A stretch of DNA of 64,000 nucleotides from a virus. Lineage: Duplodnaviria; Caudoviricetes. Positions 1 to 64,000 of this stretch are shown one piece after another. The translations under genes were made by a program, and so were the position numbers. The number at the start of each line of letters is the position of its first letter. Within the stretch, counting starts at the first letter, position 1. Location of the stretch: the IMG/VR virus record IMGVR_UViG_3300033075_000861, positions 1-64,000 of that record, one strand, 5' to 3'. The notes under the pieces were generated by a model. That model made no database searches and had not been told where the DNA came from. It worked only from the letters and a program-made list of their open reading frames with translations.

Positions 1-150
1 GATCAGGAGTTCTGGCACCGTGCCCGGCAGTGGGAGTTCAGGCTCTACGCCTTCTTCATCATCTACCGGATGGGACTCTCGCCCAAACACAACAGCCCCT
101 GCGACGGACGCCTGCCCAACCCACAGGCGATCACCCATCAGGAGTTCTGA
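1..150 (+). CDS. partial hypothetical protein (C-terminal end)
   Basis: Open frame from window start, DQEFWHRARQWEFRLYAFF...QEF, TGA at 148-150. Confidence 0.5.
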   Translation, partial: DQEFWHRARQWEFRLYAFFIIYRMGLSPKHNSPCDGRLPNPQAITHQEF

Positions 151-155
151 ACGTG

Positions 156-272
156 ATGCGACTCATCAACGCCATTCTCGCCCTCTCCTTTATCCTCAGG
201 ATCATCTTCACCGCCCTCATCCTGAGCGTTGCCACCGCCGTCGCCCTGGTCCTGCTTGGGGTGGTGAAGTGA
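156..272 (+). CDS. small membrane peptide (38 aa)
   Basis: MRLINAILALSFILRIIFTALILSVATAVALVLLGVVK; hydrophobic; its stop overlaps the next start (GTGA). Confidence 0.5.
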   Translation: MRLINAILALSFILRIIFTALILSVATAVALVLLGVVK

Positions 273-550
273 GCTTCAGCGACGACATGGCCGAGGCGAT
301 GGATAAGAGCGAACTCAAGCGGCTGATGAATGCGTCCGCTGAGTGGCAGTCCATCAAACCCGGCGAAGCATTCAACACCCCCAAGAGCGGCTGCATCTAC
401 ATCAGGGCCAAGGGCGGTGATGGCAACCTCCTCTACGATATGTGGCGGTGCGTGGTCGTCTGGGCACCTGAAGTCTTAGACTTCAGGAAGCCCCTCAAGG
501 GGCAGATCCAGAAGGTGACTTTTGAGGTGGTGATACACAAAGATGGCTGA
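269..550 (+). CDS. hypothetical protein
   Basis: GTG overlapping the upstream TGA; phage-like codon usage; overlaps the next gene start. Confidence 0.6.
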   Translation: MSFSDDMAEAMDKSELKRLMNASAEWQSIKPGEAFNTPKSGCIYIRAKGGDGNLLYDMWRCVVVWAPEVLDFRKPLKGQIQKVTFEVVIHKDG

Positions 551-1436
551 CTTCATCATCGAAACCGATTTGGGGCACGACCCCGACGACCTGTTCTGCA
601 TCTGCCACCTCATCGAGGCCGGGCATCGCATCCTGGCCCTTGGCCTGGTGTCAGGCTCATACGAGCAGTTGTTCCTCGCTCACGGACTGAGGCAGCACCT
701 CGGTCAGGACTTCCTGATCGGCATCCAGAAGGACGACGCCCTGCCCGGCAAGGCACGCACCCGCGAGAGATTGGGCATCCACTCGGACCTGATCAACCAC
801 TACGGTTGGGACAAGCTCGACGTTTACGCCCATGACCTGAGCCAGAACGTCTTCAAGACCGCCCTCACCGAGAACCCCGAGGCCGAAATCCTCGTCATCG
901 GTCCAGCCCCCGGCCTAGGCAAGGTCGCCGCCTCCGACGACAAAGAGTTGTTCCGGGGCCGCACCATGACCTTCCAGGGCGGCTTCCTTCCCTACAGCCT
1001 GCACCGCCCGTCCAACCCTTTGCCCCAGTTTGAGGGCAAGGAGGCGGTGCCCACGTTCAACTTCAACGGCGACCGGAAGGCCGTAGATGCCCTCCTGAAC
1101 GCACCATTCGCCCTCAGACGCTTCTGCGGCAAGAATGTGTGCCACGGCATCTACCTCGACCAGAAGCGTTCTGAGGGCTTCCTAGAGCCTAGGAACGCCG
1201 CTGGTGAGGTGTACACCAGGGCCGTGAGGATGTATCTGGAACGGCACGAAGGCAAGAAGATGCACGACCCGACCGCCCTCGCCTGCCACCTGTACCCGGA
1301 CATCGCCACATGGTTCAGGGGACAGCCGAGGCGGAAGGACAGCGGCTGGACGACCCACCCCTGGTCCAACGGCGACTACGTCTTGGCCGACGTGGATCAC
1401 GAACGCCTGTGGGAGGTCATCCTGGGGAGGATGTGA
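543..1436 (+). CDS. inosine/uridine-preferring nucleoside hydrolase family protein
   Basis: N-terminal ETDLGHDPDD (DxDxGxDD-like) motif, IGP, FNF and HDPTALA motifs. Confidence 0.85.
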   Translation: MADFIIETDLGHDPDDLFCICHLIEAGHRILALGLVSGSYEQLFLAHGLRQHLGQDFLIGIQKDDALPGKARTRERLGIHSDLINHYGWDKLDVYAHDLSQNVFKTALTENPEAEILVIGPAPGLGKVAASDDKELFRGRTMTFQGGFLPYSLHRPSNPLPQFEGKEAVPTFNFNGDRKAVDALLNAPFALRRFCGKNVCHGIYLDQKRSEGFLEPRNAAGEVYTRAVRMYLERHEGKKMHDPTALACHLYPDIATWFRGQPRRKDSGWTTHPWSNGDYVLADVDHERLWEVILGRM

Positions 1437-2517
1437 TCTCGTACTCGATCTTGCCGAAGTACTTCCCGCCATAGCGGGTCAGCTTTTTGCCGTAGCGTGT
1501 GAGGACTCCGGGGAGTGCGGTCGAGCCGTCGTCCTTGACGCCTCCCGGCGTCGGCCCGGCGAAGATGTAGGGGCTGTAGATGTAGCCCGAGTCATGCCGG
1601 TTGGGGAATGCACCGCACAGCAGCTTGTGCCCCTCCATCTTGGGGTCCACGAACAGCCTCCAGCGGCAGTTCATCGTGCCGACCTGGGTGACCTCCCTCA
1701 GGCTGTCGATCTCCAGGGGCGGCGTCCAGAGGCCCTTCCACGCCAGCTTGGCGATGGCCGGGCTGACGACCAGCCAGTCGGTCCCGCCCCTCAGCGTCTT
1801 ACGGTGGATGACGCCGCTCATGCAGACGATGTCGATGTAGACTTTCTCCCAATCCAATTCCTCGACCTGCCTCTTGGAGACGGTGCCGACGTTCCGCCAC
1901 AGGTCGGTCAGGATCTCATGGGTGATGGCGTCCCTCATTTTCTCGGCCAGGAGGAGCGGATGGGGTTTGCCCATGACCATCACGTCGTCGGTGTAGGTGA
2001 CGACTTTCCGCGTCTTGGCGACGATGTCCTCACCCTCGATGACGAGGCGGATCTCGGGTAATTCGTCCTCGGGCTTGGGAGTTTCCGCCGCGACGTTGCC
2101 GTTGTGGTCGTAGATCGTCATCGTGCCGTCAGGGTTAGGCTTGCTGTAGCAGAACTTGAAGTGGAAGACCGTGTCGGCGGGTGCCCTCATGGGCTGGACC
2201 GAGATGAGGTCGAAGGGGACGAAGTTCTGGAACACCCTTGAGACGAGTTCCAGGCCGATGGGCCGGAACTCGCCGTCAGGGCACTGCCAGACGCTCTGGT
2301 TGTCGAGGATGAGGGCGACGGTCTTGGCGTCCTTCTCGGAGATGCCACGCATCAGGTGGTGGTAACGCCACTTGGCGTATGTCTTGTCCAGCGACTGTTT
2401 GCGGTTGTCCAGTTCAAACTGGACCTTGTCGTCATGGGGCTTGGGGTTCGGCTCCGGGGGGATAGCCCTCTGCTGCTCCTGCCACTCGGTCAGCCGCTTG
2501 ATCATTTCGCACGTCAT
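1417..2517 (-). CDS. divergent gp23-like major capsid protein paralog 1
   Basis: ALILDNQ...LVSRVFQNFVPFDLISVQPMRAP and HDSGYIYSPY...GVLTRYGKKL...KYFGKI match T4-type gp23 N- and C-terminal motifs; the middle is shortened. Confidence 0.75.
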   Translation of the reverse strand: MTCEMIKRLTEWQEQQRAIPPEPNPKPHDDKVQFELDNRKQSLDKTYAKWRYHHLMRGISEKDAKTVALILDNQSVWQCPDGEFRPIGLELVSRVFQNFVPFDLISVQPMRAPADTVFHFKFCYSKPNPDGTMTIYDHNGNVAAETPKPEDELPEIRLVIEGEDIVAKTRKVVTYTDDVMVMGKPHPLLLAEKMRDAITHEILTDLWRNVGTVSKRQVEELDWEKVYIDIVCMSGVIHRKTLRGGTDWLVVSPAIAKLAWKGLWTPPLEIDSLREVTQVGTMNCRWRLFVDPKMEGHKLLCGAFPNRHDSGYIYSPYIFAGPTPGGVKDDGSTALPGVLTRYGKKLTRYGGKYFGKIEYEITSSPG

Positions 2518-2535
2518 AGTGACCTAAGAGAGCGG

Positions 2536-2961
2536 TCACTCGCCGTTATCGATGTCGATGAAGCGGCGGGAGCGGTCGCCGTAGATCAGCACCACCTTGT
2601 CGTACTGGCCTACCTTGTAGTTGTCGATGGAGAAGTGGACGGTCATCTTCTTGGTGCCCTTCAGATCCTTCTTCCTCTCCTCAGGGACATCGAGTTCGTC
2701 GGGGACGACGTTGATGACCAGGGTCTTGGGGTTCATGCCGTTGGTGTGGGCTTTGACCAGCAGGATGCGATAGCCCCGCTTGACCTCAACCTTGCCGACG
2801 ACGTAGAGCTTGCCGGACTCCTTGTGGAACCAGGCGTCCCACTTGTCGTCGGACTTGTTCTCTTTCCAGCCGATGTCAGGCTTGATCGGATGGGCCGGCG
2901 GGTTCTTGGCCTGGGCGGGGCCGAGCAGGGCTGCGGCCAGGAGGATGCTGTGGATCATCAT
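2536..2961 (-). CDS. secreted hypothetical protein
   Basis: Sec signal MIHSILLAAALLGPAQA followed by a beta-rich domain. Confidence 0.7.
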   Translation of the reverse strand: MMIHSILLAAALLGPAQAKNPPAHPIKPDIGWKENKSDDKWDAWFHKESGKLYVVGKVEVKRGYRILLVKAHTNGMNPKTLVINVVPDELDVPEERKKDLKGTKKMTVHFSIDNYKVGQYDKVVLIYGDRSRRFIDIDNGE

Positions 2962-3090
2962 GATTTCTCCCTTGTAGGTTTAGGGGCGGTCAGGCTACTA
3001 TAAGTGAGGAGAGACATACCATGATTCACTTCACACTTCCCCTGAGGCGTATGACCCCGATGTGAGTACCCACTCACACCGGAGGTCACG

Positions 3091-3429
3091 ATGTCCTACG
3101 TTTTCTACCTGCGTCACCCCAAAACGACGCATGAGAAACGCCACAACCAACAGAAGAACGGCGGCTACCACCGCCCCAAGCGATCCGCCAAGAACCTGCC
3201 AGACACCTACGACGATTTGTGGGTGCCCTTCCGCCACTACAAGTGCTGGAAGAAGCAGTACAAGATCAGCCCGGCCCACAGCCGGGACGGCAAGCACCGC
3301 CGCACGCACCAGCACCATGTGAGGTGCATGGGCTGCGGCGTCACCATCAGGAGGTTCGTCATGAGCAAGCATCAACGCCGCAAACAGAACGTGAGCATTG
3401 TGTCGGAGGCCCCGCTCCACTGTCTTTGA
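3091..3429 (+). CDS. basic hypothetical phage protein; ends in CTT-TGA
   Basis: RHPKTTHE...KNLPDTYDD...KCWK motif; internal ATG at 3361 preceded by AGGAGG. Confidence 0.6.
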   Translation: MSYVFYLRHPKTTHEKRHNQQKNGGYHRPKRSAKNLPDTYDDLWVPFRHYKCWKKQYKISPAHSRDGKHRRTHQHHVRCMGCGVTIRRFVMSKHQRRKQNVSIVSEAPLHCL

Positions 3430-4120
3430 GCGGGCCAACGAGGTCATCGTGGAGATCCTTCACGGCGAAGGAGGCCAGGACTCCAAGCTCTTCGTGAGCG
3501 ATCTGTTCGATCTCTACGAGAAGTACGCGGCCCAGAAGGGCTGCCAGACCGAGGTTCTGGACGACGGCGACGGCCACGTCGTCTTCAAGGTGACCGGCTC
3601 CAGGGCCGGCTCCGCGTTCCAGCATGAGGCTGGCAACCACTGCGTCCAGAGGGTTCCGCCCACGGAGAGGAACGGACGCCGGCAGACGAGCTTCGTCACC
3701 GTCGCGGTGCTGCCCCTGCCGCCCGAGAGCAAGTTCGTTCCGCTCCCTGAGAGGGAACTGGACATCACGACCCAGACCGGCAAGCAGCGGGCCGGTGGTC
3801 AGAACGCGAACAAGGTAGCCTCAGCCGTGCGGATGGTCCACAAGCCTACGGGCATGAGGGTCTTCATCAACGGCAGGGACCAAATCTTCAACCGCAAGGA
3901 GGCTCTGAGGATTCTCACCGCCAAGGTCAACGACGCCAGGAACGGTGCCACCCAGGAAGCCTACTCCAAGAAGAAGGCCGAGCAACTGGCTAACCGTGGG
4001 CGGGGCAACAAGATCCGCACCTACAACTTCATCGACAATTTTGTCACCGACCACCGGACGGACAAGGAGACGAAGAACGTCAAGGAGGTCATGAAGGGTA
4101 AGCTGGATCTGGTGCTGTGA
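3398..4120 (+). CDS. peptide chain release factor, RF1-type (PxT), lacking domain 1; start uncertain, possibly reached by +1 frameshift
   Basis: VEILHGEGG, HCVQRVPPTE (PxT), AGGQNANK (GGQ), IRTYNF motifs. Confidence 0.9.
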   Translation: MCRRPRSTVFERANEVIVEILHGEGGQDSKLFVSDLFDLYEKYAAQKGCQTEVLDDGDGHVVFKVTGSRAGSAFQHEAGNHCVQRVPPTERNGRRQTSFVTVAVLPLPPESKFVPLPERELDITTQTGKQRAGGQNANKVASAVRMVHKPTGMRVFINGRDQIFNRKEALRILTAKVNDARNGATQEAYSKKKAEQLANRGRGNKIRTYNFIDNFVTDHRTDKETKNVKEVMKGKLDLVL

Positions 4121-4540
4121 TCAAATCTGGGTTTTCAAGTAGGTGACGAGTCGGTTCTTGTCCACCCCGGCGTTCTGGCAGGTAGCGATTATGTTGCGTG
4201 CCAGAACGCGGACCCTATCCTCAGGATCGTACCTGTCGAGCCTGAGGAAGGTTGCTATGAACCTAGAGCGGACGCGGTTCTCGTCCGCATCTATCACCCT
4301 GATGTTGCCGATCTCGTAGTGCCCGTCAGGGTCGATCCTGTCCAGCGACGGGCACCCGTCAGGACGGAAGTACAAGAAGTTCCTCACCTGCCCCTCTGCC
4401 CAGGCGAAAAAGTGGTTTCTGGTGAGCCTGACCTCCTTGCCCTGGTAGGACGGGTCGGAGCGACACCGCCAAAGCATGCCCCGCCACATCCTGCTGCATC
4501 TCTCCCTTATCTGATCTTGCTGCGTCTGTTTTCCTGACAT
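4121..4540 (-). CDS. HNH-type homing endonuclease
   Basis: WRGMLWRC...PSLDRIDPDGHYEIGNIRVI...N. Confidence 0.7.
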   Translation of the reverse strand: MSGKQTQQDQIRERCSRMWRGMLWRCRSDPSYQGKEVRLTRNHFFAWAEGQVRNFLYFRPDGCPSLDRIDPDGHYEIGNIRVIDADENRVRSRFIATFLRLDRYDPEDRVRVLARNIIATCQNAGVDKNRLVTYLKTQI

Positions 4541-4602
4541 ATGATCCCCACACGTTCAGGCGAGTTGCCTGGCAAATGGTAAGCAAGACGTGAGGTGAAG
4601 AA

Positions 4603-5640
4603 ATGGCGGTCAAGGACAAGGACATCTCCCCGGCGAGCATCCTGCGTGATCCCTCCCTGGAGGAGCATCTGATCCAAAACGGCCTGGATGAGTGGAAGGG
4701 GTCGGGCGTTCAGCCGCCTGAAACGTGGGTGTTCGTCACGATCCCCCGCACGATGATCGACAAGCAGAGGAGCCTGGACAATCAGGTGCGGATCGGGAAC
4801 CCGATTCTGGACGAGAACAAGCACTCCATCGTGAACGCGATGGAGAAGAAGCAGAAGCTGCCGGCGGTGATGGCCTTCCGCGAGAAGGGCACGGAAGCCG
4901 TCGCCCTGGGCGACGGCAACCACCGCTACGCCGTGAGCGACGGGTACAGCCACCTCAATGCCTACATCATCTTCACGGCCAACGACGAACTGAGGAAGAT
5001 CCTCACCCTCACGGCCAACAACCGCAACGGCTGCCGCAACTCAGCGGAGGCCATGCTGCACCACGCCGCCGCCTATGTGGAGGAGTACGGGTGTAAGCTG
5101 GATGACGCGGTCAAGTTGTTCAACGTCCCCAGGACGAAGCTCAGGGAGGAGATCGCCCTCAACAAGTTCCGCTGCGTCTTCGCCACGGTTCAGGGGGCCG
5201 CTAACCTAGACCCGACCGTGCAACGCTCCCTGGCGGACGCCATCCCCAAGCTCACGCTCTCGGTGACCCGCAAACTGGTGGACGTTGCCATCCAGACCCC
5301 CGGCATCAACGCCAACCAGATCAACGAGTACTGCGACAGGTACAAGACGTGTGTCTCCCCGGAGCAGCAGGTGGCCCTCCAGACCGAGATGGCGGACCAC
5401 TTCAAGAGGGCGACCCGTCAGAAGACGAACGGCGGGGCGACGAACGGCAGCCGTGGCAAGAAGCCCATCGATGACGATGCCTTCTTCAGGATGGTGGACA
5501 AAGGCATCGACACGGCCAACAAGCCCATCGCCGGCCTCGCCGCAAGGATGACGCCCCAACAGGCCATCAAGCTGAGAACCTTCAGGGACATCCTCGACAA
5601 GATCCTCAATGAGGTGGAAGTCCATAAGATCGCCGTCTGA
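4603..5640 (+). CDS. ParB/Srx-like N-terminal domain protein
   Basis: LPAVMAF...LGDGNHRYAV motif followed by a helical domain. Confidence 0.6.
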   Translation: MAVKDKDISPASILRDPSLEEHLIQNGLDEWKGSGVQPPETWVFVTIPRTMIDKQRSLDNQVRIGNPILDENKHSIVNAMEKKQKLPAVMAFREKGTEAVALGDGNHRYAVSDGYSHLNAYIIFTANDELRKILTLTANNRNGCRNSAEAMLHHAAAYVEEYGCKLDDAVKLFNVPRTKLREEIALNKFRCVFATVQGAANLDPTVQRSLADAIPKLTLSVTRKLVDVAIQTPGINANQINEYCDRYKTCVSPEQQVALQTEMADHFKRATRQKTNGGATNGSRGKKPIDDDAFFRMVDKGIDTANKPIAGLAARMTPQQAIKLRTFRDILDKILNEVEVHKIAV

Positions 5641-5698
5641 CCGAGCGGGGGCACAGGGCAGACTGAAAGGGCAGTCTGCCCTCCACAGGAGGTGTATC

Positions 5699-6508
5699 TT
5701 GGCCGAGTTCAACAGCGAAGGGAAGCTGCGAGTCCTGACCGAATTGGCTCAGGAAATCCTGAGGGACCGCTCACTCTGGGCCAACGATCAGGGGTGGGTT
5801 CGCAGAGATGACTTCATCATGAGGCTCTACCTCAAGATCGATCCGGTCTTGGCCTGCCGGGAGCGTGAGAAGGATCGCCAGAGTCGCGGCAGGGAGATGC
5901 CCGACGAGCCGCTGCACGTCAAAATCGACCTGGGTCGCAAGAGGGTGATCCACATTCTGGAGCAACGCATCAAGAGGGAGTACGATCAGGCCAACGGACT
6001 CCTCAGGCTCCCGCATGGGAAGGAAGCCTCAGGCCGCAGAGGCCGCAAAGGCAAGCTGATCACCTGCTGGGGTGTAACCCGTGCCATACGGGACTGGGCA
6101 GCCCAGCAGAACATCCAGCCGGGGACTATCAGCAAGCGTCTCAGGGACGGCTGGTCGGTGGAGGAGGCACTGACCAGGCCCCTCAAGGAGTGCATGGTCA
6201 GCCCCGGCAACCTGGCCCACCTGTATCCCACCGAGTGGTCCACCTCCGCACAGATCGCGGAGATTCTGAGGCCAAACGTGCCCGTACAGACCGCCATCGA
6301 GGTGTTCAAGCAGCGACGAAAGCATGAGGGTGCGGTCAGAGACTGCACCCTCTCCGACGAGGATATGGTTGAATCCGGCCTTCTGCACCTTGTGCAGAGG
6401 ATCAACCAAATCCTCAGGGCCAGGGGTGAGTTCGACTCCAAGAAGGAAAACGACGTTCCGATGTACAGAAGGATCTCGCCCCAGGTGCTGCAACGGGAAG
6501 CCGTCTGA
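5699..6508 (+). CDS. DNA-binding protein with a homing-endonuclease-type HTH
   Basis: TTG start after AGGAGGT; ITCWGVTRAIRDWA...TISKRLRDGWSVEEALTRP. Confidence 0.55.
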   Translation: MAEFNSEGKLRVLTELAQEILRDRSLWANDQGWVRRDDFIMRLYLKIDPVLACREREKDRQSRGREMPDEPLHVKIDLGRKRVIHILEQRIKREYDQANGLLRLPHGKEASGRRGRKGKLITCWGVTRAIRDWAAQQNIQPGTISKRLRDGWSVEEALTRPLKECMVSPGNLAHLYPTEWSTSAQIAEILRPNVPVQTAIEVFKQRRKHEGAVRDCTLSDEDMVESGLLHLVQRINQILRARGEFDSKKENDVPMYRRISPQVLQREAV

Positions 6509-6510
6509 CG

Positions 6511-6539
6511 AAGGGGCCGGTCATCTGACCGGCCCTTTT
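6511..6539. terminator. bidirectional intrinsic terminator
   Basis: GGGCCGGTCA-TC-TGACCGGCCC-TTTT between convergent genes. Confidence 0.75.
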
Positions 6540-6541
6540 GC

Positions 6542-7105
6542 TTACAGGTCGTAGTTGTAGTTCTCCACGAAGTCCCTCAGGTGCTTCTCGTAGTCGGTGA
6601 GATCATCGAGCCTGAACCGTGGTGCCTGGTGGAAGTAGTAGGTCGCCAGCGTCTTGCAGGCGTGTTCGTAGCTGTTGTAGATACCGGGGTACTGGTCCCT
6701 CGTCTTCCCCCGCCAGTCGTTCATGTCGATCAGCATTTTCCGCCAGGTGCCGTCCCGGTGCATCGACCAGCCCGACGACTCGACGTTCCAATGGAAGTAG
6801 TCCTCGCCATACTGGATGAAGGTGTCGCCATTGGCGAGCGTCTGGAGGGACTGGAGGTCGTCCACCGCCTGCCAATTCGGGTGTTTCCTGGCCGAGGCTT
6901 CGTCACGACGCCGCTCCCACTCTTTCTCGTACTTCTTGTACAACTCCCTCTCGTCCTCCCAGTAGCCGCTGATGGTCCACTGGCCGGGCCACAGGTGTCG
7001 CGGCCCCTCCTTGATTTCGACGTGCCAGATTTCCTTCAACCACTGCAAGTAGGCAGGGTCTTTCCAGCGGTTCTCATCGCCTTCCCAGGGGTTGTTGTTC
7101 TTCAT
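6542..7105 (-). CDS. hypothetical protein (Trp-rich)
   Basis: 187 aa ORF with consistent codon usage. Confidence 0.7.
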   Translation of the reverse strand: MKNNNPWEGDENRWKDPAYLQWLKEIWHVEIKEGPRHLWPGQWTISGYWEDERELYKKYEKEWERRRDEASARKHPNWQAVDDLQSLQTLANGDTFIQYGEDYFHWNVESSGWSMHRDGTWRKMLIDMNDWRGKTRDQYPGIYNSYEHACKTLATYYFHQAPRFRLDDLTDYEKHLRDFVENYNYDL

Positions 7106-7123
7106 GCCCTAAGGGAGTAGCCG

Positions 7124-7414
7124 TCAGGCGTGCTGGATGTAGATCATGGCGGAACTCTTACCGCCCTCACCCCAACGCTTCTCGATGTGGTCCACATGCC
7201 TCAGCACCGCGTCGGACTCGGGTCCGTACTGCCTGACGGCAGCCTGGAGGTACTCAAAGTCATCCCTCAGGGCCATCGCTTCGCGTTGCTCAAGGTTGTA
7301 CTTGTCGATGATCCATGAGACGAGTTTCATCAGCAGGGCACCGCCTGTGACTCCAACGGCGATCCAGGGGAGGTAGTCCTGTTCGATGAACTCCCTGAAG
7401 GACAGCTTTTTCAA
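7124..7414 (-). CDS. small membrane protein with an N-terminal SFREF motif
   Basis: TTG start after GGAGG; LKKLSFREFIEQ followed by one TM helix. Confidence 0.6.
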   Translation of the reverse strand: MKKLSFREFIEQDYLPWIAVGVTGGALLMKLVSWIIDKYNLEQREAMALRDDFEYLQAAVRQYGPESDAVLRHVDHIEKRWGEGGKSSAMIYIQHA

Positions 7415-8418
7415 CGCCGCACCGCCTCCCGCAGTTGCAGCCACCGCTTGAAGCTCATGCGGGACTCGGGGAAGCCGTGGTACTGGCGGTTCTTGATACG
7501 CCAGTCGTTCTTGATCTTCTTGTACAGTTCCTTGTCTTCCCTGGACTTGCTCGCCTGGTACTGGTTCCAGTACTTGGTCTTGTCCGCCAGGATCTCCTCC
7601 TTGCGGCCTGGGATCGTGCCGATCAGAGGCTCGGGGTCGATCTGGTAGCGGTAAGCCTCAAGGTCCACGAACACGAAGCCAGCCTTGCCCATGTCGTCGG
7701 GAAGGTCCAGTTCGTACATGGCCCAATCCGTCTTGCTGGCCGGGTCGGTGTCCATACGCTCAAACTTGAGCTTGGCGAACAGGGGGTCCATTGCCATGAA
7801 CTCACGCATGAACGGCTCATGGATCTGGAGGGCCTTGTTGTCCGGCACGCGGATGTGGTAGTCGATATCCGCCGGGGCCGTATCAACGGCGGTGCCTGAG
7901 ATCAGCGACCCTGCTGGCATCACGTCCACGTCGTACTTGTCCGCAAGCTGGCTGAGGGCCGCGAAGATTTTCTTGTTCGCCTCATCGACCACCCGCTTCT
8001 TGTCCTGGCTGGACCACTCCTGCGGGTAGTTTGGTGACTCAAACCAGATGGCCGCGTCCTTGTCGCCGTTGCCAGGCGGCGAGACGTACACGCCCTCGTC
8101 GTTGACCCCGGTCTGCTGCTGGATTTGCTGGCGGATCTCGGGAGGGGAAACCATCGCCTTGATGGCCCTGGACGCCTCGTAGAAGCTCGCCGGGTCTTCA
8201 ACGTCAACGAGCCACACCGTGGTCGCCTTGCCGTTGTAGTACTCGATCTGGTTGCGGAGTTGCTGCTGGGAGCGGTCCATGTAGTTGACCGCTTTCTGAA
8301 GCTGCATGATCCTCCGCTTCCGCTTCAGCACCTTGCCCTGGTGCTTCTCGATCCAGCGTTCGACCATGTCCTCCTGGCCCTCGCCAGCAGGCAAGGTCAT
8401 GACGATGACATTAGCCAT
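7411..8418 (-). CDS. Pol-beta superfamily nucleotidyltransferase domain protein
   Basis: AGSLISGTAVDTAPADIDYHI (GS...DxD) plus a distal VFVDL; C-terminal MSFKRWLQLRE. Confidence 0.65.
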   Translation of the reverse strand: MANVIVMTLPAGEGQEDMVERWIEKHQGKVLKRKRRIMQLQKAVNYMDRSQQQLRNQIEYYNGKATTVWLVDVEDPASFYEASRAIKAMVSPPEIRQQIQQQTGVNDEGVYVSPPGNGDKDAAIWFESPNYPQEWSSQDKKRVVDEANKKIFAALSQLADKYDVDVMPAGSLISGTAVDTAPADIDYHIRVPDNKALQIHEPFMREFMAMDPLFAKLKFERMDTDPASKTDWAMYELDLPDDMGKAGFVFVDLEAYRYQIDPEPLIGTIPGRKEEILADKTKYWNQYQASKSREDKELYKKIKNDWRIKNRQYHGFPESRMSFKRWLQLREAVRR

Positions 8419-9298
8419 TACGCCGCCTCCTCTTGCCGCCATGCGGCCAGTGGCTCCACTCCATCTTCGGCATGCCGCCCATGTCGGCTGGCTTCAGGCC
8501 AGGCAGACCGCCCACGCCCGGTGCCGCGTCGGGCTTGTCCTTGCCCTGGGAGGGGGCCGGGACGGGGGACGCATCGCCGCTCGGGGCACCCGGACCCCTA
8601 GCCATCCTCATGTCGGGCAGGCCGATCATGATCTTGGTGTGCCACTTGCCGTCGTTCAGCGTGCGGCTGTACCAGCCGGGGTGCTGGGCGAAGGTCGCCA
8701 CGGCCTTCGGGAAGACAGGCTCGGGGTTTTCAGGGAAGCGGGGGCTGTTGGGGTCGAGGTTGGGGTGTTCGCCGTGCCAGATGAGCTTCTTGCCGGGGAG
8801 CATCTCGCGGACGGTCTGCTCGTCAAGGATGGGCTTGGCCCCGGTGTTCTTGAGGATCAGGTTCGCGTAGGCACCGGAGGCTTCGATGTAGAACGGCGAC
8901 TGCTTCAGCATCTCGCCGGACTTGTTGACCATCTCGCCGCTGGAGGGCTTGAACGAGGGCTTGGCTGTGCCCATCGTGATCTTGTTGCCGAACTTCGTGC
9001 CCTTCCAGGCGATGGCGGCGTCGATGTCCGGGTTGTCGTCCATGTCCACGGCCTTGATGACCGTGATCTCGCCGGCCTGAAAGCCCTGGATGATCGCGTC
9101 GGCGGAAGAGAACTCCGTACTCTTGTTGCCGCCCAGCGGGGCGTAGCCAGCCTGGACGATGTCGTAGAGTTCCTGGGCGATGGACGGGTCCGCCTGGATG
9201 GTGTCGGCAGTGATCTCCTGCCACTTGCCCTTCTCCTGACCAAAGGTGCTGGCGAAGTCTTCCCGAAGCCTCATCCAGTCCTTAAAACGATGCAGCAT
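8411..9298 (-). CDS. hypothetical protein with an N-terminal FKDWMRLRE motif and a Pro/Gly-rich tail
   Basis: ATG after GGAGGAG; long ORF. Confidence 0.7.
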   Translation of the reverse strand: MLHRFKDWMRLREDFASTFGQEKGKWQEITADTIQADPSIAQELYDIVQAGYAPLGGNKSTEFSSADAIIQGFQAGEITVIKAVDMDDNPDIDAAIAWKGTKFGNKITMGTAKPSFKPSSGEMVNKSGEMLKQSPFYIEASGAYANLILKNTGAKPILDEQTVREMLPGKKLIWHGEHPNLDPNSPRFPENPEPVFPKAVATFAQHPGWYSRTLNDGKWHTKIMIGLPDMRMARGPGAPSGDASPVPAPSQGKDKPDAAPGVGGLPGLKPADMGGMPKMEWSHWPHGGKRRRRNG

Positions 9299-9375
9299 AG
9301 GTTCTCCTCCGGTAGTACACATCTATGTACCCACCGGCGAAAAACCTATGCCGCCGTTTTTGTTAGCACGTTTTC

Positions 9376-9840
9376 TCAGAGGTCGCCGCCGAGCAGGCTG
9401 GTCGCGGTCATGACGATCAGGTCCAGGCTGGCCTTGAGGGAGTGCCCATCGCTCACCAGCACCAGCCGGTCGCCGGCACCGTTCCTCTCCATGAGTTCCT
9501 CGGAGTCGCCGCAGGGGACACGCTCGTCCTCAAAGCCGTGGATGACGTAGGTGGTGGGGCTGGGCAGGGTGGGTTCGGCTCCGACCATCTTCCAGGCCGG
9601 GGCCAGCAGCAGGACGGGCACGGTGGTCTTCAGGGCCATCGCCACGGCCCCGCCGGCACTTGAGCCGATCACCAGATCGACCCCGTCGAGGTGGGCCTTG
9701 GCGACCTCGACCGCCTTCTCATAGCCGTCACCGTGGGGCAGTTCAGGGTAGACGACTTCGTGCCCCAGCTTCTCCAGATCCTCGGTTCGGGGGCCAGGAC
9801 GCTTGCCGCCCAGGCCATGCAGATACAGTACCTTTGCCAT
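9376..9840 (-). CDS. alpha/beta hydrolase (YqiA/YcfP-like)
   Basis: YLHGLGG, IGSSAGG nucleophile elbow, IHGFED, DGHSL. Confidence 0.85.
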   Translation of the reverse strand: MAKVLYLHGLGGKRPGPRTEDLEKLGHEVVYPELPHGDGYEKAVEVAKAHLDGVDLVIGSSAGGAVAMALKTTVPVLLLAPAWKMVGAEPTLPSPTTYVIHGFEDERVPCGDSEELMERNGAGDRLVLVSDGHSLKASLDLIVMTATSLLGGDL

Positions 9841-9906
9841 GTTCTTGTTCTCCAACTCAGCCATCCATCTCGATTCCTCCGTCGCCGGCTTCCCTCCCAC
9901 ACCATT

Positions 9907-9935
9907 AACCTATCAGATTCTGTTGATGATGTCAA
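9907..9935 (-). promoter_or_regulatory. sigma70-like promoter
   Basis: TTGACA-N17-TAGGTT. Confidence 0.55.
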
Positions 9936-9962
9936 GGCTTCCCTAAGACCTGCCTAAGAAGA

Positions 9963-9989
9963 ACGCCCTGGGCAACCGGCCCAGGGCGT
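9963..9989 (-). terminator. intrinsic terminator
   Basis: ACGCCCTGGG-CCGGTTG-CCCAGGGCGT then TCTTCTT on the minus strand. Confidence 0.65.
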
Positions 9990-10021
9990 CACAATCGGCA
10001 CAGCCGGCACGGACCACTGCA

Positions 10022-10441
10022 CTACAGGGACGCCCAGACCCCCAGGATGCCCCTCGCCTTGGCGTCCATGAAGAGGTCGATGCTCGGCTGCCCGCCGATG
10101 ATGCTCGTCCCCTCGTCGCCGGGATGCTTCACGTCCTTGAACCGCTCCAGATAGGCCAGCCCCTTGCGGACCTCCTCGTCGGTCAGGCTGCGGGGGTCGC
10201 CGCTCTCGTTGTCGTGGCCGACGATGAGGATGTCGCCCAGGAAGCCGGCGGCGTTCTGCGGCAACGGCCCGCCGCCCGGCCCGCTGAACATGCCCTCCTC
10301 GTTGCAGACCACGTCCACGCCGTTGGGGCCGATGGGGACGACCTCGATGAAGCCGCCCACCGACTCGTTCATGAACTCGTAGGTGACCTCCACGTCCAGC
10401 ACGACGGGGTCTTCGCCCACCTTCTTCTTGATCACCTTCAT
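10022..10441 (-). CDS. DUF3846-like protein
   Basis: VGGFIEVV...VVCNEEG...GDILIVG. Confidence 0.7.
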   Translation of the reverse strand: MKVIKKKVGEDPVVLDVEVTYEFMNESVGGFIEVVPIGPNGVDVVCNEEGMFSGPGGGPLPQNAAGFLGDILIVGHDNESGDPRSLTDEEVRKGLAYLERFKDVKHPGDEGTSIIGGQPSIDLFMDAKARGILGVWASL

Positions 10442-10758
10442 CAGTAGCACCTCACCATGTTCCAGCATTCGGGGTCAGTTATCAGCTTAGGCCAGGGTTC
10501 CGCCGCGTCGAACTGGCGGGCCGTCCAGTCCACCAGCACGAAGCCGACGCGGGCCGCGTGGTGCGACAGCCCGTCCACCACGGTGTACTCCATCACCTCC
10601 CACTCCCACCGCCGGCACTTCTCCTCGATGAAGCCGTGGGCGATCAGGAAGTCGATGAACTCCCCCGACGCCTGGATGCACTTGTTCCTGGCACCATCGG
10701 GGGTCGAGTACTCCGGGTGGAGGACGGCGAACTTGTCGAGGGCCTCCTTGAAGGTCAC
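10441..10758 (-). CDS. small protein with a putative Cys-His-Asp (papain/transglutaminase-like) triad
   Basis: NKCIQAS...HHAARVG...VDWTARQF; GTG start after GGCGGTGG. Confidence 0.5.
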   Translation of the reverse strand: MTFKEALDKFAVLHPEYSTPDGARNKCIQASGEFIDFLIAHGFIEEKCRRWEWEVMEYTVVDGLSHHAARVGFVLVDWTARQFDAAEPWPKLITDPECWNMVRCY

Positions 10759-10970
10759 GGTCCCACCGCCTTTCGGACGTAGGCGAACGCCAGGATGCCG
10801 TTGATGTTGCAGGCGTCCCTCAGGATGGCCGCAGCACGCAGGGCACGCCCCTCGCCCTCGCCGGCGTCCTGCCACGCCATCAGGGCGTACTCCAGAAGGT
10901 CCGGGTCCGTGGCCCGGTTCAGGTCCATGTTGAGGCGGAACTGGGCGAGGGCCGTGTAGTCTTGCATCAT
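10755..10970 (-). CDS. hypothetical protein
   Basis: 71 aa, translationally coupled. Confidence 0.55.
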   Translation of the reverse strand: MMQDYTALAQFRLNMDLNRATDPDLLEYALMAWQDAGEGEGRALRAAAILRDACNINGILAFAYVRKAVGP

Positions 10971-11221
10971 CGCGGGTCCAGGGGGTTCACCTCAGCGACC
11001 TTGACGACCTTGCCGTCGAGGTTCGCCGTCAGCATGAAGATTAGACGCTTCGACCACCTCCCGTCCGGCACGTTGCCGCCGGCGATGGCCCACTGGAAGT
11101 CCTCGCCGGCGTACTCGACCGGCTTGAGGATATCCAGCTTGAAGGCCGGGACGTAGTTGGAGCAGGCTGCCTGGGCGGCAGCCTCATCGATCTGCTTGGT
11201 GATGGTCTTCGGCACGCTCAC
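10967..11221 (-). CDS. hypothetical protein
   Basis: GTG overlapping the upstream TGA, GGAGG RBS. Confidence 0.55.
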   Translation of the reverse strand: MSVPKTITKQIDEAAAQAACSNYVPAFKLDILKPVEYAGEDFQWAIAGGNVPDGRWSKRLIFMLTANLDGKVVKVAEVNPLDPR

Positions 11222-11589
11222 ACCTCCGTCAGCTTGGCGGCGGTCAGCCGGTTCATCCGCACCCGGTACTCGATCCACTCGCCCTTGTAGTCAGGGTGGT
11301 CCACCCGCACGATCTGGCCGCTCTGGCTGAACCGCAGGTCGATGCCCTGGTCCTTCAGTCCCTTCAGACCGTGGTAGGCCACGGTGTCGTTGTGCTGCAT
11401 GTCGGGGCACTTCGACCGCATCATCACGACCCGGTCGGACTCGGCCAGGGCTTCGTCCAGGGTCGGCCAGCGGTCGGTGATGAAGTAGAGCCGTTGCGTA
11501 TGCTTCGGCTCGTTGGGGTACTTGCCAGCCTCTTTGCTGATCCCGAACTCCTCCACCGTCAACCGAACCAGAGTCGCACCGCCAAGCAT
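11218..11589 (-). CDS. hypothetical protein
   Basis: 123 aa, GGAGG RBS, downstream of a promoter. Confidence 0.65.
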   Translation of the reverse strand: MLGGATLVRLTVEEFGISKEAGKYPNEPKHTQRLYFITDRWPTLDEALAESDRVVMMRSKCPDMQHNDTVAYHGLKGLKDQGIDLRFSQSGQIVRVDHPDYKGEWIEYRVRMNRLTAAKLTEV

Positions 11590-11617
11590 CGCAATTCCTC
11601 CAGGGGGTTACAGGGAC

Positions 11618-11645
11618 AGATTAGGCACGGTCCTTAGGCTGTCAA
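11618..11645 (-). promoter_or_regulatory. early-type promoter
   Basis: TTGACA-N16-TAATCT. Confidence 0.65.
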
Positions 11646-11863
11646 GCGACGGAAGACAAAGGTGTTGCCCAGGCCGCTGGTGACGCGGAGCCTGTCGCCG
11701 TCCTCGTGTAGGGCGTGCTGTGCAGGTCGTTGACCTCGCCGTCGTCGCTACCCCAGGTGAGGTAGAGGTTGCCGGCCTTGGCGGTGTACTCGTTCATGTC
11801 GGAACGATCCACCAGCGGGATGCCGGCGTCGGCCAGGGCCTTGATCAGATCGTCGTGCTTCAT
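11642..11863 (-). CDS. hypothetical protein
   Basis: 73 aa, GGAGAG RBS. Confidence 0.55.
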   Translation of the reverse strand: MKHDDLIKALADAGIPLVDRSDMNEYTAKAGNLYLTWGSDDGEVNDLHSTPYTRTATGSASPAAWATPLSSVA

Positions 11864-11895
11864 CGAATCTCTCCGGGGACAGGGTCACCACTATC

Positions 11896-11923
11896 ATCTT
11901 AGGCAAACGTCTTAGGGTGTCAA
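11896..11923 (-). promoter_or_regulatory. early-type promoter
   Basis: TTGACA-N16-TAAGAT. Confidence 0.65.
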
Positions 11924-11974
11924 GGTCACCCTAAGACGTTTTTGGCCTCTTCCTGCCGCCGGGGGTCTTCTGGG

Positions 11975-12121
11975 TCAGCCGAACAACCTCCAGACGACCC
12001 ACGGCCCGAGCGGACTGTGCATGATGTCGAAAATGCGTCCACGGAAGTAGACGCGGAAGACGTTGCCCGGCTGGCCCTGTCCGTCCAGCCGGGGTTCAAC
12101 CTCGGGAGTGAGATCGTACAT
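11975..12121 (-). CDS. small hypothetical protein (48 aa)
   Basis: MYDLTPEVEPRLDG...WRLFG; absent from the ORF track, fills a gap in the operon. Confidence 0.5.
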   Translation of the reverse strand: MYDLTPEVEPRLDGQGQPGNVFRVYFRGRIFDIMHSPLGPWVVWRLFG

Positions 12122-12124
12122 GCG

Positions 12125-12334
12125 TCACCAGAGTTTGTTGCCCAGGGTCAGGTAGATCCTGACCAGTTCCTCATCGGCCTTGAACACCTTGGCGTACCGC
12201 TGCTCCCGCTCCAGGGAGGCACGGATGCGGAACGCCTTGGCCCGGTCCTGGGTCACCGCGTAGGTGACCCACGGACCCTTCTGACCGAACTGCCCGTCGA
12301 AGTACTTGACGGCATAGTGCTGGGGCTGGTTCAC
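12125..12334 (-). CDS. hypothetical protein
   Basis: GTG overlapping the upstream TGA. Confidence 0.55.
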   Translation of the reverse strand: MNQPQHYAVKYFDGQFGQKGPWVTYAVTQDRAKAFRIRASLEREQRYAKVFKADEELVRIYLTLGNKLW

Positions 12335-13152
12335 GCCGTCACCCCCGCCAGTTCCGCCTTGTACTCCTCCAGCCGCTGTTTGGCCCTCGCGGCCTGGTGT
12401 TCGACCACGTCGCAGGAGCGGATGCAGCCGTCGAGGATGTACGCCGTGTCCTCGTCCAGCTTCTTGCCGGCGAACCGGGGCAGGTCCACGAAGTGCATCG
12501 GCGGCAGGTAGCCCAGGAGCATGAAGGCATGGCAGATGTCCCACGACAGGTCCATGCCGCCGCCGGTCAGGGCCAGCACCACGTTGCCGTGGACGCGGAC
12601 CAGGGCCACCGACCCGCCCTCGCGGTCGAGGAGCAACTGGTCGTCGCTCTCGTTGCCCCGGTAGTCGGGCAACGGGTAGTAGTAGTTCATCATGGGGCTG
12701 AACCGATCCGCCCCATCCTCCTGATAGTGGTCGTTGACCGCCTCGCGGTAGTCGTCCAGCCCGTCGATCTCCTCGTCGTTGATCGCCTCGATGACGCGGT
12801 CGAGCAGTTCCTCCCGCGTCACGTCGTCACAGAGGCCCGGCTCGTCCTCCGCACCCACGTCCTGATGGAACTTGTCGTCGCCCGGCTCGGCCAGGAAGTC
12901 GTCGGCCAGGCCGTTCTCCTTCAGGAGGTCGAAGAGTTGTTCGCTGTCCATCTCCCAGGGGTTGGGGTCGGGCAGGTCCACGCCGGCGTCGTCCAGCACT
13001 GCCTTGCACTGCTCGACGGTCAGGTCGCCGGCGGACGGGATGATCGTCTCCCACCCGTTGTCCTCGTCGCCGTAGCCGGACGACCAGTCGAACTTGACCG
13101 GCGTGACGTAGACGGAGTCGCAGTAGAGGGAATCGACGGGCTTGCGGGCCAT
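12331..13152 (-). CDS. acidic hypothetical protein
   Basis: Asp/Glu-rich; LTGGGMDLSW motif; GGAGG RBS. Confidence 0.75.
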   Translation of the reverse strand: MARKPVDSLYCDSVYVTPVKFDWSSGYGDEDNGWETIIPSAGDLTVEQCKAVLDDAGVDLPDPNPWEMDSEQLFDLLKENGLADDFLAEPGDDKFHQDVGAEDEPGLCDDVTREELLDRVIEAINDEEIDGLDDYREAVNDHYQEDGADRFSPMMNYYYPLPDYRGNESDDQLLLDREGGSVALVRVHGNVVLALTGGGMDLSWDICHAFMLLGYLPPMHFVDLPRFAGKKLDEDTAYILDGCIRSCDVVEHQAARAKQRLEEYKAELAGVTA

Positions 13153-13191
13153 GAGGCACCTCCTGGGTGGGGGTTTTCGGGTCACGCGAGC

Positions 13192-13219
13192 AGGTTAGGC
13201 GGGGGAGAGGGGCTGTCAA
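13192..13219 (-). promoter_or_regulatory. early-type promoter
   Basis: TTGACA-N16-TAACCT. Confidence 0.65.
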
Positions 13220-13233
13220 CCGTAGATAACGGC

Positions 13234-13554
13234 ATGCTGAAGAACTACTGGTACGACCTGGGGCACAAGGTGGTCGAGAACGAGGTGCTGATCTACGACC
13301 AGTCGGACGCGGCGACGGTCTTCCGCGACATGCCTCCCCGCTTCCCGATCATGGCGTGGGTGGACGACGACCTGAGGGAGGTCGGCCTGGTACACACGCT
13401 CAAGCTCATGGCTAAGTTGGGGGTCGAGGGCGTGATGAAGTGTGCCCGGCGATACCACAGGAGGAGGTACGAACTGAGCATCAACAAGAAGAGGCTCCAG
13501 CCCGTCTTCCGCAACGCACGCGAGAGCTACTGGCTGGTGGTCTTTGAGGACTGA
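13234..13554 (+). CDS. hypothetical protein
   Basis: MLKNYWYDLG..., 106 aa. Confidence 0.6.
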   Translation: MLKNYWYDLGHKVVENEVLIYDQSDAATVFRDMPPRFPIMAWVDDDLREVGLVHTLKLMAKLGVEGVMKCARRYHRRRYELSINKKRLQPVFRNARESYWLVVFED

Positions 13555-13555
13555 C

Positions 13556-14494
13556 ATGGACTACCTCAGGCAGGCCCAGGACTTCCTAAGCACCGCCGGC
13601 ATCGGTGACCCCGACGCCATTTACGAGCCGGGATCGACCACGTTCCTGTTCTACCAGGGCGAGTACGCCGAGGCCCCGCACCCCGTCTACCACCAGAGCC
13701 TCTTCTACAAGAACCGCGACATGGTCAGGGCGGTCAGGAAGAAGCTCAGGAAGATCGGTGCCCAGGACGACGAGATCAGCCGCGACCTGATGGTCTGGGC
13801 CGGCGTCCTCGTCGGCAGGCTGGCCCACGTCGATGGCTGGTACGCGGTCATGTTCTGGAACCCCAAGGTCAAGGACGCCGACCTCTACGAGTGCATCCAC
13901 GAACTGGTCCAGAACCACCCAGAGGTCGCCGCCTCCCCCGAGAGGACCGTCATCTTCTCCACCGACGAGGGCAACTTCCCCACCAAGACGCTCCTCGACT
14001 TCGGGTTCCGCCCGACCGGCAAGCCGGTCGAGCGGCCCCAGGACGAACCCCCCGAGTGCAGCAAGATCAACCCCGTCATCGACGGCAGGCCCTACCCCCT
14101 GAACACGATGATGGGCGACCTGCACATGGTCAGGGGCGAACGCCTGGCGAGGCACGCCGGCCAGTTCTGCGGCCAGATCCCCCAACTGAGGAGCCAGGCG
14201 GACAGGCTGGGCTGCAAGAACGCCGGGGACATGATCGATCACCTCGACCGGGCGTTCAAGTGCGGCGGCGACCCCAAGGCCCAGTGGGACCGTGCCCTCA
14301 GGGACGGCAGGGTCGAGAGGAAGCAGTGGCTCCGCTGGGCACTCCACCCGGACAACATCGACGCCCAGTTCAGGAGCCAGGCCGAGATCGACGCCGCCTG
14401 GAAGGAACTGATGGGCGAGGGGTTCGGCGTCTTCATGCGAACCGCCCTGAATGAGTGGCTGTATCGGCGGGGCAGGACGCTACATAGGGCATGA
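13556..14494 (+). CDS. hypothetical protein
   Basis: 312 aa ORF with phage-like codon usage. Confidence 0.75.
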   Translation: MDYLRQAQDFLSTAGIGDPDAIYEPGSTTFLFYQGEYAEAPHPVYHQSLFYKNRDMVRAVRKKLRKIGAQDDEISRDLMVWAGVLVGRLAHVDGWYAVMFWNPKVKDADLYECIHELVQNHPEVAASPERTVIFSTDEGNFPTKTLLDFGFRPTGKPVERPQDEPPECSKINPVIDGRPYPLNTMMGDLHMVRGERLARHAGQFCGQIPQLRSQADRLGCKNAGDMIDHLDRAFKCGGDPKAQWDRALRDGRVERKQWLRWALHPDNIDAQFRSQAEIDAAWKELMGEGFGVFMRTALNEWLYRRGRTLHRA

Positions 14495-14865
14495 AGACCT
14501 TCTGGGAATGGATGGGTGCCGAAGTACCCCAGGCACCTGTGGGTGCCCCCGGCGACAAGCCCTGGAGGGCCAAGAAAGAGGACGTGATCCGCCACTGGGG
14601 CCAACTCGTCCCGAACAAGCCCTTCGTCAACCTACGCATCATCCCCAACGACCACCGTGGGGCCACGCTCGGATTCGACGGCATCCGCGTCACCGGGTCC
14701 GCCGACTTCATCGACTCCATCCTGGCACGCCTGAAAGACCTGATGACCTACGAGGGTGCGGGGACCAGGCTTCAGGTAATCTACAAGCAGCAGTTCAACA
14801 CCAAGACCCAGGAACCTGTGCCCGATTCCTACGTCCTCTATCTGTCGATCAAGGAGCGGGAGTGA
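14491..14865 (+). CDS. protein with a capsid-targeting-like N-terminus
   Basis: MKTFWEWMGAE; CTACATA 4 nt upstream of the ATG. Confidence 0.7.
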   Translation: MKTFWEWMGAEVPQAPVGAPGDKPWRAKKEDVIRHWGQLVPNKPFVNLRIIPNDHRGATLGFDGIRVTGSADFIDSILARLKDLMTYEGAGTRLQVIYKQQFNTKTQEPVPDSYVLYLSIKERE

Positions 14866-14922
14866 GCTAGACTATATTAGTCTGGCGGAATCCCAGGGGA
14901 AAAGGAAAAGGACACGGTCATC

Positions 14923-15195
14923 ATGAAAGAATTTCTGGAAGGACTGGCTGAGATCCAGATCCGTATGGAGAAGATCGAGGCAAGACTTAGGGCAATCGAG
15001 TTGGTCACCGACCCGGACGCCCTGCAAGAGGCCGAGATCCTGCTGGAGAGGTATCACCAGCAAGTCATCAAGCTGGAGAACATGGTGTTGAGCAGGAAGG
15101 TGGCCTTGCTCCAACGCAAAGCCGAGGCCGTCGCTAATACGACGACCCAGACAGTATCTGAGGCCCCCCATGCTGACACCCCCGTATCAGCGTGA
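14923..15195 (+). CDS. coiled-coil hypothetical protein
   Basis: 90 aa heptad-like pattern. Confidence 0.6.
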   Translation: MKEFLEGLAEIQIRMEKIEARLRAIELVTDPDALQEAEILLERYHQQVIKLENMVLSRKVALLQRKAEAVANTTTQTVSEAPHADTPVSA

Positions 15196-16274
15196 AGTAC
15201 GACTACCTGATCTGCGGCTCCGGTCTGTTCGGGGCCGTTTTTGCACGCCAGGTGACCGACGCCGGCAAGACCTGTCTGGTGCTGGACCAGCGTGACCACG
15301 TCGCCGGCAACGCCTACACCCGCGAGGACGGCGGCATCAACGTCCACGCCTACGGACCTCACATTTTCCACACCAATTCGGATATGGTGTGGGGATACGT
15401 CAACCGCTTCGCCAGGTTCAACCACTTCGTCAACCGGGTCAAAACCTGGGCCAACCACACCCTCTACTCGATGCCCATCAACCTCTGGACCATCTATCAG
15501 GTCTACGGGGTCGCCACGCCCTGCCAGGCCGAGGCGGTGATGAGATTGGTCAGGAAACCCCCCGACGACACGAACCTTGAGACGTGGGCCATCAGCCAGG
15601 TGGGCGAGAAGATGTACCGCCTCCTCATAGAAGGCTACACCGCCAAGCAGTGGATGAGGGAGCCTAGGGATCTGCCCGCCTCGATCATCAAGAGGCTGCC
15701 GGTCAGGATGACCTTCGATGACAACTACTACGACCACCGCTACCAGGGCATCCCGGTGGGCGGCTACACCCGCATGGTCGCCTCCATGCTCGACGGAGTG
15801 AAGGTCGAACTGGGCACCAGCCTCATGTCGAACTGGCGGGACTACGCCAGAAAACTGGTTTACACCGGCAAGATCGATGAGTACTTCCTGCACTGCCACG
15901 GCGAGCTAGAGTACCGCACCTGCGACTTCCAAGAGGAGAAACTGAACGTCGCGGACTTCCAGGGCCAAGCTCAGATCAACTACGCGGACAGGGCAGTGCC
16001 CTACACGCGGATCATCGAACACAAGCATTTTGAGTTCGGCAAGCAGCCCCACACCGTCATCACCAGGGAATACCCAGTCGCCTGGGAGAAGGGCCGACTC
16101 CCCCTCTACCCGGTCAACGACGACCGCAACAAAGTGGCCTATGCAAAATACCACGCCCTGATGGAGAATGAGTCCGACGTGATCGCGGGAGGCCGTTTGG
16201 CTGAATACCGCTACTACGACATGGATCAAGTCATTGCCAGTGCCCTAACCAAGGCCAGGCAGGAGTTGACCTGA
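15192..16274 (+). CDS. glf: UDP-galactopyranose mutase
   Basis: GSGLFG FAD motif, HVAGNAY, HAYGPHIFHT, YQGIP, GRLAEYRYYDMDQ. Confidence 0.95.
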   Translation: MKYDYLICGSGLFGAVFARQVTDAGKTCLVLDQRDHVAGNAYTREDGGINVHAYGPHIFHTNSDMVWGYVNRFARFNHFVNRVKTWANHTLYSMPINLWTIYQVYGVATPCQAEAVMRLVRKPPDDTNLETWAISQVGEKMYRLLIEGYTAKQWMREPRDLPASIIKRLPVRMTFDDNYYDHRYQGIPVGGYTRMVASMLDGVKVELGTSLMSNWRDYARKLVYTGKIDEYFLHCHGELEYRTCDFQEEKLNVADFQGQAQINYADRAVPYTRIIEHKHFEFGKQPHTVITREYPVAWEKGRLPLYPVNDDRNKVAYAKYHALMENESDVIAGGRLAEYRYYDMDQVIASALTKARQELT

Positions 16275-16324
16275 TGCCCTGGAGACGCTGAGACACAAAG
16301 GAGCCGGCAGGGAACCTGCCGTGA

Positions 16325-16747
16325 GTGATAATGATTCACAGGATTGGGCTGGTCTTGGTGGTCATATTCCACATGCTGCTGATCATGGTGAACCTGATCG
16401 GCTTCTTCGTCCTGCCCTTCCTGTCCATGATCGTCCCGGCGATACCGTTCTGGCTGTCGGTGTTCTTAGTGTCCCCGCTGATGTGCATCATCGTCATCAT
16501 GGCCTTCAGCCGTGAGCCTTGCCCCATAACGCGGTGGGAGAACTACCACCGCGAAAGGCTCGGCCTGCCTGAGGTCAAGGGGTTTATCCGCTACTACTTG
16601 ATCAAGCAGAAATGGAGACGGCAAGGAGTCCAAGATGAGAACGGTCTACACGCTGACGGGCACGGTAGCCAGGGACGTGCCCTACCGGGACGCCGTGGGG
16701 GTGAGACAGGGGTATCGGATCAAAAAGGGCGAGCGGGTGATTTTTGA
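16325..16747 (+). CDS. DUF2784-like membrane protein
   Basis: Two TM helices followed by CPITRWEN...GFIRYY. Confidence 0.6.
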   Translation: MIMIHRIGLVLVVIFHMLLIMVNLIGFFVLPFLSMIVPAIPFWLSVFLVSPLMCIIVIMAFSREPCPITRWENYHRERLGLPEVKGFIRYYLIKQKWRRQGVQDENGLHADGHGSQGRALPGRRGGETGVSDQKGRAGDF

Positions 16748-17075
16748 GTTCCGCCACGGCAGGCAACTCGTCAACGCCACCAACGACACAACCGGCAAGA
16801 CGGAGACGGCCCACGCCGGCTTCTTCAAAAACGAGGTCGAGGACATCCGGGTCGTCCCGGTGGACGCCAACCCCAGCCTCTGGGAGTTCGCCCACGACGT
16901 GAGGCAGAACCGCTACGTCACCACCGAGGCCGAGGCCCTGGGTCGTCTGAGGATGCTCTTGGAGTTCGACTACGAGTTCCTCGACGCCGAGCTTGAGGGG
17001 TTCGTGGCCCAGTTCAACAAGGAAAAGGCCAATGGTGATCAAGATCGGGTGCCCGGTGACGAGCGAGTTCGGTGA
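16635..17075 (+). CDS. hypothetical protein
   Basis: 146 aa, GGAG RBS. Confidence 0.65.
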   Translation: MRTVYTLTGTVARDVPYRDAVGVRQGYRIKKGERVIFEFRHGRQLVNATNDTTGKTETAHAGFFKNEVEDIRVVPVDANPSLWEFAHDVRQNRYVTTEAEALGRLRMLLEFDYEFLDAELEGFVAQFNKEKANGDQDRVPGDERVR

Positions 17076-17089
17076 GGGCTAAGGAGGTG

Positions 17090-17533
17090 ATGATGCAGTT
17101 CGTGTACAAGAGGGACGGCGAAGAGTACGTCTACGCCGTGGACGGCGAGACGCGGTTCAGGGCTGAGGAGATCGCCATCGCCTACACTGAGCATGACTCG
17201 GACGAGCCGGTGCTGGCGACCCTGCACAAGCACGGCCCGGCGGACGCGGTTCAGGACTGGTACAGGGAGAAGAGGCCGGTCTTCGACCGCATCGGCTTCC
17301 GGCTGAAACTGATTTCGTCGTCCGAGTGGGACGCCGACGACCTCGACCGCTTCATCAACTGCACCGGCTACCTGGGCGTCTGGCTCAAGAGGCAGGGAAT
17401 CTACGAGGGTGCTGCCGTAGCTAACCATCATGAGCAACTACTACAGCCTTCTGGGGCTGGAGCAGGGTGCGACCGAAGCGGAGATCAAGAAGGCGTACCG
17501 GGAGATGGCACGGAAGTACCACCCGGATCGTAA
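17090..17533 (+). CDS. hypothetical protein
   Basis: ATG after AAGGAGGT; its 3' end overlaps the DnaJ-domain gene. Confidence 0.55.
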
Positions 17534-17831
17534 CCCAGGTGACAAAGGGGCCGAGGACACGTTCAAGCGTGTACAGGAAGCCTATGCCACCCTGTCTGAT
17601 CCAGTCAAGCGTGGCCCCTACGACTCCAAGCTGCCCAAGAAGAAGCCGGTCAAGCCCGGCAGGAAAGAGTCAAAGCCTTCCGTGGAGCGTACCCCCGGCA
17701 GCATGTCGGTGGCCGACGCACCGCCGTCGCCCGTTGACCTGTGGGGCCAGCCCATCAACCAGGCCCGCAACGGCTTCAGGGACACCTTCTCAGGGCAGTA
17801 CGAAAGCGGCGGTCAGCCCTCGATCCGCTGA
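17430..17831 (+). CDS. DnaJ (J-domain) protein
   Basis: NYYSLLG...[17 protein letters not shown] (HPD motif). Confidence 0.9.
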
Positions 17832-18106
17832 CGCACCTCTAGCCACTCGCGGAAGGACAGGAATCCCTCGTCCTTCCGCTTCTTCCTCTTCTTAGGCTTG
17901 TCCTCGTCCTCGTACTTCTTCTTTTTCCTCGGCGTGCCCGGTTCCAGGGTTGAATCGTCGGGCATCGGCTTGTAGTGTGGTTTGTTGCCCTTGTTCTTCA
18001 TCGACCAGGCCAGGGCATACGGGTTGTCGATCTCCGGGTGGCGTTGCAGCATTGCCTTGACGGTGCCGCTCCAGCCGGGGGGTGCTACTTCGTTGCGTCT
18101 CTCCAT
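17813..18106 (-). CDS. basic phage protein with a C-terminal SFREWLE motif
   Basis: [11 protein letters not shown]...[15 protein letters not shown]; Lys-rich. Confidence 0.7.
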
Positions 18107-18141
18107 GCCCGTAGCTAGAAGTTACACGGAAAATTACTTGC

Positions 18142-18170
18142 TTGACGGGGTGACCGAACCCGGCTAGAAT
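18142..18170 (+). promoter_or_regulatory. sigma70-like promoter
   Basis: TTGACG-N17-TAGAAT, 7 nt before the ATG at 18178. Confidence 0.65.
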
Positions 18171-18177
18171 CCTGACC

Positions 18178-18849
18178 ATGCAAAACGCCGCGACCACCCC
18201 TCTGGATCAGTTGCTTGTCGAGGTCGCCGCGAGGGCCGACGCCCGCAACGGCGAGGTCGTCCGCCGCGTCATCTCCTTCTGGGAAAACCCGGCCAACTGG
18301 GTGTCGGACTTCCCCGACATCGACCGCGACTACACGCCCGCCGTGGCGAAGTACCTGCGGGACCAGGCCGGCGAGAAGCGGTGCCGCTTCATGGCGATGG
18401 TTGACCAGGCCATCGGCCTGGACGATCAGGTCCAGAGGCACTACGACAAGATGTCGTGGAACCGCGAGTGGGAGTTGCGGCTGACCGAACTGGTGAGCCG
18501 CCGCTGGGCCACATGGACGGCCCTCGCGGACGGCAAGGCGGGACACGCCTGCGGCAGGTGCTACCAGTGCTTCGGCATCACCCACAACGGTCGCTCACTC
18601 ATCGCCTACGAGGAGATGATCAGGGACTACGTCGAGGAGATGAAGAACGCCGTCCACGACATCGCCCGCCCCCGCGACTTGCTGGAGAAGATCACGGTCA
18701 AGGTGGCTGGCGACCAGTGGCTTAGGGAGCGTCTCCCCGATGATCGAGGTGATACAGGCCGAGGTTCAGCGGAGGCTGACTCAGGACAACCACAAGGTGC
18801 TGGAGAGGGTGATCCGCCGAGCGGAGGCGGTGGCTGGTATATGCCATGA
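18178..18849 (+). CDS. hypothetical protein (CxxCxxC motif)
   Basis: 223 aa; HACGRCYQCF. Confidence 0.65.
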   Translation: MQNAATTPLDQLLVEVAARADARNGEVVRRVISFWENPANWVSDFPDIDRDYTPAVAKYLRDQAGEKRCRFMAMVDQAIGLDDQVQRHYDKMSWNREWELRLTELVSRRWATWTALADGKAGHACGRCYQCFGITHNGRSLIAYEEMIRDYVEEMKNAVHDIARPRDLLEKITVKVAGDQWLRERLPDDRGDTGRGSAEADSGQPQGAGEGDPPSGGGGWYMP

Positions 18850-19225
18850 GTCCGCCAGCCTGTACCTCGCCTACAGGAGGTGGCTCATCTGGCAGGGCTA
18901 CGGCAGCGTCTGCCGGGGCGATTCCTGTAACAGCCTGGTCATCCCGCCCCACCCTGAGTACGACTGTCACTTCCGGTGCCTGGGCACGGTGCTGGAAGAC
19001 CTGAAGTCGTGGGATTTGCGGAGGAAGATCAAGGGGGACTGCGGTTGTGTGGCCTGCGTGCTGCTGGAGCCTGTCCCTAAGCCCGTTAGGCCGTTTGAGT
19101 ACTGGCCCAACAGCTTGAACGTGGTGGGGTTCGTCACCAACTACGACGTGTTCCCCCTGTTCAACGCCGTGGAAGGAATCGCCTGGCTCTTCAAGGAGAT
19201 TGACCGTGAGCTTGAACCGACGTGA
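18740..19225 (+). CDS. hypothetical protein
   Basis: 161 aa, Cys-rich. Confidence 0.6.
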   Translation: MIEVIQAEVQRRLTQDNHKVLERVIRRAEAVAGICHESASLYLAYRRWLIWQGYGSVCRGDSCNSLVIPPHPEYDCHFRCLGTVLEDLKSWDLRRKIKGDCGCVACVLLEPVPKPVRPFEYWPNSLNVVGFVTNYDVFPLFNAVEGIAWLFKEIDRELEPT

Positions 19226-20441
19226 ACTGCTCGGCCTGGTCCCCGCCGCCGGCCTGGCTCTGCTGGCCGACCCGACCAAGCTGCTCGCCAGCAAGGGCGA
19301 GGCTCTGCCCAGCGACGACCTGATGAGGGAGTACAAGAACCACATCGCCATCAAGGAGGGGGTCGCTGCGAGGTGGGCCAGGACGGGCCTGCTCGACGGT
19401 ATCGAGTGCCCGCACCTGGCCCGCGAGATGGGCGTCCTGCTGGAGAACCAGCGTCTCTTCAACGAGACGCTGGAGGACGATGACGACCTCCACATGCCGG
19501 CCAAGGTCAAGCGGATCTCTATCCCGCTGGTCCGCCGGGGCTACGTCCACCCGCTGCTCACGACCCTGGCCCCCATCGTCGCCATGATGGGGCCTTCCGG
19601 CCCCACCTACTGGTGGCAGGACGGGAAGATCGTCACCGGGGCCGGCGTGGGCATGCCCAAGCAGACGCTCCTGGGGCCGGTGCCGGCGGACCACACCGTC
19701 CCCGGCACCGCCAAACTCAGGTCCGTGCTGGAGATCAGCGACGGCGACGACGTGGCGTGGAACGACCTCTCCCCCGAGGAGAGTCGTGCCCGCATGAACG
19801 CCGAGGCCAACATGACCGCCATCATCGCCCAGATGAACGCCTGGGACATGATCGAGGCGACGGTCAAGGCGTGCCGCCAGGTCGCCGGCACCACGCACAA
19901 GGGCGACGACGCTCAGTTGCTGGTGCGTCTGGCTGGCAACCACCTCAAGGCGATCTACCCCACCGGCATGAACTGGGTCGTGGCCTCGCAGGACTTCGCC
20001 CTGGACCTGTACTCCAAGGTGGACGACGCCTGCCGCCGCGTCTTCCACGTCGAGCCGCCTGAGGGGATGTCCCCCGACGAGTTCATCGCCAGGTTGAGGG
20101 AGCAGTTCCGCAAGGCCAAGGCCGAGGGCTACAGGCAGGTCGAGCGGTACTACAAGTACGGGGAGAAGGTCGAGGGGGCCGATCTGTGGGTGGACCGCGA
20201 GGCCGAGGGCTGGTGGGCCGTCGCCGGTGCCTTCCCCGGCAGCGTCCTGCCCGGCCCGGCGGACCTGAGGATGCTCTACGCCGGCCTCCAGTTCTGCCCC
20301 TACGTCCCGATCTCCACGACCGGCATGCGGATCGCCGGGCTGAACGAGTCCAAGGGCATCCGCTACAGCTTCTACACCCGCTACGGCTGGGGCTACCACC
20401 CCAACGCCGCCAGCTTCTTCGTCAACATGCAGAAGGGGTGA
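19206..20441 (+). CDS. divergent gp23-like capsid paralog 2 with a twin-arginine signal
   Basis: SLNRRELLGLVPAAGLALLA; WARTGLLDG...GVLLENQRLFNE...KRISIPLVRR; FCPYVP...YTRYG. Confidence 0.75.
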   Translation: MSLNRRELLGLVPAAGLALLADPTKLLASKGEALPSDDLMREYKNHIAIKEGVAARWARTGLLDGIECPHLAREMGVLLENQRLFNETLEDDDDLHMPAKVKRISIPLVRRGYVHPLLTTLAPIVAMMGPSGPTYWWQDGKIVTGAGVGMPKQTLLGPVPADHTVPGTAKLRSVLEISDGDDVAWNDLSPEESRARMNAEANMTAIIAQMNAWDMIEATVKACRQVAGTTHKGDDAQLLVRLAGNHLKAIYPTGMNWVVASQDFALDLYSKVDDACRRVFHVEPPEGMSPDEFIARLREQFRKAKAEGYRQVERYYKYGEKVEGADLWVDREAEGWWAVAGAFPGSVLPGPADLRMLYAGLQFCPYVPISTTGMRIAGLNESKGIRYSFYTRYGWGYHPNAASFFVNMQKG

Positions 20442-21100
20442 CCGTGGACGACCACCTGCCGCCGCGTCTGAGGAAGGCCAGAGAACGCGACCGCAAGCTG
20501 CACCCGAACGACGCGGTCGGCAGGGTCTGGGACGAGATCGCCGCCCTCCTGGGCGATGGCTACCACGCCGACTCCAAGGTGACGATCACCCACGGACAGA
20601 AGTCGGTCGAGGTCTACGCCTACTCGCTGCTCGGCCTGGACGCCCTCCTGGCCGAGTACGAGGATGAGGAGTTCCACAACTGGCGGGAGCGGGGCAAACC
20701 CATCCCGCCGACACCCAAGTTCCATGACGGGTTTGAAGGCGATCTGATGAGGGCCATCGCCGGCGTCCTGACGGACAGGATGCCCTGGCTGAACCACCAG
20801 ATGACGCGGTGGCCGTGCAGGCAGGATCGTGACGACTTCATCGGCTTCGCCGCCGGTGCCGTCGTGCGGGTTCTGATCGGCCTGAAGAACAAGGCCGTCG
20901 CCAAGATGAACGAAGTTGTCCCTGAGGAGAAGATCAGGGAGGAAGCGTACCTGGCCTGGGAGAAGGCCAAGGAAGCGAACCCCGGCCTGCCGCCGGGCGA
21001 CGGGAAGGACTTCTGGCTCGCTGCGGAAGCGAGATTGAAGATCCAGAGATTGAAGGAGGCCCTACAGGAGTGCCTCCCAGTCCATGACACGAAGGAGTGA
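20438..21100 (+). CDS. hypothetical protein with a C-terminal DUF2934-like module
   Basis: EEKIREEAYLAWEKA...GKDFWLAAE. Confidence 0.6.
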   Translation: MTVDDHLPPRLRKARERDRKLHPNDAVGRVWDEIAALLGDGYHADSKVTITHGQKSVEVYAYSLLGLDALLAEYEDEEFHNWRERGKPIPPTPKFHDGFEGDLMRAIAGVLTDRMPWLNHQMTRWPCRQDRDDFIGFAAGAVVRVLIGLKNKAVAKMNEVVPEEKIREEAYLAWEKAKEANPGLPPGDGKDFWLAAEARLKIQRLKEALQECLPVHDTKE

Positions 21101-21510
21101 ACGCAGTGCCTGACCCGACGACGACGACCGACTTCGCCGCCTCCATCAGCGAGGGCGTGGCGGCGAAGCTGGCCGAACTGAACCCGACCATCAAGGACAA
21201 GGTGGTCGAGATCAAGGTGGAGGAGGAACTGGGCAGGAGGACGGAACTGGTCCTCAAGGCCCTGACCAAGCTGGACACGCTGGAGAAGGACGCCGCCAAG
21301 ATCAAGCCGGACCAGATCATCAAGGACGCCCAGACCGGGGCGGTGATCCAGCAGGGCATGTCGCCCCAGAAGTGGAGCGAGAAGGAGAAGGCCGAGAAGG
21401 CACTCAAGGAGATGAAGGAAGCCCTGGCCCAGGCCCTGACAGACGGCAAGTACGACGCCCTCAAGAAGCAGGTCGAGAAGGGCGGCGGCAAGGACTCAGA
21501 GGGACAGTGA
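21097..21510 (+). CDS. helical/coiled-coil hypothetical protein
   Basis: 137 aa, Lys/Glu-rich. Confidence 0.7.
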   Translation: MNAVPDPTTTTDFAASISEGVAAKLAELNPTIKDKVVEIKVEEELGRRTELVLKALTKLDTLEKDAAKIKPDQIIKDAQTGAVIQQGMSPQKWSEKEKAEKALKEMKEALAQALTDGKYDALKKQVEKGGGKDSEGQ

Positions 21511-21987
21511 CACCTGGGCCTTCCCAGGGAAACTCGGGTACACCTTACCCCCCTTCCGCCCCAGGACGAGGATGGAATCCAAGTCCAGGCTGAAGGGGGG
21601 CTTAACACCTTTGTGGCGACGACAAAGTGAGAGGAGGTAGTCATCGCCAACATCGAATGAGTGGGCTACGACCATGTAGGGGTAGGCGACCGGGATGCTC
21701 GCGGGGGCGGACACCCTCACGGCAGCCATGTAGTCGTCAACGATGACGCTCTCCACCGCCAGGCCGACATCCTGCCCCCACTGAAGGGCGGGGTTCGACA
21801 TCATCTCCCTTGTCACCGGCCTGGTGACGACGAGATGGCTGGCACGGCCCATCCAGCGGCTCTTCGGGTGATTCCCCGAGGTCCACTGGTAGACCGCACG
21901 GAGTAGCTCACGCTGCGAACCGGAGGACAGCCAGCAGGCGGCGAACTCGTACTCGCTGGGGTCCGGTTTTTGCATGTCATCGTTCAT
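21496..21987 (-). CDS. hypothetical protein, possibly a degenerate 2H-phosphoesterase fold
   Basis: SHLVVT and PYMVVA at 2H-like spacing; CTAGATA 5 nt upstream. Confidence 0.45.
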   Translation of the reverse strand: MNDDMQKPDPSEYEFAACWLSSGSQRELLRAVYQWTSGNHPKSRWMGRASHLVVTRPVTREMMSNPALQWGQDVGLAVESVIVDDYMAAVRVSAPASIPVAYPYMVVAHSFDVGDDYLLSLCRRHKGVKPPFSLDLDSILVLGRKGGKVYPSFPGKAQVSLSL

Positions 21988-22022
21988 TGCCCTATCTAGC
22001 CCCGTTTGCAGGAGCTTTAGAC

Positions 22023-22967
22023 ATGGGAGAAACCACCGTGCTACTGACCCGCGATGTGCCCCAGGTTGAGAGCGTGGAACAATGGCTGGCCTACGACGAC
22101 TCGGGGCACACACAGACCATTCTGGCCGAGGTGGTAGCCAAAAAATACGAGGTCTACAACGCCTGGCTCAAAACGGGACTGGCCCCTGAACAGGCGATCC
22201 TGGCCCAGAACATGCACACCATGTGGGTGATCGACACGGCGGTCCTGATGGAGAACCAGCGACTCTTCAATGAGATGTGGCCCACCCACCCCTGGTTCGC
22301 CCGACTCTCACTGCCGACCATCCTAACGATGTGCAGGAACTCGACCCTCAACAGCATCGTCAGCACCTGGGCGATGATCAGGCCGACGAGTTACGGCTCC
22401 TTCTGGCAGGACTTCGACGGCAAGCTCACCATCACCGAGCCGGTGCAGTCTCAGGTGATCCCGTACAACCACGTCTGGCACATCCCGGTCCCCCAGGATG
22501 TCCGCAAGCCGTTCACCGTGGAGAATGATGCCGAGATCGCCGCCCAAACCGCGTTCGCCATCATCGACCGGCAGGTCTGCATGATCATGGAGGTGATCAA
22601 GAAAGACCCCGGCTTCCACTTCTCGGGCGACTTCGCCACCACACTGCCCCTGGCCTGCAAAGCTATCCAGGGCAAAGTGGGCGGACTGCCGACCTGGGCA
22701 TGTGGCAAGCAGACGACCCTAGATGGGCTGACGCAGATGCCCGGCGTGTCGCTGGTGCCGTGCCCGGTAGCCGACGAAAACGAGTTGTTCGTCGGCTACC
22801 GGGGCAGCTACACCTACGAGTCAGGCATCTGCCTGCACCAGTACGTCCCCCTCGTCCCGGCGAACCAGACCAAGGGGGTAGACATCTCCATCCCGGTATA
22901 CGGCAGGTTCGCCATCACCGTCAGGCCCGACGTGGGCAAGTACTACTTCGCCCACCTCACCCGCTAG
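22023..22967 (+). CDS. divergent gp23-like capsid paralog 3
   Basis: AWLKTGL...AVLMENQRLFNE...RLSLP; LFVGYRGSYTYESG...QYVPL...GKYYF. Confidence 0.7.
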   Translation: MGETTVLLTRDVPQVESVEQWLAYDDSGHTQTILAEVVAKKYEVYNAWLKTGLAPEQAILAQNMHTMWVIDTAVLMENQRLFNEMWPTHPWFARLSLPTILTMCRNSTLNSIVSTWAMIRPTSYGSFWQDFDGKLTITEPVQSQVIPYNHVWHIPVPQDVRKPFTVENDAEIAAQTAFAIIDRQVCMIMEVIKKDPGFHFSGDFATTLPLACKAIQGKVGGLPTWACGKQTTLDGLTQMPGVSLVPCPVADENELFVGYRGSYTYESGICLHQYVPLVPANQTKGVDISIPVYGRFAITVRPDVGKYYFAHLTR

Positions 22968-23326
22968 AAGGGGATGTCGTCGCCGTACTTGTCGTTGAGG
23001 TAGTACTCGTTCACCTTCGGCAGGCCGATCTCCTCGACCTTGTTGAAGAGTGCGAGTTGGTGACTCGGGTCGATCAGCGAGCCGACGCTGATCGGCCCAT
23101 GCCAGTGGACAATCTCGCTCATCGCCAGGTTCTTGTCGCGGTCGTATAGGCACTCGGCGTAGAAGCCGACTTCATCACCCGTCCGCGTCCGGTGGCCGTA
23201 GCCACCCCAACCGTCGAGCATGGTCGAGACACGGACCACCTCCAGCGTGTCGATCTTGACACGCCTGTCCTCGCCAGCCATACCCCGCAGGGCGATATAC
23301 ACCTTGTCTTGCTGCTGAGTGTCCAT
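22964..23326 (-). CDS. hypothetical protein
   Basis: 120 aa, AAGGAGG RBS, upstream promoter. Confidence 0.65.
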   Translation of the reverse strand: MDTQQQDKVYIALRGMAGEDRRVKIDTLEVVRVSTMLDGWGGYGHRTRTGDEVGFYAECLYDRDKNLAMSEIVHWHGPISVGSLIDPSHQLALFNKVEEIGLPKVNEYYLNDKYGDDIPF

Positions 23327-23347
23327 GCGACACCTCCTTTCAGCAAC

Positions 23348-23375
23348 AGGTTAGCCGGGGCATCTCCCCTGTCAA
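23348..23375 (-). promoter_or_regulatory. early-type promoter
   Basis: TTGACA-N16-TAACCT. Confidence 0.65.
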
Positions 23376-23541
23376 TGAAGGAGGAGGCCCCAGATCAGCC
23401 AGCCGAGGCCAAGACCCAAAGCAAAAATGAGGACGACGAACAACCCGCAGCCGATCACAGCCCTCTGAGCCACTCTCTCCAGATTACGATCACCGAACAT
23501 GGTCCTCTCCTTTGCCCTACAATCACCTGTAGGAGGTGAGT

Positions 23542-23844
23542 ATGGCTTTCATCAGAATCAACATGCCTTTCGTGACGGAGCCTGGCGAGCCGCCGGCCCC
23601 TCAGGAGTTGGTCGATCTTGTCGTCGGCAAGATGAGGAACTGGCTGTCGGAGAGGGGCCTTGAGGGCGAACTCGACGTTCTGGACAAGGACGGGACCAAG
23701 ATCCCCAGCCTGAAGGTTCTCAAACCGGCAGAGTGGGTCAGGGAGGACATGCAGGCGTTCGCAGCCCAGGCCGGCGAACACCTCAAGAGTATCCTGGCGG
23801 AACTGGGCACCGAGGGCGAGGAGCCTGAGGCCCAGGCTCAGTAG
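23542..23844 (+). CDS. hypothetical protein
   Basis: AGGAGGT RBS. Confidence 0.65.
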   Translation: MAFIRINMPFVTEPGEPPAPQELVDLVVGKMRNWLSERGLEGELDVLDKDGTKIPSLKVLKPAEWVREDMQAFAAQAGEHLKSILAELGTEGEEPEAQAQ

Positions 23845-26000
23845 TCCCAGCGGCTGCTCTTCATCTTGTTGGCGAGGTCGCGGACCTTGTCGAGGTTGTC
23901 GCGGAAGAAGCGGGCCGCGTTCTTGGCGTGTTTCTGGACGACCTCCTTGGCGAGGTCCGCGATGGCATGACGCCGGCGGACGTAGTCGTCCACCAGTCTA
24001 GCCGGGGCGTTCCGCAGCATCCCCAGCAGCGTGACGCCGTCGTAGAGCTTACGGTAGCGTCCGTGGTCGGCCTCCCCCTCGTTGCCGTCGTACTGGAAGC
24101 AAGGACGAACGTCCGACAGGGCCGAGCCGACGCGGCGGCTCAACTCCTCCAGAATCGCCGGACGCATCATCTTGTGGACCGCCCTGATCAGCTTCCCCCT
24201 CATGTAGTACAGGGTCCGCTTGTTGATCAGATGGGTGCTGGTCTGGATGGCGTTGGACAGCGACACGTCCATCGCCTTACTCATCTCACTGTCCACCACG
24301 TTCCGCACGTCCCAGGTAACCCAGACGGCCCGGTGGCTGTCCCAGTCCAGGGTGTAGCTGATGTCGTGGTTCTTGTGCATGTGACGCCACAGGTACGCCT
24401 GCCACACGCTGTCGATGCTGTCGCTGAGATCCTCGTCGGCGTTCAGCCTCAGGCCGTCCCCCAGGTACTGTGAGGCCAGGGAGTAGCCCAGGCCGGACAG
24501 TTCGCGGTCCTCCTCGTCGTAGCGGGCACCGTTGTGGTCAAGTTCAGCCGCCTCCAGACAGAGCTTGATGTAGTCCCACAGGCCGGAACTGCCCGACCCC
24601 AGGGCCTCGACCTTGTCGGCCAACCCCAGGATCTGCTCCTTGACCCATTCCTTGAACTCAGGCTTCTTGTAGGAGTGGTTGTTGACAAGATGCAGGTACT
24701 TGATCAGCCGGGGCAGGGTGGAAGCCTTAGCCACGACCTCCTGGGCCACCGTCAGTAGCAGGTCGTCGTCCACCGGCTCAGGCAACGCCGGTTTAGGCTC
24801 CGTCCGGTGCGTGGTCCTACGCTCGTTCTCGTAGCGAACGTGGCTCTCGATCTGGGTCAGTTTCTCCCACATCTCCTCAAGGTCGCGGAACTTCATCGAC
24901 GGGACAAGTTCCAGCACCAGGGCCTTGAGGTCGAAGAGAAGGTTGCTGACGATGGGTTCCGCCGAATCGGAGTGGCCCATGTCGTCAAAGACGTTCAGGA
25001 CGACGCGGAGGATCTCCTTCTTGCCCTGTCCGTCAGCCAGGTCCACCATCTCCTGGGTGAAACGGGACAGGTACTCGGGCGGGCGGACGTTCTCGGGGAC
25101 CGCGTGGTCCTTGTCCAGCAGGCTCAGGACCAGGCCACGGAGTTGGTCGCTGGCGAGGTCGGCCAGGTCGAAATTGATTTCCTCCATGTAGCCGCCGCCG
25201 ACGACCTTCTTGACGTAGGGAGACACCAGCAGGGCACAGATGGCCGGGTGGTAGACGCTGGTCGGCTTGGTGTTGCCGACGCCCTTCATCTCCCCCAACT
25301 CACCGTTGTTGCAGATGAACGTCAGGTGGACGCGGTCTTCGGCGTCCCTGAGGGACAGGATGTTGTCGCCCTTCCTCTTGCCGGCGTTGCCGCAGTGACC
25401 GCCGGCGGCTCCCTCGGCACGGCTGTAGCCGCAGCCGAGACTCTTCCACGTCCACCCGGTCCAATTCTCATGTGCCCAGTGCTGCTGATCACCCCTGGGC
25501 AGCGAGAGGATCACCTCGGGGTGGTGGCTGAAGAGTTCGTAGACGACCCTCTCCACCTCCACGATGACGTGGCCGAGAGGCCCTTTGTCGAACTTGCGGT
25601 CGGAGAAGGCAAGTTGGCGGTGGTAACGCTGGGAGTCGGCAGTGATCTGGGTACGGCTGTAGGAGGTCGAGTTCAGGCGGCTGCGGAGGGCGTTGTCGTT
25701 GGCGTAAGCCGTTAGGTAGGCCCCCAGCGTGTCCCAGTCGTCGCGGAACTTGGCCGGGACCGTGTCGAGGCTGACCTTCTCCATCCCGTACAGCCAGGAG
25801 AAGTAGGCGGCGAGGCTCTCAATGAAGCGTGCGTTCAGACCCCCGACCTGGCCCAACGCCTGGCGGACGGCTTGTTTGACCGAGCGGATGTACTCGGAAG
25901 TCAGTTCGTTGCGGGCCATTGCGGCTACTGACACTGCCTCTTTGACCTGAAAGAACTCACGGAAGTTAATAGTTGGCATCCCTCTGACCGTGTCCTTCAT
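23838..26000 (-). CDS. large protein with a PcfJ-like module and an N-terminal NFREFF motif
   Basis: EGAAGGHCGN...ILSLRD...HLTF...GEMKGVGNTKP; CTACATA 6 nt upstream. Confidence 0.6.
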   Translation of the reverse strand: MKDTVRGMPTINFREFFQVKEAVSVAAMARNELTSEYIRSVKQAVRQALGQVGGLNARFIESLAAYFSWLYGMEKVSLDTVPAKFRDDWDTLGAYLTAYANDNALRSRLNSTSYSRTQITADSQRYHRQLAFSDRKFDKGPLGHVIVEVERVVYELFSHHPEVILSLPRGDQQHWAHENWTGWTWKSLGCGYSRAEGAAGGHCGNAGKRKGDNILSLRDAEDRVHLTFICNNGELGEMKGVGNTKPTSVYHPAICALLVSPYVKKVVGGGYMEEINFDLADLASDQLRGLVLSLLDKDHAVPENVRPPEYLSRFTQEMVDLADGQGKKEILRVVLNVFDDMGHSDSAEPIVSNLLFDLKALVLELVPSMKFRDLEEMWEKLTQIESHVRYENERRTTHRTEPKPALPEPVDDDLLLTVAQEVVAKASTLPRLIKYLHLVNNHSYKKPEFKEWVKEQILGLADKVEALGSGSSGLWDYIKLCLEAAELDHNGARYDEEDRELSGLGYSLASQYLGDGLRLNADEDLSDSIDSVWQAYLWRHMHKNHDISYTLDWDSHRAVWVTWDVRNVVDSEMSKAMDVSLSNAIQTSTHLINKRTLYYMRGKLIRAVHKMMRPAILEELSRRVGSALSDVRPCFQYDGNEGEADHGRYRKLYDGVTLLGMLRNAPARLVDDYVRRRHAIADLAKEVVQKHAKNAARFFRDNLDKVRDLANKMKSSRWDY

Positions 26001-26047
26001 ACCCGTTATGTAGACCTGCGGAGTGCCTTAGACAGTCGCCGTAGCCA

Positions 26048-26815
26048 CTATCTAGCACGACGGACGTACTCAGCGGTCAGCTTGATCGCCTCCTTAACGA
26101 ACTTCACCCGGTCGGACAACTCTGCCTGGCCGGGAACTTCTAGCGTCAGCACCGGGACGCCCAGGTCCGCGAGCTTGTCCTCGACGGTGCGGCGGTTGAC
26201 GTGCGGGGGTTTCACCAACCCATCCTTTATCTGAGCGTACTCGGGGAACCAAGGTTCGCCTTCTTTCGGCTTTTTCGGCTCGGGGATCGGCTTCTGGATG
26301 GTGAAGTACTCCTCGGCGGCGTCTCGGACCTTCTCGGCCAACGACTTGCAGCGGTTGTAGTAGGCGTAGAACCCCTTCAGGTCGGGGTCTTCGTGGAGCG
26401 ACAGGGCGAAGCGGATCTCCTCGCCGTCGAAGCTCCTCAGGATCTGCCAGGAGTCCTTCTCCTTGTCCCTGGTGTAGAAGGTCCGGTTGATGTCTTTCCC
26501 TGTGCGGTCCTTCCGCTCGTTCCTTTCATACCCTGCCGCGTTCAGCAGAGGGTAGGCCAGAATCCTGACCTTCTCGTCCGGGTTGTCCTCCAAGTATTCC
26601 AGCGTCCCCAGGGGGCCTGACTTCTCGTTGCCGTGGTGGCCGGCGAGGACGAGCAAGGTGGCCTCGCCCGAAATCGAATTGGCCTCGATGCGGTAGACGG
26701 GGAAGCGTTCGGTGCCGGCGACGATGTCGCCGCCCAACTTCTTCATGCGGTTGAGCAGGTGGCTCAACTGCGGGGGGCTGGTCATGTTGATGAACGAACG
26801 GAAGCCTTTGAGCAT
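26048..26815 (-). CDS. M14-family zinc carboxypeptidase/desuccinylase-like protein
   Basis: AGHHGNE, PLLN, DINRTF, SLHED, TLEVP. Confidence 0.8.
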   Translation of the reverse strand: MLKGFRSFINMTSPPQLSHLLNRMKKLGGDIVAGTERFPVYRIEANSISGEATLLVLAGHHGNEKSGPLGTLEYLEDNPDEKVRILAYPLLNAAGYERNERKDRTGKDINRTFYTRDKEKDSWQILRSFDGEEIRFALSLHEDPDLKGFYAYYNRCKSLAEKVRDAAEEYFTIQKPIPEPKKPKEGEPWFPEYAQIKDGLVKPPHVNRRTVEDKLADLGVPVLTLEVPGQAELSDRVKFVKEAIKLTAEYVRRAR

Positions 26816-26874
26816 GACCTATCTAGTTGGCGGGAGGGCGGCTATAATCGCCCGCCGACTCAATGAGGTTAGCC

Positions 26875-28368
26875 ATGACAGCCGCCAAGATCGTCGTCAA
26901 CAACGACTTCTCCTTCATCACCGAGGCCATTCCCGGCCTCCACCAGAAGCTGTGGAAGGCCCTCAGGAAGAGGGCCAAAGACTACTTCTTCCACCCCCTC
27001 TACCGTCAGAAGAAGTGGGACGGCTTTATCGACTTCTACGGCAAGACCACCGGCAGGTTCATGACCGGGCTGCTGCCTGAGGTCGAGGCCGCTCTGGGCG
27101 TCTGGGAGGTTCCCTACGAACTGGACGACCAGCGTCCGCCCATGCACTTCCGGCAACAGACCATCGATGAGAACTTCTTCAACTGCTTCCTGCCCCAGTC
27201 AGGCCTGTGGCCGGACGGCAGCGAGGCCAAGCCGATCACCCCACGCGACTACCAGATCGACCTGACCGCCAAGGCGATCATGCTCCACCGGGGCATCATC
27301 CAGGCCCCTACGAGGGCCGGCAAGTCCCTTATGATGGTCGGCCTGGCCCACTGCCTGCCGCCCAACACGCCGATGTTGTTCACCACCAAGCAGTCCTCGC
27401 TGGTGCTGCAAATCTACGAGGATCTGGTCAAGTGGGGCGTCCCCAACGTCGGCATGGTCGGCGGCGGCAAGAACAAGCCCGACGTGATCACCTGCTGCAC
27501 CCTGGACTCGCTCCACAAGCTGGAGAGGCTGTTCCCTTTCATCCGCGTCCTCATCGTGGACGAGTGCCACAAGATGATGACCAAGAAGGCCAAGGCGTGC
27601 TACCGGGCCTGCAAGAAAGCCAACGTGCGTCTCGCCTTCAGTGCCACGCCCTTCAAGTTCAGCGAGCGTGACCCCGACAACCCTAAGCCTACTGAGGGCG
27701 ATCAGGTCCAGAAGTTCATGCTCAAGGGGTTCTTCGGGCCGATCATCCTCACGTCCACCACCGAAAGTGGTTTGCTGACGACCAAGGAGCTTCAGGAGCG
27801 TGGCATCCTAAGCAAGTCCAACTGCACCTTCTACAAGATCAAGGAGCCTAAGCTCCCCTACGCCCTCTACGCCGACGCCGTCAACCAGGGCATGGTGGAG
27901 TCGCACCATTTTCATCAGGTCGTCCGCAGCCTGGTGAAGACTCTCAAGGGGCGGACCCTGATCCTCGTCCAGAGGGTGCCCCACGGCGAGATCCTGTCCA
28001 AGATGATCCCAGGGTCCATCTGGGTCAGCGGCAAGGACACCCTGAAGAACCGTAAGCAGGTCATCAAGATGCTGTGCGAGAGCGAGTCGGCGGTCGCCAT
28101 CGCCACGCAGCAAATCTTCAATGACGGCATCACGGTCAAGATCCACAACCTGATCAACGCCGCCGGCGGCAAGGCGAGCCACGACATCACCCAGAGGCTG
28201 GGGCGTGGTCTGGGCACCGCTGACGACAAGGACAGCCTGGAGTACTACGACTGGAAGTTCGACGGCGTGAACCCCTACCTCGATGACCACAGCGACGACC
28301 GTATCAGGATCATCGGCAACGAGGGCCACAACGTCACGGTCAAGGAGATCGACTTCCCGGTGGCTTAG
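26875..28368 (+). CDS. uvsW: superfamily 2 DNA helicase, UvsW-like
   Basis: RDYQ, APTRAGKS, IVDECH, SATP, QRLGRG; sits in a T4-like recombination context. Confidence 0.8.
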   Translation: MTAAKIVVNNDFSFITEAIPGLHQKLWKALRKRAKDYFFHPLYRQKKWDGFIDFYGKTTGRFMTGLLPEVEAALGVWEVPYELDDQRPPMHFRQQTIDENFFNCFLPQSGLWPDGSEAKPITPRDYQIDLTAKAIMLHRGIIQAPTRAGKSLMMVGLAHCLPPNTPMLFTTKQSSLVLQIYEDLVKWGVPNVGMVGGGKNKPDVITCCTLDSLHKLERLFPFIRVLIVDECHKMMTKKAKACYRACKKANVRLAFSATPFKFSERDPDNPKPTEGDQVQKFMLKGFFGPIILTSTTESGLLTTKELQERGILSKSNCTFYKIKEPKLPYALYADAVNQGMVESHHFHQVVRSLVKTLKGRTLILVQRVPHGEILSKMIPGSIWVSGKDTLKNRKQVIKMLCESESAVAIATQQIFNDGITVKIHNLINAAGGKASHDITQRLGRGLGTADDKDSLEYYDWKFDGVNPYLDDHSDDRIRIIGNEGHNVTVKEIDFPVA

Positions 28369-28375
28369 GCCCCGG

Positions 28376-28600
28376 TTAGCCTGTGATGAGTTCCACCAGG
28401 GCCTTGACGCCCAGGTAGGTTGCCAGGAACAGGATCATGAAGGTCAGGACGACCACCTTGTTCAGTGTCATGATCCACAGGAGGGACAGGAACGATTCGG
28501 CCCTGTTCTCCAGAAACGCATTCAGCCCGCAGCCCGGCTCGGGCCGGGACCACATCCTCTTCCAATGGTACGCATAGAGCCGGCAAAAGGCACGAATCAC
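28376..28600 (-). CDS. small membrane protein
   Basis: C-terminal TM helix. Confidence 0.5.
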   Translation of the reverse strand: MIRAFCRLYAYHWKRMWSRPEPGCGLNAFLENRAESFLSLLWIMTLNKVVVLTFMILFLATYLGVKALVELITG

Positions 28601-29100
28601 GGCAGAAGGGCTTTTAGATTATAGAGGTCGTAGGACATGAACTTGGCCCACTCCTCGTCGTTGTCCTCGACCGTCTGCGTGTCCTTGATGAACTGGCCCA
28701 GGAACTCGGAGTACTCGTCGCCGTAGTGGCCCAGTAGTTCCTCGCCGGCGGCGATGTCCCTGAGGAAATAGTAGACGATCTGGGTGGCGTGCTGACTCCG
28801 CTTGGCGAAGCCTTTGTCCATGCAGCGGATCTCGACGTTTTGTTTGTTGCGGTCCTGGGTGTGGTTGACCAGCCCGGCGAAGCCCAGCGGCACGATGACC
28901 GACTTCTTGTCCGGGGCCAGGAACTTGTAGCGGTCGGCGTAGCGGCTGCACTTCTCGCTGAGGCCGTCCACGCGGACGCCGATGACTTCCAGCCAGTCGC
29001 CGGCTTTGAGGTCTTCTTTGGCGAAGCAGCCGAGTCCGGCCTCAGGGATGGTGGACCTGTCGATGTAGTACCTCAGGTCCGTCTCCTGAACGTACATCAT
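28597..29100 (-). CDS. SET-domain protein-lysine methyltransferase
   Basis: STIPEAGLGCFA, GLVNH, RDIAAGEELLGHYG. Confidence 0.85.
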   Translation of the reverse strand: MMYVQETDLRYYIDRSTIPEAGLGCFAKEDLKAGDWLEVIGVRVDGLSEKCSRYADRYKFLAPDKKSVIVPLGFAGLVNHTQDRNKQNVEIRCMDKGFAKRSQHATQIVYYFLRDIAAGEELLGHYGDEYSEFLGQFIKDTQTVEDNDEEWAKFMSYDLYNLKALLP

Positions 29101-29378
29101 TGGAACACCTCCTCGTTGACCTCGATCAGGCCCTCCTCCAGGGCGTGGTTGATCTCGGCCAGTGTGACCGGCCTGCCGATGAAATCCCCGAAAGACTGGG
29201 TCAGGTGGGTGATGATGTTGCCGACGATGCCCCGCATGATCTTAGGGTCTGACCCGTACATGAGGACCGCCTTGCGGATCGCAGCCTCATCCGGCCCCCA
29301 GTCGAATGCCTCGTCTCCAACGACTATCACCCGCCCGTACTCGGGGAACTCCTCGATGTAGATCGACTTGATGCTCAC
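29097..29378 (-). CDS. hypothetical protein
   Basis: GTG overlapping the upstream TGA. Confidence 0.6.
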   Translation of the reverse strand: MSIKSIYIEEFPEYGRVIVVGDEAFDWGPDEAAIRKAVLMYGSDPKIMRGIVGNIITHLTQSFGDFIGRPVTLAEINHALEEGLIEVNEEVFQ

Positions 29379-29995
29379 CGTGCCTTCTCCGTGGTGACGA
29401 TCTGGACCTGCATGCGGCCCTGGGGGAACGGCCCCTCCCACGCCACGTTTCGGTTGACGATCCGGTGCCCGCCAGCGGCGACGACCTGCTCCAGACGCTG
29501 TTTTGTGACGAAGACGTGGTGGAAGTCGGTGCCGTTATCGATGTCGCGGTCGGTGATCTGGATGTCGAACACCGCCCTGGGTGCCAGGCTGAGGAGCAGC
29601 ATAAGAACGTCGTCGCACTCATGCAGGCCGAAGTGCTTCAGGAAGGCGAAACAGCAGGCCAGGTCGAACTCGCCGTGGTTCTCTTTCAGCCAGGCCGGGC
29701 TGATCTCCCGCACGTCGCGGTAGACAAAAGTGCGGTCAGGCCGGTTCTTGCCTTTGGCCCAGCCCAGGAAGGTCGGGTTCTTGTCGAAACCGACGTAGCG
29801 GACGCCGGCAGGCAGTTCCCTGGCAATCCAGCCAGAACCGCAGCCCAGTTCCACCACGCTCTTGGCGTTGAACTCGGACAGGGCGAGTTCAAGCTGGGCA
29901 TAGTTCCGCTTGTACTCCTTGACCTCGTCCCAGGCTTTCTCCTCAGCGATGGCGAGGTCGCCAACGTAGTACTCAGAGATGTCCTTCATTACCAC
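29375..29995 (-). CDS. class I SAM-dependent methyltransferase
   Basis: VVELGCGSG, YVGFD, FDLACC. Confidence 0.85.
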   Translation of the reverse strand: MVMKDISEYYVGDLAIAEEKAWDEVKEYKRNYAQLELALSEFNAKSVVELGCGSGWIARELPAGVRYVGFDKNPTFLGWAKGKNRPDRTFVYRDVREISPAWLKENHGEFDLACCFAFLKHFGLHECDDVLMLLLSLAPRAVFDIQITDRDIDNGTDFHHVFVTKQRLEQVVAAGGHRIVNRNVAWEGPFPQGRMQVQIVTTEKAR

Positions 29996-30945
29996 CCTCT
30001 CTTTGCTATTTCATCGAAGACGTAGTCCACGTCGTGCTTGCCATAGATGAGTGGCATGTGCTTGCCTTGTGCGATCATTTCAGGGCTTGCCCACGCCGAC
30101 GCCATCGACTCCTCAAAGCTGGCGTAGAAGTGGGGAGAGATCGAGTCCCCCTTGGCCCTCCAGAAGATGCCAACCGGCACGCCCAGGTAGTTGGACACGA
30201 TCCCGATGCCGGACTGGTAGGAGATGACGAACCTGGCTTTCTTCAGGGCCGCGTAGGTCTGGCCGATGCCCCAGAAGCCGATGTGGTCCTCCCAGGGTTC
30301 GTCCAGCAGCGGCTTGATCACGTTGTCATAGTAGTCGCGTTCGTGTTCACTGCCGACGACCATGATGCGGCACTTGTACTTCCGCTTGAGCCGCCGCCCA
30401 AGCTCCACCCAGTCGTGCGGCTTCCAGATGGAGTTGCGGTTGTGCCCGGCGACCGTGTTGCTCGCCCTGGACCCCAGGAAGAACACGACGTAGTTGTCGC
30501 CCAGGCCCTGGGCAAGCAACTCCTCCTCGGGCCTGAAACTGAAACTGCCCATAGCTTTCCAGTTGATGGCGAACTGAGGCAGCCAGTTCTCCAGCCGGAT
30601 TCCCCTCTCTAGGGCGGCGTTGGGCATGAGGACGTAGTCGATGCCAGGCAGGGTGGTATAGCCGTCTGGGATGTAACGGAAATACCCCTGAGCGTCGGCG
30701 GGATCGCCCGGCAGCAGCACCGGGCCGACCTGACCTTGGCTCAGGGGTATTCCGTACATCTCGGCTGACCGGACGAAGCTGAAGCGACGGACGAAATCCA
30801 ACGCCCTGGCCTCGGCCTTGTTGGTGGGGTCGATACAGGCGATCTTCACATGGATGGCATCGGCACCAAGCTGCCTGGCGGCGTCCTCGATCTTGAGCAA
30901 CGCCCAGACGGTGTCGCCAATGCCTTGCGGGGTCAGGAAGTTCAT
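29989..30945 (-). CDS. GT9-like (heptosyltransferase-fold) glycosyltransferase
   Basis: QGIGDTVWAL; WKPHDWVELG; ARFVISYQSGIGIVSNYLGVP. Confidence 0.7.
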   Translation of the reverse strand: MNFLTPQGIGDTVWALLKIEDAARQLGADAIHVKIACIDPTNKAEARALDFVRRFSFVRSAEMYGIPLSQGQVGPVLLPGDPADAQGYFRYIPDGYTTLPGIDYVLMPNAALERGIRLENWLPQFAINWKAMGSFSFRPEEELLAQGLGDNYVVFFLGSRASNTVAGHNRNSIWKPHDWVELGRRLKRKYKCRIMVVGSEHERDYYDNVIKPLLDEPWEDHIGFWGIGQTYAALKKARFVISYQSGIGIVSNYLGVPVGIFWRAKGDSISPHFYASFEESMASAWASPEMIAQGKHMPLIYGKHDVDYVFDEIAKRGW

Positions 30946-30949
30946 GCCC

Positions 30950-31459
30950 TTATGTAGTGGCGGGCGGCTCCTGACGCTTCTTGCTCCAGTACAGGTTCAA
31001 CATCGTATCCAGGGTCACCTCGCCCTTGCCCCTGGCCTCGGCCAGCACCTCGGCGGCGAAGCGGGGCCTCTTGTTTTTGTCCGCGAAGGCGTCCCAGCAC
31101 TTCAGGCAGCGGGTTTTCCACCAGCCGGTGGACGAGTAAGGCATGGTATCCTCGCGGCTGCCGCAGTCCTCGCAGGTCGTCTCCGACTCTTTCTCGTACC
31201 CCTCGATGATCTCGTAGAGCGTGTCATCGCCGCCCTCAAAGTAGACCCTCAGGGAGGCAAACTTCTCCTTGATCTGGGCGAACCGGAAGTCGAGTTCCGG
31301 CCTGTCCTTGACGTACTCCTCGATTCTCTCGCACATCCGCCAGATGATGTCGAACCAGCCGGCGTCGTGTTCGATGCCGAACATCATGCGGTTCGTCCGC
31401 AGGTTGCGGAAGAAGGAGGGGAACCTGTCGGCCAGCTTCTTTTCCAGTTCGCGGTCCAT
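30950..31459 (-). CDS. conserved phage hypothetical protein
   Basis: GWFDII...QIKEKFASLRVY...TCEDCG. Confidence 0.7.
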   Translation of the reverse strand: MDRELEKKLADRFPSFFRNLRTNRMMFGIEHDAGWFDIIWRMCERIEEYVKDRPELDFRFAQIKEKFASLRVYFEGGDDTLYEIIEGYEKESETTCEDCGSREDTMPYSSTGWWKTRCLKCWDAFADKNKRPRFAAEVLAEARGKGEVTLDTMLNLYWSKKRQEPPATT

Positions 31460-31467
31460 GACGCACC

Positions 31468-31713
31468 TCAGAGTTTCTTGCCACAGTGGGGGCAGTGGCG
31501 AATCCAGATCCACCCCCCACCCACTATATCAGAAAGTCTGATCCCCCACTTCCCCCTGGCGAACTTCTCGTACCGCACTTCGTACAGGCACGACTTGGTC
31601 CTGTAGTCGAAGGCATCGCAGCAAGGTTTGAACCGCTTGGGCACCCTCTGCGTGCCGTCCAGGCACTCGTCGTTGGTGACGTGGTGAATCCTCTTGTTGG
31701 CCTCTTCGTTCAT
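31468..31713 (-). CDS. small Zn-ribbon protein
   Basis: PCC...HCPHCG. Confidence 0.6.
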   Translation of the reverse strand: MNEEANKRIHHVTNDECLDGTQRVPKRFKPCCDAFDYRTKSCLYEVRYEKFARGKWGIRLSDIVGGGWIWIRHCPHCGKKL

Positions 31714-31904
31714 GACTCCTCACTAACTGTGAATATGCCCATCGCCTTGATCACGTCAGCCTCCTCAATCGTCTCCTTGCCGGACCAGCCGAAGTGCAGC
31801 GTTCCTAGTTGAGGGTGCCAGCCCCTGTAGTAGCGTCGGACCCTCATGAAACAGCCGCTCTGGGCGATTACCTCGGTGCCCACGATCTCAGGCTTGTCGT
31901 TCAC
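31710..31904 (-). CDS. small hypothetical protein
   Basis: GTG after AAGGAGG; VNDKPEIVG... Confidence 0.5.
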   Translation of the reverse strand: MNDKPEIVGTEVIAQSGCFMRVRRYYRGWHPQLGTLHFGWSGKETIEEADVIKAMGIFTVSEES

Positions 31905-31991
31905 GGTCGCCTCCTTTATCAGGACGCGGGATTGTAAACGGTCGTCCTGAGCCATAGCTAGGCTAATTAGACCTTCAACCAAGGAGGAAGG

Positions 31992-32735
31992 ATGAGGAAG
32001 TTCGGTTGGAAGCCATCGCCGGTGAAGTTCAAGTTCACCCAGGCGGTGGCCCCCGTTGGTATGGCCCCGCCGCCCGCTCGGTGGGACATCGGCAAGTACT
32101 TGCCGCCCGTCTACGATCAGGAAGACCTCGGCTCCTGCACGGCCAACGCCAGTGCGGCCCTGGCCCAGACCCTGATGAACGTCCTGGGAAGGAAGGTCTT
32201 CCGCCCCAGCCGCCTGGCCCTGTACTACTGGACCCGTCTCAGGGAGGGCAACGTCGAGGAGGACACCGGATGCTCGGTGGCCGACGCCTGCAACACGTTG
32301 TTCCTCAACGGCGTGCCCAACGAGGCGAAGTGGGCCTATGACACCAAGAAGTTCACCGAGGAGCCGCCGATCAACGTCGCCCGGCTCGCCATGCAGCACC
32401 GCACCCACGCCCCCGAGTCGGTGAAGCCGGACGCCCCGTCCATCGAGGCGATGATCGCCCAGAACCACCCGGTCGCCTTCGGCTTCTGGGTGTTCAAGTC
32501 GTTCGACAACGTCGGCTCGGACGGCCTGGTGCCCATGCCCAAGAGGGACGAGGAGAAGTACGGCGGTCACGCCGTCTGCATCGTCGGCTACGACAGGGAC
32601 AAGCAACTGTTCAAGGTGAGGAACAGTTGGGGCACCGAGTGGGGCGACAAGGGCTACTGCTACATGCCCTACAAGTTCGTCATCAACCGGAGGATCTCCG
32701 AGGACTTCTGGGTCGTCCGCGACCTGAAGTGGTAA
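31992..32735 (+). CDS. C1-family (papain-like) cysteine peptidase
   Basis: DQEDLGSCTANA, GGHAVCIVGYD, VRNSWG. Confidence 0.92.
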   Translation: MRKFGWKPSPVKFKFTQAVAPVGMAPPPARWDIGKYLPPVYDQEDLGSCTANASAALAQTLMNVLGRKVFRPSRLALYYWTRLREGNVEEDTGCSVADACNTLFLNGVPNEAKWAYDTKKFTEEPPINVARLAMQHRTHAPESVKPDAPSIEAMIAQNHPVAFGFWVFKSFDNVGSDGLVPMPKRDEEKYGGHAVCIVGYDRDKQLFKVRNSWGTEWGDKGYCYMPYKFVINRRISEDFWVVRDLKW

Positions 32736-32740
32736 ACGAA

Positions 32741-32770
32741 GAGGGCCGGGTGGTTAGCCGCCCGACCCTC
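32741..32770. terminator. intrinsic terminator between convergent genes
   Basis: GAGGGCCGGGTGG-TTAG-CCGCCCGACCCTC. Confidence 0.6.
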
Positions 32771-32776
32771 AGTCTT

Positions 32777-33025
32777 TCAGCAGAACCGCGATTCCCACTT
32801 GCCGTCGCGTTCGTAGGAGTCGAGCATCAGGTCGTACCTGCTGCTGTCCGTACATCCCTTCAGGCGGATCAGGTTGCCGTCCTCGACCCGGTCCACCCGG
32901 ACCCACTCGCCATCGGTCAGGACGATCTTGTCGCCCGGCTCGGGCATCTTGTCGATCTCGACCTCGCGGCGTGCCTGGAAGCCGCCGTCGCGGCAGTTCC
33001 ACTCCTCGATGAGGTAGGTCTTCAT
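32777..33025 (-). CDS. hypothetical protein
   Basis: 82 aa, GAGGAG RBS. Confidence 0.6.
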   Translation of the reverse strand: MKTYLIEEWNCRDGGFQARREVEIDKMPEPGDKIVLTDGEWVRVDRVEDGNLIRLKGCTDSSRYDLMLDSYERDGKWESRFC

Positions 33026-33054
33026 TCCTGCTCCTCGCGGGTTCGGACCCGCAG

Positions 33055-33315
33055 TTACTCCTGCTCCTCAAAAGCCTCCTGGGCACGCCTGAGTTCGTTC
33101 AGCACCGACTCAAGCTGGAGGACGTAGTTCTCCACGTCTTCCGAGTTGCCGAAGGTGATGTGGACGTTGCCGAGGACGGGACCGCTGTTCCATCCGTGCC
33201 CGGTGTGGTTGTCGTAGCTCAATTTGACCTGGGTCAGTTTGCCGCCGGCCATCGTCTTCTGGACGCTGACCGAGGGCAGGGCCGACGTTGCGTTCTGAGG
33301 TGACATGCCCATCAC
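33055..33315 (-). CDS. hypothetical protein
   Basis: 86 aa, coupled. Confidence 0.55.
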   Translation of the reverse strand: MMGMSPQNATSALPSVSVQKTMAGGKLTQVKLSYDNHTGHGWNSGPVLGNVHITFGNSEDVENYVLQLESVLNELRRAQEAFEEQE

Positions 33316-33584
33316 TGCTCGCCTCCGTAGGTCTTCTCGACCTCATCAATGGCCTTGATGGCGTTCTGAAGCTCGTTCCTGTAGTGAAGGAGCGTCTTTT
33401 TGTCGTTCAGGTTGACCTTGCCATCGTGAAGCTGGCGGAACTGGATGGTCAGCGTCTTGGGGTTAGGTCCGTCTGAGGTGATGGTCGTCACCACGGACGG
33501 CAGGCGGTCCTCGGGCCTGCCGGGGCAGCCGGTCAGCAGGACGGCACACAGGGCCAGCAACGCGGCCCCCAGGGTCTTCTTCAT
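33312..33584 (-). CDS. lipoprotein
   Basis: MKKTLGAALLALCAVLLTGC lipobox; AAGGAGG RBS. Confidence 0.75.
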   Translation of the reverse strand: MKKTLGAALLALCAVLLTGCPGRPEDRLPSVVTTITSDGPNPKTLTIQFRQLHDGKVNLNDKKTLLHYRNELQNAIKAIDEVEKTYGGEQ

Positions 33585-34003
33585 CACTCCTCCTTGTCGT
33601 CTTCCTTGGTCGGGTCGATCTTGCCGTTCTCGTAGTCGGCGTAGCAGGCGGGGCACAAATCGATTTCCTCGTTGGGAATCGGGGCGAGCTTCAGGAGCTT
33701 CAGGGACACCTCGTTGAAGCAGTAGTCGCAGTGACCCCCGCTGCACGTCTCGCCCTCCACATCGACGTGCTGAATCTTCTGGCCCTTGAAGAACCCCCAG
33801 AAAGCCAGATCCCCGGTGTGGAAGTAGTGGTAGCCGTTGTGTTCGGAGGCTACCAGAAGCCACTCGCCGTACCTCCAGGCCAGGGCGTGGCGGAACGTCA
33901 GGGCGGTGCCGTCCTCATGGTTGACCTGAACGATGGAGTCTCCGAACACCGGGGCCGTCAGCTTCATCCTGCCGATGATCTCTTCGCACAGTTTCTGGTT
34001 CAT
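33584..34003 (-). CDS. hypothetical protein with a C-terminal Zn finger
   Basis: CDYC...CPAC. Confidence 0.65.
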   Translation of the reverse strand: MNQKLCEEIIGRMKLTAPVFGDSIVQVNHEDGTALTFRHALAWRYGEWLLVASEHNGYHYFHTGDLAFWGFFKGQKIQHVDVEGETCSGGHCDYCFNEVSLKLLKLAPIPNEEIDLCPACYADYENGKIDPTKEDDKEE

Positions 34004-34110
34004 GTGTGTACCTAGGGTGGTGGCCTGACGGCAAAATCCGTCGCCCGTATAAACCACGAATACGCCGTTGCATAGTTACGGCGGCGAGGGAGCGTGGGGG
34101 CCACCCCAAA

Positions 34111-34602
34111 TCACTTTCCAGGGCAGTTCGGGGAAGGCCACTCAGCCGCCAACCAATCCGGCAATCCGGGGGTAACCCTGGTGACCTTAACCTTCTCCAG
34201 TTCCGCGTGCAAGCCAGTCTCGGCCCGAATCCTCTTCATAGCCGTCTTGAGCTTCTCCGGGTCGAACGGCGGCTTGGGCAGCATGTACCAGTGCCCGTCG
34301 TTGACGTAGTCCTCGTAGCACCAGCCCCTGGTCGCCTTCCTGACGCCGTCGATGCTGTAGATAGACACCTCGGGACGCCACTTCAGCGACAGGCAGCCAG
34401 GCTCCACACTGACGTAGAAATCGACCTCTTGGTCAGGCATCTCCTGATCGAAAATCTCCTTCACCTTGGCTTTGGCGGCTCGGGAGATGTCGCTGACTTC
34501 TTCCTTGATCTGGTCGCCCAGGCGGCGGTGCCTCAACTGCATGTGTCGGCAGCGGCTGACTTTCCTGAGGATGATGTCAGCCGTGGTTCGTGTTTTGCTC
34601 AT
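34111..34602 (-). CDS. hypothetical protein
   Basis: 163 aa. Confidence 0.6.
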   Translation of the reverse strand: MSKTRTTADIILRKVSRCRHMQLRHRRLGDQIKEEVSDISRAAKAKVKEIFDQEMPDQEVDFYVSVEPGCLSLKWRPEVSIYSIDGVRKATRGWCYEDYVNDGHWYMLPKPPFDPEKLKTAMKRIRAETGLHAELEKVKVTRVTPGLPDWLAAEWPSPNCPGK

Positions 34603-34622
34603 GTTACATGATAAGAAACGAA

Positions 34623-34652
34623 GACACCCCCGGAGGTCAGTCCGGGGGTGTC
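34623..34652 (-). terminator. terminator closing the tRNA operon
   Basis: GACACCCCCGGA-loop-TCCGGGGGTGTC then TTCGTTTCTT on the minus strand. Confidence 0.7.
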
Positions 34653-34737
34653 TGAGGCGACAACTACCTGCCGAGGTGTGAGCGGAAGACTAACGGCGTA
34701 GCCGTGATGGACCAGTGCTTCGACTCAATTCACAAAG

Positions 34738-34826
34738 CGGAAGGAGCGGGAGTCGAACCCGCACAGCACCTTTCGGTGCTGACTCGGCTTCCAACCGAGC
34801 GGACTTGCCAATGTACCAACCCTTCC
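34738..34826 (-). tRNA. tRNA-Ser(GGA)
   Basis: Acceptor GGAAGGG/TCCTTCC, loop TTGGAAG, long variable arm, GGTTCGA, G73. Confidence 0.9.
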
Positions 34827-35018
34827 TTACGTTCTCCCGAAGGAGAGGTTCTTCTGCAAACGGACCTCCTTGTTGAGAAAGGTCCAGCACTCGCCGCTCT
34901 CGTCCAAGAAGATCACCCACATCAGGTCGTGTTCCTGGGAGTAGTCGATCAAGACATGGGCAAATCCTTTGCCCCTAGGGGTGTCCAGCGGGATCGGTGG
35001 ATCAAGCCTGAGCATCAT
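34827..35018 (-). CDS. small conserved phage protein
   Basis: LDPPIPLDTPRGKGFAH...IDYSQEHDL; CTAGATA 4 nt upstream. Confidence 0.7.
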   Translation of the reverse strand: MMLRLDPPIPLDTPRGKGFAHVLIDYSQEHDLMWVIFLDESGECWTFLNKEVRLQKNLSFGRT

Positions 35019-35025
35019 GCCCTAT

Positions 35026-35223
35026 CTAGTCTTTTGTCAGGTTGGCCGTCGTATGACCGTGGGCGGTCCCGATCTCTAGGATCGTTTTCGCCTCGGAGTG
35101 CTTGAGCAGGGCAAGGATTACAGCCACGTCCAGAAGCGGCGTGTAGTACGACAGGGCGTCGGGGGCCTCGACCCGGTTATACTTGCCAAAGAACTCGTCT
35201 TGGCTGATGGTGGCGATCTTCAT
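35026..35223 (-). pseudogene. truncated SAM-methyltransferase
   Basis: Ends 9 residues after motif I (ILEIGTAHG) at a TAG that lies within the CTAGATA motif of the next gene. Confidence 0.55.
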
Positions 35224-35225
35224 GC

Positions 35226-35459
35226 CTAGAACATAGTAGGTTCGTGACCGAAGTCCTCACGCAGCCGCCGCCGGCAGTTCTCGTAGTAGGACGCCTTCCT
35301 CTGGTCGATCTCGGCGTCGGCGTAGTTGTGGGCGATGAACAGCCCCTGGAGGATGTCCCAGTCGTTGTCCCACAGCACCTCCAGCCAGAATAGCCTGTCC
35401 CGACGCTCGTCATCGGGGAGGCTGAGGATCTCAGCCCTCGATTCTTCATAGGTCTTCAT
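35226..35459 (-). CDS. hypothetical protein
   Basis: 77 aa. Confidence 0.6.
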   Translation of the reverse strand: MKTYEESRAEILSLPDDERRDRLFWLEVLWDNDWDILQGLFIAHNYADAEIDQRKASYYENCRRRLREDFGHEPTMF

Positions 35460-35483
35460 GAAAAGCTCGCCTTATCATCTAGC

Positions 35484-36194
35484 ATGGGTACTTCCATACT
35501 AGCTGAGTGGGGCATTGACGAATACCGCCTCACCAACATCCTGAGCAACAACCCTAGCCTAAAAGGCATGCTTCTGGGCTACGTTGCCGAGGACAAACTG
35601 ACCGAGCGGCTGGCGGGCGACCACCGCCTTGTCGTGCTTGAGAAGCCGGACGACCACGACCGGAAGAACAAGGGCGACCGCGTGGTGTCCTACAAGGGCC
35701 ACAGGTTCCGTATGGAGTCCAAATGCCTCCAGGGCAACTCGATCAAGAGGAGTGCCGCCGGCGGCAGCGGCAAGGCCCAGTGTGACGCCAGTGATTGCAG
35801 GATGGTGGTGCTGCCCGATGGTCAGGCGGTCAAAACGACGTGTCTCAAGTACGACGAGTTCGACATCCTGGCCGTGTGCCTTTACTCGCTGACAGGTTCA
35901 TGGGATTTCGGATTCATCCTCAACAGGGATCTGCCGCCTACCGGGGCCTACACCGAGGATGTCAACCGTCACCTCATCAAGACATCGGTCAGCATCGAGT
36001 GGCCCTTGAGGTCGCCATTCGTGGATGACTACTGCCCCCTGATGGACCTGCTTATCGAGCGGAAGGAGCGGGAGTTGAACCCGCAGTCCCCCGAGGGGGA
36101 CGGCAGTTTAGCAAACTGCTGCGACGAACCGATAGTCGCCTCCCTTCCATGTGTCCAATCCAGTCGCCCAGAGTTACTTGTCGCCTTGGCGTGA
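35484..36194 (+). CDS. restriction-endonuclease-like (PD-(D/E)xK) free-standing nuclease
   Basis: NPSLKGMLLGYVAE, DDHDRKNKGD, MESKCLQ, DASD, EFDILAV; the C-terminus runs antisense through tRNA-Ser(GCT). Confidence 0.65.
   Translation: MGTSILAEWGIDEYRLTNILSNNPSLKGMLLGYVAEDKLTERLAGDHRLVVLEKPDDHDRKNKGDRVVSYKGHRFRMESKCLQGNSIKRSAAGGSGKAQCDASDCRMVVLPDGQAVKTTCLKYDEFDILAVCLYSLTGSWDFGFILNRDLPPTGAYTEDVNRHLIKTSVSIEWPLRSPFVDDYCPLMDLLIERKERELNPQSPEGDGSLANCCDEPIVASLPCVQSSRPELLVALA
36060..36148 (-). tRNA. tRNA-Ser(GCT)
   Basis: Stem GCAGT/ACTGC, loop TTGCTAA, long variable arm. Confidence 0.9.
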
Positions 36195-36276
36195 TCTCGC
36201 CTGCCACAGCTTTCACTCAGGCCCCAGGGGTTCTGCTGAGAGTCGTTTCACGACACTAAGACCGAATCGAACAGTT

Positions 36277-36523
36277 TCAGTCGATGACCAAGCATATCAG
36301 ACCAGCGTGTAGTCTCCTGTGACAGTTGGCACAAAGTATCACGCACTTGGCTATCTCGTCCTTAATCCTTGGCATTCCGTAGTCCCGGTCCCGTCCTATG
36401 CTGAAAGTCTTGTCCCGCAAGTGATGGAAATCCAAGCAGGCCACGCATGTCTCGCCGCCCAGCCCTCTTCTTGTTGAAGTCGGCTATAGGTTTTTCTTCG
36501 TTGCAGAGTGTGCAGGTCTTCAT
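36277..36523 (-). pseudogene. HNH endonuclease pseudogene (internal deletion/frameshift)
   Basis: Frame 1 MKTCTLCNEEKPIADFNKK; frame 2 CVACLDFHH...EIAKCVILCANCHRRLH. Confidence 0.7.
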
Positions 36524-36567
36524 GTCCTAATGTAGTCAGGGAGATGAAAACCTGCTCTGTATTTCAG

Positions 36568-36639
36568 TGCCACCCCACGGAGTTGAACCGTGGCTCGATG
36601 CTCTTCAGGCATCTGTGCAGACCCCTACACCAGAGTGGC
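36568..36639 (-). tRNA. tRNA-Phe(GAA)
   Basis: GCCACTC/GGGTGGC, GATGC-CTGAAGA-GCATC, GGTTCAA. Confidence 0.85.
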
Positions 36640-36668
36640 ATTTGACGGAGACATAATCGCCTGCGGGT

Positions 36669-36753
36669 TGATTCCTGTGGGATTCGATACCCACAAATCC
36701 CTTGCGGGATGCCGACTTTTGAGGTCAGTGTGTTTACTTTACACGAAGGAACC
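36669..36753 (-). tRNA. atypical tRNA-Leu(CAA) inside a bipartite stem cassette (36643-36773)
   Basis: GGTTCCT/AGGAATC, GTGT/ACAC D-stem, CTGAC-CTCAAAA-GTCGG, variable arm ATCCC-GCAA-GGGAT, 8-nt T-loop. Confidence 0.7.
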
Positions 36754-36774
36754 GCAAACTGCAACTTCCGTCAG

Positions 36775-36858
36775 TCGGGGAGGCGGGAGTCGAACCCGCA
36801 TGGCTCAAGGCCGGCATGGTTTAAGCATGCTGTGTCTCACCATTTCCACCACACCCCG
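36775..36858 (-). tRNA. tRNA-Leu(TAA)
   Basis: GCATG-CTTAAAC-CATGC, long variable arm. Confidence 0.85.
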
Positions 36859-36859
36859 A

Positions 36860-37165
36860 TTACTCGTAACCCAACTCCTTGATCGCCCTGTCGGCATCCT
36901 TCTTGTAGCCGATGCCGACCTTAGACCTCTCCCTCCTGATGAGGTTCTCCGCGTGTGCCTTGAGACTAAGGGCATCGGTGTTTCTTTTCCGCCACCTCTT
37001 CGCAGCACGTCTGTGTCCTTCGGGATTATCTTTCCTGCGTTGCCTCGATTTTTCAGCACGACATTGCAGGCACTGGTAGTCTAACCCAGACTTGGTGGCT
37101 TCGTTTACGCCGAACGCCGAAGTCGGTTTGGCGTTTTTGCAACCGCTACAATAGGTCAGGTTCAT
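36860..37165 (-). CDS. Zn-ribbon DNA-binding domain of a homing endonuclease, no nuclease domain visible
   Basis: YCSGCKNAKPTSAF...GLDYQCLQC. Confidence 0.6.
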   Translation of the reverse strand: MNLTYCSGCKNAKPTSAFGVNEATKSGLDYQCLQCRAEKSRQRRKDNPEGHRRAAKRWRKRNTDALSLKAHAENLIRRERSKVGIGYKKDADRAIKELGYE

Positions 37166-37192
37166 GTGAGTCTCCTGACCTATTGTAGCGGC

Positions 37193-37564
37193 TCAGAACT
37201 CGTCGTCGTTGGGCCAGTCGTCGGGGTCGGTGCCCCACTCCTCAAGGAAAGCCCTGACCTTCTTGCCCTTGTCGGTCAGCCAGCTTCCGCCGACGCTGCC
37301 GCCGTGTTCCATCAGTCCGTGAGCGTTTAGGAAGTACAGGATCAGCATGTCGTAGCCGCTGCCTGGGCCTTCCCAGTTGCCGCCGCGAGCGTAAGCCCAC
37401 GCCTTGCGGTCGCCGCCCTCGTCGTAGGCTCTCAGCGTCTCCAAAAGGGCGTCGTAGCCCTCGTCGGGGTTGCCGCAGCCGCAGAAGTCGAGACTGCGGA
37501 TGCCCTGAAGTCCTTCTTTCCAGGCTTGCATGGCTTCCATGTGTATCCTCTTCTTCCGCTTCAT
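37193..37564 (-). CDS. hypothetical protein
   Basis: FCGCGNP...MEHGGSVGGSWLTDKG; GAGGAG RBS. Confidence 0.7.
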   Translation of the reverse strand: MKRKKRIHMEAMQAWKEGLQGIRSLDFCGCGNPDEGYDALLETLRAYDEGGDRKAWAYARGGNWEGPGSGYDMLILYFLNAHGLMEHGGSVGGSWLTDKGKKVRAFLEEWGTDPDDWPNDDEF

Positions 37565-37576
37565 GTGACTCCTCGT

Positions 37577-37664
37577 TCCGTCTGATTGGTGGGAATCGAA
37601 CCCACAGGGCCTCGCCGGCACGGTGTGCAACCGTTTGACCTGCCAATGTCTACAGCCAGACGGA
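37577..37664 (-). tRNA. atypical class II tRNA with a Tyr-like body, GCA anticodon and extended acceptor stem
   Basis: D-loop ATTGGCAG as in the adjacent tRNA-Tyr; ACGG-TTGCACA-CCGT; GTGGG-TTCGATT-CCCAC. Confidence 0.55.
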
Positions 37665-37666
37665 AG

Positions 37667-37749
37667 TGTGTCGTGCAGGAGTCGAACCTGCAAGGCTCTA
37701 AGAGCGGCACGGTTACAGCGTGCTGGGCCTGCCAATGCCCAAACGACAC
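37667..37749 (-). tRNA. tRNA-Tyr(GTA)
   Basis: GTGTCGT/ACGACAC, GCACG-CTGTAAC-CGTGC. Confidence 0.9.
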
Positions 37750-37751
37750 AT

Positions 37752-37878
37752 GATGGGTGCAAAGCCCGGCGTAACCGTGCCCTGTCCGAAGTCGGTCAAT
37801 TCATAGTCATCAGCCGCTTTTACGGCAACGCTCCGTTAGCTCCCATATCCACCGGGTTCGGACCCGGAGTTCATCCAG
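37752..37878 (-). ncRNA. unassigned structured RNA candidate between tRNAs
   Basis: Non-coding gap with hairpins (CCGGG-TCCGAA-CCCGG; CCGA/TCGG). Confidence 0.35.
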
Positions 37879-37960
37879 AAACGGCGGTGGGACTCGCACC
37901 CACGGTGGCTTACGCACCGGCTTTGCAGGCCGGCCCCTTCGCTGCTCGGGTCACGCCGTC
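37879..37960 (-). tRNA. tRNA-Cys(GCA) with an enlarged variable region
   Basis: GACGGCG/CGCCGTT, U73, CCGGC-CTGCAAA-GCCGG, ~13-nt variable region, T-loop TGCGAGT. Confidence 0.8.
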
Positions 37961-37965
37961 ATGAG

Positions 37966-38103
37966 TGACGCTGGTCGGCATCGAACCGACACCACAGCAC
38001 TATCCCCAACGATCCTCTCCCTTTGTGCTACAGGTATGGGAACCCCTGTGTCCGTAACTATTCGGGGACGTGTTATCTGAGGCCCGCCCTTCGCGGTGCG
38101 TCA
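37966..38103 (-). ncRNA. tRNA-like RNA (acceptor + T-arm, multi-hairpin interior)
   Basis: TGACGC/GCGTCA, GTCGG-TTCGATG-CCGAC, AGCAC/GTGCT stem with a 24-nt loop. Confidence 0.55.
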
Positions 38104-38107
38104 TCAG

Positions 38108-38190
38108 TGCCTAAGGCGGGAGTCGAACCCGCATGCCCTTACGAGCGGCAGTTTTTGAAACTGCTGTGTATGCCTTTCCACCACTTAGGC
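38108..38190 (-). tRNA. tRNA-Leu(CAA)
   Basis: GCCTAAG/CTTAGGC, GCAGT-TTCAAAA-ACTGC. Confidence 0.92.
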
Positions 38191-38193
38191 GTT

Positions 38194-38338
38194 TGACCGG
38201 AGAAATAGTCACTAAGGGTTTTTCTGTTTAGCTTCTCGGCCTTAGGGTTGGGCGAAGTGGCCGAGGTAGGATTTGCACCTACAATCTACACTTTTTCAGG
38301 GTGTTGCTGAAGTATCCCTTAACTGCAACTTCCGGTCA
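38194..38338 (-). ncRNA. circularly permuted tRNA-Phe(GAA)-like RNA inside a bipartite stem cassette
   Basis: Order on the minus strand: D-3' (AGC), anticodon arm ACACC-CTGAAAA-AGTGT, T-arm GTAGG-TGCAAAT-CCTAC, acceptor-3' CTCGGCC+A, 16-nt linker, acceptor-5' GGCCGAG, D-5' GCT. Confidence 0.75.
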
Positions 38339-38339
38339 G

Positions 38340-38421
38340 TGTCCGAGGTGGGACTTGCACCCACACGCCCGAAGGCACGGCCCCCTCAAGACCGGGCGTC
38401 TGCTAATTCCGCCACTCGGAC
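38340..38421 (-). tRNA. tRNA-Leu(GAG)
   Basis: GTCCGAG/CTCGGAC, CGGTC-TTGAGGG-GGCCG. Confidence 0.88.
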
Positions 38422-38937
38422 AAGTCGTCTCTTGCGAGACTGATATCTGGCTGTCGTCACTTCGGTCATACCTTGGTCACCAGACCAACCTTCGGTACAA
38501 GCATGGCAGTTAGGGCATAGGAATTGGAGGTTGTCGGAACGGTTGTCGCCCCAATCTCCATTTTTGTGGTTGACTTGTAGCTTCAAGTGTTTGCCATACC
38601 AGCACCCGTTGCAACCACAACCCTCACACTCATACGTTCGTCCAGACTCGATGAGGGCACGTCTGAGAACGTATGGTTTCTCTCTCCAATCTCGTTCCTC
38701 CTTGATCAGGATGGTCGTCCAATGCCTCTTGTCGGGACCGCCCCTGTGTGACTCGCCGCTGTTAGCACGTTGTCCCAGCATGTGGCTGGTGTCGAGGTTG
38801 TACCGCTTGATCCACCGGACGATGTTCTGCTGAGTACCGCCAGACCATTTGACGCCCAGCTTTTTGATGACCTCGGCAATCGACACCGAGTCGCGGACCA
38901 GAGGCTCCAACAGTTCTTTGGTGTATTTCCTTCGCAT
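38386..38937 (-). CDS. HNH homing endonuclease
   Basis: YECEGC...LQVNHKNGDWGDNRSDNLQFLCPNCH; the stop lies inside tRNA-Leu(GAG). Confidence 0.85.
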   Translation of the reverse strand: MRRKYTKELLEPLVRDSVSIAEVIKKLGVKWSGGTQQNIVRWIKRYNLDTSHMLGQRANSGESHRGGPDKRHWTTILIKEERDWREKPYVLRRALIESGRTYECEGCGCNGCWYGKHLKLQVNHKNGDWGDNRSDNLQFLCPNCHACTEGWSGDQGMTEVTTARYQSRKRRLVRVAELADARS

Positions 38938-39007
38938 GCCCCTAGTAGAGTCATGCGTCATCAAATTGGGCAAGTCTACTTCACTTGTTTTCCATCCTAG
39001 CCTCCAG

Positions 39008-39089
39008 TGGTCATGGTGGGAGTCGAACCCACACCCCCGTAGGGAACGGCTTCTGAAACCGTCGCGTTTACCAGTTACGCCACATGACC
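39008..39089 (-). tRNA. tRNA-Leu(CAG)
   Basis: GGTCATG/CATGACC, ACGGT-TTCAGAA-GCCGT. Confidence 0.92.
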
Positions 39090-39620
39090 TACAGTGTCGA
39101 GGGCGGGATTTGAACCCGCACGCCGATTAAGGCACCCGCTTCTAAGGCGAGCATGGCTGCCAGTTACATCACCTCGACATGGTTTTTGACTGTGACAGTT
39201 AGGGCAGAGGAATCTGAGGTTACCTGGGGTGTTGTCGAGCCAGTCCTCGTTTACATGATCGACCTCTAGGATGATCTCTTTCTTCTGCCACTCACAGATG
39301 CCACAGTCTTCGCACTTGTATTTCCTGCCTGACTCAATCAGGGCACGTCGTAACCGACTAGCCTGAACCCTGTTTTGAACGCCTTGCTTGCGAACAAGCA
39401 CCTCTTCCCACGACTTCTTGTTGGAGCCGTGCCACTGCTTGAGCTTGTCGTAATGAGGGGCGAAGTGGGATATGTCTATCCCGGCTCTCACGATACGCTT
39501 CTTGATGTGGGCGTAGTTGCCGCCACTTAGCCTGATGCCCAACTGGGTCATCACGTCCGTCATGGAGTTGCTTTCACGAACAACCGCCATGAGTCGCTCG
39601 TCGGTGTACTTGTATCTCAT
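39075..39620 (-). CDS. HNH homing endonuclease (paralog of 38386-38937)
   Basis: YKCEDC...LEVDHVNEDWLDNTPGNLRFLCPNCH; the ORF reads through tRNA-Leu(TAG). Confidence 0.85.
   Translation of the reverse strand: MRYKYTDERLMAVVRESNSMTDVMTQLGIRLSGGNYAHIKKRIVRAGIDISHFAPHYDKLKQWHGSNKKSWEEVLVRKQGVQNRVQASRLRRALIESGRKYKCEDCGICEWQKKEIILEVDHVNEDWLDNTPGNLRFLCPNCHSQKPCRGDVTGSHARLRSGCLNRRAGSNPALDTVGHVA
39095..39178 (-). tRNA. tRNA-Leu(TAG)
   Basis: GTCGAGG/CCTCGAC, CTCGC-CTTAGAA-GCGGG. Confidence 0.9.
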
Positions 39621-39671
39621 ACCGGATTGTAGGAGACACGCTTTTGCACGACCAGCAGGTTTGCCAGACAG

Positions 39672-39758
39672 CGGAATGCGAGAGAATCGAACTCTCCTCC
39701 CCTTGCGGGGAACCTGGGTTCGGGCCAGGCCCAGCCAACCAATATCTGGCTGCATTCC
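39672..39758 (-). tRNA. tRNA-Ser(CGA)
   Basis: GGAATGC/GCATTCC, G73, CCTGG-CCCGAAC-CCAGG (C33 atypical). Confidence 0.8.
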
Positions 39759-39763
39759 GTAAA

Positions 39764-39884
39764 TGGTGCAGGGAGCAGGGTTTTCACCTGCGAGTGGACG
39801 GCACCTATCCGTCATAGTCGCCGGCAACCATACGGCTACCGTCTGTCTAACGCTCTTGCGTCCAAGGCTTCCGACTTCCCCTGC
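39764..39884 (-). ncRNA. tRNA-like RNA with encoded CCA and a large D-loop insertion
   Basis: GCAGGGG/TCCCTGC-A-CCA, T-arm GCAGG-TGAAAAC-CCTGC, D-stem GTCG/CGAC enclosing two hairpins, non-canonical anticodon loop. Confidence 0.6.
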
Positions 39885-39890
39885 ATGTAC

Positions 39891-40142
39891 TCACTTGGTC
39901 TTGGGCATCGAGTCGCCCGTCGCCTTCCTGTGGCCCTTGATCGCGTCGTGCGAGTCGTACATCTCGTCGTCCTCACGCCGTCCGTGGACCGACTTCACGA
40001 CCCAGCCGTTGTCCCAGGCGTCGTCGCCGTTCTTCAACTTCAGCGTCTTGTTGAGGACGGAGAACTTCTCGGGAATCCAACTCATCTGGTGCGAGTTCCC
40101 CTTCTGGAGCCTGCACTGACGGTAAGCGGTTTTCTTGCTCAT
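39891..40142 (-). CDS. small hypothetical phage protein
   Basis: AAGGAGG RBS; YRQCRLQKG...SWIPEKF. Confidence 0.7.
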   Translation of the reverse strand: MSKKTAYRQCRLQKGNSHQMSWIPEKFSVLNKTLKLKNGDDAWDNGWVVKSVHGRREDDEMYDSHDAIKGHRKATGDSMPKTK

Positions 40143-40174
40143 GGCCCTCCTTAGGGGGTTGGTGTTTAGGACAG

Positions 40175-40258
40175 TGTCGGAGGTGGGAGTCGAACCCACA
40201 CACCCTTACGGGTACGGCCTTCTGAGGACCGGGCGTCTACCAGTTCCGCCACTCCGAC
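40175..40258 (-). tRNA. tRNA-Leu(CAG)
   Basis: GTCGGAG/CTCCGAC, CGGTC-CTCAGAA-GGCCG. Confidence 0.9.
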
Positions 40259-40259
40259 A

Positions 40260-40345
40260 TGGTGGGTGTGTGAGGAATCGAACCCCCTATCTCTCTGAGC
40301 GTCGGGTTTACAGCCCAACTGGCTTCCCACAGCACTAGCACACCC
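40260..40345 (-). tRNA. tRNA-Tyr(GTA), CCA encoded
   Basis: GGGTGTG/CACACCC-A-CCA, TTGGG-CTGTAAA-CCCGA. Confidence 0.8.
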
Positions 40346-40348
40346 AAG

Positions 40349-40437
40349 CGGAATGCGAGAGAATCGAACTCTCCTCCCCCTTGCGGGAGAAACTGGGTTC
40401 AAGCCAGCCCCGGCCAACCAATATCCGGCTGCATTCC
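40349..40437 (-). tRNA. tRNA-Ser(TGA)
   Basis: Near-copy of 39672-39758; loop CTTGAAC. Confidence 0.88.
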
Positions 40438-40439
40438 GT

Positions 40440-40473
40440 ATAGGCCGGGCACCTGGGCTGGTGCCCGGCCTAT
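40440..40473. repeat. perfect 14-bp hairpin within the tRNA operon
   Basis: ATAGGCCGGGCACC-TGGGCT-GGTGCCCGGCCTAT; no U-tract. Confidence 0.6.
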
Positions 40474-40522
40474 GGTAGTTGTCGCCAAGTTGTCAAAGAA
40501 CACCGGAGTTAGGGTCCGGTAG

Positions 40523-40596
40523 TGCCGCCCCACGGAGTTGAACCGTGACCCCTAGGGTTTCAAGCTAGTGTGCAGACACCCCTACACCAGAGCGGC
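40523..40596 (-). tRNA. tRNA-Phe(GAA), paralog of 36568-36639
   Basis: GCCGCTC/GGGCGGC, CTAG(C)-TTGAAAC-(C)CTAG. Confidence 0.75.
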
Positions 40597-40670
40597 ATGT
40601 CATTTCTCGGTCTAGTGCTTCTTGGTGAAGGCCAACATGGATCTCAACATCCTGGCAAACGATGCCTACG

Positions 40671-40717
40671 AAAAAGAAGAACCCCCGCCAGGCCGGTTTG
40701 GCCTGGCGGGGGTTCTT
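40671..40717 (-). terminator. strong terminator/attenuator upstream of the tRNA operon
   Basis: 18-bp stem AAGAACCCCCGCCAGGCC-AAACC-GGCCTGGCGGGGGTTCTT then CTTTTT. Confidence 0.8.
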
Positions 40718-40746
40718 ACAACCGCTGGTGTAAGATCCGCTTTAGC

Positions 40747-40833
40747 TCAAACCGCAAGCCGATCAAGGCCGCTGAGAAACAGCGACGACAACAGGCAGAG
40801 GCTATACAGCAAGCAAGCGGAGAAGGAAATCAC
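40747..40833 (-). CDS. putative leader peptide MISFSACLLYSLCLLSSLFLSGLDRLAV
   Basis: GTG 8 nt after GGAG; sits between a promoter and a terminator; S/F/C/L/Y-rich. Confidence 0.6.
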   Translation of the reverse strand: MISFSACLLYSLCLLSSLFLSGLDRLAV

Positions 40834-40923
40834 GGATGTAGCTCCGAGGATGTCTCTTGTTCTCTTATCGGCCAGCGGGAACTCTCCCGAGGCTCGGATG
40901 AGGGCACTAGGCCCTACATCCCT

Positions 40924-40951
40924 AATATAGCCAGGTCGCCTCAGTTTTCAA
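40924..40951 (-). promoter_or_regulatory. promoter of the leader/tRNA operon
   Basis: TTGAAA-N16-TATATT with the same spacing as the other promoters. Confidence 0.6.
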
Positions 40952-40975
40952 CCCCAGATTTCCGAAAAATCTGGA

Positions 40976-41938
40976 TCAGCCTGGGAAGACCTCTTTCACC
41001 GTCTGGACGCTGCCCTCACCGACCGTCTTGAGGTTGGTGAACTTGTCCGTGCCGGCCTGGTCCGCGAGGTGCTTGTCCTTCATGTTGAACCAGGGGCCGT
41101 AGTAGTCCTCGCACGCCTTCGGCAACGGGGGCATTGGCAGGCCGGTGATCTGGGTGAACCCGACCGCATCCACCAGATAGACAGCGGTGAACGCGGAAGG
41201 TTCACTCTTCCACACGGAAATCCCGTAGGGGTCCGGGTAGACCTTCTGATCGATCTGCCCGCCCTTGCCCACGCCCATCTCCACCGCCTTGCTCACCGAC
41301 CTGCTGGCCGAGGCCGGCCCGGCTGCCGCACACGCGAAGGACATCGCCTCCAATCCGCCGCAGCACTCGTAGTCGGACGACTCAAGCCCGCCGCTGAAGC
41401 CGTAGTGGCTGGGGGTGTGGACCGGACGGGGGAACGCCGTGGCGGGGTCGCTCGCCTCAAACACGGCGATGCCCAGACCGCCGGTCTTGCAGTCCTCGCC
41501 GTGCATCTGTTCGCCCACGGTCAGGCCCTCGCCCTTCTCGTACTTCGTGGACACGAACTGGAACACGGTGCCGTCGTCGCCTTTCCAGCCGTCGAGCCAG
41601 GGTTGGGGCGGGCTGACGACGTAGCCATCTTCCTCCAGCCTCAGGCCGAGCTTCTTGCCGTTGACCGCGTTGACGCCGCCGGCCCCGATGAGCATGGCGA
41701 CCGGGTGGCCCTTGGAGCCGAAGCTCATCCACATCGCCTCGGCGTCGTGCATCGCCAGGAAGTAGCCGTTCTCGTCCCAGCCGGCAGGACAGGCGTCTTT
41801 GTAGTCGGCCACCTTATACAGCGTGAAGTGCCCCAGGCTGGGCGGCAGGCTGCTGACCTCGCCCTCCTTCACGCGGACGGTGCGGTGGAAGGTGACGCGG
41901 ACGGGGCCGAGGTCGAGGCTGGCGAGATTATCGCTCAT
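40976..41938 (-). CDS. conserved protein of unknown function
   Basis: LPPSLGHF...EAMWMSF...VNAVNG...PQPWLDG...FQFV. Confidence 0.75.
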   Translation of the reverse strand: MSDNLASLDLGPVRVTFHRTVRVKEGEVSSLPPSLGHFTLYKVADYKDACPAGWDENGYFLAMHDAEAMWMSFGSKGHPVAMLIGAGGVNAVNGKKLGLRLEEDGYVVSPPQPWLDGWKGDDGTVFQFVSTKYEKGEGLTVGEQMHGEDCKTGGLGIAVFEASDPATAFPRPVHTPSHYGFSGGLESSDYECCGGLEAMSFACAAAGPASASRSVSKAVEMGVGKGGQIDQKVYPDPYGISVWKSEPSAFTAVYLVDAVGFTQITGLPMPPLPKACEDYYGPWFNMKDKHLADQAGTDKFTNLKTVGEGSVQTVKEVFPG

Positions 41939-42037
41939 GTTTTCTCCTTGAGGGTTAGAGTTCGGCCAGTAGTGCCTCTCCTCGTCGCCTTGGCCGCGAG
42001 GCAGCACGAATTGATCCAGTACATCCTAAATAAGGCA

Positions 42038-42430
42038 ATGAAGACTTTCCAACAGTTCATGCGGCTGAGGCTGCTGAGTGAAGTCGGGCCACCACCCGGA
42101 GGACCGCCGCCGGGAGGCCCACCCCCAGGGGGACCGCCCCCCGGCGGACCCGGTGGCCCGCCGCCTGGGTTGGGTGGCCCGCCACCCGGATTAGGCGGAC
42201 CCGGCGGTCCTCCCCCTGGGATGGGCGGACCCGGCGGACCACCGCCGGGCGGACCCGGTGCCCCAGGCGGGCCGTCGATGAAGCTGAAGTCGCCAGACGT
42301 TTGGCACATCCTAGAGGAGTTGCTCGGGATGGCTAAAGACGAAGACGACAAGGAGAAGAAGGACAAGGAGGGCGGCGAGGAGGTCCAGCAGCCTCAGCCT
42401 CCCCAGGCACCACCCCCGCCTGGAAGTTGA
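42038..42430 (+). CDS. Gly-Pro repeat protein with a capsid-targeting-like N-terminus
   Basis: MKTFQQFMRLRLLSE followed by tandem GGPPP; CTAAATA 5 nt upstream. Confidence 0.7.
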   Translation: MKTFQQFMRLRLLSEVGPPPGGPPPGGPPPGGPPPGGPGGPPPGLGGPPPGLGGPGGPPPGMGGPGGPPPGGPGAPGGPSMKLKSPDVWHILEELLGMAKDEDDKEKKDKEGGEEVQQPQPPQAPPPPGS

Positions 42431-42507
42431 CCTTCTGCACGGACAAGGCTCGCGGTTAAGATCCGCGAGCCTTGTGTCGTTAACAGACGCCCTTGCTCTA
42501 TTAGTGG

Positions 42508-43077
42508 ATGGAAAAGAAGAAATGCTCTCGGTGCGAGAAGAAGCTCGACCTGAACCAGTTTGCACGGTACTCCAAGTCTAAGGACGGGCGACAAGGCTAT
42601 TGCAAGGTGTGCCAGCGGGAGGTTCAGAAAGAGTACATCAGCAAGAACAGGGCCGAACTGAATCGCAAGCGGCAGGAATGGAGAGAAGCACATCCTGGGC
42701 GGGACGCCCTGGCTCAGAAGAAGTGGAAAGAGGCCAACCCTGAGCTTCACACCAAGCACTGGAAAGGGTACAACCTGAGGCGGCGTCTCAAAGTGCTGAG
42801 ATGCGTCTCGGACAGTCTTGTCTGCGTCCGTTGCGGCTGCGATAGGACAGAACTGCTTGAGATAAACCACAAGAACGGCGGCGGTCGTCAAGAGATGAAG
42901 AATGGAAGCTCAAAGTTCCACGCGGCGATCCTGAAAGGAACACGTTCGGTGGACGACCTTGAGCTTCTATGCAAGGTGTGCAACACGCTGCACTACGTCG
43001 AAATGAAGTACGGGCCGCTACCCTACACACTAACCTGGGGTCCATCCGATGGCGAAGAAAGTCAAGACCACGTCTGA
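42508..43077 (+). CDS. HNH homing endonuclease with an N-terminal Zn ribbon
   Basis: KCSRC...YCKVC; CVRCG...EINHKNGGG...LLCKVCN. Confidence 0.8.
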   Translation: MEKKKCSRCEKKLDLNQFARYSKSKDGRQGYCKVCQREVQKEYISKNRAELNRKRQEWREAHPGRDALAQKKWKEANPELHTKHWKGYNLRRRLKVLRCVSDSLVCVRCGCDRTELLEINHKNGGGRQEMKNGSSKFHAAILKGTRSVDDLELLCKVCNTLHYVEMKYGPLPYTLTWGPSDGEESQDHV

Positions 43078-44140
43078 GTCGAGGGTACTCGTCTTTAGCG
43101 ATATTCATATCGCTTGCCACAAGAAGCGGCTGGACCGCCTTCAGGACTGTCTGAAGACCCTGGAGTGGGTTTTTGAGACGGCCAGGGAGCATGGCATCAA
43201 GTACATCCTCTTCGGCGGCGACCTGTTTCAGGACCGCCAGAAAATCGACATCCTCACTTACCACCTGACGTTCGACGTGTTCCAGAAGTACTGTGACGGC
43301 AGCGTCGAGGTGTACCTGCTCCTGGGCAACCACGACCTGTGGTACTACGACCGCTGGGACATCCACTCGGTCAGGCCGCTCAGGGCCGTCAACGGGGTGA
43401 AGCTGGTCGAGAAGCCCCAGACGCTGGAGGTGGCGGGCCACAAAGTGGATTTCCTGCCCTACACGCATCAGCCCCTGGAACACCTCGACGCCCTGAGGAA
43501 GGAGGGCGGCGGCAAGACGCTTCTGGCCCACCTGGCGGTGGACGGGGCGATCCTGAACAACAACTACTCGACCTACTCTGACGTGATCATCGAACACGAC
43601 GGTGACATGGTCCGTGTCGGGGCGAGCGTTTTCGACGGCTGGGAGCAGGTGTTCCTGGGCCACTACCACTGCGAGCAGAAGCTGACACCGACCGTCGAGT
43701 ACATCGGGTCGCCACTGGAGCTTACCTTCGGGGAGGCCAATCAGCAGAAACACATCCTCATCTACGACCTGGCGACCGGGGACCGGGAGTACGTCGTCAA
43801 CAACTTCAGCCCGCGTCACTTGATTATCCCTGAGGAGGACGCCCACAAGTACGACCTGACCCGCAACTTCGTCCGCCTGACGGTGGCCGACAAGTCCGAG
43901 AGCCGCATCGCGGAGATGAAGGAAGAACTCAAGGCGAAGAAGCCGGGCAGCGTCGAGGTGGTGTCCGAGGTCAAGGTCGAGGCCGACCAGCAACAGGTCG
44001 ATGAGTCCAAGCTGGTGATCGCCAACGAGGAGGAGATGCTCAAGCTCTGGATCGAGGCGAACCAGGGCGGACTCGACAAGGAGCGTCTCTTCGCAACCGG
44101 GAGGAAAGTTTGTCTGTACCAAGCTCAAGATGCTGCGTGA
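43049..44140 (+). CDS. recombination nuclease subunit, gp47/Mre11/SbcD-like
   Basis: FSDIH, FGGDLFQ, LGNHD, AHL, FLGHYH. Confidence 0.9.
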   Translation: MAKKVKTTSESRVLVFSDIHIACHKKRLDRLQDCLKTLEWVFETAREHGIKYILFGGDLFQDRQKIDILTYHLTFDVFQKYCDGSVEVYLLLGNHDLWYYDRWDIHSVRPLRAVNGVKLVEKPQTLEVAGHKVDFLPYTHQPLEHLDALRKEGGGKTLLAHLAVDGAILNNNYSTYSDVIIEHDGDMVRVGASVFDGWEQVFLGHYHCEQKLTPTVEYIGSPLELTFGEANQQKHILIYDLATGDREYVVNNFSPRHLIIPEEDAHKYDLTRNFVRLTVADKSESRIAEMKEELKAKKPGSVEVVSEVKVEADQQQVDESKLVIANEEEMLKLWIEANQGGLDKERLFATGRKVCLYQAQDAA

Positions 44141-44937
44141 TCGTCCCCTACACCCGTCAAGGCTGGTCCAACCACAGCCTTGACGGGCCTGCCTCCCTGA
44201 TCGCCAACGGCTACCGGGGCGAGTTCTGCGTTATGGGGCTTGAGTTGCCCCCCAAGCTCACCTCCTACCTCGGCTGCACCCCTATCGAGGCCGAGCCTAA
44301 CCCCTTCAACTTGGTAGCCGCCGCATGCCAGCAGGATTGCGTGGCGGCTATCATGGACCTGTCCTGTTTCGCCACCTCCGACATCAGCCCCATCCTATCC
44401 AAGGCGTGCGGGAAACTGGTTTGCGGCACCGGGCCTGACCCGATGCCCACCCTGAGGGCTAGGCTGGCTGACCACGGCATGCCCGACGAACTGTTCCCCC
44501 TCGACCAGACCAAGATCCAGGCGGTCTTGAGGGCTATCTTAGCCTCCCAGGGCAGGCGGTACTCCTCGGGCTTCGTGGCCGGTGACCGGGGTGTCTGGGA
44601 GGGCCTGTTCGCCTTCATGAGGGTGTGCGGCGAGGCCGGCATCTGCGTCCTGAACGAACTGGCCTGGGAGGCTGTCATCAACCTCTACGCCCACTGCGTC
44701 GGCGGCGTCGAGGTTCTGCCCAGGGGCGACTACGCTCAGGTGGACGCGGCTTGGGGCAAGGACACGCACGCGGTAATCGGGCAGCGTCGTGAGGGTGGCA
44801 TCCGCTTCCGCGACATGGACCCAGCCGCCTTCGCCGCCGAGGCTTCACGTTTTGAGGGCAAGCCCTCAAAGAGGTCGCTGATGGGCAGACCGATGATGAA
44901 GGTTTCTCGCGTTGCCCAGCGTGCGGAGTATCGTTAA
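44137..44937 (+). CDS. hypothetical protein (possibly glycosyltransferase-like)
   Basis: GTG overlapping the upstream TGA; lies between gp47 and gp46. Confidence 0.55.
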   Translation: MIVPYTRQGWSNHSLDGPASLIANGYRGEFCVMGLELPPKLTSYLGCTPIEAEPNPFNLVAAACQQDCVAAIMDLSCFATSDISPILSKACGKLVCGTGPDPMPTLRARLADHGMPDELFPLDQTKIQAVLRAILASQGRRYSSGFVAGDRGVWEGLFAFMRVCGEAGICVLNELAWEAVINLYAHCVGGVEVLPRGDYAQVDAAWGKDTHAVIGQRREGGIRFRDMDPAAFAAEASRFEGKPSKRSLMGRPMMKVSRVAQRAEYR

Positions 44938-44967
44938 GCTGCGTCCCTCAAACCCTGAGGGACAACA

Positions 44968-46971
44968 ATGCGTAACCTCGACTTCACCTACCTGTCAGCC
45001 GAGAACTTCCTTTGCTTCAAGAACAAGGTCGAGATCGACCTGAGGAAGCTGGGCCGTATCGTGGTCGTCAAGGGCGTCAACCTCGACGCCACCCAGGGCG
45101 ACCCGGACGCGACCGGCGAGCCTGAGTCCAACGGTGCCGGCAAGTCTTCTATCCCCGAGATCATCTCCTACGGACTGTTCGGCAAGACCATCCGTAGGCC
45201 GAAGAAACTCGGCGTGGACGACGTGGTCAACTTCCAGACCGGCAAGAAGATGGCCGTCGAGGTCCGCTGGGACAAGTACCGGGTCGTCCGCAAGAAGAAC
45301 CCCGACTCCCTGAAGCTCTACGAACTGATCGACGGACACTGGAAGGATGAGACGCGGGGCAAGAAGACCCAGCAGTACATCGAGGAGACGCTTCTCGGCA
45401 TGAACTACGAGACGTTCGTGAACGTCTCGGTCTTCAGCGACGACAACACCACGTCCTTCCTTGAGGTGGACACCCCCACCAAGAGGAAGATCGTGGAGAA
45501 CCTCCTCAGCCTGGAGAAGTACTGCGGCTACTTCGACAACGCCAAGAAGCTCCGCAACGCAGCCAAGGCCAGCATCAAGACCCTCACCACCGACTTCAGC
45601 CGCATGCTGACCGACGTGGACCAGGCACGCTTCCGGCTGGAGCAGGTCAAGGCCCAGGAACTGAACTGGCGGCACGCCCAGAAGCAGGAGGCCCACAAGC
45701 TCGCCCTCCAGGCCAAGGCCAAGGAGGACGAGATCGCCGCCGCCGACTTCACCGGCGAACTAGCAGCCTACCAGATGGCCCAAGGACAATTGGCCGAGGC
45801 CGAGGCCGAGGGCAAGCGGCTGGCCGAGGAGCGTGCTTCCGTCGAGCAGGTGGTCGCAGCCTACGAGGCCAACCTCAAGGAGGCCCAGGCCACGCTGGAG
45901 AAGCGTCAGGTCCAGAAGGCCAAGAAGGCTGCCGAGGTCGAGGGCTGCAAGGTCCGGCTCGCCCAGGCCGAGGCCACGGTCATGAACATCAACGACAAGC
46001 AGGACACCGTCTCCTGTCCCTGGTGTTATCAGGACGTGCCCGATGGCAACTACGACCACGTCCTCGATGAGGCCAAGAAGGTCATCGACGCCGAGACGAG
46101 GGCACTGACCGAACTGAACGTGGCCCTGGCCCAGGAGATCGGCAAGCTCGACAAGACGAGCGAACTGGTCGGCAAGGTCCGCACCATGATCAGCCAGAAG
46201 CGGTCGGCCCTGGCCGAGTGCGACCGCCAGATCGCCGCCAACAACAAGGAGGTCAGCCGGCTGTCGCACATCAAGGAGCCTCAGCCCGACGCCGCCGTGG
46301 TCGCACTCCAGCAGCAACTGGAGTCGCTGAGGAGCCAGGAGGCCGCGAAGCTGATCGAGGCGGACGGCGTATCGCCCTACGAGGGCACCATCACCGCCCT
46401 CGCCCAGGAACTGTCGGAGAAGGAGGAGGCGACTGCCGCCAAGAAGGCTGAACTCAAAGAGGCTGAGGACGAACTCCCCTATCTGGAGTTCTGGGTCAAG
46501 GGCTTCGGTGACGACGGCATCCGCCAGCACGTCATTGCCGGCATCGTGCCCGCCATGAACAAGAGGATCTCCTATTGCCTCCAGTTCTTGGTGAATGGCA
46601 AACTGAGCCTCGCCTTCGACCCGAGCCTTGAGGCGACCATCGACCGCTGGCCCTTCCTCAAGAGGCCCTACGTCTACCACGGACTCTCGGGCGGTCAGAA
46701 GCAGCACCTGAACATAGCCCTCAGCCAGAGCATCGCCCACGTCCAACTGCTCAACACCGGCACCTGTCCGTCGTTCCTCTGGCTCGATGAGGTGACGAGC
46801 AACATCAGCCGGGCCGGTATCGAGGGCGTGTACCGGATGTTGTGCGAGATGAGCAAGGAGCGGCAGGTGTTTGTGATCGACCACAACGAGGCCCTCCTAC
46901 AGAAGCTCGCCGGGTGCCAGACCATCACCGTGACGATGAAGGACGAGGCGTCCACAATCTCGATCACCTAA
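44968..46971 (+). CDS. recombination ATPase, gp46/Rad50/SbcC-like
   Basis: SNGAGKS Walker A, coiled coil with a CPWC zinc hook, LSGGQ signature, LWLDE Walker B. Confidence 0.92.
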   Translation: MRNLDFTYLSAENFLCFKNKVEIDLRKLGRIVVVKGVNLDATQGDPDATGEPESNGAGKSSIPEIISYGLFGKTIRRPKKLGVDDVVNFQTGKKMAVEVRWDKYRVVRKKNPDSLKLYELIDGHWKDETRGKKTQQYIEETLLGMNYETFVNVSVFSDDNTTSFLEVDTPTKRKIVENLLSLEKYCGYFDNAKKLRNAAKASIKTLTTDFSRMLTDVDQARFRLEQVKAQELNWRHAQKQEAHKLALQAKAKEDEIAAADFTGELAAYQMAQGQLAEAEAEGKRLAEERASVEQVVAAYEANLKEAQATLEKRQVQKAKKAAEVEGCKVRLAQAEATVMNINDKQDTVSCPWCYQDVPDGNYDHVLDEAKKVIDAETRALTELNVALAQEIGKLDKTSELVGKVRTMISQKRSALAECDRQIAANNKEVSRLSHIKEPQPDAAVVALQQQLESLRSQEAAKLIEADGVSPYEGTITALAQELSEKEEATAAKKAELKEAEDELPYLEFWVKGFGDDGIRQHVIAGIVPAMNKRISYCLQFLVNGKLSLAFDPSLEATIDRWPFLKRPYVYHGLSGGQKQHLNIALSQSIAHVQLLNTGTCPSFLWLDEVTSNISRAGIEGVYRMLCEMSKERQVFVIDHNEALLQKLAGCQTITVTMKDEASTISIT

Positions 46972-47126
46972 ACTGAGGCCGGCTGCCCACTTGGGGTAAG
47001 CCTCAGAAAAACAGATCGGCATCGCTTACATACCAGCCCGCATGATGCCCTCTCGCACGCACCCTGGGCGGGGTGCGGAGAGGGCATTCGTGTCTAACGA
47101 GTCATCAAAGAGGCAAAGAGGAAAAG

Positions 47127-50100
47127 ATGAGCATCGAAGCACTTCAGGACTACGTCTACACCAGCAAGTACAGCCGCTACACGAAGAAGCGAAAGCGGCG
47201 TGAGGTGTGGGACGAGTCCGTGGACCGTGTCCGCGACATGCACCTGGGGCGTTACCCCCAGATCGCGGACGAGATCAACTGGGCCTTCGATCAGGTCCGC
47301 GAGAAGAGAGTCCTGGGGTCGCAGCGTGCCCTCCAGTTCGGCGGGGAGCCGATCCTGAGGAAGCATGCTCGCCTCTACAACTGTCTGAAAGAGGACACGC
47401 CGTTCATCACAAACCAGGGTGTCCGCACTTTTGCGGACTACTCAGACGGTGACCGTGTCATGGTGCTGACGCACCTGGGCAACTGGATGCCAGCGACTGT
47501 CCGGTCTTACGGCGAGCAGCCCCTAAACCGCATCCTGATCAAACGGGGCAAAGCGGAGCAGGAGGTCTACGCCACCGCTAATCACCGCTGGATTCTCAAG
47601 GGCGGCACGGAGACGACCTCACTGAAAGTGGGCGACCGGCTCGCTTTCGGCCCCGACGTGTTCAACGAGTTCAAATACGAGGACGCTCTGCCTGATGAGC
47701 GTCTCTACTGGGCCTACGGGTACGTCTACGGTGACGGGACCAAGGTCAAGGACGGCGATGGGCAGCACAAATACTCGATGGTGAGGCTGTGCGGCGATCA
47801 GGTCAAGTACCTCAATCGGTTTGAGGAACTGGGTTTCAACAGTTCCTCTCATCACTCGCTGGAAGGTGACGTGATGGTCTACACCGGGAAGTACCTGAAG
47901 ACCCTGCCTGATCCTAAGGAAGACAGCCCTCGGCTGATCCGTGCCTTCGTCCGTGGCTACCTCGATGCGGATGGGGCCAGGAACAGCAACTGTCGCCCTG
48001 GGCTGACGAACAACTCGCCCACACCCTACGACTCAATCCAGGCCACCGGCAAGGAGGCCATCGAGTTCATCCGCGAGTGCTTCCCCATCGCGGGCGTCTA
48101 CATCGTCAGCGAAGAGGATAAGACTGGGGAGGTGACGAACTACGGACCCAGGACGGAGGAGACGATCAGGTTCCGAATCATCAATGGGTTCGGCAAGACC
48201 GCAGCCTCCTTCACTGTGGAAGCCATCGAGGAAGATGTGTCCAGGGAGAAGGTGTGGTGTCTGGAGGTCGAGGAGGACCACTCGTTCGTCATGCCTAATG
48301 GCCTGCCGACCGGCAACTGCACCGTCTCCTACTGCGACCGGATGAGGTTCTTCCAAGAGGCGTTCTGGCTGCTGTTGTGCGGCTGTGGCGTCGGCTTCAG
48401 CGTGCAGCAACACCACGTCGCCAAGCTGCCCGACTTCGACAAGGGCCTGTGGCACCGCGTCGAGGTCGGCGGCAGTCTGGAGCAGACCGGGGGCGAGGAG
48501 TGGGGTGCAGCGTGGAAGGAGCGGCGGACCTACAGGGTGCCCGACACTATCGAGGGCTGGGCCGATGCCCTGGGCATCCTGCTCGCCACCTACATGCCCT
48601 CGCCGGGCTACGAGGAGTGGGCCGGCGTTCTGGTCGAGTTCGACTTCAGCGACATTCGCCCCGCCGGCTCGATCCTGTCCTCTGGCAGCGGCAAGGCCCC
48701 CGGCCCCGAGCCGCTGAAACGGTCGCTGGAGGTCATCCGTGGGCTTCTGAACAGACTCCTGAAGGAGGGCCGCACCCGCCTACGCCCCATCGACGCCTAC
48801 GACGTGGTCTGCCACGCCAGTGACGCGGTCCTCAGCGGCGGCGTTCGTCGGAGTGCCACCATCTGCATCTTCAGCCTGGAAGATGACGAGATGATGAAGG
48901 CGAAGACCGGCGACTGGTTCTTCACGAACCCCCAGCGTGCCCGGTCGAACAACAGCGTCCTGCTCCTGAGGGACAGGGTCACCGAGGAGCAGTTCCTCAA
49001 GATCATCGAATCGGTCAAGGAGTTCGGGGAGCCGGGCTTCCTGTGGAGTGACAGCACGGAACTGATGGTCAATCCGTGCGTCGAGATCGGCATGTGGCCG
49101 GTCTGCCACCTCACCGGCCTAAGCGGCTGGCAGTTCTGCAACCTGTGTGAACTGAACGGCAAGCTGATCAAGAGCCGCGAGGACTGGAGGATCGCTGCCA
49201 GGGCCGCAGCTATCATCGGCACCTGCCAGGCCGGCTACACCGACTTCGACTACCTGGGCGAGGTCACCAAGAGGATCACAGAGCGTGAGGCCCTGCTGGG
49301 GGTGAGCATCACCGGCATGATGGACTCGCCGGACGTGATCTTCGATGAGGAACTCCAGCGTGAGATGGCCCAGTACATTCTGGAGATCAACGAAGAGATC
49401 GCCCCTAAGATCGGCGTCAGGCCGACCGCCAGGGCGACCTGCGTCAAGCCGGCGGGAACGTCTTCGTGTGTCCTGGGCACCGGCTCGGGAATCCACCCGC
49501 ACCACGCCCGGCGGTACATCCGCCGCATCCAGGGCAACACGATGGAGGCCCCGCTCCAGTTCTACAAAGGTCACAACCCTCACGCGGTGGAGAGGAGCGT
49601 CTGGAGTGCCAACGGCACCGACGAGGTGATCAGCTTCGCCATCGAGGTGGACGAAGACTGCCGCGTCAAGCCGGACCTGAGTGCCATCGAACTTCTGGAA
49701 CACGTCCGGCTTACCCAGGTCAACTGGGTCATGTCCGGCTGCGTCCCCGAGCGTTGCACCCAGCCCTGGCTGAGGCACAACGTCAGCAACACCATCAACG
49801 TCAAGCCCGACGAGTGGCTGCCTGTCGGCAAGTACATCTACAAGTACCGCGAGAACTTCGCCGGCGTGTCCCTGCTGCCGGCCACCGGCGACCGGGACTA
49901 CCCTCAGAGTCCGATGGTGCAGGTGTTCACGCCAGCCGAGATCGTCGCCCACTACGGGGACGCCGGCCTGTTCGCTTCCGGCCTCATCGTGGACGGCCTG
50001 CACGCCTTCGATGACAACCTGTGGCTGGCCTGCGAACACGCCCTGGGCCACCAGAAGGTCGAGTGCAAGACCCCGCCGGTGGGGACCGGACGCTACAAGA

Positions 50101-50432
50101 CGCACAGCGACTGGACGGCCTGGCTGCCCGGCTGCGTGCAGGACTTCCTCGGCCTGCGGGAGGAGATCGTCACGATCCCCGACGAGCCGTGGCATAAGTT
50201 CAAAGCCCAACAGGACTGGGTCCGCCGGGCGATCCAGTTCGCGGATCGCTACTTCCAGGGCGACGTGAAGAAGGCGACGTACTGCCTCAAGGACGTGGAC
50301 AACTGGCACACCTTCGTCGCCTTGATGCGACAAGACGTGCCCGTAGACTACAGTGAGATGCTGGAGGAGGACGACAACACCACACTCCGCGAGTCGATGG
50401 CTTGCTCGGGAGGTAAGTGTGAACTGATCTGA
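47127..50432 (+). CDS. nrdJ: class II (AdoCbl) ribonucleoside-triphosphate reductase containing an intein
   Basis: SQRALQFGG, YNC, GCGVGFSV, GGVRRSA, RARSNNS, NPCVEI, CNL, TCVKPAGT, HNVSNT, C-terminal ACSGGKC. Confidence 0.92.
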   Translation: MSIEALQDYVYTSKYSRYTKKRKRREVWDESVDRVRDMHLGRYPQIADEINWAFDQVREKRVLGSQRALQFGGEPILRKHARLYNCLKEDTPFITNQGVRTFADYSDGDRVMVLTHLGNWMPATVRSYGEQPLNRILIKRGKAEQEVYATANHRWILKGGTETTSLKVGDRLAFGPDVFNEFKYEDALPDERLYWAYGYVYGDGTKVKDGDGQHKYSMVRLCGDQVKYLNRFEELGFNSSSHHSLEGDVMVYTGKYLKTLPDPKEDSPRLIRAFVRGYLDADGARNSNCRPGLTNNSPTPYDSIQATGKEAIEFIRECFPIAGVYIVSEEDKTGEVTNYGPRTEETIRFRIINGFGKTAASFTVEAIEEDVSREKVWCLEVEEDHSFVMPNGLPTGNCTVSYCDRMRFFQEAFWLLLCGCGVGFSVQQHHVAKLPDFDKGLWHRVEVGGSLEQTGGEEWGAAWKERRTYRVPDTIEGWADALGILLATYMPSPGYEEWAGVLVEFDFSDIRPAGSILSSGSGKAPGPEPLKRSLEVIRGLLNRLLKEGRTRLRPIDAYDVVCHASDAVLSGGVRRSATICIFSLEDDEMMKAKTGDWFFTNPQRARSNNSVLLLRDRVTEEQFLKIIESVKEFGEPGFLWSDSTELMVNPCVEIGMWPVCHLTGLSGWQFCNLCELNGKLIKSREDWRIAARAAAIIGTCQAGYTDFDYLGEVTKRITEREALLGVSITGMMDSPDVIFDEELQREMAQYILEINEEIAPKIGVRPTARATCVKPAGTSSCVLGTGSGIHPHHARRYIRRIQGNTMEAPLQFYKGHNPHAVERSVWSANGTDEVISFAIEVDEDCRVKPDLSAIELLEHVRLTQVNWVMSGCVPERCTQPWLRHNVSNTINVKPDEWLPVGKYIYKYRENFAGVSLLPATGDRDYPQSPMVQVFTPAEIVAHYGDAGLFASGLIVDGLHAFDDNLWLACEHALGHQKVECKTPPVGTGRYKTHSDWTAWLPGCVQDFLGLREEIVTIPDEPWHKFKAQQDWVRRAIQFADRYFQGDVKKATYCLKDVDNWHTFVALMRQDVPVDYSEMLEEDDNTTLRESMACSGGKCELI
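47382..48317 (+). mobile_element. intein with LAGLIDADG homing endonuclease (312 aa)
   Basis: Starts CLKEDT, ends LPTGN before +1 Cys; motifs YGYVYGDG and RGYLDADG. Confidence 0.9.
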
Positions 50433-50505
50433 GGCTCCAGAAATAACGTCGATCTTCACAGCCGGCCCAGTGTATACTGGGCCGGCTCACTTGAGGTACA
50501 AAGCG

Positions 50506-51492
50506 ATGACCGACCTGCGACTGGCTCTGGCGAACACGCCTACGGACGAGTACTACCTGAACCCCGAACTGCTCGCCACCACCCTGCCGACCCGCCTGCC
50601 CAACGGCCTGCAATTCGATTTTTGCTGTGCCGCCGGTGCCCTCGGCTTCGACGGCGACGGCTACTGGTTTGAGTGGCCTTTTATCACCCTGGGCATCCTC
50701 GACCCCCGCGACTTCGTCATCATCGTTAAGACGCTCACCTACGAGGCCCGCAAAGGCAACTACGACCCCTGGCGTCCCTGGACTTGTGTCCGGCTGGTCC
50801 GTGGCGGCATGATCAACGCGATGGGCCTGCCCAACATGGGCTACGAGCGGTGGATCAGGGACTGCTACCCGATGATCATCGAGCGGGGCTACCGTGCCAT
50901 CGTCTCGATCCAGCCGACGAACCGCAAGGAAGCCTGGGACATGAGCCGCCGCCTTAACCTCAACCACATTGAGGGGATCGAGGTGAACCTGTCCTGTCCG
51001 AACACCAAGGACGAGTACGACCCGGTCGAGATCATCAAGACCGTCCGCTACTGCACGGCCTTGCCGGTGATCGCCAAACTGGGCTACAGTTCTGTGGTGG
51101 GGGATGTCTCCTACATGCAAGGCATCGACCCCTATGTCGATGCCTGGGATCTGATCAACACGGTCCCCTGGAACGAACTGCACAAGACGCCCTCGCCGCT
51201 GGCCGGCTACAAGCTCATGGGCGGCGTCTCGGGCGAGCAGATTATCCCGCACGCCCGCGAGGCCCTCCATGTTACCAAGACCCGCATGCACGCCGGAATC
51301 CTGGCTAAGAAGCCGGTCATCAGCGGCGGCGGGATCGGCAGCCTGAATGAGGCGGTGATCCGCCGCAACCTGGGGGCGGACTCGCTCTCCCTGGGGACGG
51401 TCTTCCCGAGGAGCATCCTCAAGTTCGACCCCTGGCTGCCCAATAGGATCGTCAGGGAGTACAGGCGTCTGTATGGGGAGAAGATGCCGTGA
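50506..51492 (+). CDS. pyrD: dihydroorotate dehydrogenase, class 1-like
   Basis: IVKT, NAMGLPNMG, EVNLSCPNT, AKL, INT, GGVSG, ISGGGI. Confidence 0.85.
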   Translation: MTDLRLALANTPTDEYYLNPELLATTLPTRLPNGLQFDFCCAAGALGFDGDGYWFEWPFITLGILDPRDFVIIVKTLTYEARKGNYDPWRPWTCVRLVRGGMINAMGLPNMGYERWIRDCYPMIIERGYRAIVSIQPTNRKEAWDMSRRLNLNHIEGIEVNLSCPNTKDEYDPVEIIKTVRYCTALPVIAKLGYSSVVGDVSYMQGIDPYVDAWDLINTVPWNELHKTPSPLAGYKLMGGVSGEQIIPHAREALHVTKTRMHAGILAKKPVISGGGIGSLNEAVIRRNLGADSLSLGTVFPRSILKFDPWLPNRIVREYRRLYGEKMP

Positions 51493-51508
51493 CGCACTCA
51501 TGTAGTGC

Positions 51509-52075
51509 ATGGAAGACAAACTACTGAACACAGAGCATGGCAGGCTTGTGGTTGAGGCCCTGGCCTACCGCAAAAAAGTGGGTAAGCAGACGCGACGGTT
51601 TTACCTGTGCCGCTGCAAGTGCGGCGGCACAAAGATCGTCCAGGCTTGCATTTTGCAGAGCAAAAAATGCCATAGCTGTGGATGTCTGAGAAAGAGGCGT
51701 GGCAAGGACAACCCTAAGTGGACTGGCGTTGGAGAGATCAGTGGGTCATACTGGGACTCTGTTGTCGCCAAAGCCAAGAAACGCGGCAGAGGAGGGAGGT
51801 TGTCGTGGCCTGTTGAAATTGACGCCGAGTACGCCTGGCTAGTCTACCAGAGGCAGGGGGGCGTGTGTGCTTTGTCTGGTACGCCGATTGGGTTCGGCAA
51901 GGAAAGGACCGCCTCGCTAGACCGCATAGACAGTGGACAGGGATACCTACCTGGGAACGTACAGTGGGTTCATAAGACGGTCAACCTCATGAAGCAGAAC
52001 CTGCCCGAGTCGCTCTTCATCGAGTTCTGTCTGGCGATAGCAGCACACCAAGGAGCGAAGAATGTCAGGAAGTAA
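51509..52075 (+). CDS. HNH homing endonuclease
   Basis: GRLVV...CRCKCG...SCGCL; SLDRIDSGQGYLPGNVQWVH...N. Confidence 0.85.
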   Translation: MEDKLLNTEHGRLVVEALAYRKKVGKQTRRFYLCRCKCGGTKIVQACILQSKKCHSCGCLRKRRGKDNPKWTGVGEISGSYWDSVVAKAKKRGRGGRLSWPVEIDAEYAWLVYQRQGGVCALSGTPIGFGKERTASLDRIDSGQGYLPGNVQWVHKTVNLMKQNLPESLFIEFCLAIAAHQGAKNVRK

Positions 52076-53729
52076 GTACATCGTGACCGTAGGCGGCGTT
52101 ATTTCCGGCTGCGGCAAGGGGGTGGCCTCGGCGTCAATCGGGCTTCTCCTTACGATGCGTGGCCTCAGGGTCAAGGCCATCAAGTGCGACCCCTACTTCA
52201 ATGTCAACGCGGGCGTCCTGGCCCCCCGAGAGCATGGGGAGGTCTACCTCTGCGAGGACGGCACCGAGGCTGACCTCGACCTCGGCACCTACGAGCGGAT
52301 CATCGGGACGCAGATGTCCGCTCAGAACATCTTCACGTCGGGGACGCTCTACAAGGAGTTGATCGCCGGCGAGGAGCAGGGCAAGTACCTGGGCCAGACG
52401 GTTCAGACCACGCCTCACGTCACCGACCTCATTCAGGAGCGTCTGGTGACCCTGGGCAGAGACGCCGACATCGTCTTGGTCGAGATCGGCGGCACGGTCG
52501 GGGACATCGAGAGTGTGCCCTTCCTCAGGGCGATCCGCCAGTTCAAGCAAAAGCACTGGGACGACGTGCTGATCAACCTCGTCGCCCCGGTTCTCTGGAT
52601 CAACATTATGAAGGAGTTCAAGACCAAGCCGTTGCAGATGGCGGTCGAGACTCTCAACAGCTACGGCCTCCAGGCGGACCTCCTGTTGTGCAGGCCGATC
52701 AACTCGCCCATCCCGCTTCCCCCTAAGATCCTCGACAAAATCGCCAACCTGACCAACATCCCCCGGACGGCCATGTTCGCCGCCCCGGACGTTCGCTCGG
52801 TCTGGGAGGTGCCCATCGAGTACTACAACCGGCACGTCGATGACCTGATCTGCGACCGGCTGCACCTGAAACGGAACGGGGTCAAGATCCACAAGTACCG
52901 CGAGCTTGTTGAGCGATACCTCGACGGCGAGCTTCCCGAGGCCACGGTCGCTGTCGTCGGCAAGTACGAGAATGAGGAGGCATACAAAAGCCTCAAGGAG
53001 GCGATCCTGCACGCGGGGGTCGCCAACAACTGCCGTGTGGAAATCAAGTGGGTTCAGGCCGAGGATCTGGAGAAGTCCAAGGACATGAGGGGCGTCTGGC
53101 CCCACTTCGATGACGTGGACGCGGTCATCGTCGCCGGGGGCTTCGACAAGCGGGGCACCGAAGGCAAGATCCGTGCGGTCAAGTACGCCCGCGACAAGAA
53201 AATCCCTTTCCTCGGCATCTGCCTGGGGCTTCAGTGTGCCGTGATAGAGGTCGCCCGCCTGGCCGGCCTGGAGAACGCCAACAGCCTGGAGTTCGACCCG
53301 GACACCAAGTACCCGGTCGTCCACCTCGTCAAGGGCCAGGAGGAGATCACTCAGAAAAGCGGCACCATGAGACTGGGGGCCTACGACTGCGAACTGAAGC
53401 CGGACTCCCTGGCGATGGAGTTGTACGGCAAAAACCTTATCTCGGAGAGGCACCGCCACCGCTACGAGGTGAACCCGGCCTTCGTGCCCCAACTGGAGTC
53501 CAAGGGCTTCCGCGTCACCGGCACGAATCCAGGCTCCGGTCTGGTTGAGATCATGGAAATGGATCGCTCGGTGCATCCCTACTTTATTGGGGTGCAGAGC
53601 CATCCAGAGTTCAAGTCTCGCCTGACGGCTCCGTCACCCCTCTTCGTCGGCCTCGTCCAGGCCGCGATGGAGAGGAGAATGGGTGAAGAGCCTAAGGAGA
53701 TGAATGAACTTCCGAGAGTACCTGCTTAA
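52062..53729 (+). CDS. pyrG: CTP synthase
   Basis: GGVISGCGKG, DPYFN, HGEVY, EIGGTVGDIE, GICLGLQ, RHRHRYE, QSHPEF. Confidence 0.97.
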   Translation: MSGSKYIVTVGGVISGCGKGVASASIGLLLTMRGLRVKAIKCDPYFNVNAGVLAPREHGEVYLCEDGTEADLDLGTYERIIGTQMSAQNIFTSGTLYKELIAGEEQGKYLGQTVQTTPHVTDLIQERLVTLGRDADIVLVEIGGTVGDIESVPFLRAIRQFKQKHWDDVLINLVAPVLWINIMKEFKTKPLQMAVETLNSYGLQADLLLCRPINSPIPLPPKILDKIANLTNIPRTAMFAAPDVRSVWEVPIEYYNRHVDDLICDRLHLKRNGVKIHKYRELVERYLDGELPEATVAVVGKYENEEAYKSLKEAILHAGVANNCRVEIKWVQAEDLEKSKDMRGVWPHFDDVDAVIVAGGFDKRGTEGKIRAVKYARDKKIPFLGICLGLQCAVIEVARLAGLENANSLEFDPDTKYPVVHLVKGQEEITQKSGTMRLGAYDCELKPDSLAMELYGKNLISERHRHRYEVNPAFVPQLESKGFRVTGTNPGSGLVEIMEMDRSVHPYFIGVQSHPEFKSRLTAPSPLFVGLVQAAMERRMGEEPKEMNELPRVPA

Positions 53730-54165
53730 CGAGTCAGAGGACTTCCTGGCTCAGAGGATCGGTGACATCCTCACCGCCGTTCAGGAACTTGCCGAGGGCG
53801 GCAAGCAGATCGGGGCCAGGCAGTTGGTCCGCAACACCGAGGTGGTGGTAGCCCAGATCCGCAAGATCCTACACAACAGTTGGCCGCGTGCCCACCAGAA
53901 GCACCTCAAGAGGCTCCAGAAGGTCGGCGTGGCCCTGATGAAGACCATCGATGAGAAGGGCGACCTTCCCGAGATGCTCATGGCGGCACAGGCTGAATTG
54001 CAGAAGGTCACGGAGAAGCTGGGCAAGCCTGTCCACCACCTCGGGACGCCCGAGGAAGACGAGGGCAAGAAGGAGCAGCCTGAGGACTCACCCCAGGCAC
54101 CCGGCCTTGAAGGTCAGGGCGTCAAGGCCGGTGCCAACGCTAACTCTCCGATCCAGGCTCAGTGA
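53704..54165 (+). CDS. helical protein with a capsid-targeting-like N-terminus
   Basis: MNFREYLLNE. Confidence 0.7.
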   Translation: MNFREYLLNESEDFLAQRIGDILTAVQELAEGGKQIGARQLVRNTEVVVAQIRKILHNSWPRAHQKHLKRLQKVGVALMKTIDEKGDLPEMLMAAQAELQKVTEKLGKPVHHLGTPEEDEGKKEQPEDSPQAPGLEGQGVKAGANANSPIQAQ

Positions 54166-54628
54166 TCACTTTCAAATCCTTCGCGTCCGTCTGGACGATG
54201 ATCTGGATCGGCCTCGACTGATGCAGGTCGCGGGCGACGGCCTGTAGTGCCTGTGCGTCCTGAATCATGATCTTCACCAACTCCTTCAGGTCACCCGCCA
54301 TCTGGTGTGTGACCTGTTCCTTGTTGATGGTGATCTCGACCAGTTCCTTGATCTCCTCCAGCAGACGCCGGTGGGCCTCCTCCTGGCTCCGTTCGGTACG
54401 CCGCTGGCTGATCATGATGAAGGGGGCCTGGATGGCTGCCAGGGTGCTGAGAACGAGGTTGAGGAGGATGAAGGGGAAGGGATCGAACTCAAGGAAGCTC
54501 AGATAGGCTAGGGTGTTGACCGCGACCCAGCCCGTCATGAAGACGGCGAAGAAAAGAATGAACCACCAAGAGCCGACGAAGTAAGCGACACGGTCGCTGA
54601 TCCAGAAGCCGAGGTTCCTAAGCCCCAT
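54140..54628 (-). CDS. DUF1003-family membrane protein
   Basis: FVGSWWF...FDPFPFILLNLVLSTLAAIQAPFIMISQ. Confidence 0.85.
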   Translation of the reverse strand: MGLRNLGFWISDRVAYFVGSWWFILFFAVFMTGWVAVNTLAYLSFLEFDPFPFILLNLVLSTLAAIQAPFIMISQRRTERSQEEAHRRLLEEIKELVEITINKEQVTHQMAGDLKELVKIMIQDAQALQAVARDLHQSRPIQIIVQTDAKDLKVITEPGSES

Positions 54629-54720
54629 CTGCCACCCCCTTTCTTTTGTATCCTAGGTGGTCTAGGTAGAGTCCTCGGCAGCCAACTTCCCCAAATAAGC
54701 TCAGAAGGAGTACCTATTAC

Positions 54721-55350
54721 ATGGCATCATTTTCCGACTTCCTGAGGGCACGCGAGCTATACCAGGGTGAGGTGGTCGAGTGGACCCCCAACCTGAAGAC
54801 AGACGACAACGTCATCGAGGCCCGCTTCACCGTCACCCTCCCCCACCCCGCCGAGCCTGAGATCGCCTTCGTGATGGGGTTCAACGAACACAACCGGGGC
54901 GGCACCGTTGTCTCCGACATCGCCCTGGCCCCCGATTGGAGGCGTACCGCCGAGTCCAACCGGGGCCTCGATATCGACCTGCTGCTGAGGAACCGCCTGG
55001 AGAACTACCGCAGCCTCAACCGCATGAACTGGGGCGTTCGCGTCAACCGCCCGCTCTTGGACCACGCCTTGCTCGCCCTGTCATCCTACGCCGACGAGAG
55101 GAAGCCCGGTGCCGTCCGCTTCATGGTCGAGGGCAGGATCGACGCCAGCCTCTTCCGCGTCCTCAGGGCCAAGTTCTCTCAGTCGTGCCAGGACTACGGC
55201 ATCAGGGAGGGGCTTCTGGTCCGACGCTCCGAGGCTGACAACAATCAACTATGCGAGTCGAGCGGGAACGCCGCCCCCTGGGCCACCTCCGAGAAGGCAC
55301 GCCTCAGGGACATCCTGTTCCTTGAACACGACCGCGTCTCATTTATCTGA
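54721..55350 (+). CDS. hypothetical protein with an N-terminal SFSDFLRARE motif
   Basis: 209 aa, AAGGAG upstream. Confidence 0.65.
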   Translation: MASFSDFLRARELYQGEVVEWTPNLKTDDNVIEARFTVTLPHPAEPEIAFVMGFNEHNRGGTVVSDIALAPDWRRTAESNRGLDIDLLLRNRLENYRSLNRMNWGVRVNRPLLDHALLALSSYADERKPGAVRFMVEGRIDASLFRVLRAKFSQSCQDYGIREGLLVRRSEADNNQLCESSGNAAPWATSEKARLRDILFLEHDRVSFI

Positions 55351-55361
55351 TCAGAGGGACA

Positions 55362-55895
55362 ATGGACGACCAAGACATTGACGACATCACCAACGGGGGC
55401 GACAAGCCGAAGAGGAAGAAATCCGGCCAAAAAGGCAAGCGGGTCGAACGCCAGCTTGTGAAGGTCATGGTCGAGCGGTTCGGGGAGGGCTTCAGCCGCT
55501 CCATCGGCTCGGGCAACCGCGTCTGGCAGGTGGACGCCCTGCCCAAGCATGCCCAGGACACCTTCACCGGCGACCTCGTCTGCCCCGAGGATTTCCAGTG
55601 GGTCTTTGAATGCAAGGGCGGTTATGATGACGTGGACCTGTGGCAGGCCATCACGGACGGCAACGCCACTCTTGACGCCTTCCTGAAGCAGGCCAAGCTG
55701 GAGGCCGGCAACTGCGGTCGCAAGCCGATGCTGTGCTGGAAGAGGACTAGAAAGCAGTGGATGGCTTTCGTTCTGCGGCCCCACTTGCCTATGATGGAGT
55801 TCAAGAACATCCTGCGGTACGGGGACTGGGCGGGGGTTCCCCTCGCTGACCTCCTCAAGGCACCGGACGATTACTGGCGAACCACCAAATCCTGA
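55362..55895 (+). CDS. Holliday junction resolvase-like (PD-(D/E)xK) nuclease
   Basis: KGKRVER...SIGSG...TGDLV...VFECKG. Confidence 0.75.
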   Translation: MDDQDIDDITNGGDKPKRKKSGQKGKRVERQLVKVMVERFGEGFSRSIGSGNRVWQVDALPKHAQDTFTGDLVCPEDFQWVFECKGGYDDVDLWQAITDGNATLDAFLKQAKLEAGNCGRKPMLCWKRTRKQWMAFVLRPHLPMMEFKNILRYGDWAGVPLADLLKAPDDYWRTTKS

Positions 55896-55903
55896 GGGCG
55901 ACC

Positions 55904-56569
55904 ATGCTCCCGAAGATGCTGCCTTTCACGCCCCACATGATCCACCGCCTGTTCCCGCACCTGGCCGGGACACGGTGGGGATACATCAACCTCAACCGCA
56001 TCGCCATGCAACTTCAGCCGCTACTGGCCCCCCTCATGAGCCAGCCGACCAACCCCTTCCTCGACCCAGGATACTGCGAGATGTGGAAGGGGTTCGTCCA
56101 CCAACTGATGGGGATCGACAACTCCTGGGGCGGCTACATGGAGGATCGTGCGGTCGTCTGGGCGGGTCACTACCACGACGAAGGGGCGACCATGCACGTC
56201 GGCGTAGACTTCTACGTCGCCGCCGGCTGCATCGTCCACATGCCGGTGGACGCGACCCTGGTCTACAGCACGGTGGACCCCGATCAGGAGGGCGGCTGGG
56301 GCGGCAGGATGGTGTTCCGCTACAAGGACGAACATTTTATCCTGGCCCACCTCAGGGACATGGACATGAGAGTTGGCAAGGAGTTCAAGCGGGGCGAGCC
56401 GGTCGCCGTGATCGCTGAGGACCACTGCAACGGCGGCTGGTCGCCCCACCTGCACTGGCAGCGGGTCAGGAGCCTGGACCTCGACCACGTCCTGAGCGTG
56501 GACGGCTACGTCCGGCCTTACGAGGGAATCAAGGAGGACTTCCCGAATCCTCTGGACTACCTTGACTGA
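55904..56569 (+). CDS. M23-family peptidase
   Basis: HVGVDF and PHLHWQ zinc motifs. Confidence 0.85.
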   Translation: MLPKMLPFTPHMIHRLFPHLAGTRWGYINLNRIAMQLQPLLAPLMSQPTNPFLDPGYCEMWKGFVHQLMGIDNSWGGYMEDRAVVWAGHYHDEGATMHVGVDFYVAAGCIVHMPVDATLVYSTVDPDQEGGWGGRMVFRYKDEHFILAHLRDMDMRVGKEFKRGEPVAVIAEDHCNGGWSPHLHWQRVRSLDLDHVLSVDGYVRPYEGIKEDFPNPLDYLD

Positions 56570-56759
56570 GGCTGTGCAGAAGGTCCACCAGGCTCATCAC
56601 CTCGGATGGGATGTGTTTGGCGACCTTGGCTGCGAAGAGGGCGACCTGGGCCTTGGACAGGCCCAGGAGATCCTCCGCTACCGAGTCGAGGGTTTCGGGC
56701 TGGGTGGCATCCCTCCACCGCCTCCAGAGCTTCTCCACCACCTCACAGTCCATCCTCAT
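56529..56759 (-). CDS. hypothetical protein
   Basis: ATG overlapping the upstream TGA. Confidence 0.5.
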   Translation of the reverse strand: MRMDCEVVEKLWRRWRDATQPETLDSVAEDLLGLSKAQVALFAAKVAKHIPSEVMSLVDLLHSLSQGSPEDSGSPP

Positions 56760-57580
56760 CGGAGATCCTCCCACTCCTTGAGGGCCACCCGGCTCACCTC
56801 GCGGACGACTACTTCCTTGTCGCATTCGTAGAGGCCGGCACAGGAGAAACAGCCGATCTCCAGCAGGTAGTAGTTGCCCATTCGCGTCCGGCAGATGTCG
56901 ATGCACCAGACCGGGTCAGGGTCGTAGCCCGAGGCCGCGACCCGCGAGGCCAGGCGGTGTGCCTCGGGACAGTAGCCGGCCTTCACGTCGGTCTTGTTGG
57001 CGGCACGGTACTGGCTGCCGGCGACGATCTTGCCTTCGACGGCCACAAACCGCCACTCGGCCTCGACGTTGCAGGGCGGTGCCACGACGCACAGTTCGTG
57101 AGGCTCGGCCCCGTAGAAGCCGAGATAATTCACATCCTTCTCCCAGTCCTCGTTGCAGACCACCTTGCCGGTGAACAGCTTGGAGCCGGTACTGGGGCGG
57201 ATGAAGACACAGCCCTGTTCGCCCACCTTGTCGATGATGAACTCCCTCAGGCGGATCAGGTCGCCGTAGGGGAGCATCATGTAGTTGGCGTTGAGCAGGT
57301 CGTACTTGGCGAGGGCCGGGTAGTACCTCTGGCACTCGTAGGCCGGCTTGTTGTAGTAGACGCCTGGCACCCAGGGGGCCTCCCGCTTCACCTGGGCGGC
57401 GAAATTGAGCGAGCCGTAGTAGATGACGCAGTCGTCCTTGTCGAACAGGTCGAGGTGGCTCGCGTTGTCCCCCAGGTAGGACGCGATCTTGGCCTCCATC
57501 CCCTGTCGCCGGATCTCCTCGACCAGCAGGCCGAGGTTCTCATGGAAGGCATCCGTCTCCAGAAACCACTTTGGCTTCAC
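56756..57580 (-). CDS. ATP-grasp domain protein (R2K/DUF4343-like)
   Basis: FIRPSTGSKLFTG, EWRFV, IDI...LLEIGCFSCAGLY. Confidence 0.8.
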   Translation of the reverse strand: MKPKWFLETDAFHENLGLLVEEIRRQGMEAKIASYLGDNASHLDLFDKDDCVIYYGSLNFAAQVKREAPWVPGVYYNKPAYECQRYYPALAKYDLLNANYMMLPYGDLIRLREFIIDKVGEQGCVFIRPSTGSKLFTGKVVCNEDWEKDVNYLGFYGAEPHELCVVAPPCNVEAEWRFVAVEGKIVAGSQYRAANKTDVKAGYCPEAHRLASRVAASGYDPDPVWCIDICRTRMGNYYLLEIGCFSCAGLYECDKEVVVREVSRVALKEWEDLR

Positions 57581-58065
57581 AGTTCATGCTCCAGTCTTGC
57601 CACGGCCCTCCAGAACGCGGCCATCGCGTCCTCGCGGGTCTTGTAGGTGCGGCTGTACTCGTCGCCCTTATAGTAACCGTCCAGCAGGTCGAAGGCGATG
57701 TCAGGCAGGAAGTGTTGTTCCAGATGATCCGTCTTGTTGCGGTAGAGGTACTTCCGCCCGTACCACAGCCAATGGGGGCTGACGCCCATCGTCCTGGCGG
57801 GCTGCTTGTCGCTCGTCCTGAGCGACCTGATGCACTCGATCCGGTGGGGATTGGTCGTCTTCTTGGGCACCTCCTCGGCCAGTCCCTCGGACAGGACCAG
57901 GGACCGCTCCACGTTCTGGAGGGTGCCGATGGCGGCAGCCGCGATCTGGTAGATAGCGAACTCCCTGGGGGTCATCTCGTCAACGCGGACAGGCATGTCC
58001 GGCAACTCGGCCAGACATGCCTGGATGGCGTCAAGTGCTTGCCGTGCAGGGCTGGGGGCAGGCAT
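57577..58065 (-). CDS. hypothetical protein
   Basis: 162 aa. Confidence 0.6.
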   Translation of the reverse strand: MPAPSPARQALDAIQACLAELPDMPVRVDEMTPREFAIYQIAAAAIGTLQNVERSLVLSEGLAEEVPKKTTNPHRIECIRSLRTSDKQPARTMGVSPHWLWYGRKYLYRNKTDHLEQHFLPDIAFDLLDGYYKGDEYSRTYKTREDAMAAFWRAVARLEHEL

Positions 58066-58471
58066 TGCCCGGCTCCTCCTTGCCAGGGGCCACCTTCCGC
58101 TTCTTGCTGCGGAACTTGGCCCGGTTCTCGGTCAGGAAGGCCCGCAGACGCTCCGCGTTCCCCTCCTGAAGGATCTCCTCCCACAACTCGGCGGGGAGCG
58201 TCACCGGGCGTCTGAGGCCGTCGAAGTAGACACTGCACCACCCCGACTCGGTCGCCACCTTGAACCGGGGCGGCTGGCGGTCCCCCTTGATGAGATTGTA
58301 CTCCTGAGGCTCCTCCGGGGGAGGGGCCGCAGCGGGTGCAGCCGGTGCAGGCTCGGGCGGCGGCGGGGGCGGCTCAGGAGGGGCCGGGGGCTGCCGGATC
58401 AACTCCATCGCCTGGGTGTGCGTCAGCCGCCCCTCCCTCACGGCTGCCAGGATCTCCTCGCGTGTTCGCAT
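58031..58471 (-). CDS. hypothetical protein with a Pro/Ala linker
   Basis: MRTREEIL...PPRFKV...SVYFDGLRRPVTL. Confidence 0.65.
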   Translation of the reverse strand: MRTREEILAAVREGRLTHTQAMELIRQPPAPPEPPPPPPEPAPAAPAAAPPPEEPQEYNLIKGDRQPPRFKVATESGWCSVYFDGLRRPVTLPAELWEEILQEGNAERLRAFLTENRAKFRSKKRKVAPGKEEPGNACPQPCTAST

Positions 58472-58895
58472 GTTGTGCCCTCAGGTCGGCGGGGTCTGTG
58501 CGGGCGGCACGGTGATGCCCCAGCGGGAGTCCGTGCCGCCCCACGTCCACCACGAAGTCGATGTTGTCCTTCACCCGGCACTGACCGATCTCGTCCAGCA
58601 GAAAGAAGTTGACGATGTTCCGGTGCGTCTCCTTCTCGTAGTACAGCATGGCACAGATGGTCGGCAGCCCCGGCTCCTTGGGGTCGCAGACGATCCACTC
58701 ACACTTGCCCTGGCCGGCCAGGGCAAGCTCCTTGGGGTGCCAGTACCGCCCGGTCAGGTCGTCGCGGTTGACCGCCCTCTCCAGTTGGTCCCAGGAGTAC
58801 AGGGCCAGCACCTTGTCCGTGGCCTTGACCACAATCGGCGGGGCCTTCGACGCCTTCTTCTTGGTCCGCCGGAACCCCTTCGGTTTCTTCGCCAT
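58374..58895 (-). CDS. hypothetical protein
   Basis: 173 aa. Confidence 0.55.
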   Translation of the reverse strand: MAKKPKGFRRTKKKASKAPPIVVKATDKVLALYSWDQLERAVNRDDLTGRYWHPKELALAGQGKCEWIVCDPKEPGLPTICAMLYYEKETHRNIVNFFLLDEIGQCRVKDNIDFVVDVGRHGLPLGHHRAARTDPADLRAQHANTRGDPGSREGGAADAHPGDGVDPAAPGPS

Positions 58896-59394
58896 CAGTA
58901 CCCCCGTCGCGGTGGTGCCCCAGTTTCAGCCCCTCCTTGAGGAGGGGCAGGGCACCGTAGGTGTTGCCGTTGCGGGCGATACACACCGCCCAGAAGAACC
59001 CCGGAGGGCGTGGCGTGTCGAGGCTCTTGGTCGCGGTGTCGGAGCAGACCGACATCAACTGCTTGGCGAACTCCAAGTCCACGACCAGGGTCATGAGGGG
59101 GACGCTGTCCTTGTCGGGCCAGTTGTCCGCCGACTCGACGGTGAAGGGTGCCTCGACGCCCTTTTCCTTCTGCCACCGCTCGACCTCGGCGGCGAGCGAC
59201 CTGCCGTGCCCGTCCGTGGGGTCCACGAAGATGACCACCGGGTCGGCGTAGGGCGACTTGCCCGCCAACTCAACAGCCCTCATGGCATTCTCCCTCAGGT
59301 AGTGCAGCCGCACCGCCTTGGCTTCGTCGCTGACGCCGCCGGGGAGCGTCGGGCGACGAAGCTCGATCCGGCGGCGGTTCCGCTTCTTGCTCAC
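58699..59394 (-). CDS. hypothetical protein
   Basis: GTG after AAGGAGG; long 3' overlap with the next gene. Confidence 0.55.
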   Translation of the reverse strand: MSKKRNRRRIELRRPTLPGGVSDEAKAVRLHYLRENAMRAVELAGKSPYADPVVIFVDPTDGHGRSLAAEVERWQKEKGVEAPFTVESADNWPDKDSVPLMTLVVDLEFAKQLMSVCSDTATKSLDTPRPPGFFWAVCIARNGNTYGALPLLKEGLKLGHHRDGGTDGEETEGVPADQEEGVEGPADCGQGHGQGAGPVLLGPTGEGGQPRRPDRAVLAPQGACPGRPGQV

Positions 59395-60551
59395 ACAGCC
59401 TCCTTCATCGGGGTGTCCTCGGGCGGGGGCATCTCGGGGATCGCCTCGTCGCCCTTCTGGACGTAGGTGGTGATGGTGCGGGTCTTCGCCTCGCCCACGT
59501 CCAGGCCGGCGTCCCGGTAGGCACGCCCGATGACGTACACCGGGGCGATCCGAATCCGCTTGTATTCCGGGTTGGCTCGCGGCCCGTAGGGCTGGTTCCG
59601 CCAGTGACCTTTCCGCCAGTGCGGCTCGGGGTTGAGGCCCTCGCCGTCGCCCGGCTCGCCCTTGACGCGGCGGTCCTCGACGTGATACCAGTCGATCTCC
59701 CGCTCAAACTGGATCTCGGCCATGAGGTTGGCTCGGGCCAACTCCAGCCGCTGCTCCTCGCGGGTCCGCTTGCTGCCGGTCATGTGCTTGGCCCGGCCCT
59801 TGAGCCGCTGGATCTCCTCCAGTTGCCGCCGGTCGGCGTGTTTGACGATCACCGGCGGGTCGTTCTTCTGAGGGTAGGCCATCAACAGGTTGAGGTTGAT
59901 CGCCAGCCGCTCAAAGTCCACCGCCGCATTGAAGTCGCCGTCGTCCTGGGCCTGGGAGCCGTCCATCTCGTAGTACAGATCCTGGGACAGCATCTGCTCA
60001 ATCGTCTCGGCTCCCGGCTTCTCGGCCAGGAGGCTGACGATGCGGTCGTTCAGGCTCCCGAACTGGCAGTTGACGACGATGGCCTTCACCTCAGGGTCGT
60101 ACCAGACGACGACGTACTTGGGGCATCGCTTCAGCCCCTGCCGCAACTTGTGGGCGATGTAGTCGTCGGGGAACTCCACGAACAGCGTCTCGTAGTCCTG
60201 ACAGTAGTCGGACCACGGCAGGTCTGGACTCGTCTGCTCCAGGCTCTGGCACTGGAGGTTCGTGGGGCGGAACACCTTTGGCCCGCCGCACGCCGCCCGG
60301 CTCAGGGCGTAGGTCATGAGCAGGTCTTTGTCGTTGGCATAGGGCGAGTACAGGAGCTTGCGGATCTCGCCCCAGAACTCCGGTGGCCGGGTCCGCCGCT
60401 GGTCGTTGGGGAGCTTGTCGATCACGTCCTTGTCGGTGGAGAGGCTGAAACGCTCGCCCACGCGGCGGCACTTGAGCCACTTGTGCCGACCCAGCCAGGC
60501 CAGCGGGCAGATCAGGTCGGACTTCACGAAGTTGGACAGAGTCAACGCCAT
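59391..60551 (-). CDS. conserved phage protein (HWRxGHWR motif)
   Basis: PHWRKGHWRNQPYGP...IAPVYV; GAGGAGG RBS. Confidence 0.75.
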   Translation of the reverse strand: MALTLSNFVKSDLICPLAWLGRHKWLKCRRVGERFSLSTDKDVIDKLPNDQRRTRPPEFWGEIRKLLYSPYANDKDLLMTYALSRAACGGPKVFRPTNLQCQSLEQTSPDLPWSDYCQDYETLFVEFPDDYIAHKLRQGLKRCPKYVVVWYDPEVKAIVVNCQFGSLNDRIVSLLAEKPGAETIEQMLSQDLYYEMDGSQAQDDGDFNAAVDFERLAINLNLLMAYPQKNDPPVIVKHADRRQLEEIQRLKGRAKHMTGSKRTREEQRLELARANLMAEIQFEREIDWYHVEDRRVKGEPGDGEGLNPEPHWRKGHWRNQPYGPRANPEYKRIRIAPVYVIGRAYRDAGLDVGEAKTRTITTYVQKGDEAIPEMPPPEDTPMKEAV

Positions 60552-60582
60552 ACCGCACCTCCTCGATTCAGGGTCACCGGCC

Positions 60583-60610
60583 AACTTAGGCCGACCCACA
60601 AACGTGTCAA
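60583..60610 (-). promoter_or_regulatory. early-type promoter
   Basis: TTGACA-N16-TAAGTT. Confidence 0.65.
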
Positions 60611-60644
60611 CCGGGCGGTCTGGGACCGCCCGGTCGGGGCAGGA

Positions 60645-61778
60645 TCACCTCTTCTTGGGGTTCGGCGGCACCTCCCACTCGGGGGCCTTCCACTGGAACA
60701 CGTCCTCGTCTTTGGCATGGACGTTGAAGTACTCGCGGCCCTCAAGGTGGGCCTGGATCGCCCCCAGGGTCTTCTTGTAGTACATGACGGGCGGCTCATG
60801 CTCCTTCTTGGCCCGCTGAATCCACTCCCACAGGCTCTTGACGGGATCGCCATCGCCCGTCCAGTTGAGGGTCGCCATGCGATCCGCGAACGGCTCGATG
60901 GTGTCCTTGCCCCAGTAGAGGTAGACTTTGGCGATGACCGCCTGCACGTCGGCCCGGTAGTTCCGCTCGGGCTTGCGGCTGGTGAGCTTGTCGGTCACCC
61001 ACTCCAGCACCTCGGCGTACTGGACGGCGAAGTCCGCGATCTCCGAGTCGCTCCACACCTTGCCCTTGTTCAGGCCGTTCATCATGGCCCGGCAGACGGC
61101 GGTGTGCTTGCTGGTCAGCTTGGAGTCGAAGACCAACTGCACCTGCTGGTTGGTGGACCGCCTTTTGCCGCTGTCGGTCACGAAGATGCTCTCGGGCGGC
61201 ACGTTCCATGTAACGTAGAACACCCAGCCCTTGTTCACCTTGATGCAGGCGTCGGCCCGGTGCTGGCCGTTCTGGAAGTTGCCCAGGGTGTTGATGTCCA
61301 GGCTCTCGCTGGTCTGGAGCCACCGCTCGCCGTCGATGTCCCTGGCGACCGCGTCCATGTGGGCACGGTCCTCGGGCCGGTTGATCGGCATGCGGAGCTT
61401 CAGTTCCTTCATCATCTCCGGGTCGCAGTAGACCAACTCGGAGTACTGGAGATCCTGCCGGGGGAAGTTGTACCAGTACATCCCCGGCTGGTTCGCCTCC
61501 AGGGCCTTGTACTGGTAGTAGTCCCGGTTCTCCAGGGCACGCCGCCACTCGCGGGGGTTGATGTGGGCCGGGCAGACCGGCCAGTGCTTGGGCCAGTCGG
61601 TCGGCTGCTCGTACTGGACCGGCATGGTGGCCGGAACCACCAGCGTCCCTTTCAGATCCGTCTCGCCGCCCGCCACCGTGGTCAGCACGCCCTTCTTCTC
61701 CAGCGTGCGAAAGACCAGGGACCGCATGCTGGGTCGGGCGGGTTTCGCCGGCGGGGCCGGCTGCGTCTGCGTCGTCAT
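60645..61778 (-). CDS. ParB/Srx-like (GQHR) domain protein
   Basis: PINRP...GERW...FQNGQHR...TDSGKRRS. Confidence 0.7.
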   Translation of the reverse strand: MTTQTQPAPPAKPARPSMRSLVFRTLEKKGVLTTVAGGETDLKGTLVVPATMPVQYEQPTDWPKHWPVCPAHINPREWRRALENRDYYQYKALEANQPGMYWYNFPRQDLQYSELVYCDPEMMKELKLRMPINRPEDRAHMDAVARDIDGERWLQTSESLDINTLGNFQNGQHRADACIKVNKGWVFYVTWNVPPESIFVTDSGKRRSTNQQVQLVFDSKLTSKHTAVCRAMMNGLNKGKVWSDSEIADFAVQYAEVLEWVTDKLTSRKPERNYRADVQAVIAKVYLYWGKDTIEPFADRMATLNWTGDGDPVKSLWEWIQRAKKEHEPPVMYYKKTLGAIQAHLEGREYFNVHAKDEDVFQWKAPEWEVPPNPKKR

Positions 61779-61809
61779 GGGCACCTCCGGGGAAAGTTAC
61801 ATTACCCCC

Positions 61810-61837
61810 ATCGTAGCCATGTAACCGGAATCGTCAA
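61810..61837 (-). promoter_or_regulatory. early-type promoter
   Basis: TTGACG-N16-TACGAT. Confidence 0.6.
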
Positions 61838-61901
61838 CCCCCTCGATGCGTTTTTGTCAACCGCAATCTGGATTATGTCCGCGAACGAGCCAAATTGAAA
61901 A

Positions 61902-61932
61902 CCCCAAGTCTTTGCTGGGCAAAGACTTGGGG
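61902..61932 (-). terminator. intrinsic terminator
   Basis: CCCCAAGTCTTTGC-loop-GCAAAGACTTGGGG then TTTT on the minus strand. Confidence 0.7.
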
Positions 61933-61962
61933 TCTGTTCACTGCAAACGGAATGCGGTCAAA

Positions 61963-62829
61963 TCAGAACTTGTGGCCGCACTGCCCACAGAACTTGTCGC
62001 TGGAGCGTCCCCGTTTGGCCCCGCAGTTGGTGCAGTAGGTCGGCAGTTGGGCGTCGGGGAAGATGGCTTCGTTGAGGACGCTGGGGGTGGGGGTGGCGGC
62101 GAGCAGTTGCTCGGACCCCCGAAGGATAATACGAACGACGACGTAGTCATTTTCAGTCTGAATGTCCACCGTCCTGAAGGTCTGGCCGCTGGAAGCCCCC
62201 TCGACCGTGCATCCGTCCTTCAACTCTACGCTCGGGGTGAAGGCCGATTTCAGCGACTCCAGGCCCGACGATGCACACTGGCTCGTCCCCGCGTTCATCG
62301 AGCAGATGGTCTGCCCGGCTGGACCGCAGCTTCTGAGCATCTTGTGCCGCGTGTTGGTCCTCCAGACCGCCGGCTGCTTGTACGGCCAGGGCTGGGGGTA
62401 GACGGGGTACGGCTGGGGGACCGGGTAGGGGTGGTGGTGATGGTGGTGGTGTTCGACCGTCTTGTAGACAGGCTGTTCCTTCTCAAGGTAGAACCTGGCC
62501 TCGATGACCCCCTTGGAGCCATCGACGTTGGGTCCGTTCTTGCCGTGATCTACCGCGTCGGGACTGTCGAGGCTGACGAACTTGAAGCGGGCGTCTTTGT
62601 CGTGGTGGCGGTGGATGTCAACGACGCCGTTGGCGGGGACGATGTACCCGTTGCCCGAGACGTTCTCTCCGTCGATGGTGAACTTGACGACTGCTCGGCG
62701 GTTGTGCTTGTTGCGGAACCTGAGGGAGTATTCCTGGCCGAAGGGGAGGGGGACGGTGCCGTTGGCGAGTTCCTTCTGAGGCTGGCCGTTGACGAGTACG
62801 CAGGCTATGAAGCGGTTGCTGTAAACCAT
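61963..62829 (-). CDS. conserved phage protein with a His run and C-terminal Zn ribbon
   Basis: LPFGQEYSLRFRN...FTIDG; H7 run; YCTNCG...FCGQCG. Confidence 0.75.
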   Translation of the reverse strand: MVYSNRFIACVLVNGQPQKELANGTVPLPFGQEYSLRFRNKHNRRAVVKFTIDGENVSGNGYIVPANGVVDIHRHHDKDARFKFVSLDSPDAVDHGKNGPNVDGSKGVIEARFYLEKEQPVYKTVEHHHHHHHPYPVPQPYPVYPQPWPYKQPAVWRTNTRHKMLRSCGPAGQTICSMNAGTSQCASSGLESLKSAFTPSVELKDGCTVEGASSGQTFRTVDIQTENDYVVVRIILRGSEQLLAATPTPSVLNEAIFPDAQLPTYCTNCGAKRGRSSDKFCGQCGHKF

Positions 62830-63118
62830 GAGACTCACTCCTTGGGTAGCAAACGGAAACACTCACCCTCAGTTGTGCGTTAGGTTTGGGGGCGAGTCAG
62901 GCCCCCGAGGGTATTTCTCCGTCGCCCTTAGGTAGAGTGCGAGTCTCTCGTTTTTCACCGCCCCATCAGCGAGATATTCTCGTCGTCCTTGTTGTCGTAG
63001 ATGGCGAGTTCTTCGGCCTCGGTCAGTTCGCGGCCCAGGGCCTCCTCGGCCTCCCAGAAGGAGGTGAAGGTGCCCCTCATGTTGTGGTACTCGTCGGTGA
63101 GGCGAAGTTCTTGGTGTG

Positions 63119-63547
63119 TCACGCCTGCTCCTTGGGTCGCTCGATCCGCTCGTAGTACTCGTACTCCATGATGGCGTCGAGGTGGGCGGGGGCGTTCTCC
63201 TTCCAACTGAGCTTCTGGTTGACGTTGATGACGGTGGCTCCGTGGTAGAGCTTGCGGACCAAGATGTTGTTCCAATCGTCCTTGAAGTCGATGACGAGGG
63301 TCTGAGGCTCATCCTTCATATCGTTGAGCCAACGCTCCATCTTGCCGGCCTTGTCGTCCACGACGCTGAGGTAGATCGTCTTGTCTACGTCGCTGATGTC
63401 CACGTCGAACACGAACCCGTCCGCCAGGGGGCACTCGTCTGTGTAGGCTCTGAACCGGAACGTGTCCATAGTGTGTTCTTGGTCCACTTTCGTTTCCTTG
63501 GGTTTGGGTTTGTCGTCGCCGTAGATGTAGTCCATCCAGCTACACAT
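63119..63547 (-). CDS. hypothetical protein, possibly a degenerate tail-tube (gp19-like) fold
   Basis: beta-rich; LVIDFKD...HGATVINV...IMEYEYYE pattern; CTAGATA plus RBS upstream. Confidence 0.4.
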   Translation of the reverse strand: MCSWMDYIYGDDKPKPKETKVDQEHTMDTFRFRAYTDECPLADGFVFDVDISDVDKTIYLSVVDDKAGKMERWLNDMKDEPQTLVIDFKDDWNNILVRKLYHGATVINVNQKLSWKENAPAHLDAIMEYEYYERIERPKEQA

Positions 63548-63567
63548 ACCTCACCTCCTTTGCCTAT

Positions 63568-63984
63568 CTAGGCGACAGAGGGATCGTTGTGAGGGCATAC
63601 GCCCCCGTTGAACTGTCGGCCCAGGTTGCAGTTGAAGCACAACACCTGAAAACCTGGCGGATAGTTGTTCTTGATGATCCAGTGGAAGATGAGGGAGGCT
63701 TTCACAGTCTTCCTATGCTCTTTGCCGTCATTGTTGACGTGGTCGATAGTCAAGAACTTCAGGTTCGACTCGCCGCAGCAGTTGCACCTACTGCCTCCGT
63801 AGGCGTCGAACACTTTAAGACGTTTCTCGCGTCTTTGTCTTTTCTGAGCATCAGTGCATATCTGGCACCGACGCCTGTCTGGCAGGGCTGGCAGTGTGCA
63901 GTTGACACAGATGCCTTTGGCTATCTGTTCTTTTTTCTGCTCACGCAACCTCTCACGACACTGTTCGCAAAGGACACCTCCCAC
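63568..63984 (-). CDS. HNH endonuclease (5' end may lie outside the window)
   Basis: YGGSRCNCCG...LTIDHVNNDG...QVLCFNCN. Confidence 0.8.
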   Translation of the reverse strand: MGGVLCEQCRERLREQKKEQIAKGICVNCTLPALPDRRRCQICTDAQKRQRREKRLKVFDAYGGSRCNCCGESNLKFLTIDHVNNDGKEHRKTVKASLIFHWIIKNNYPPGFQVLCFNCNLGRQFNGGVCPHNDPSVA

Positions 63985-64000
63985 GGACGGTTTCCTGCCG

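What the first reader, a model, noticed from the sequence alone, without database searches (positions are those of the whole stretch)
36643..38338. Shared bipartite stem cassette with bulge-helix-bulge geometry wrapped around two different tRNA bodies
Seen on the minus strand, copy A (36643-36773): TGACGGA-AGTT-GCA-GTTTGC [tRNA-Leu CAA] GCAGGC-GATT-ATG-TC-TCCGTCA. Copy B (38194-38338): TGACCGGA-AGTT-GCA-GTTAAGGG [permuted tRNA-Phe] CCCTTAGT-GACT-ATT-TC-TCCGGTCA. The outer and inner stems differ in sequence but still pair, while the core (4-bp AGTT/GAYT helix with a 3-nt bulge 3' of it on each strand) is conserved. A related AGTC-GGAA...GACT-ATG core occurs in the tRNA-like RNA at 39764-39884. 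Established: this is the geometry of the archaeal/eukaryal BHB splice substrate, and bacterial Y RNAs have a Ro60-binding stem attached to a tRNA-like domain. Inference: a phage RNA-processing or protein-binding module that carries tRNA domains.
Basis: partly seen in the sequence, partly recalled or inferred. Interest (0 to 1): 0.85.

Follow-up and report, generated by a model that had tools for sequence, protein, structure and literature searches.

The report
Two stem-capped phage tRNA look-alikes

Summary
The repeat is real. Copies A (36643-36773) and B (38194-38338), both on the minus strand, share a three-part terminal stem: 7-8 bp, then 6 bp, then 4-6 bp, with a 5-nt bulge on the 3' strand and a 3-nt bulge on the 5' strand. 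The stem strands are 94% and 79% identical. The enclosed bodies (36%) and the upstream tRNA-Leu genes (49%) are not similar. A's body is a degenerate tRNA-Leu(CAA). B's body is a tRNA-Phe(GAA)-like fold permuted at the D loop. The same core (GGAAGUYG ... GAYUAUG) appears as the acceptor/D-stem junction of tRNA-like element C.

The bulge-helix-bulge reading fails. The bulges are 3 and 5 nt, a different register is more stable, no EndA or RtcB gene is present, the host is bacterial, and cutting there would leave about 49 extra nt in the D loop.

The Ro60/Y-RNA reading is not supported either. The motif is off by one base, the tRNA elbows are degenerate, and neither this contig nor five relatives encode a TROVE protein.

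No homologue turned up in IMG/VR, metagenome loci, relatives or 185,000 prokaryote genomes.

Best guess, with confidence 0.4: two paralogous stable tRNA-mimic RNAs, released by RNase Z and RNase P when the flanking tRNAs are processed, sharing a tRNA-derived handle that a common factor recognises. Two tools that could have tested this were closed.

The parts
36754..36773 (-). Copy A, 5' strand of the handle: outer stem UGACGGA (36767-36773), helix strand AGUUGC (36761-36766), bulge AGU (36758-36760), inner stem UUGC (36754-36757)
36665..36753 (-). Copy A body: class II tRNA-Leu(CAA)-like cloverleaf (36669-36753) plus ACCC. The D loop AAAGUAA lacks G18G19, the T loop has 8 nt, and no CCA is encoded
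   Evidence: Rfam tRNA 40.8 bits; ARAGORN calls it only at -ps90; alignment with the six canonical tRNA-Leu genes
36643..36664 (-). Copy A, 3' strand of the handle: inner GCAG, helix GCGAUU, bulge AUGUC (36650-36654), outer UCCGUCA (36643-36649)
38316..38338 (-). Copy B, 5' strand of the handle: outer UGACCGGA, helix AGUUGC, bulge AGU, inner UAAGGG
38219..38315 (-). Copy B body: tRNA-Phe-like fold permuted at the D loop. In order: AGC (D-stem 3' strand), A26, anticodon arm with loop CUGAAAA (GAA at 38295-38297), variable AGAUU, T arm GUAGG-UGCAAAU-CCUAC, acceptor CUCGGCC + A73, 16-nt linker, acceptor GGCCGAG, AA, GCU
   Evidence: sequence reading; RNAfold; partial Rfam tRNA hit of 21.6 bits at 38266-38324; ARAGORN tRNA-Phe(GAA) on the de-permuted sequence at -ps90
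38194..38218 (-). Copy B, 3' strand of the handle: inner CCCUUA, helix GUGACU, bulge AUUUC (38202-38206), outer UCCGGUCA (38194-38201)
39764..39884 (-). Element C: tRNA-like RNA ending in ACCA. Its acceptor/AA/D-stem junction (GGGGAAGUCG ... CGACUAUG) has the same core as the A/B handle, and its D loop carries a 51-nt two-hairpin insert
   Evidence: not detected by the A/B model
37750..37877 (-). Element E: inter-tRNA RNA carrying GACUAUGA, the fourth GAYUAUK site; weakly structured (z = -1.45)
37961..38106 (-). Element D: tRNA-like RNA with a closing stem that starts UGACG...CGUCA as in A, a D-arm-like hairpin, a canonical T arm, and a roughly 95-nt replacement of the anticodon arm
   Evidence: sequence reading
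36774..36858 (-). tRNA-Leu(UAA) directly upstream of A, with 1 nt between its discriminator base and the handle. Its 3' processing would create A's 5' end
36567..36639 (-). tRNA-Phe(GAA) 3 nt downstream of A. RNase P cleavage here would create A's 3' end
38339..38421 (-). tRNA-Leu(GAG) directly upstream of B
38107..38190 (-). tRNA-Leu(CAA) 3 nt downstream of B

Best explanation
A and B are two paralogous, non-decoding tRNA-mimic RNAs built on one shared handle. They lie inside a roughly 6-kb minus-strand tRNA operon bounded by two strong terminators. Each sits 1 nt after the discriminator base of a tRNA-Leu and 3 nt before the next tRNA. Ordinary tRNA processing would therefore release them as RNAs of about 135 and 149 nt: 3' cleavage of the upstream tRNA by RNase Z or equivalent, and RNase P cleavage at the downstream tRNA. 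Their 5' and 3' ends are locked in the bulged terminal stem (inferred). The handle looks derived from a tRNA acceptor stem plus AA plus D stem, as still seen in element C. In A and B the anticodon, variable and T arms of that scaffold are reduced to the 5-nt linker AUKUC, and the D loop holds the tRNA-like body. The handle's conserved sequence suggests that one common factor, a protein or a nuclease, recognises it. The bodies display a Leu-CAA or a Phe-GAA anticodon arm on folds with degenerate elbows and no CCA end, which suits a decoy or tether for a tRNA-binding factor better than it suits translation. Shown: the repeat, the fold, the island-like conservation, the genomic packing. Inferred: release, stability, binding partner and role.
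For: The exact 13-mers occur only in A and B. Folding z-scores are about -4, and the fold persists in context with outer-pair probabilities of 0.85-1.0. All 18 of 18 pairs are kept in both copies, with 3 double changes and a matched indel. The handle is 94% and 79% identical, against 36% for the bodies and 49% for the upstream tRNA-Leu genes. A's body lacks G18G19 and has an 8-nt T loop. B's body has a closed acceptor and an opened D loop. The core motif is shared with C, and GAYUAUK is confined to the inter-tRNA elements. The array is very compact, with tRNA spacers of 1-6 nt, and bounded by terminators. Relatives of the phage carry an unrelated, covarying, stem-closed cloverleaf RNA in their tRNA arrays, so stem-closed tRNA-like RNAs recur in this clade.
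Against: No homologue of the handle was found anywhere, so conservation rests on two copies in one contig. There is no expression or RNA-end data, and no candidate binding protein: the contig showed no RNA-processing enzyme. The array is interleaved with HNH and endonuclease VII-like genes and gene fragments, which favours rearrangement debris. A's body still passes the Rfam tRNA threshold, so it may be a working tRNA.
Confidence: 0.4

Rival explanations
1. Rearrangement debris. A and B are tRNA pseudogenes or chimeras produced by duplication and endonuclease-driven recombination in the array. The shared handle is a duplicated spacer hairpin with no role of its own, and the transcripts are simply degraded.
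For: Two HNH genes, one endonuclease VII-like gene and one truncated paralogue are interleaved with the odd elements. Five different aberrant tRNA-like elements lie within 3.3 kb, and D and E fold no better than shuffles. No homologues exist elsewhere. A permuted gene order is the expected product of a tandem duplication followed by loss of the outer halves (PMC3978253).
Against: The handle strands are far better conserved than everything around them. B's non-homologous inner stem still pairs perfectly. The spacing to the flanking tRNAs is tight and identical in both copies. Folding z-scores are about -4.
Confidence: 0.27
2. Processing cassette for real tRNAs. The leader-trailer stem is a site for a double-strand-specific or other endonuclease, or a maturation brake. 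A would yield an extra tRNA-Leu(CAA). B, after RNase P opens its acceptor loop and CCA is added, would yield a two-piece or D-loop-extended tRNA-Phe.
For: A's body scores 40.8 bits as tRNA. B keeps an intact 7+5-bp acceptor/T minihelix and A73. M. smegmatis YrlA, which has a 7-bp closed acceptor, is cut by RNase P and receives CCA (PMC4201824; 10.1101/312249). The whole array is itself clamped by a perfect 13-bp leader-trailer pairing, 40474-40486 with 34656-34668. The handle offers about 18-20 bp of interrupted duplex.
Against: Canonical tRNA-Leu(CAA) and two tRNA-Phe(GAA) genes already exist in the array. The elbows of A and B are degenerate. The contig showed no RNA-processing enzyme. A leader paired to its trailer normally hinders RNase P (general knowledge).
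Confidence: 0.13
3. Y-RNA-like ribonucleoprotein. The handle binds a Ro60/Rsr protein from the host or from the unseen 83% of the phage genome, and the tRNA-like domain tethers an effector, as in Yrn1 (stem continues from the acceptor, like A) and YrlA (permuted tRNA-like domain, like B).
For: The modular design matches: a 5'/3' stem plus a tRNA-like domain in both known orientations (PMC4201824 sections 6 and 10). The handle's 5' strand, GAC(C)GGAAG, resembles GNCGAAN0-1G and GGUCCGA. A subset of jumbo phages encodes TROVE proteins (PMC7824862).
Against: No TROVE gene in the 84 kb or in five related records, including a 595-kb genome. The motif is off by one inserted base, and such a near-match is expected by chance in roughly one case in five (my estimate). 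The T and D arms that define YrlA are not conserved. B is opened at the D loop, not at the anticodon. No Rfam Y_RNA hit at E<=5.
Confidence: 0.08
4. BHB-type splicing and circularisation. An endonuclease cuts both bulges and a ligase joins the ends, maturing the permuted tRNA as in Cyanidioschyzon merolae.
For: B has the gene order of a type I (D-loop junction) permuted tRNA: 3' part, then a 16-nt intervening sequence, then the 5' part, with paired leader and trailer (PMC3978253). One register gives a 4-bp helix between two bulges.
Against: The bulges are 3 and 5 nt. That register is 1.8-3.4 kcal/mol less stable. The contig has no EndA or RtcB. tRNA-Tyr is class II, so the host is bacterial. 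Joining at the bulges leaves the inner stem plus linkers of 11 and 7 nt in the D loop. The same cassette around the non-permuted A would serve no purpose.
Confidence: 0.04

Closest known systems
Bacterial Y RNAs: YrlA (Salmonella, mycobacteria, mycobacteriophages) and Yrn1 (Deinococcus)
   Same: A stem formed by the RNA's 5' and 3' ends, joined to a tRNA-like domain. The closed, loop-capped acceptor stem of B matches YrlA. A stem continuing from the acceptor, as in A, matches Yrn1. No free CCA end.
   Different: No Ro60 gene nearby. The Ro-binding motif is not matched exactly. The elbow (D/T loops) is degenerate rather than highly conserved. B is opened at the D loop, not the anticodon. Both bodies keep a full anticodon arm.
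Circularly permuted tRNA genes with leader-trailer BHB (C. merolae, green algae, Thermofilum pendens)
   Same: B has the order 3' part, short intervening sequence, 5' part, with the junction in the D loop (type I) and a paired leader and trailer.
   Different: The bulges are not 3+3 nt. No splicing endonuclease or ligase was seen. The host is bacterial. The junction would not restore a normal D loop. The identical cassette also encloses a non-permuted body.
Stable RNAs of unknown function in the phage T4 tRNA gene cluster (species 1 and 2; from my own knowledge, not checked in a paper here)
   Same: Small structured RNAs encoded among phage tRNA genes and released by the tRNA-processing enzymes, in a phage with a T4-type capsid protein.
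   Different: No sequence relation was tested. The T4 RNAs are not known to share a common handle or to be permuted.
Leader-trailer processing stems of rRNA operons
   Same: Flanking sequences pair to enclose a structured RNA. The same array also has an operon-wide 13-bp clamp.
   Different: The handle is only about 18-20 bp with two bulges. No cleavage evidence exists.

Membership tests
Bacterial Y RNA (YrlA/Yrn1) | Long stem formed by pairing of the 5' and 3' ends | tested here: met
   RNAfold; 18/18 pairs in both copies
Bacterial Y RNA (YrlA/Yrn1) | 5'-strand Ro60 motif GNCGAAN0-1G (YrlA) or GGUCCGA (metazoan) | tested here: not met
   The handle reads GACGGAAG (A) and GACCGGAAG (B), each one inserted base away from the motif (motif from PMC4201824)
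Bacterial Y RNA (YrlA/Yrn1) | Conserved T and D arms that form a tRNA elbow | tested here: not met
   A: D loop without GG and an 8-nt T loop. B: D loop opened, T loop UGCAAAU
Bacterial Y RNA (YrlA/Yrn1) | Encoded next to a Ro60/TROVE gene | tested here: not met
   No PF05731 match in the 84-kb contig or in five related records. The contig is only about 17% of a genome, so absence from the whole phage is not shown
Bacterial Y RNA (YrlA/Yrn1) | Match to a curated Y RNA model | tested here: not met
   No non-tRNA Rfam family matched A or B at E<=5. Whether Rfam holds a YrlA model was not checked
BHB splice substrate / permuted tRNA gene | Two 3-nt bulges on opposite strands separated by a 4-bp helix | tested here: not met
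   Bulges are 3 and 5 nt. The alternative register with a 6-bp helix is more stable by 1.8 and 3.4 kcal/mol
BHB splice substrate / permuted tRNA gene | 3' part of the tRNA upstream of the 5' part, joined by an intervening sequence at the acceptor ends | tested here: met
   True of B only: sequence reading and ARAGORN on the de-permuted body
BHB splice substrate / permuted tRNA gene | Cut-and-join at the bulges restores a canonical tRNA | tested here: not met
   The inner stem (6-8 bp) plus linkers of 11 and 7 nt would remain in the D loop (sequence reading)
BHB splice substrate / permuted tRNA gene | Splicing endonuclease (EndA) and ligase available | tested here: not met
   No PF01974 or PF01139 match in the contig. 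Class II tRNA-Tyr points to a bacterial host. The rest of the phage genome is unseen
Canonical tRNA (RF00005) | Score above the Rfam gathering threshold (29 bits) | tested here: inconclusive
   A's body scores 40.8 bits (met). B's body scores 21.6 bits over a partial match (not met). ARAGORN finds A only at -ps90
Canonical tRNA (RF00005) | G18G19 and a 7-nt T loop (elbow), with free acceptor ends | tested here: not met
   In A the acceptor stem continues into the inner stem. In B it is closed by a loop
RNase III leader-trailer stem | About two turns of duplex that RNase III cleaves | not testable with these tools
   The handle has 18-20 bp interrupted by two bulges. No cleavage data

The most novel reading that the evidence does not exclude
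The handle is the recognition site of a phage or bacterial cut-and-join (or cut-and-hold) pathway that matures a circularly permuted tRNA-Phe. That would be the first permuted or split tRNA gene expressed in a bacterial system, with the same handle also gating a nested tRNA-Leu.
Probability: 0.05. Interest if true: 0.9.

Novelty: new variant of a known kind. Interest (0 to 1): 0.5.

Why it matters
If A and B are made as stable RNAs, they would show a phage reusing one tRNA-derived handle to mount different tRNA-like domains, one of them circularly permuted. That design is so far known from Y RNAs bound to Ro60, not from tRNA operons of giant phages. It would point to an unknown handle-binding factor. 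Because the operon appears tuned to shortage of Ser, Leu, Tyr, Cys and Phe tRNAs, it might also link to host attacks on tRNAs. At present the case rests on two copies in one metagenomic contig, with no expression data.

Tried and rejected
Scans for the handle:
- IMG/VR scan with the shared 14-mer gave chance hits only.
- Two bipartite handle patterns in IMG/VR gave 0 hits and 27 chance hits with no outer pairing.
- The same kind of scan in 185,579 prokaryote genomes gave 14 chance hits.
- A pattern for element C in IMG/VR gave 0 hits.

Relatives:
- The neighbour protein (40976-42007) has 267 homologues.
- 84 loci of relatives were fetched. All were 55% identical or less.
- A descriptor scan, blastn-short and the A/B covariance model R2 found no handle in them or in five whole related records.
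- Single-protein searches with the capsid protein and the 102-aa ORF found nothing.

Other checks:
- Rfam matched no family besides tRNA.
- ARAGORN found no tmRNA.
- The S-element model R1 has no copy in the window.
- C, D and E are not significantly alignable to A or B apart from the short motifs.
- A k-turn, a loop E motif and a tetraloop receptor were considered by eye and rejected.
- An antisense-target reading has no support: the best matches have 2 mismatches.
- The supplementary tables of the YrlA paper are not held.

Full report
**Context.** The window is the first 64 kb of an 84,290-bp IMG/VR viral contig that CheckV rates as about 17% complete. It has 61% G+C. It encodes a T4-type Gp23 capsid protein, ribonucleotide reductase, SbcC, CTP synthase, tail sheath and baseplate proteins, and a release-factor-like protein. 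Its nearest named relative is the 595-kb uncultured huge phage LR756511.1, at 39% capsid identity.

On the minus strand, between two strong intrinsic terminators (40717-40677 and 34653-34622), lies a unit of about 6 kb. It holds 15 ARAGORN tRNAs (Ser, Leu, Tyr, 'Cys', Phe), a further tRNA-Phe(GAA) paralogue at 40522-40596, two HNH genes, one endonuclease VII-like gene and a truncated copy of it, and five non-tRNA elements that I call A to E. tRNA-Tyr is class II (84-86 nt), which is the bacterial type (established knowledge). Spacers between adjacent tRNAs are 1-6 nt.

**The observation.** A (36643-36773) and B (38194-38338) are as described. The 13-mers GGAAGTTGCAGTT and GAYTATKTCTCCG occur only in these two places in the contig. 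Each element folds into a terminal stem of three helices around a multi-helix body, with z = -4.1 and -4.0. The fold is unchanged when the flanking tRNAs are included.

On the A/B alignment all 18 handle pairs are standard pairs in both copies. Three inner pairs changed on both sides, two changed between G-C and G-U, and a C inserted in B's 5' strand is matched by a G in its 3' strand. Identity is 94% for the 5' strand and 79% for the 3' strand. It is 36% for the bodies and 49% for the two upstream tRNA-Leu genes. The handle strands are therefore islands of conservation.

**The handle's geometry.** RNAfold's register is a 6-bp helix AGUUGC/GYGAYU, an AGU bulge and then the inner stem. Both are fully paired in both copies. 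The second is more stable by 1.8 kcal/mol in A and 3.4 kcal/mol in B. In either register the 3' strand bulge is 5 nt (AUGUC or AUUUC). This is not the 3-4-3 geometry of a canonical bulge-helix-bulge.

**The bodies.** A's body is a class II tRNA-Leu(CAA)-like cloverleaf scoring 40.8 bits on Rfam tRNA. Its D loop (AAAGUAA) lacks G18G19 and its T loop has 8 nt. ARAGORN finds it only at a relaxed threshold. Its acceptor stem continues into the handle across a 5-nt 3' bulge.

B's body reads, 5' to 3': AGC, A26, an anticodon arm with loop CUGAAAA, a 5-nt variable loop, a T arm with loop UGCAAAU, acceptor CUCGGCC plus A73, a 16-nt linker, acceptor GGCCGAG, AA, GCU. That is a tRNA-Phe-like fold opened in the D loop and closed at the acceptor. 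De-permuted, with the D loop trimmed, ARAGORN calls it tRNA-Phe(GAA) in 3 of 20 variants at -ps90. Rfam gives only a partial 21.6-bit match. Canonical tRNA-Leu(CAA) and tRNA-Phe(GAA) genes already exist in the array.

**Relation to the other odd elements.** Element C (39764-39884) has a 7-bp acceptor, then AA, then a D stem GUCG/CGAC enclosing a 51-nt two-hairpin insert, then UAU, an anticodon-like arm, a T arm (loop UGAAAAC) and ACCA. Its junction GGGGAAGUCG ... CGACUAUG is the same core as the A/B handle.

Read this way, the A/B handle is a tRNA acceptor stem plus AA plus D stem. The anticodon, variable and T arms are reduced to the 5-nt bulge, and the D loop holds the body. This is an inference from short motifs. 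C is not found by the A/B covariance model, and local alignments are not significant. However, all four minus-strand occurrences of GAYTATK in the contig fall in A, B, C and E, and only three occur on the other strand of the whole 84 kb. Element D begins and ends with UGACG...CGUCA like A, and has a canonical T arm.

**Search for relatives.** The neighbour gene (40976-42007) has 267 homologues, which defines a huge-phage clade. I fetched 16 IMG/VR loci and 68 metagenome loci. All were 55% identical or less. Many carry tRNA arrays, but neither a motif-plus-stem descriptor, blastn-short, nor the covariance model R2 (including the whole of LR756511.1) finds the handle. Pattern scans of IMG/VR and of 185,579 prokaryote genomes gave only chance matches with no outer pairing.

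**Testing the two named analogies.**

BHB splicing:
- the geometry is wrong and the register is the less stable one;
- the contig has no EndA and no RtcB;
- the host is bacterial;
- joining at the bulges would leave B's inner stem and two linkers, about 49 nt, in the D loop, whereas permuted tRNAs of C. merolae are restored exactly (PMC3978253);
- the same cassette around the non-permuted A would be pointless.

Y RNA:
- The architecture is like Yrn1 for A and YrlA for B (PMC4201824; 10.1101/312249).
- The 5' motif GNCGAAN0-1G is missed by one inserted base.
- The D/T elbow that defines YrlA is degenerate here.
- No TROVE gene exists in the contig or in five related records.
- A host Ro60, or one in the unseen part of the genome, is not excluded.

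**What I think it is.** The packing fixes the likely ends. There is one base after the upstream tRNA's discriminator and three bases before the next tRNA. Normal tRNA 3' and 5' processing would release A and B with their ends sealed in the handle. The sequence conservation of the handle goes beyond what pairing requires, and the bodies have intact anticodon arms but degenerate elbows and no CCA. These features fit non-decoding tRNA mimics that share one recognition platform (confidence 0.4).

The rivals are:
- debris from endonuclease-driven rearrangement (0.27);
- a processing cassette for real tRNAs (0.13). M. smegmatis YrlA is a precedent for RNase P opening a closed 7-bp acceptor. The array's perfect 13-bp operon-wide leader-trailer clamp (40474-40486 with 34656-34668) shows that end-pairing is used here at a second scale;
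- a Ro60 partner (0.08);
- BHB-type splicing (0.04).

**Supporting parallel.** Low-G+C relatives carry a different 115-nt RNA directly after tRNA-Ser(GCT). It is closed by a 12-bp stem and has three hairpins. Of its 36 predicted pairs, 13 show compensatory changes in five sequences, and it matches no Rfam family. It is not homologous to A or B. It does show that stem-closed, cloverleaf-like RNAs are maintained in tRNA arrays of this clade.

**Earlier notes of this scan.** One note describes the permuted B as I do. I verified the 13-bp operon clamp reported in another. One reports a leader-peptide attenuator before the array; I saw its terminator and the Ser/Leu/Phe/Cys/Tyr-rich peptide. One reports a related phage that keeps element C with compensatory changes. 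I could not find that phage, and it is the first place to look for A/B homologues.

Noticed in passing
L118:18905-19029, L153:2278-2391, L136:11824-11940, L133:12524-12637, L132:11724-11840 (also L250, L253): A conserved RNA of about 115 nt sits directly after tRNA-Ser(GCT) in the tRNA arrays of low-G+C relatives. It has a 12-bp covarying closing stem and three hairpins (cloverleaf-like). 13 of 36 pairs show compensatory changes. It matches no Rfam family and has no copy in this window.
   Followed up: partly
window 40474-40486 and 34656-34668 (minus strand): A perfect 13-bp complementarity (GGCGACAACUACC / GGUAGUUGUCGCC) brackets the tRNA array from tRNA-Ser(UGA) down to the last tRNA (the upstream tRNA-Phe at 40522-40596 lies outside it) and ends just before the terminator, like an rRNA-operon leader-trailer clamp. 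It does not extend beyond 13 bp.
   Followed up: partly
window 40677-40951 (minus strand): A promoter-like site, a short ORF rich in Ser/Leu/Phe/Cys/Tyr codons, and a strong terminator precede the array.
   Followed up: partly
window 37580-37659 and 37878-37960 (minus strand): Two tRNAs with anticodon GCA (Cys) are 80 and 83 nt long and appear to carry a long variable arm, which is unusual for tRNA-Cys. Their aminoacylation identity is unclear.
   Followed up: no
window 40522-40596 (minus strand): ARAGORN at a relaxed threshold calls a tRNA with an odd 'ctag' loop. By eye it is a paralogue of tRNA-Phe(GAA) at 36567-36639 with a changed anticodon stem (Rfam 46.5 bits), not a suppressor.
   Followed up: partly
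window 3398-4120 (+): A 240-aa ORF with PCRF and RF-1 domains: a phage-encoded release-factor-like protein.
   Followed up: no
window 36860-37165 (-) and 36362-36523 (-): An endonuclease VII-like zinc-finger ORF of 101 aa, and a paralogue starting with the same CxxC...KP...F motif that stops after 53 codons. They flank the tRNA-Leu / A / tRNA-Phe block.
   Followed up: partly
window 37961-38106 and 37750-37877 (minus strand): Elements D and E are two further inter-tRNA RNAs. D has a closing stem, a D-arm-like hairpin, a canonical T arm and a 95-nt extension in place of the anticodon arm. E carries GACUAUGA but folds weakly.
   Followed up: partly

What the first reader, a model, noticed from the sequence alone, without database searches (positions are those of the whole stretch)
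38194..38338. Circularly permuted tRNA-Phe gene, opened in the D-loop
Seen on the minus strand: (D-3')CAGC-A-[ACACC CTGAAAA AGTGT]-AGATT-[GTAGG TGCAAAT CCTAC]-CTCGGCC-A73-(16-nt linker)-GGCCGAG-AA-GCT(D-5'). The acceptor 3' strand comes before its perfect 7-bp complement, so the tRNA's 3' part is encoded upstream of its 5' part; standard tRNA finders would miss it. Established: permuted tRNA genes are known from Cyanidioschyzon, some green algae and Thermofilum, and mature via BHB cleavage, circularisation and RNase P/Z trimming; bacterial YrlA RNAs are permuted mimics but lack an anticodon arm. I know of no phage example with an intact anticodon arm, though I cannot check the literature. Caveat: joining at the predicted sites would leave a ~40-nt D-loop insertion, so it may be a mimic rather than a decoder.
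Basis: partly seen in the sequence, partly recalled or inferred. Interest (0 to 1): 0.9.

Follow-up and report, generated by a model that had tools for sequence, protein, structure and literature searches.

The report
Rearranged tRNA-Phe look-alike in phage operon
A 148-base spacer in a giant phage's tRNA operon is a rearranged phenylalanine tRNA gene that folds into a back-to-front tRNA shape with a sealed acceptor end on a paired stalk, so it is more likely a tRNA mimic or a gene relic than a working tRNA.

Summary
On the minus strand of 38338-38191 lie an anticodon-like arm (loop CUGAAAA), a T arm, CUCGGCC-A, a 16-nt linker, the perfect complement GGCCGAG, then AA-GCU.

Three things are new.
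- The element sits where a related phage (L089) has an ordinary tRNA-Phe(GAA), and it aligns with that gene from position 1 to 73. It is therefore a nested rearrangement of that gene. The old acceptor stem (GGAAGUU / GACU^UCC) has become a 20-bp stalk.
- The same stalk carries an unpermuted tRNA-Leu-like body 1.5 kb away (36773-36640). All 20 pairs are kept, with three double changes and one paired indel.
- The stalk, T arm and sealed 7-bp acceptor fold robustly. The anticodon and D stems do not (about 10% of the ensemble). ARAGORN at default settings rejects every un-permuted version I built.

No homolog with this layout turned up in about 1.4 Mb of related phage DNA. Neither the record nor its nearest complete relative encodes a splicing endonuclease, RtcB or Ro60. 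No RNA data could be obtained.

Best reading (about 0.5): a co-transcribed tRNA-mimic RNA, closest to M. smegmatis-type YrlA. A decaying relic gets about 0.3. A real permuted decoder gets at most 0.05. Earlier notes of this scan report other phage permuted tRNA mimics on other DNA.

The parts
38191..38338 (-). Whole 148-nt spacer RNA (element B) between tRNA-Leu(GAG) and tRNA-Leu(CAA)
   Evidence: folds at -46.3 kcal/mol, z = -3.97
38331..38338 (-). Stalk helix H1, 5' strand (UGACCGGA); pairs with 38194-38201
   Evidence: pair probability 0.81-1.0; kept in paralog A with a paired indel
38194..38201 (-). Stalk helix H1, 3' strand (UCCGGUCA)
38325..38330 (-). Stalk helix H2, 5' strand (AGUUGC). 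With the last three bases of H1 it is the old tRNA-Phe acceptor 5' strand GGAAGUU
38207..38212 (-). Stalk helix H2, 3' strand (GUGACU), followed by the 5-nt bulge AUUUC at 38202-38206
38316..38321 (-). Stalk helix H3, 5' strand (UAAGGG; the former D-loop region)
   Evidence: pair probability 0.91-1.0; three double changes against paralog A
38213..38218 (-). Stalk helix H3, 3' strand (CCCUUA)
38306..38311 (-). D-stem 3' strand UU(C)AGC
   Evidence: aligns with the UUUAGC of relatives' tRNA-Phe
38288..38304 (-). Anticodon-like arm ACAC(C)-CUGAAAA-(A)GUGU, with GAA at 38295-38297
   Evidence: only about 0.09-0.10 in the thermodynamic ensemble
38266..38282 (-). T arm GUAGG-UGCAAAU-CCUAC (G at position 55)
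   Evidence: pair probability 0.98; identical to the T arm of an ordinary tRNA in L146
38258..38265 (-). Acceptor 3' strand CUCGGCC plus discriminator A (38258)
38242..38257 (-). 16-nt linker that seals the acceptor stem. It starts with CU, like the trailers of the operon's real tRNAs
38227..38241 (-). Acceptor 5' strand GGCCGAG, then A8A9, then D-stem 5' strand GCU(A)AA
   Evidence: 11 of 15 bases match the 5' end of the tRNA-Phe in L101
36640..36773 (-). Paralogous stalk (element A) carrying an unpermuted tRNA-Leu(CAA)-like body
   Evidence: (30.9 bits with the model built from B)

Best explanation
Element B is a tRNA-derived structured RNA, a circularly permuted tRNA mimic, and not a decoding tRNA.

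Shown:
- It lies inside a single minus-strand tRNA operon with no promoter or terminator of its own.
- It occupies the site of a canonical tRNA-Phe(GAA) in a related phage and is collinear with that gene.
- An insert of about 55 nt between the T arm and the old 3' acceptor strand supplies a new 3' acceptor strand, a 16-nt loop, its perfect complement and a second D-stem 5' strand.
- The old acceptor stem plus leader-trailer pairing now forms a 20-bp stalk with two bulges. The same stalk, with compensatory changes, carries a different tRNA-like body 1.5 kb away.

Inferred:
- RNase P cleavage at the 5' end of the downstream tRNA-Leu(CAA) and 3'-end processing of the upstream tRNA-Leu(GAG) release B as a stable RNA of about 148 nt with paired ends.
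- Its head presents a T arm stacked on a sealed 7-bp acceptor helix. This 'minihelix' is what RNase P, RNase Z, the CCA-adding enzyme and many tRNA-binding proteins recognise.
- As in Mycobacterium smegmatis YrlA, the loop may be opened by RNase P and the end given CCA, leaving a nicked RNA held together by the stalk.
- Its likely role is to occupy or divert a tRNA-binding factor, either a host tRNA-targeting defence or a tRNA-processing or modifying enzyme. It is unlikely to read codons.
For: - One promoter-like site (40951-40924) and one strong terminator (34653-34622) bracket the array.
- Stalk helices, T arm and sealed acceptor have pair probabilities of 0.76-1.0.
- The permuted cloverleaf on the stalk scores -42.6 kcal/mol, against -32 to -36 for the collinear fold.
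- G.U pairs in the stalk make the pairing specific to the transcribed strand.
- Stalks A and B share 20 pairs, all paired in both copies, with 3 double changes, 3 one-sided compatible changes and 1 paired indel. Sliding the partners by 1-3 columns gives only 29-45% paired.
- Synteny and collinearity with the L089 tRNA-Phe.
- The T arm is identical to that of an intact tRNA in the distant phage L146.
- The inner 3' end follows the N73-C-U trailer rule of the operon's real tRNAs.
- Sealed-acceptor permuted tRNA look-alikes recur in tRNA arrays of related large phages: L106, L121, L143 and L145.
- Precedent: M. smegmatis YrlA has a 7-bp sealed acceptor that M1 RNA cuts in vitro, and it is cleaved and given CCA in vivo (PMC4201824).
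Against: - It is a singleton. No element with this layout was found in about 1.4 Mb of related phage DNA, in IMG/VR exact-motif scans or in GTDB genomes.
- The syntenic site in L089 holds an ordinary tRNA, so conservation of the head cannot be shown.
- The perfect helices could simply reflect a recent rearrangement.
- No partner protein was found. TROVE is absent, and so is any relative of the protein encoded beside the L106 double mimic. The record covers only about 17% of the genome, though.
- The stalk may be selected only as a processing hairpin for the neighbouring tRNAs, whatever it carries.
Confidence: 0.5

Rival explanations
1. Non-functional relic. A tRNA-Phe gene was wrecked by a local rearrangement: a junction piece from two tRNA copies (3' end, spacer, 5' start) was inserted, perhaps during homing-endonuclease traffic. 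The remnant still folds only because the parts are tRNA-derived and the event is recent. The stalk is kept solely as a spacer hairpin that helps process the neighbouring tRNAs.
For: - The syntenic site in L089 is an intact tRNA-Phe.
- Two other tRNA-Phe(GAA) genes make this copy dispensable.
- HNH endonuclease genes are interspersed in the array.
- The tRNA features are degraded: A8 instead of U8, a C31.A39 mismatch, no G18G19 equivalent, and failure in ARAGORN at default settings.
- B has diverged from the L089 tRNA-Phe more than the neighbouring tRNA-Leu(GAG) has from its ortholog.
- No homolog exists.
- Spacers with long terminal stems and no tRNA-like content occur in the related array of LR756511.1.
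Against: - Helix H3 (6 bp) joins the former D-loop region to the tail of the insert. Descent does not explain this, and A has a differently sequenced 6-bp counterpart at the same place.
- The T arm and the 7-bp acceptor are both perfect.
- The array holds several other well-folded odd tRNA-like RNAs.
- Related phages carry sealed-acceptor mimics.
Confidence: 0.3
2. Two-piece (split) chargeable tRNA-like RNA. RNase P cuts before G at 38241, the 3' end is trimmed to A at 38258 and CCA is added. The two pieces stay together through the acceptor, D stem and stalk. The complex is charged with Phe and serves a non-ribosomal or unusual translational role. No ligation is needed.
For: - A 7-bp acceptor stacked on a 5-bp T stem, A73 and a GAA anticodon loop with U33 and A37.
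- A trailer context like the real tRNAs.
Against: - The anticodon and D stems are weak in the ensemble.
- The D loop, which carries PheRS identity position 20 (my own knowledge), is replaced by a 20-bp stalk that should clash with ribosomal elbow contacts (inference).
- No RNA data.
Confidence: 0.1
3. Genuine circularly permuted tRNA-Phe gene. The stalk acts as a bulge-helix-bulge-like site, the excised body is circularised by a ligase, and RNase P and RNase Z then remove the linker. The product is a CCA-ended tRNA with a hairpin-expanded D loop.
For: - The order is 3' part, 16-nt intervening sequence, 5' part. This is within the 1-74 nt range of known cases, and a 20/21 junction is known in C. 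merolae (PMC3978253).
- A 4-bp helix flanked by bulges on opposite strands can be drawn in both A and B.
- The neighbouring element at 39884-39764 is a CCA-ended tRNA-like RNA with a 51-nt D-loop domain.
- The nearest complete relative encodes Rnl1- and Rnl2-type RNA ligases.
Against: - The host is bacterial, judged by class II tRNA-Tyr and a sigma-70-type promoter. No bacterial enzyme that cuts bulge-helix-bulge sites is known.
- No EndA or RtcB in the record or in LR756511.1.
- The strict 3-4-3 drawing costs 16 kcal/mol and the 5-4-3 drawing 3.4 kcal/mol against the plain stalk.
- About 42 nt would remain between the D-stem strands.
- ARAGORN at default settings rejects the re-joined forms.
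Confidence: 0.05

Closest known systems
YrlA-type bacterial and phage Y RNA-like tRNA mimics, especially M. smegmatis YrlA (Rfam RF02553; Chen et al. 2014, PMC4201824)
   Same: Both are RNAs whose 5' and 3' ends pair into a stalk carrying a tRNA-shaped head, with a T arm next to an acceptor stem closed by a loop. The 7-bp sealed acceptor of the M. smegmatis RNA is cut by RNase P and gets CCA. YrlA RNAs are also found in phages.
   Different: - B keeps an anticodon-like arm.
- Its stalk joins at the D loop, not at the anticodon position.
- Its acceptor loop is 17 nt.
- It has no GNCGAA(N)G motif (it reads GACCGGAAG).
- The RF02553 model gives no match at E up to 10.
- No Ro60/TROVE gene is in the 84-kb record or in the nearest complete relative.
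- It lies as a spacer inside a tRNA operon.
Circularly permuted tRNA genes of Cyanidioschyzon merolae, some green algae and Thermofilum pendens (Soma 2014, PMC3978253)
   Same: The 3' part is encoded before the 5' part, with a short intervening sequence. The junction is in the D loop, as for C. merolae tRNA-Leu(UAA) at 20/21. The leader and trailer pair.
   Different: - The host is bacterial, and no splicing endonuclease was found.
- The bulge-helix-bulge drawing is energetically disfavoured.
- The re-joined product would not be a normal cloverleaf (about 42-nt D region).
- There is no evidence of circular RNA or of a mature tRNA.
Canonical phage tRNA-Phe(GAA), for example L089:2434-2506 at the syntenic site
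   Same: Same position after the HNH gene and tRNA-Leu(GAG), with the same 5-nt spacer. It has the same 5' acceptor strand GGAAGUU, an identical anticodon loop, and is collinear through N73-CUU.
   Different: In B the 3' acceptor strand does not pair with the 5' strand. The partner strands are displaced downstream in a nested arrangement.
Anticodon-less double tRNA-mimic RNAs in phage tRNA arrays
   Same: They have a T arm followed at once by a sealed acceptor hairpin and then 8-9 plus D-arm sequence. They lie in tRNA arrays of large phages that carry the same HNH family.
   Different: - Those have 4-7-nt acceptor loops, some encoding ACCA.
- They have a complete D hairpin after the acceptor and no anticodon arm.
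- The model built from B does not pick them up convincingly.
- No relative of the protein encoded beside the L106 RNA is in this record.

Membership tests
Circularly permuted tRNA gene (Soma 2007/2014) | 3' part upstream of 5' part, joined by an intervening sequence of 1-74 nt with a complementary acceptor | tested here: met
   CUCGGCC-A, 16 nt, then GGCCGAG
Circularly permuted tRNA gene (Soma 2007/2014) | The re-joined sequence is a regular cloverleaf that tRNA finders recognise | tested here: not met
   ARAGORN at default settings finds nothing in four in-silico joined forms. It calls tRNA-Phe(gaa) only at -ps90. About 42 nt would lie between the D-stem strands.
Circularly permuted tRNA gene (Soma 2007/2014) | Leader and trailer form a bulge-helix-bulge (or relaxed) motif at the junction | tested here: inconclusive
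   A 4-bp helix with bulges on opposite strands can be drawn. The 5-4-3 form is 3.4 kcal/mol worse than the plain stalk and the strict 3-4-3 form 16 kcal/mol worse.
Circularly permuted tRNA gene (Soma 2007/2014) | A splicing endonuclease and a ligase are available | tested here: not met
   No PF01974 (EndA) or PF01139 (RtcB) in the record or in LR756511.1. Rnl1- and Rnl2-type ligases occur only in the relative. The record is about 17% complete.
Circularly permuted tRNA gene (Soma 2007/2014) | A circular intermediate and a mature CCA-ended tRNA are seen in RNA | not testable with these tools
YrlA / Y RNA-like (RF02553) | Match to the family covariance model | tested here: not met
   No RF02553 match at E up to 10 over 37800-38700
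YrlA / Y RNA-like (RF02553) | Encoded next to a Ro60/Rsr (TROVE) gene | tested here: not met
   No PF05731 in the 84-kb record or in LR756511.1. The record is a fragment.
YrlA / Y RNA-like (RF02553) | Terminal stem with the GNCGAA(N)G Ro-binding motif | tested here: not met
   The stalk 5' strand reads GACCGGAAG in B and GACGGAAG in A, which does not fit the motif as given in PMC4201824
YrlA / Y RNA-like (RF02553) | A head that mimics the T arm, a sealed acceptor stem and the D arm; the stalk takes the place of the anticodon arm | tested here: inconclusive
   The T arm and the sealed 7-bp acceptor are present and robust. However, the stalk replaces the D loop and an anticodon-like arm is retained.
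Canonical tRNA (RF00005) | Full-length match above the gathering score | tested here: not met
   Partial match only: model positions 9-63, 21.6 bits against 29

The most novel reading that the evidence does not exclude
B is a true permuted tRNA-Phe of a bacteriophage. The stalk shared by A and B would be a processing site for an unknown bacterial or phage endonuclease. The excised body would be circularised by a phage Rnl-type ligase and opened by RNase P and RNase Z. The product would be a chargeable, CCA-ended tRNA with a hairpin in its D loop, like the neighbouring CCA-ended element at 39884-39764. A variant of this reading is that it works as a nicked two-piece chargeable tRNA without ligation.
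Probability: 0.1. Interest if true: 0.9.

Novelty: new variant of a known kind. Interest (0 to 1): 0.5.

Why it matters
If the RNA is stable and processed, it would be a third way to build a tRNA mimic from a tRNA gene. The molecule would be opened at the D loop, keep an anticodon arm, and stand on a stalk recycled from its own acceptor stem.

It also shows a plausible path by which permuted tRNA-like RNAs arise: a nested rearrangement inside an existing tRNA gene, here with the unrearranged gene still visible in a relative.

Together with the other odd tRNA-shaped RNAs in the same operon, it suggests that giant-phage tRNA arrays are places where tRNA-derived non-coding RNAs are made. These could act in counter-defence or in control of tRNA processing.

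If it is only a relic, it is still a useful warning. Perfect back-to-front acceptor pairing can arise by descent from tRNA pieces.

Tried and rejected
- Exact-motif scans found nothing real. The T arm plus acceptor motif gave no hit in IMG/VR or GTDB genomes. The stalk motif gave five chance hits. The Leu(GAG)-Phe junction motif gave no hit.
- A GenBank phage blastn of the region hit only the flanking tRNAs.
- Synteny through the Mre11-like gene gave related class II tRNA arrays (L002, L008, L010, L013, L048) with no homolog of B.
- My scanner for 'T arm followed by a downstream acceptor complement' found only B at strict settings. At loose settings it found chance AT-rich hits.
- A loose stalk-motif scan gave only noise.
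- A covariance model built from B found only A plus ordinary tRNAs.
- I first read GUUA/CAGC upstream as B's own D arm, with the break between positions 7 and 8, following the Rfam partial match. I dropped this because those bases are held in stalk helix H3 (pair probability above 0.9, cis D stem about 0). They are nevertheless the ancestral D arm.
- I considered the outer stem as the true acceptor of a tRNA with an insert. The in-silico 'spliced' form is not called tRNA-Phe by ARAGORN.
- No intact tRNA with a GGCCGAG/CUCGGCC acceptor, which could have been a donor, is in the record.
- Pfam scans of ten neighbouring ORFs found only an HNH domain.
- A literature search for 'permuted tRNA' with 'phage' found no phage case. 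A search for the T4 'species 1 RNA' found nothing in the library.

Full report
**What is there.**
On the minus strand, the 148 nt from 38338 to 38191 fill the gap between tRNA-Leu(GAG) (38421-38339) and tRNA-Leu(CAA) (38190-38107).
- (UU)CAGC, then A;
- ACAC(C)-CUGAAAA-(A)GUGU;
- AGAUU;
- GUAGG-UGCAAAU-CCUAC;
- CUCGGCC-A;
- a 16-nt linker;
- GGCCGAG-AA-GCU(A)AA.

The 31-39 pair is C.A, so the anticodon stem has 4 bp. ARAGORN and Rfam at gathering threshold miss the element. The Rfam tRNA model matches only positions 9-63 at 21.6 bits, below the gathering score of 29. In shuffles of the downstream sequence, a perfect 7-nt complement occurs with P = 8.7e-4. With GCU two bases later, P = 1.5e-5. 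The arrangement is therefore real. Whether it reflects function or descent is the question.

**Context.**
The window is part of an 84-kb IMG/VR virus record that CheckV rates about 17% complete. Its Mre11-like protein is 52% identical to that of LR756511.1, a 595-kb uncultured phage. The array at 40.6-34.7 kb holds only Leu, Ser, Tyr, Phe and Cys tRNAs. It is bracketed by one sigma-70-like promoter (40951-40924) and one strong terminator (34653-34622). B is therefore an internal spacer of a single operon. tRNA-Tyr is class II, which is a bacterial trait. Relatives share a syntenic class II tRNA operon.

**Fold.**
I number the element from 38338 as base 1.
- The minimum-free-energy fold (-46.3 kcal/mol, z = -3.97) and the ensemble give a robust stalk. 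H1 pairs 1-8 with 138-145, followed by the 5-nt bulge AUUUC. H2 pairs 9-14 with 127-132, followed by the 3-nt bulge AGU. H3 pairs 18-23 with 121-126.
- They also give a robust T arm and a robust 7-bp hairpin placed directly after it. All of these have pair probabilities of 0.76-1.0.
- Adding the trans D stem (GCU(A)AA 107-112 with UU(C)AGC 28-33) and the anticodon stem gives a permuted cloverleaf on a stalk at -42.6 kcal/mol.
- That is 7-10 kcal/mol better than the collinear tRNA fold.
- It is 3.7 kcal/mol worse than the minimum, which replaces the D and anticodon stems with another hairpin (24-32 with 40-51).
- In the ensemble, the anticodon and D stems reach only about 0.08-0.10.

The 'intact anticodon arm' is thus the weakest part of the claim. 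The sealed acceptor plus T arm 'minihelix' is the strongest.

**A second copy of the stalk.**
The spacer at 36773-36640 (element A) has the same 5' strand (17 of 18 bases identical) and a related 3' strand. It carries an unpermuted, atypical tRNA-Leu(CAA)-like body attached by its acceptor end (Rfam 40.8 bits). Over the 20 stalk pairs, all cells pair in both copies. There are three double (compensatory) changes in H3, three one-sided compatible changes and one paired indel in H1. Sliding the 3' partners by 1-3 columns gives only 29-45% pairing. Several pairs are G.U, so the pairing makes sense only on the transcribed strand. With two sequences this is suggestive, not statistical. It does indicate that the stalk is a selected RNA structure.

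**Origin.**
Homologs of the HNH endonuclease just upstream (58-68% identical) led to contigs with the same gene followed by tRNA-Leu(GAG).
- In L089 the next gene, after a 5-nt spacer, is a canonical tRNA-Phe(GAA).
- Aligning the two loci shows that B is collinear with this gene over positions 1-73. It shares the 5' acceptor strand GGAAGUU (bases 6-12 of B), the D region, the UU(U/C)AGC, the anticodon arm with an identical loop, the T arm, and the discriminator followed by CUU.
- The difference is that B's 3' acceptor strand (CUCGGCC) cannot pair with GGAAGUU. Its own complement lies 17 nt downstream. The complement of GGAAGUU (GACU, the 5-nt bulge, then UCC) lies further downstream still.
- B is therefore the local tRNA-Phe gene with a nested rearrangement. 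An insert of about 55 nt looks like the 3' end, spacer and 5' start of a second tRNA. Its 5' piece matches 11 of 15 bases of the tRNA-Phe in L101, including A8A9.
- The old acceptor stem has become H1/H2 of the stalk.
- B's T arm is identical to that of an ordinary tRNA in the distant phage L146.
- No intact donor tRNA with a GGCCGAG acceptor is in the record.

**Search for homologs.**
No element with B's layout was found by any of these:
- exact-motif scans;
- my structural scanner over about 1.4 Mb of related loci;
- a covariance model built from B.

The scanner did find seven other T arms that lack an upstream partner and have a perfect downstream acceptor complement. These lie in tRNA arrays of large phages carrying the same HNH family (L106 twice, L121 twice, L134, L143, L145). 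Five that I inspected (L106, L121, L143) are anticodon-less, sealed-acceptor tRNA look-alikes with 4-7-nt loops, some encoding ACCA. L145 looks like a near-copy of L143 in the scanner output. The L134 hit is AT-rich and I did not inspect it. Permuted tRNA mimics are therefore common in this kind of phage. B is a singular variant of them.

**Enzymes.**
No EndA, RtcB or TROVE/Ro60 is in the record or in LR756511.1. LR756511.1 does encode Rnl1- and Rnl2-type RNA ligases. A bulge-helix-bulge drawing of the stalk is possible but disfavoured: +3.4 kcal/mol for the 5-4-3 form and +16 kcal/mol for the strict 3-4-3 form. Joining within the bulges would leave about 42 nt between the D-stem strands. ARAGORN at default settings rejects all four re-joined forms I built. 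It calls tRNA-Phe(gaa) only at a relaxed threshold.

**Mechanism and odds.**
- *tRNA mimic (about 0.5).* B is released from the operon transcript by the cuts that mature its neighbours. It folds as a stalk with a tRNA-shaped head and acts as a tRNA mimic. Its sealed 7-bp acceptor may be opened by RNase P and given CCA, as shown for M. smegmatis YrlA (PMC4201824).
- *Relic of a wrecked tRNA-Phe gene, with the stalk kept only as a processing hairpin (about 0.3).* Two other tRNA-Phe(GAA) genes exist (36639-36568 and 40596-40523). Only closer relatives can separate recent rearrangement from selection.
- *Nicked two-piece chargeable tRNA-like RNA (about 0.1).*
- *True permuted tRNA matured through a circle (at most 0.05).*

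**Comparison with what is known.**
Functionally B is closest to YrlA-type tRNA mimics. It fails the tests for that family that I could run: the family model, Ro60 adjacency, the Ro-binding motif and the point where the stalk attaches. It shares the gene order and a D-loop junction with the permuted tRNA genes of algae and Thermofilum (PMC3978253). It fails on cloverleaf quality and on the enzymes. I found no paper describing a phage permuted tRNA. Earlier notes of this scan, which I did not check, report other phage permuted mimics and one permuted tRNA-Asn on other DNA.

**Verdict.**
This is a new variant of a known kind, with moderate interest.

Noticed in passing
window 36640-36773 (-): Element A has the same three-helix stalk as B but carries an unpermuted, atypical tRNA-Leu(CAA)-like cloverleaf (Rfam 40.8 bits). 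Its D loop lacks GG and its T loop is odd. ARAGORN does not call it.
   Followed up: partly
window 40747-40951 (-); L008:18400-18700 (-); L013:1491-1790 (-); L048:1196-1495 (-): A promoter, a short leader ORF and a terminator precede the tRNA operon in this phage and in three relatives. The leader peptide is rich in the amino acids whose tRNAs follow. It is rich in Ser/Leu/Tyr in the relatives, and Phe and Cys are added here, where Phe and Cys tRNAs are present. It looks like attenuation of a tRNA operon.
   Followed up: partly
window 39764-39884 (-): A CCA-ended tRNA-like RNA with A8A9, a G55-type T loop (UGAAAAC) and a two-hairpin domain of about 51 nt in place of the D loop. This is the unpermuted counterpart of B's architecture.
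   Followed up: no
window 37966-38103 (-): A 138-nt spacer with a terminal stem and a canonical T arm, but a multi-hairpin core instead of D and anticodon arms.
   Followed up: no
L106:560-860 (+): Two tandem sealed-acceptor, anticodon-less permuted tRNA look-alikes, each with a T arm, a 7-bp acceptor with a 7-nt loop and a full D arm. They lie in a 392-kb IMG/VR phage, just downstream of an ORF with no Pfam match.
   Followed up: partly
L121:730-860 and 1300-1400 (+); L143:60-150 (+): Further permuted tRNA-like modules. In L121 the acceptor loops read ACCAAAU and ACCAAAC, which is an encoded ACCA.
   Followed up: no
L090:5680-5900 (+): A stem of about 9 bp encloses two successive D-arm/T-arm units, a 'double' tRNA-like RNA. 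It lies right after an HNH gene and a Leu(GAG)-like tRNA.
   Followed up: no
window 38266-38282, 38339-38421, 37878-37960 (-); L146:1931-2005 (+): Several tRNAs of this phage group have G instead of U at T-loop position 55 (UGCAAGU, UGCGAGU, UGCAAAU), although this position is almost always U.
   Followed up: no
window 34737-40596 (-): Nearly all tRNAs of the operon lack an encoded CCA. Their discriminator base is followed by C and then U (for example ACUGA or GCUUG). B's inner 3' end follows the same rule.
   Followed up: partly
LR756511.1 9009-9617, 64649-65263, 156137-156655 (L094, L095, L098): The nearest complete relative (595 kb) encodes one T4 Rnl1-type and at least two Rnl2-family RNA ligases, but no RtcB, EndA or Ro60.
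   Followed up: no

Follow-up and report, generated by a model that had tools for sequence, protein, structure and literature searches.

The closest described systems are the ilvGMEDA, thr, leu, his, trp and pheA attenuators of the enterobacteria. In these, a short ORF is enriched in codons for the supply that is sensed, a leader hairpin (1:2) includes the end of that ORF, an intrinsic terminator lies directly downstream, and the position of the stop codon makes a terminating ribosome cover region 2. The ilv and thr leaders each sense several amino acids at once. The pheST attenuator of E. coli, with its pheM leader peptide, puts a component of the translation machinery under leader-peptide control by the level of charged tRNA, and T-box riboswitches also respond to tRNA charging by conditional read-through of a terminator. 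Phage tRNA arrays, for their part, are usually treated as constitutive codon-usage helpers, and to our knowledge the regulation of phage tRNA genes is largely unknown. The phage locus described here has the ORF, hairpin, terminator and stop codon arranged as in the enterobacterial leaders, at the head of an array of tRNA genes, and we think it likely that this cassette is a ribosome-mediated (leader-peptide) transcription attenuator providing feedback control of the array.

The stretch of DNA analysed, which we call the window, is 64 kb out of an 84-kb IMG/VR virus record, with a G+C content of about 0.61. CheckV puts completeness at 17%, and the window is therefore a fragment of a huge phage. 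Its minus strand carries a tRNA array (34737-40437; ARAGORN and Rfam) of four Ser, eight Leu (one of them degenerate), two Tyr, two Cys-anticodon and one Phe gene. The array covers about 6 kb and holds 17 tRNA or tRNA-like genes. ARAGORN reports 15 tRNAs, from 40437 down to 34737, and every one is Ser, Leu, Tyr, Cys-anticodon or Phe, the same five specificities that the sequence-only reading had given for the operon. Rfam finds two tRNAs beyond these 15. One is a degenerate Leu(CAA)-like tRNA (36669-36753, minus strand), while the other, the first after the leader terminator, is a Phe(GAA)-like tRNA (40523-40596, minus strand; Rfam tRNA, 46.5 bits) that ARAGORN misses at its default settings. 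The latter has one anticodon-stem mismatch, and from its sequence we read it as a probable paralogue of the tRNA-Phe at 36567-36639. HNH endonuclease genes are also found within the array, at 38386-38973 and 39075-39827.

Upstream of the cassette is an ORF for a 343-aa protein (40976-42007, minus strand) with no match in Pfam, PHROG or PDB; in related phages the same gene stands ahead of the leader cassette and serves as its syntenic anchor. A promoter-like site, TTGAAA-16-TATATT, lies between this gene and the leader (40924-40951, minus strand), where the sequence-only reading had placed it, and is the sole sigma70-like match in 34-43 kb. The same scan of 34-43 kb found no second promoter, none 3' of the leader terminator, and no antisense promoter; it would miss phage-specific promoters, including any inside the array. 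The -10 region, CTATATTA, occurs twice in the window against 0.04 occurrences expected, and a similar motif is found ahead of the leaders in the relatives, where a TATATTA element stands 5' of the ribosome-binding site. If transcription starts as the -10 box suggests, the 5' untranslated region runs from 40917 to 40834 on the minus strand and contains a Shine-Dalgarno GGAG at 40845-40842. It had been proposed that the 5' end of the transcript pairs over this ribosome-binding site and locks it. The lock does not appear in the MFE structure of the 5' untranslated region, which is itself not significant (z = -1.3), and we have rejected it: its 5' half is at or before the likely transcript start, and relatives have short leaders without it.

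The GGAG stands 8 nt 5' of a GTG at 40833, which opens an ORF of 28 codons ending in a TGA at 40749-40747 (40747-40833, minus strand), exactly as first described from the letters. We also reproduced the count reported for codons 3-21, of which 18 of 19 specify Ser, Phe, Cys, Leu or Tyr. Over the whole ORF, the array can decode 20 of the 27 post-start codons (those for Ser, Leu, Tyr, Cys or Phe), against a background of 21% (binomial 7e-9), although this probability overstates the case because, across all six frames, the 64 kb has three places, the leader among them, that reach the same codon score. The enrichment is 0.74 in frame 0, versus 0.50 and 0.35 in the other two, and dinucleotide shuffling of the ORF body gives 0.52 on average (P = 0.001). 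Part of the enrichment in the window is thus explained by base composition, as the shuffle mean indicates. A finer claim, that the leader samples nine of the anticodons, did not hold up in the window, where the sampling is within the range of synonymous resampling (P = 0.27 with wobble, 0.72 under strict pairing).

Homologues of the 343-aa protein, at 35-55% identity, led us to related loci among viral contigs, metagenomes and GenBank entries, and a search of these related phages for short ORFs that track the array found a homologous ORF and terminator at the array heads. Eleven contigs or records, representing ten distinct sequences, have the homologous cassette flanked by the same upstream gene and a tRNA array; the relatives are L003, L009, L010/L013, L011/L012, L014, L070, L078, L079, L088 and GenBank LR756511.1 (595 kb). 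With an alignment of ten sequences, nhmmer recovers each member at E values of 1e-22 to 1e-42; its only further find among the collected loci is a partial copy truncated at a contig end (L008). A loose DNA pattern scan of viral contigs returned about 119 chance matches and one true member, which scores identically to L010/L013. No cultured relative with the cassette was found in the phage database. In some relatives a small gene is present between the 343-aa homologue and the cassette or array, and the virus Rctr197k has the upstream gene without an adjacent array.

The leader ORF that had been picked out in a single locus is conserved across this group, with its frame, start position and stop position kept in 10 relatives. 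It is 21-29 codons long, starts with GTG in eight of the ten aligned leaders and with ATG in the other two, and has an SD-like AAGGA 5' of the start. The stop codon always adjoins a conserved GC..(A)GCGG motif and, in the window's family, keeps a fixed position relative to the terminator.

What the leader encodes corresponds to what the array contains, as the sequence-only reading had suggested for the window. Over 20-35 kb, the arrays of the relatives have no tRNAs other than those for Ser, Leu and Tyr, and the same three amino acids account for 54-62% of their leaders, with the enrichment confined to frame 0. Where an array carries another specificity, Cys or Gln, its codons are added to the leader accordingly. 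In the window, whose array has two Cys-anticodon tRNAs, 2 of 27 codons are Cys, against 1 of 199 in the other leaders (P = 0.04). The analogous leader of L007, which has a perfect TTGACA-17-TATAAT promoter upstream, has 4 Gln codons out of 25, against 1 of 201 elsewhere (P = 5e-4), and the L007 array includes tRNA-Gln(CTG) and tRNA-Gln(TTG). We dropped the matching of Phe between leader and array, as Phe codons show no association with Phe tRNAs across the leaders (P = 0.39); one Phe codon is kept in relatives without a Phe tRNA because it adjoins the base of a conserved stem.

This composition is a property of the reading frame. In all 11 leaders tested, frame 0 is far above the other two frames, and it also stays above the values from dinucleotide shuffling of its own ORF body (P <= 0.017 for each leader). 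Pro, Lys and Met do not occur at all among 279 pooled leader residues. Codons that differ by one nucleotide in the same alignment column stay within Ser, Leu and Tyr in 78% of cases, versus 37% expected, in an alignment that was itself peptide-guided. In the AT-rich relatives no anticodon of the array goes unsampled by the leader, the counts being 8/8 to 10/10 under strict pairing, with P = 0.01-0.06 each against synonymous resampling.

As a control, we used a pipeline that scores every short ORF at most 450 nt upstream of a tRNA block. It ranks the leader first for both of the class II arrays tested, in the window (7e-9) and in LR756511.1 (8e-6). At the 30 class I tRNA blocks of LR756511.1 it finds no matched leader, the best score being 7e-5 for a Met-rich mini-ORF and the rest at least 5e-3. 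The leader match is thus particular to the array of long-variable-arm tRNAs in this clade and is not a general rule for phage tRNA arrays. Nothing convincing was found as a leader before the arrays of G006, G007 and G009. A 49-codon ORF rich in Ala, Ser, Gly and Arg precedes the Arg/Ser/Gly/Ala/Trp/Cys array of G006 and matches it, and we did not count it because G+C-rich frames easily give such peptides.

The leader RNA folds into a long imperfect hairpin, 1:2 (40736-40821, minus strand; MFE -35.3 kcal/mol, z = -3.8), in which codons from about 5 to 12 pair with the end of the ORF, the stop codon and an AGCGGA motif after the stop; its apical hairpin is at 40786-40768. In all ten homologues the hairpin begins near codon 5, extends some 10 nt beyond the stop and ends no more than about 20 nt from the terminator stem, with a z-score between -2 and -5 in nine of the ten (mean -3.4). 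Paired cells make up 78% of the alignment, versus 28-40% with slid partners, and only 8 of 500 shuffles reach the observed covariation score. Immediately beyond is the intrinsic terminator, 3:4 (40671-40717, minus strand), where an 18-bp stem with a U-tract had been noticed. It has an 18-pair stem at 40717-40677, with 13 G-C pairs, a 5-nt loop and a T run. Ten of 13 terminator pairs keep pairing through changes on both sides in the homologue alignment, and all 11 members of the window's family have a G+C-rich stem and a T run directly 3' of the leader hairpin. From MAFFT alignments, RNAalifold retrieved the terminator and the apical hairpin but no other structure. An Rfam scan at E <= 1 over 34-42 kb found no T-box and no known leader family.

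Constrained folds define a region 2 at 40738-40753 (minus strand), composed of the last codon, the stop codon and the post-stop GC..GCGG. It overlaps the stop codon and the next 10 nt or so, and is predicted to pair either with region 1 or with the 5' arm and loop of the terminator. We modelled a ribosome stalled at codons 8-16, with the 3' arm of the terminator not yet made, by masking region 1 and leaving out that arm. Under these constraints region 2 pairs with the terminator 5' arm and loop in ten of ten sequences, with the same nested topology. When the ribosome is placed at the stop codon instead, with the RNA masked up to 12 nt beyond it, the terminator alone forms. Pairing of the leader end with the terminator's 5' arm and loop had been proposed from the window; its topology is thus predicted throughout the family, but its energy is no better than that of dinucleotide shuffles (mean z = -0.46, with z = -1.3 in the window), and column-wise covariation was sought for the 2:3 duplex with none shown. 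A caution raised in the same reading, that the terminator is very stable relative to its competitor, is well founded, with about -42 kcal/mol for the post-stop segment versus about -23 for the alternative fold. We regard the 2:3 antiterminator as plausible on the strength of the modelled folds.

Several features 3' of the leader terminator bear on how the array itself may be transcribed. The Phe-like tRNA is followed, in order, by a small hairpin (40521-40501), the boxA-like element TGTTCTTTGACAA just 3' of it (40490-40502, minus strand), and the 5' arm of a long-range stem, GGCGACAACTACC (40474-40486, minus strand). We liken TGTTCTTTGACAA to the boxA consensus of the E. coli rrn operons and take it to be a putative site of this kind; related TCTTTGA[CA]AA elements are found 3' of the leader terminator in every relative. 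GGCGACAACTACC has its exact complement on the same strand at 34668-34656 (3 matches versus 0.07 expected), giving a predicted 13-bp stem that would bracket the array. The 3' arm is directly 5' of the array-closing terminator (34622-34653, minus strand), which has a 13-pair stem and a T-rich tail. Together, the bracketing stem, the boxA-like element and the lone sigma70-like promoter argue for an array made as a single long transcript that begins upstream of the leader.

The boxA-like element is also a hint that Rho and antitermination play a part in this untranslated operon, and with the lack of statistical support for the 2:3 pairing it raises a different possibility, that of a translated sensor whose output is not intrinsic termination. 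The output might then be Rho access, RNase processing or 5'-end folding, with the hairpin and T run serving mainly as a stabiliser or a partial stop. Neither of the analogous leaders, those of L007 and L065, has a U-tract terminator; they stop 13-90 nt short of the first tRNA, and in L007 alternative long hairpins take the terminator's place. We nevertheless consider such an output unlikely for the window's family, in which all 11 members keep the canonical stem and T run with compensatory changes, and in which the stop codon does not move relative to the terminator.

Promoter, short ORF and strong terminator also make up a complete unit, and the cassette might be an independent small gene, for a peptide or a small RNA, merely sitting beside an array that has promoters of its own. 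The great stability of the leader terminator would suit such a gene, as would array promoters of a phage-specific kind that a sigma70 scan does not see. Yet conservation of the peptide is limited to its composition and to the stretches located in RNA stems, and that composition follows the content of the adjacent array across lineages. The scan, moreover, gave no sigma70-like promoter 3' of the terminator, and a conserved TTGACA-like element found after it is too near the first tRNA in the relatives to be a -35 box and reads instead as boxA-like. An independent gene therefore seems to us quite improbable.

Much the same can be said, more strongly, of a type I toxin or small membrane peptide encoded by a structured mRNA, which the sequence-only reading had kept as a caveat. 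The leader mRNA is indeed highly structured, and the window peptide resembles a membrane helix, with a best 19-residue Kyte-Doolittle mean of 2.0, but it is the only one hydrophobic enough: the relatives are below 1.4 (0.3-1.3), and L003 and L007 are at or below 0. The locked ribosome-binding site expected of such a gene is neither predicted in the window nor present in the relatives with short leaders, the scan found no antisense promoter, and the caveat has become a weak one, describing a very remote prospect. Equally hard to credit is a chance feature or antisense shadow, with the terminator simply ending the 343-aa gene and any coding frame being the plus-strand one at 40570-41031, for although that 153-aa frame is open in the window and two other places there reach the leader's codon score, every antisense frame is broken by 1-6 stops in each of the nine relatives, whereas ten of ten aligned leaders have an open sense frame, which excludes the plus-strand ORF as the explanation, and this ORF has no Pfam match and would span both promoter and terminator, and the enrichment is frame-specific and recurs in 11 homologues.

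Returning to the attenuator, the arrangement of the parts suggests how it would work. Transcription would start at the promoter at 40951-40924, and a ribosome would load at the GGAG and GTG and translate the 28-codon leader, three-quarters of which is Ser, Leu, Tyr, Cys and Phe codons. If it reads these quickly, the ribosome would reach the stop codon and cover region 2, the 18-bp terminator would form, and the array would stay off. If the charged cognate tRNAs are short, the ribosome would instead stall on region 1, the 5' strand of the leader hairpin. Region 2, once freed, would pair with the 5' arm and loop of the terminator, and the polymerase could read on into the tRNA-Phe, the boxA-like element and about 6 kb of tRNA genes. 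The new tRNAs would relieve the stall, closing a negative feedback loop. The tRNAs are, in short, probably made only when ribosomes read Ser, Leu, Tyr, Cys and Phe codons slowly, in the style of the trp operon. The trigger might be a shortage of host tRNAs, a codon mismatch, or defences that cleave tRNAs.

Extending this to the whole group, we lean towards the view that tRNA supply is sensed homeostatically in a clade of huge phages. One leader peptide would poll all of the Ser, Leu and Tyr isoacceptors, along with Cys and Phe in the window, and open a terminator so that the class II array is transcribed only when the cell decodes too slowly. If so, leader-peptide attenuation would for the first time be seen to act on tRNA genes. 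The clade-wide restriction to the long-variable-arm tRNAs (Leu, Ser and Tyr) points to a specific pressure on that class, and one possible cause of a decoding shortage is a host nuclease that attacks such tRNAs. If the model is right, phage tRNA arrays of this kind are a feedback-controlled, demand-driven supply of tRNA, classical attenuation extends from amino-acid and synthetase genes to tRNA genes, and the cassette is a compact natural sensor that reads the decoding speed of several codon families together. LR756511.1 is a public complete genome that carries the cassette, so that synthesis and direct testing are possible.

Set against the known systems, the cassette differs from the enterobacterial attenuators first of all in its target, which is tRNA genes here and biosynthetic enzymes there, so that the proposed loop would act on the supply of tRNA and not on that of an amino acid. 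It is also borne by a phage, it starts with GTG, its antiterminator is a predicted one, and its codons, from several isoacceptor families, are scattered across about 16 positions and do not form a tight run. In pheST the regulated gene is a synthetase and a single amino acid is sensed, whereas here the tRNAs themselves would be regulated in response to three to five amino acids. T-boxes, unlike this cassette, work without an ORF by direct binding of uncharged tRNA, and the genes they regulate are for synthetases or biosynthesis. The boxA-like element after the attenuator and the 13-bp stem around the untranslated array recall rRNA operons. These features concern elongation and processing downstream and not the switch, and binding of NusB/NusE and cleavage by RNase III are putative. 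In full-text literature searches we found leader-peptide attenuation only for amino-acid, synthetase, resistance and similar genes, and no leader-peptide control of tRNA genes. Relative to this published record, the best reading of the cassette is a known attenuation mechanism in a new variant, one that acts on tRNA genes.

The arrays that lie 3' of the leader are of restricted composition: across 20-35 kb, those of the clade contain only tRNAs with a long variable arm, namely Leu, Ser and Tyr. This observation covers positions 34737-40596 of the window together with the related viral and metagenomic loci L009-L014, L016, L018-L020, L070, L079, L088 and L245. In LR756511.1, a GenBank relative with a complete genome, the class I tRNAs are found in a separate region at 233-291 kb. 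Beyond Leu, Ser and Tyr, the window's own array adds only tRNAs for Phe and with a Cys anticodon, so that its full set amounts to every reader of T-first codons apart from Trp, together with those that read CTN-Leu and AGY-Ser codons.

The two tRNAs with the Cys anticodon GCA, one of 80 nt (37580-37659, minus strand) and one of 83 nt (37878-37960, minus strand), both have a variable region of 12-13 nt, which is unusual for a tRNA-Cys. The shorter one has a D arm in common with the adjoining tRNA-Tyr, A as its discriminator and a mismatched acceptor stem; on the basis of these features, it appears to be a copy derived from tRNA-Tyr. The discriminator of the 83-nt tRNA is T.

Two paralogous HNH endonuclease genes of phrog_10822 (38386-38973 and 39075-39827, both on the minus strand) are inserted among the tRNA genes of the array, and an endonuclease VII/HNH-like gene (42508-43077, plus strand) lies upstream of the leader cassette. 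The 343-aa protein encoded at 40976-42007 on the minus strand has no relative in Pfam, PHROG or PDB. More than 240 metagenomic loci conserve it, the motifs PPQPWLDGWK and GKGG being invariant, and tRNA arrays often adjoin its gene.

The motif CTATATTA occurs twice in the window, at 14872-14879 (plus strand) and 40923-40930 (minus strand), against 0.04 occurrences expected. Both copies are intergenic, directly 3' of a stop codon and approximately 45-90 nt 5' of a start codon, and TATATTA precedes the leaders in the relatives. The motif may be a phage-specific promoter of a -10-only type.

The closest relative of the window by the upstream protein, L003, has a homologous cassette, but the leader (L003:7446-7529) contains many codons that begin with A, namely Ser AGY, each of the four Thr codons, Ile, Lys and Asn. 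The array of L003 starts with Ser(GCT) and Ile(TAT) before the contig ends, and we would predict Thr, Lys and Asn tRNAs past that point.

The best match among the thirty class I blocks of LR756511.1 (P = 7e-5) is an ORF of 12 codons, five of which are Met with the start included, near 278287-278325 on the minus strand, approximately 260 nt upstream of a tRNA-Met at 278024; this may be a chance match. In a related phage, at L005:2955-3214 (the same as L024 and L052), an amber-reading tRNA with anticodon CTA adjoins a tRNA to which ARAGORN assigns a four-base anticodon, CCTA.

Analogous leaders occur outside the window's cassette family. In L065, a 27-codon ORF (approximately 260-343) that contains codons for Ser, Leu, Cys, Tyr and Trp stops 13 nt 5' of a tRNA array (354-830) whose members are Ser, Tyr, Trp, Cys and Ser, with neither a terminator nor significant structure. 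Six different codons for Leu occur in this ORF, although the 4.2-kb contig showed no Leu tRNA. The leader of L007 (86-166), in which Ser, Leu, Tyr and Gln are abundant, has a perfect consensus promoter upstream and precedes a tRNA array region at 253-1193. As in the window's family, a long hairpin spans the ORF (z = -3.3); downstream of it, an alternative long hairpin takes the place of the U-tract terminator, and the output of the L007 switch may differ from that of the window's family.
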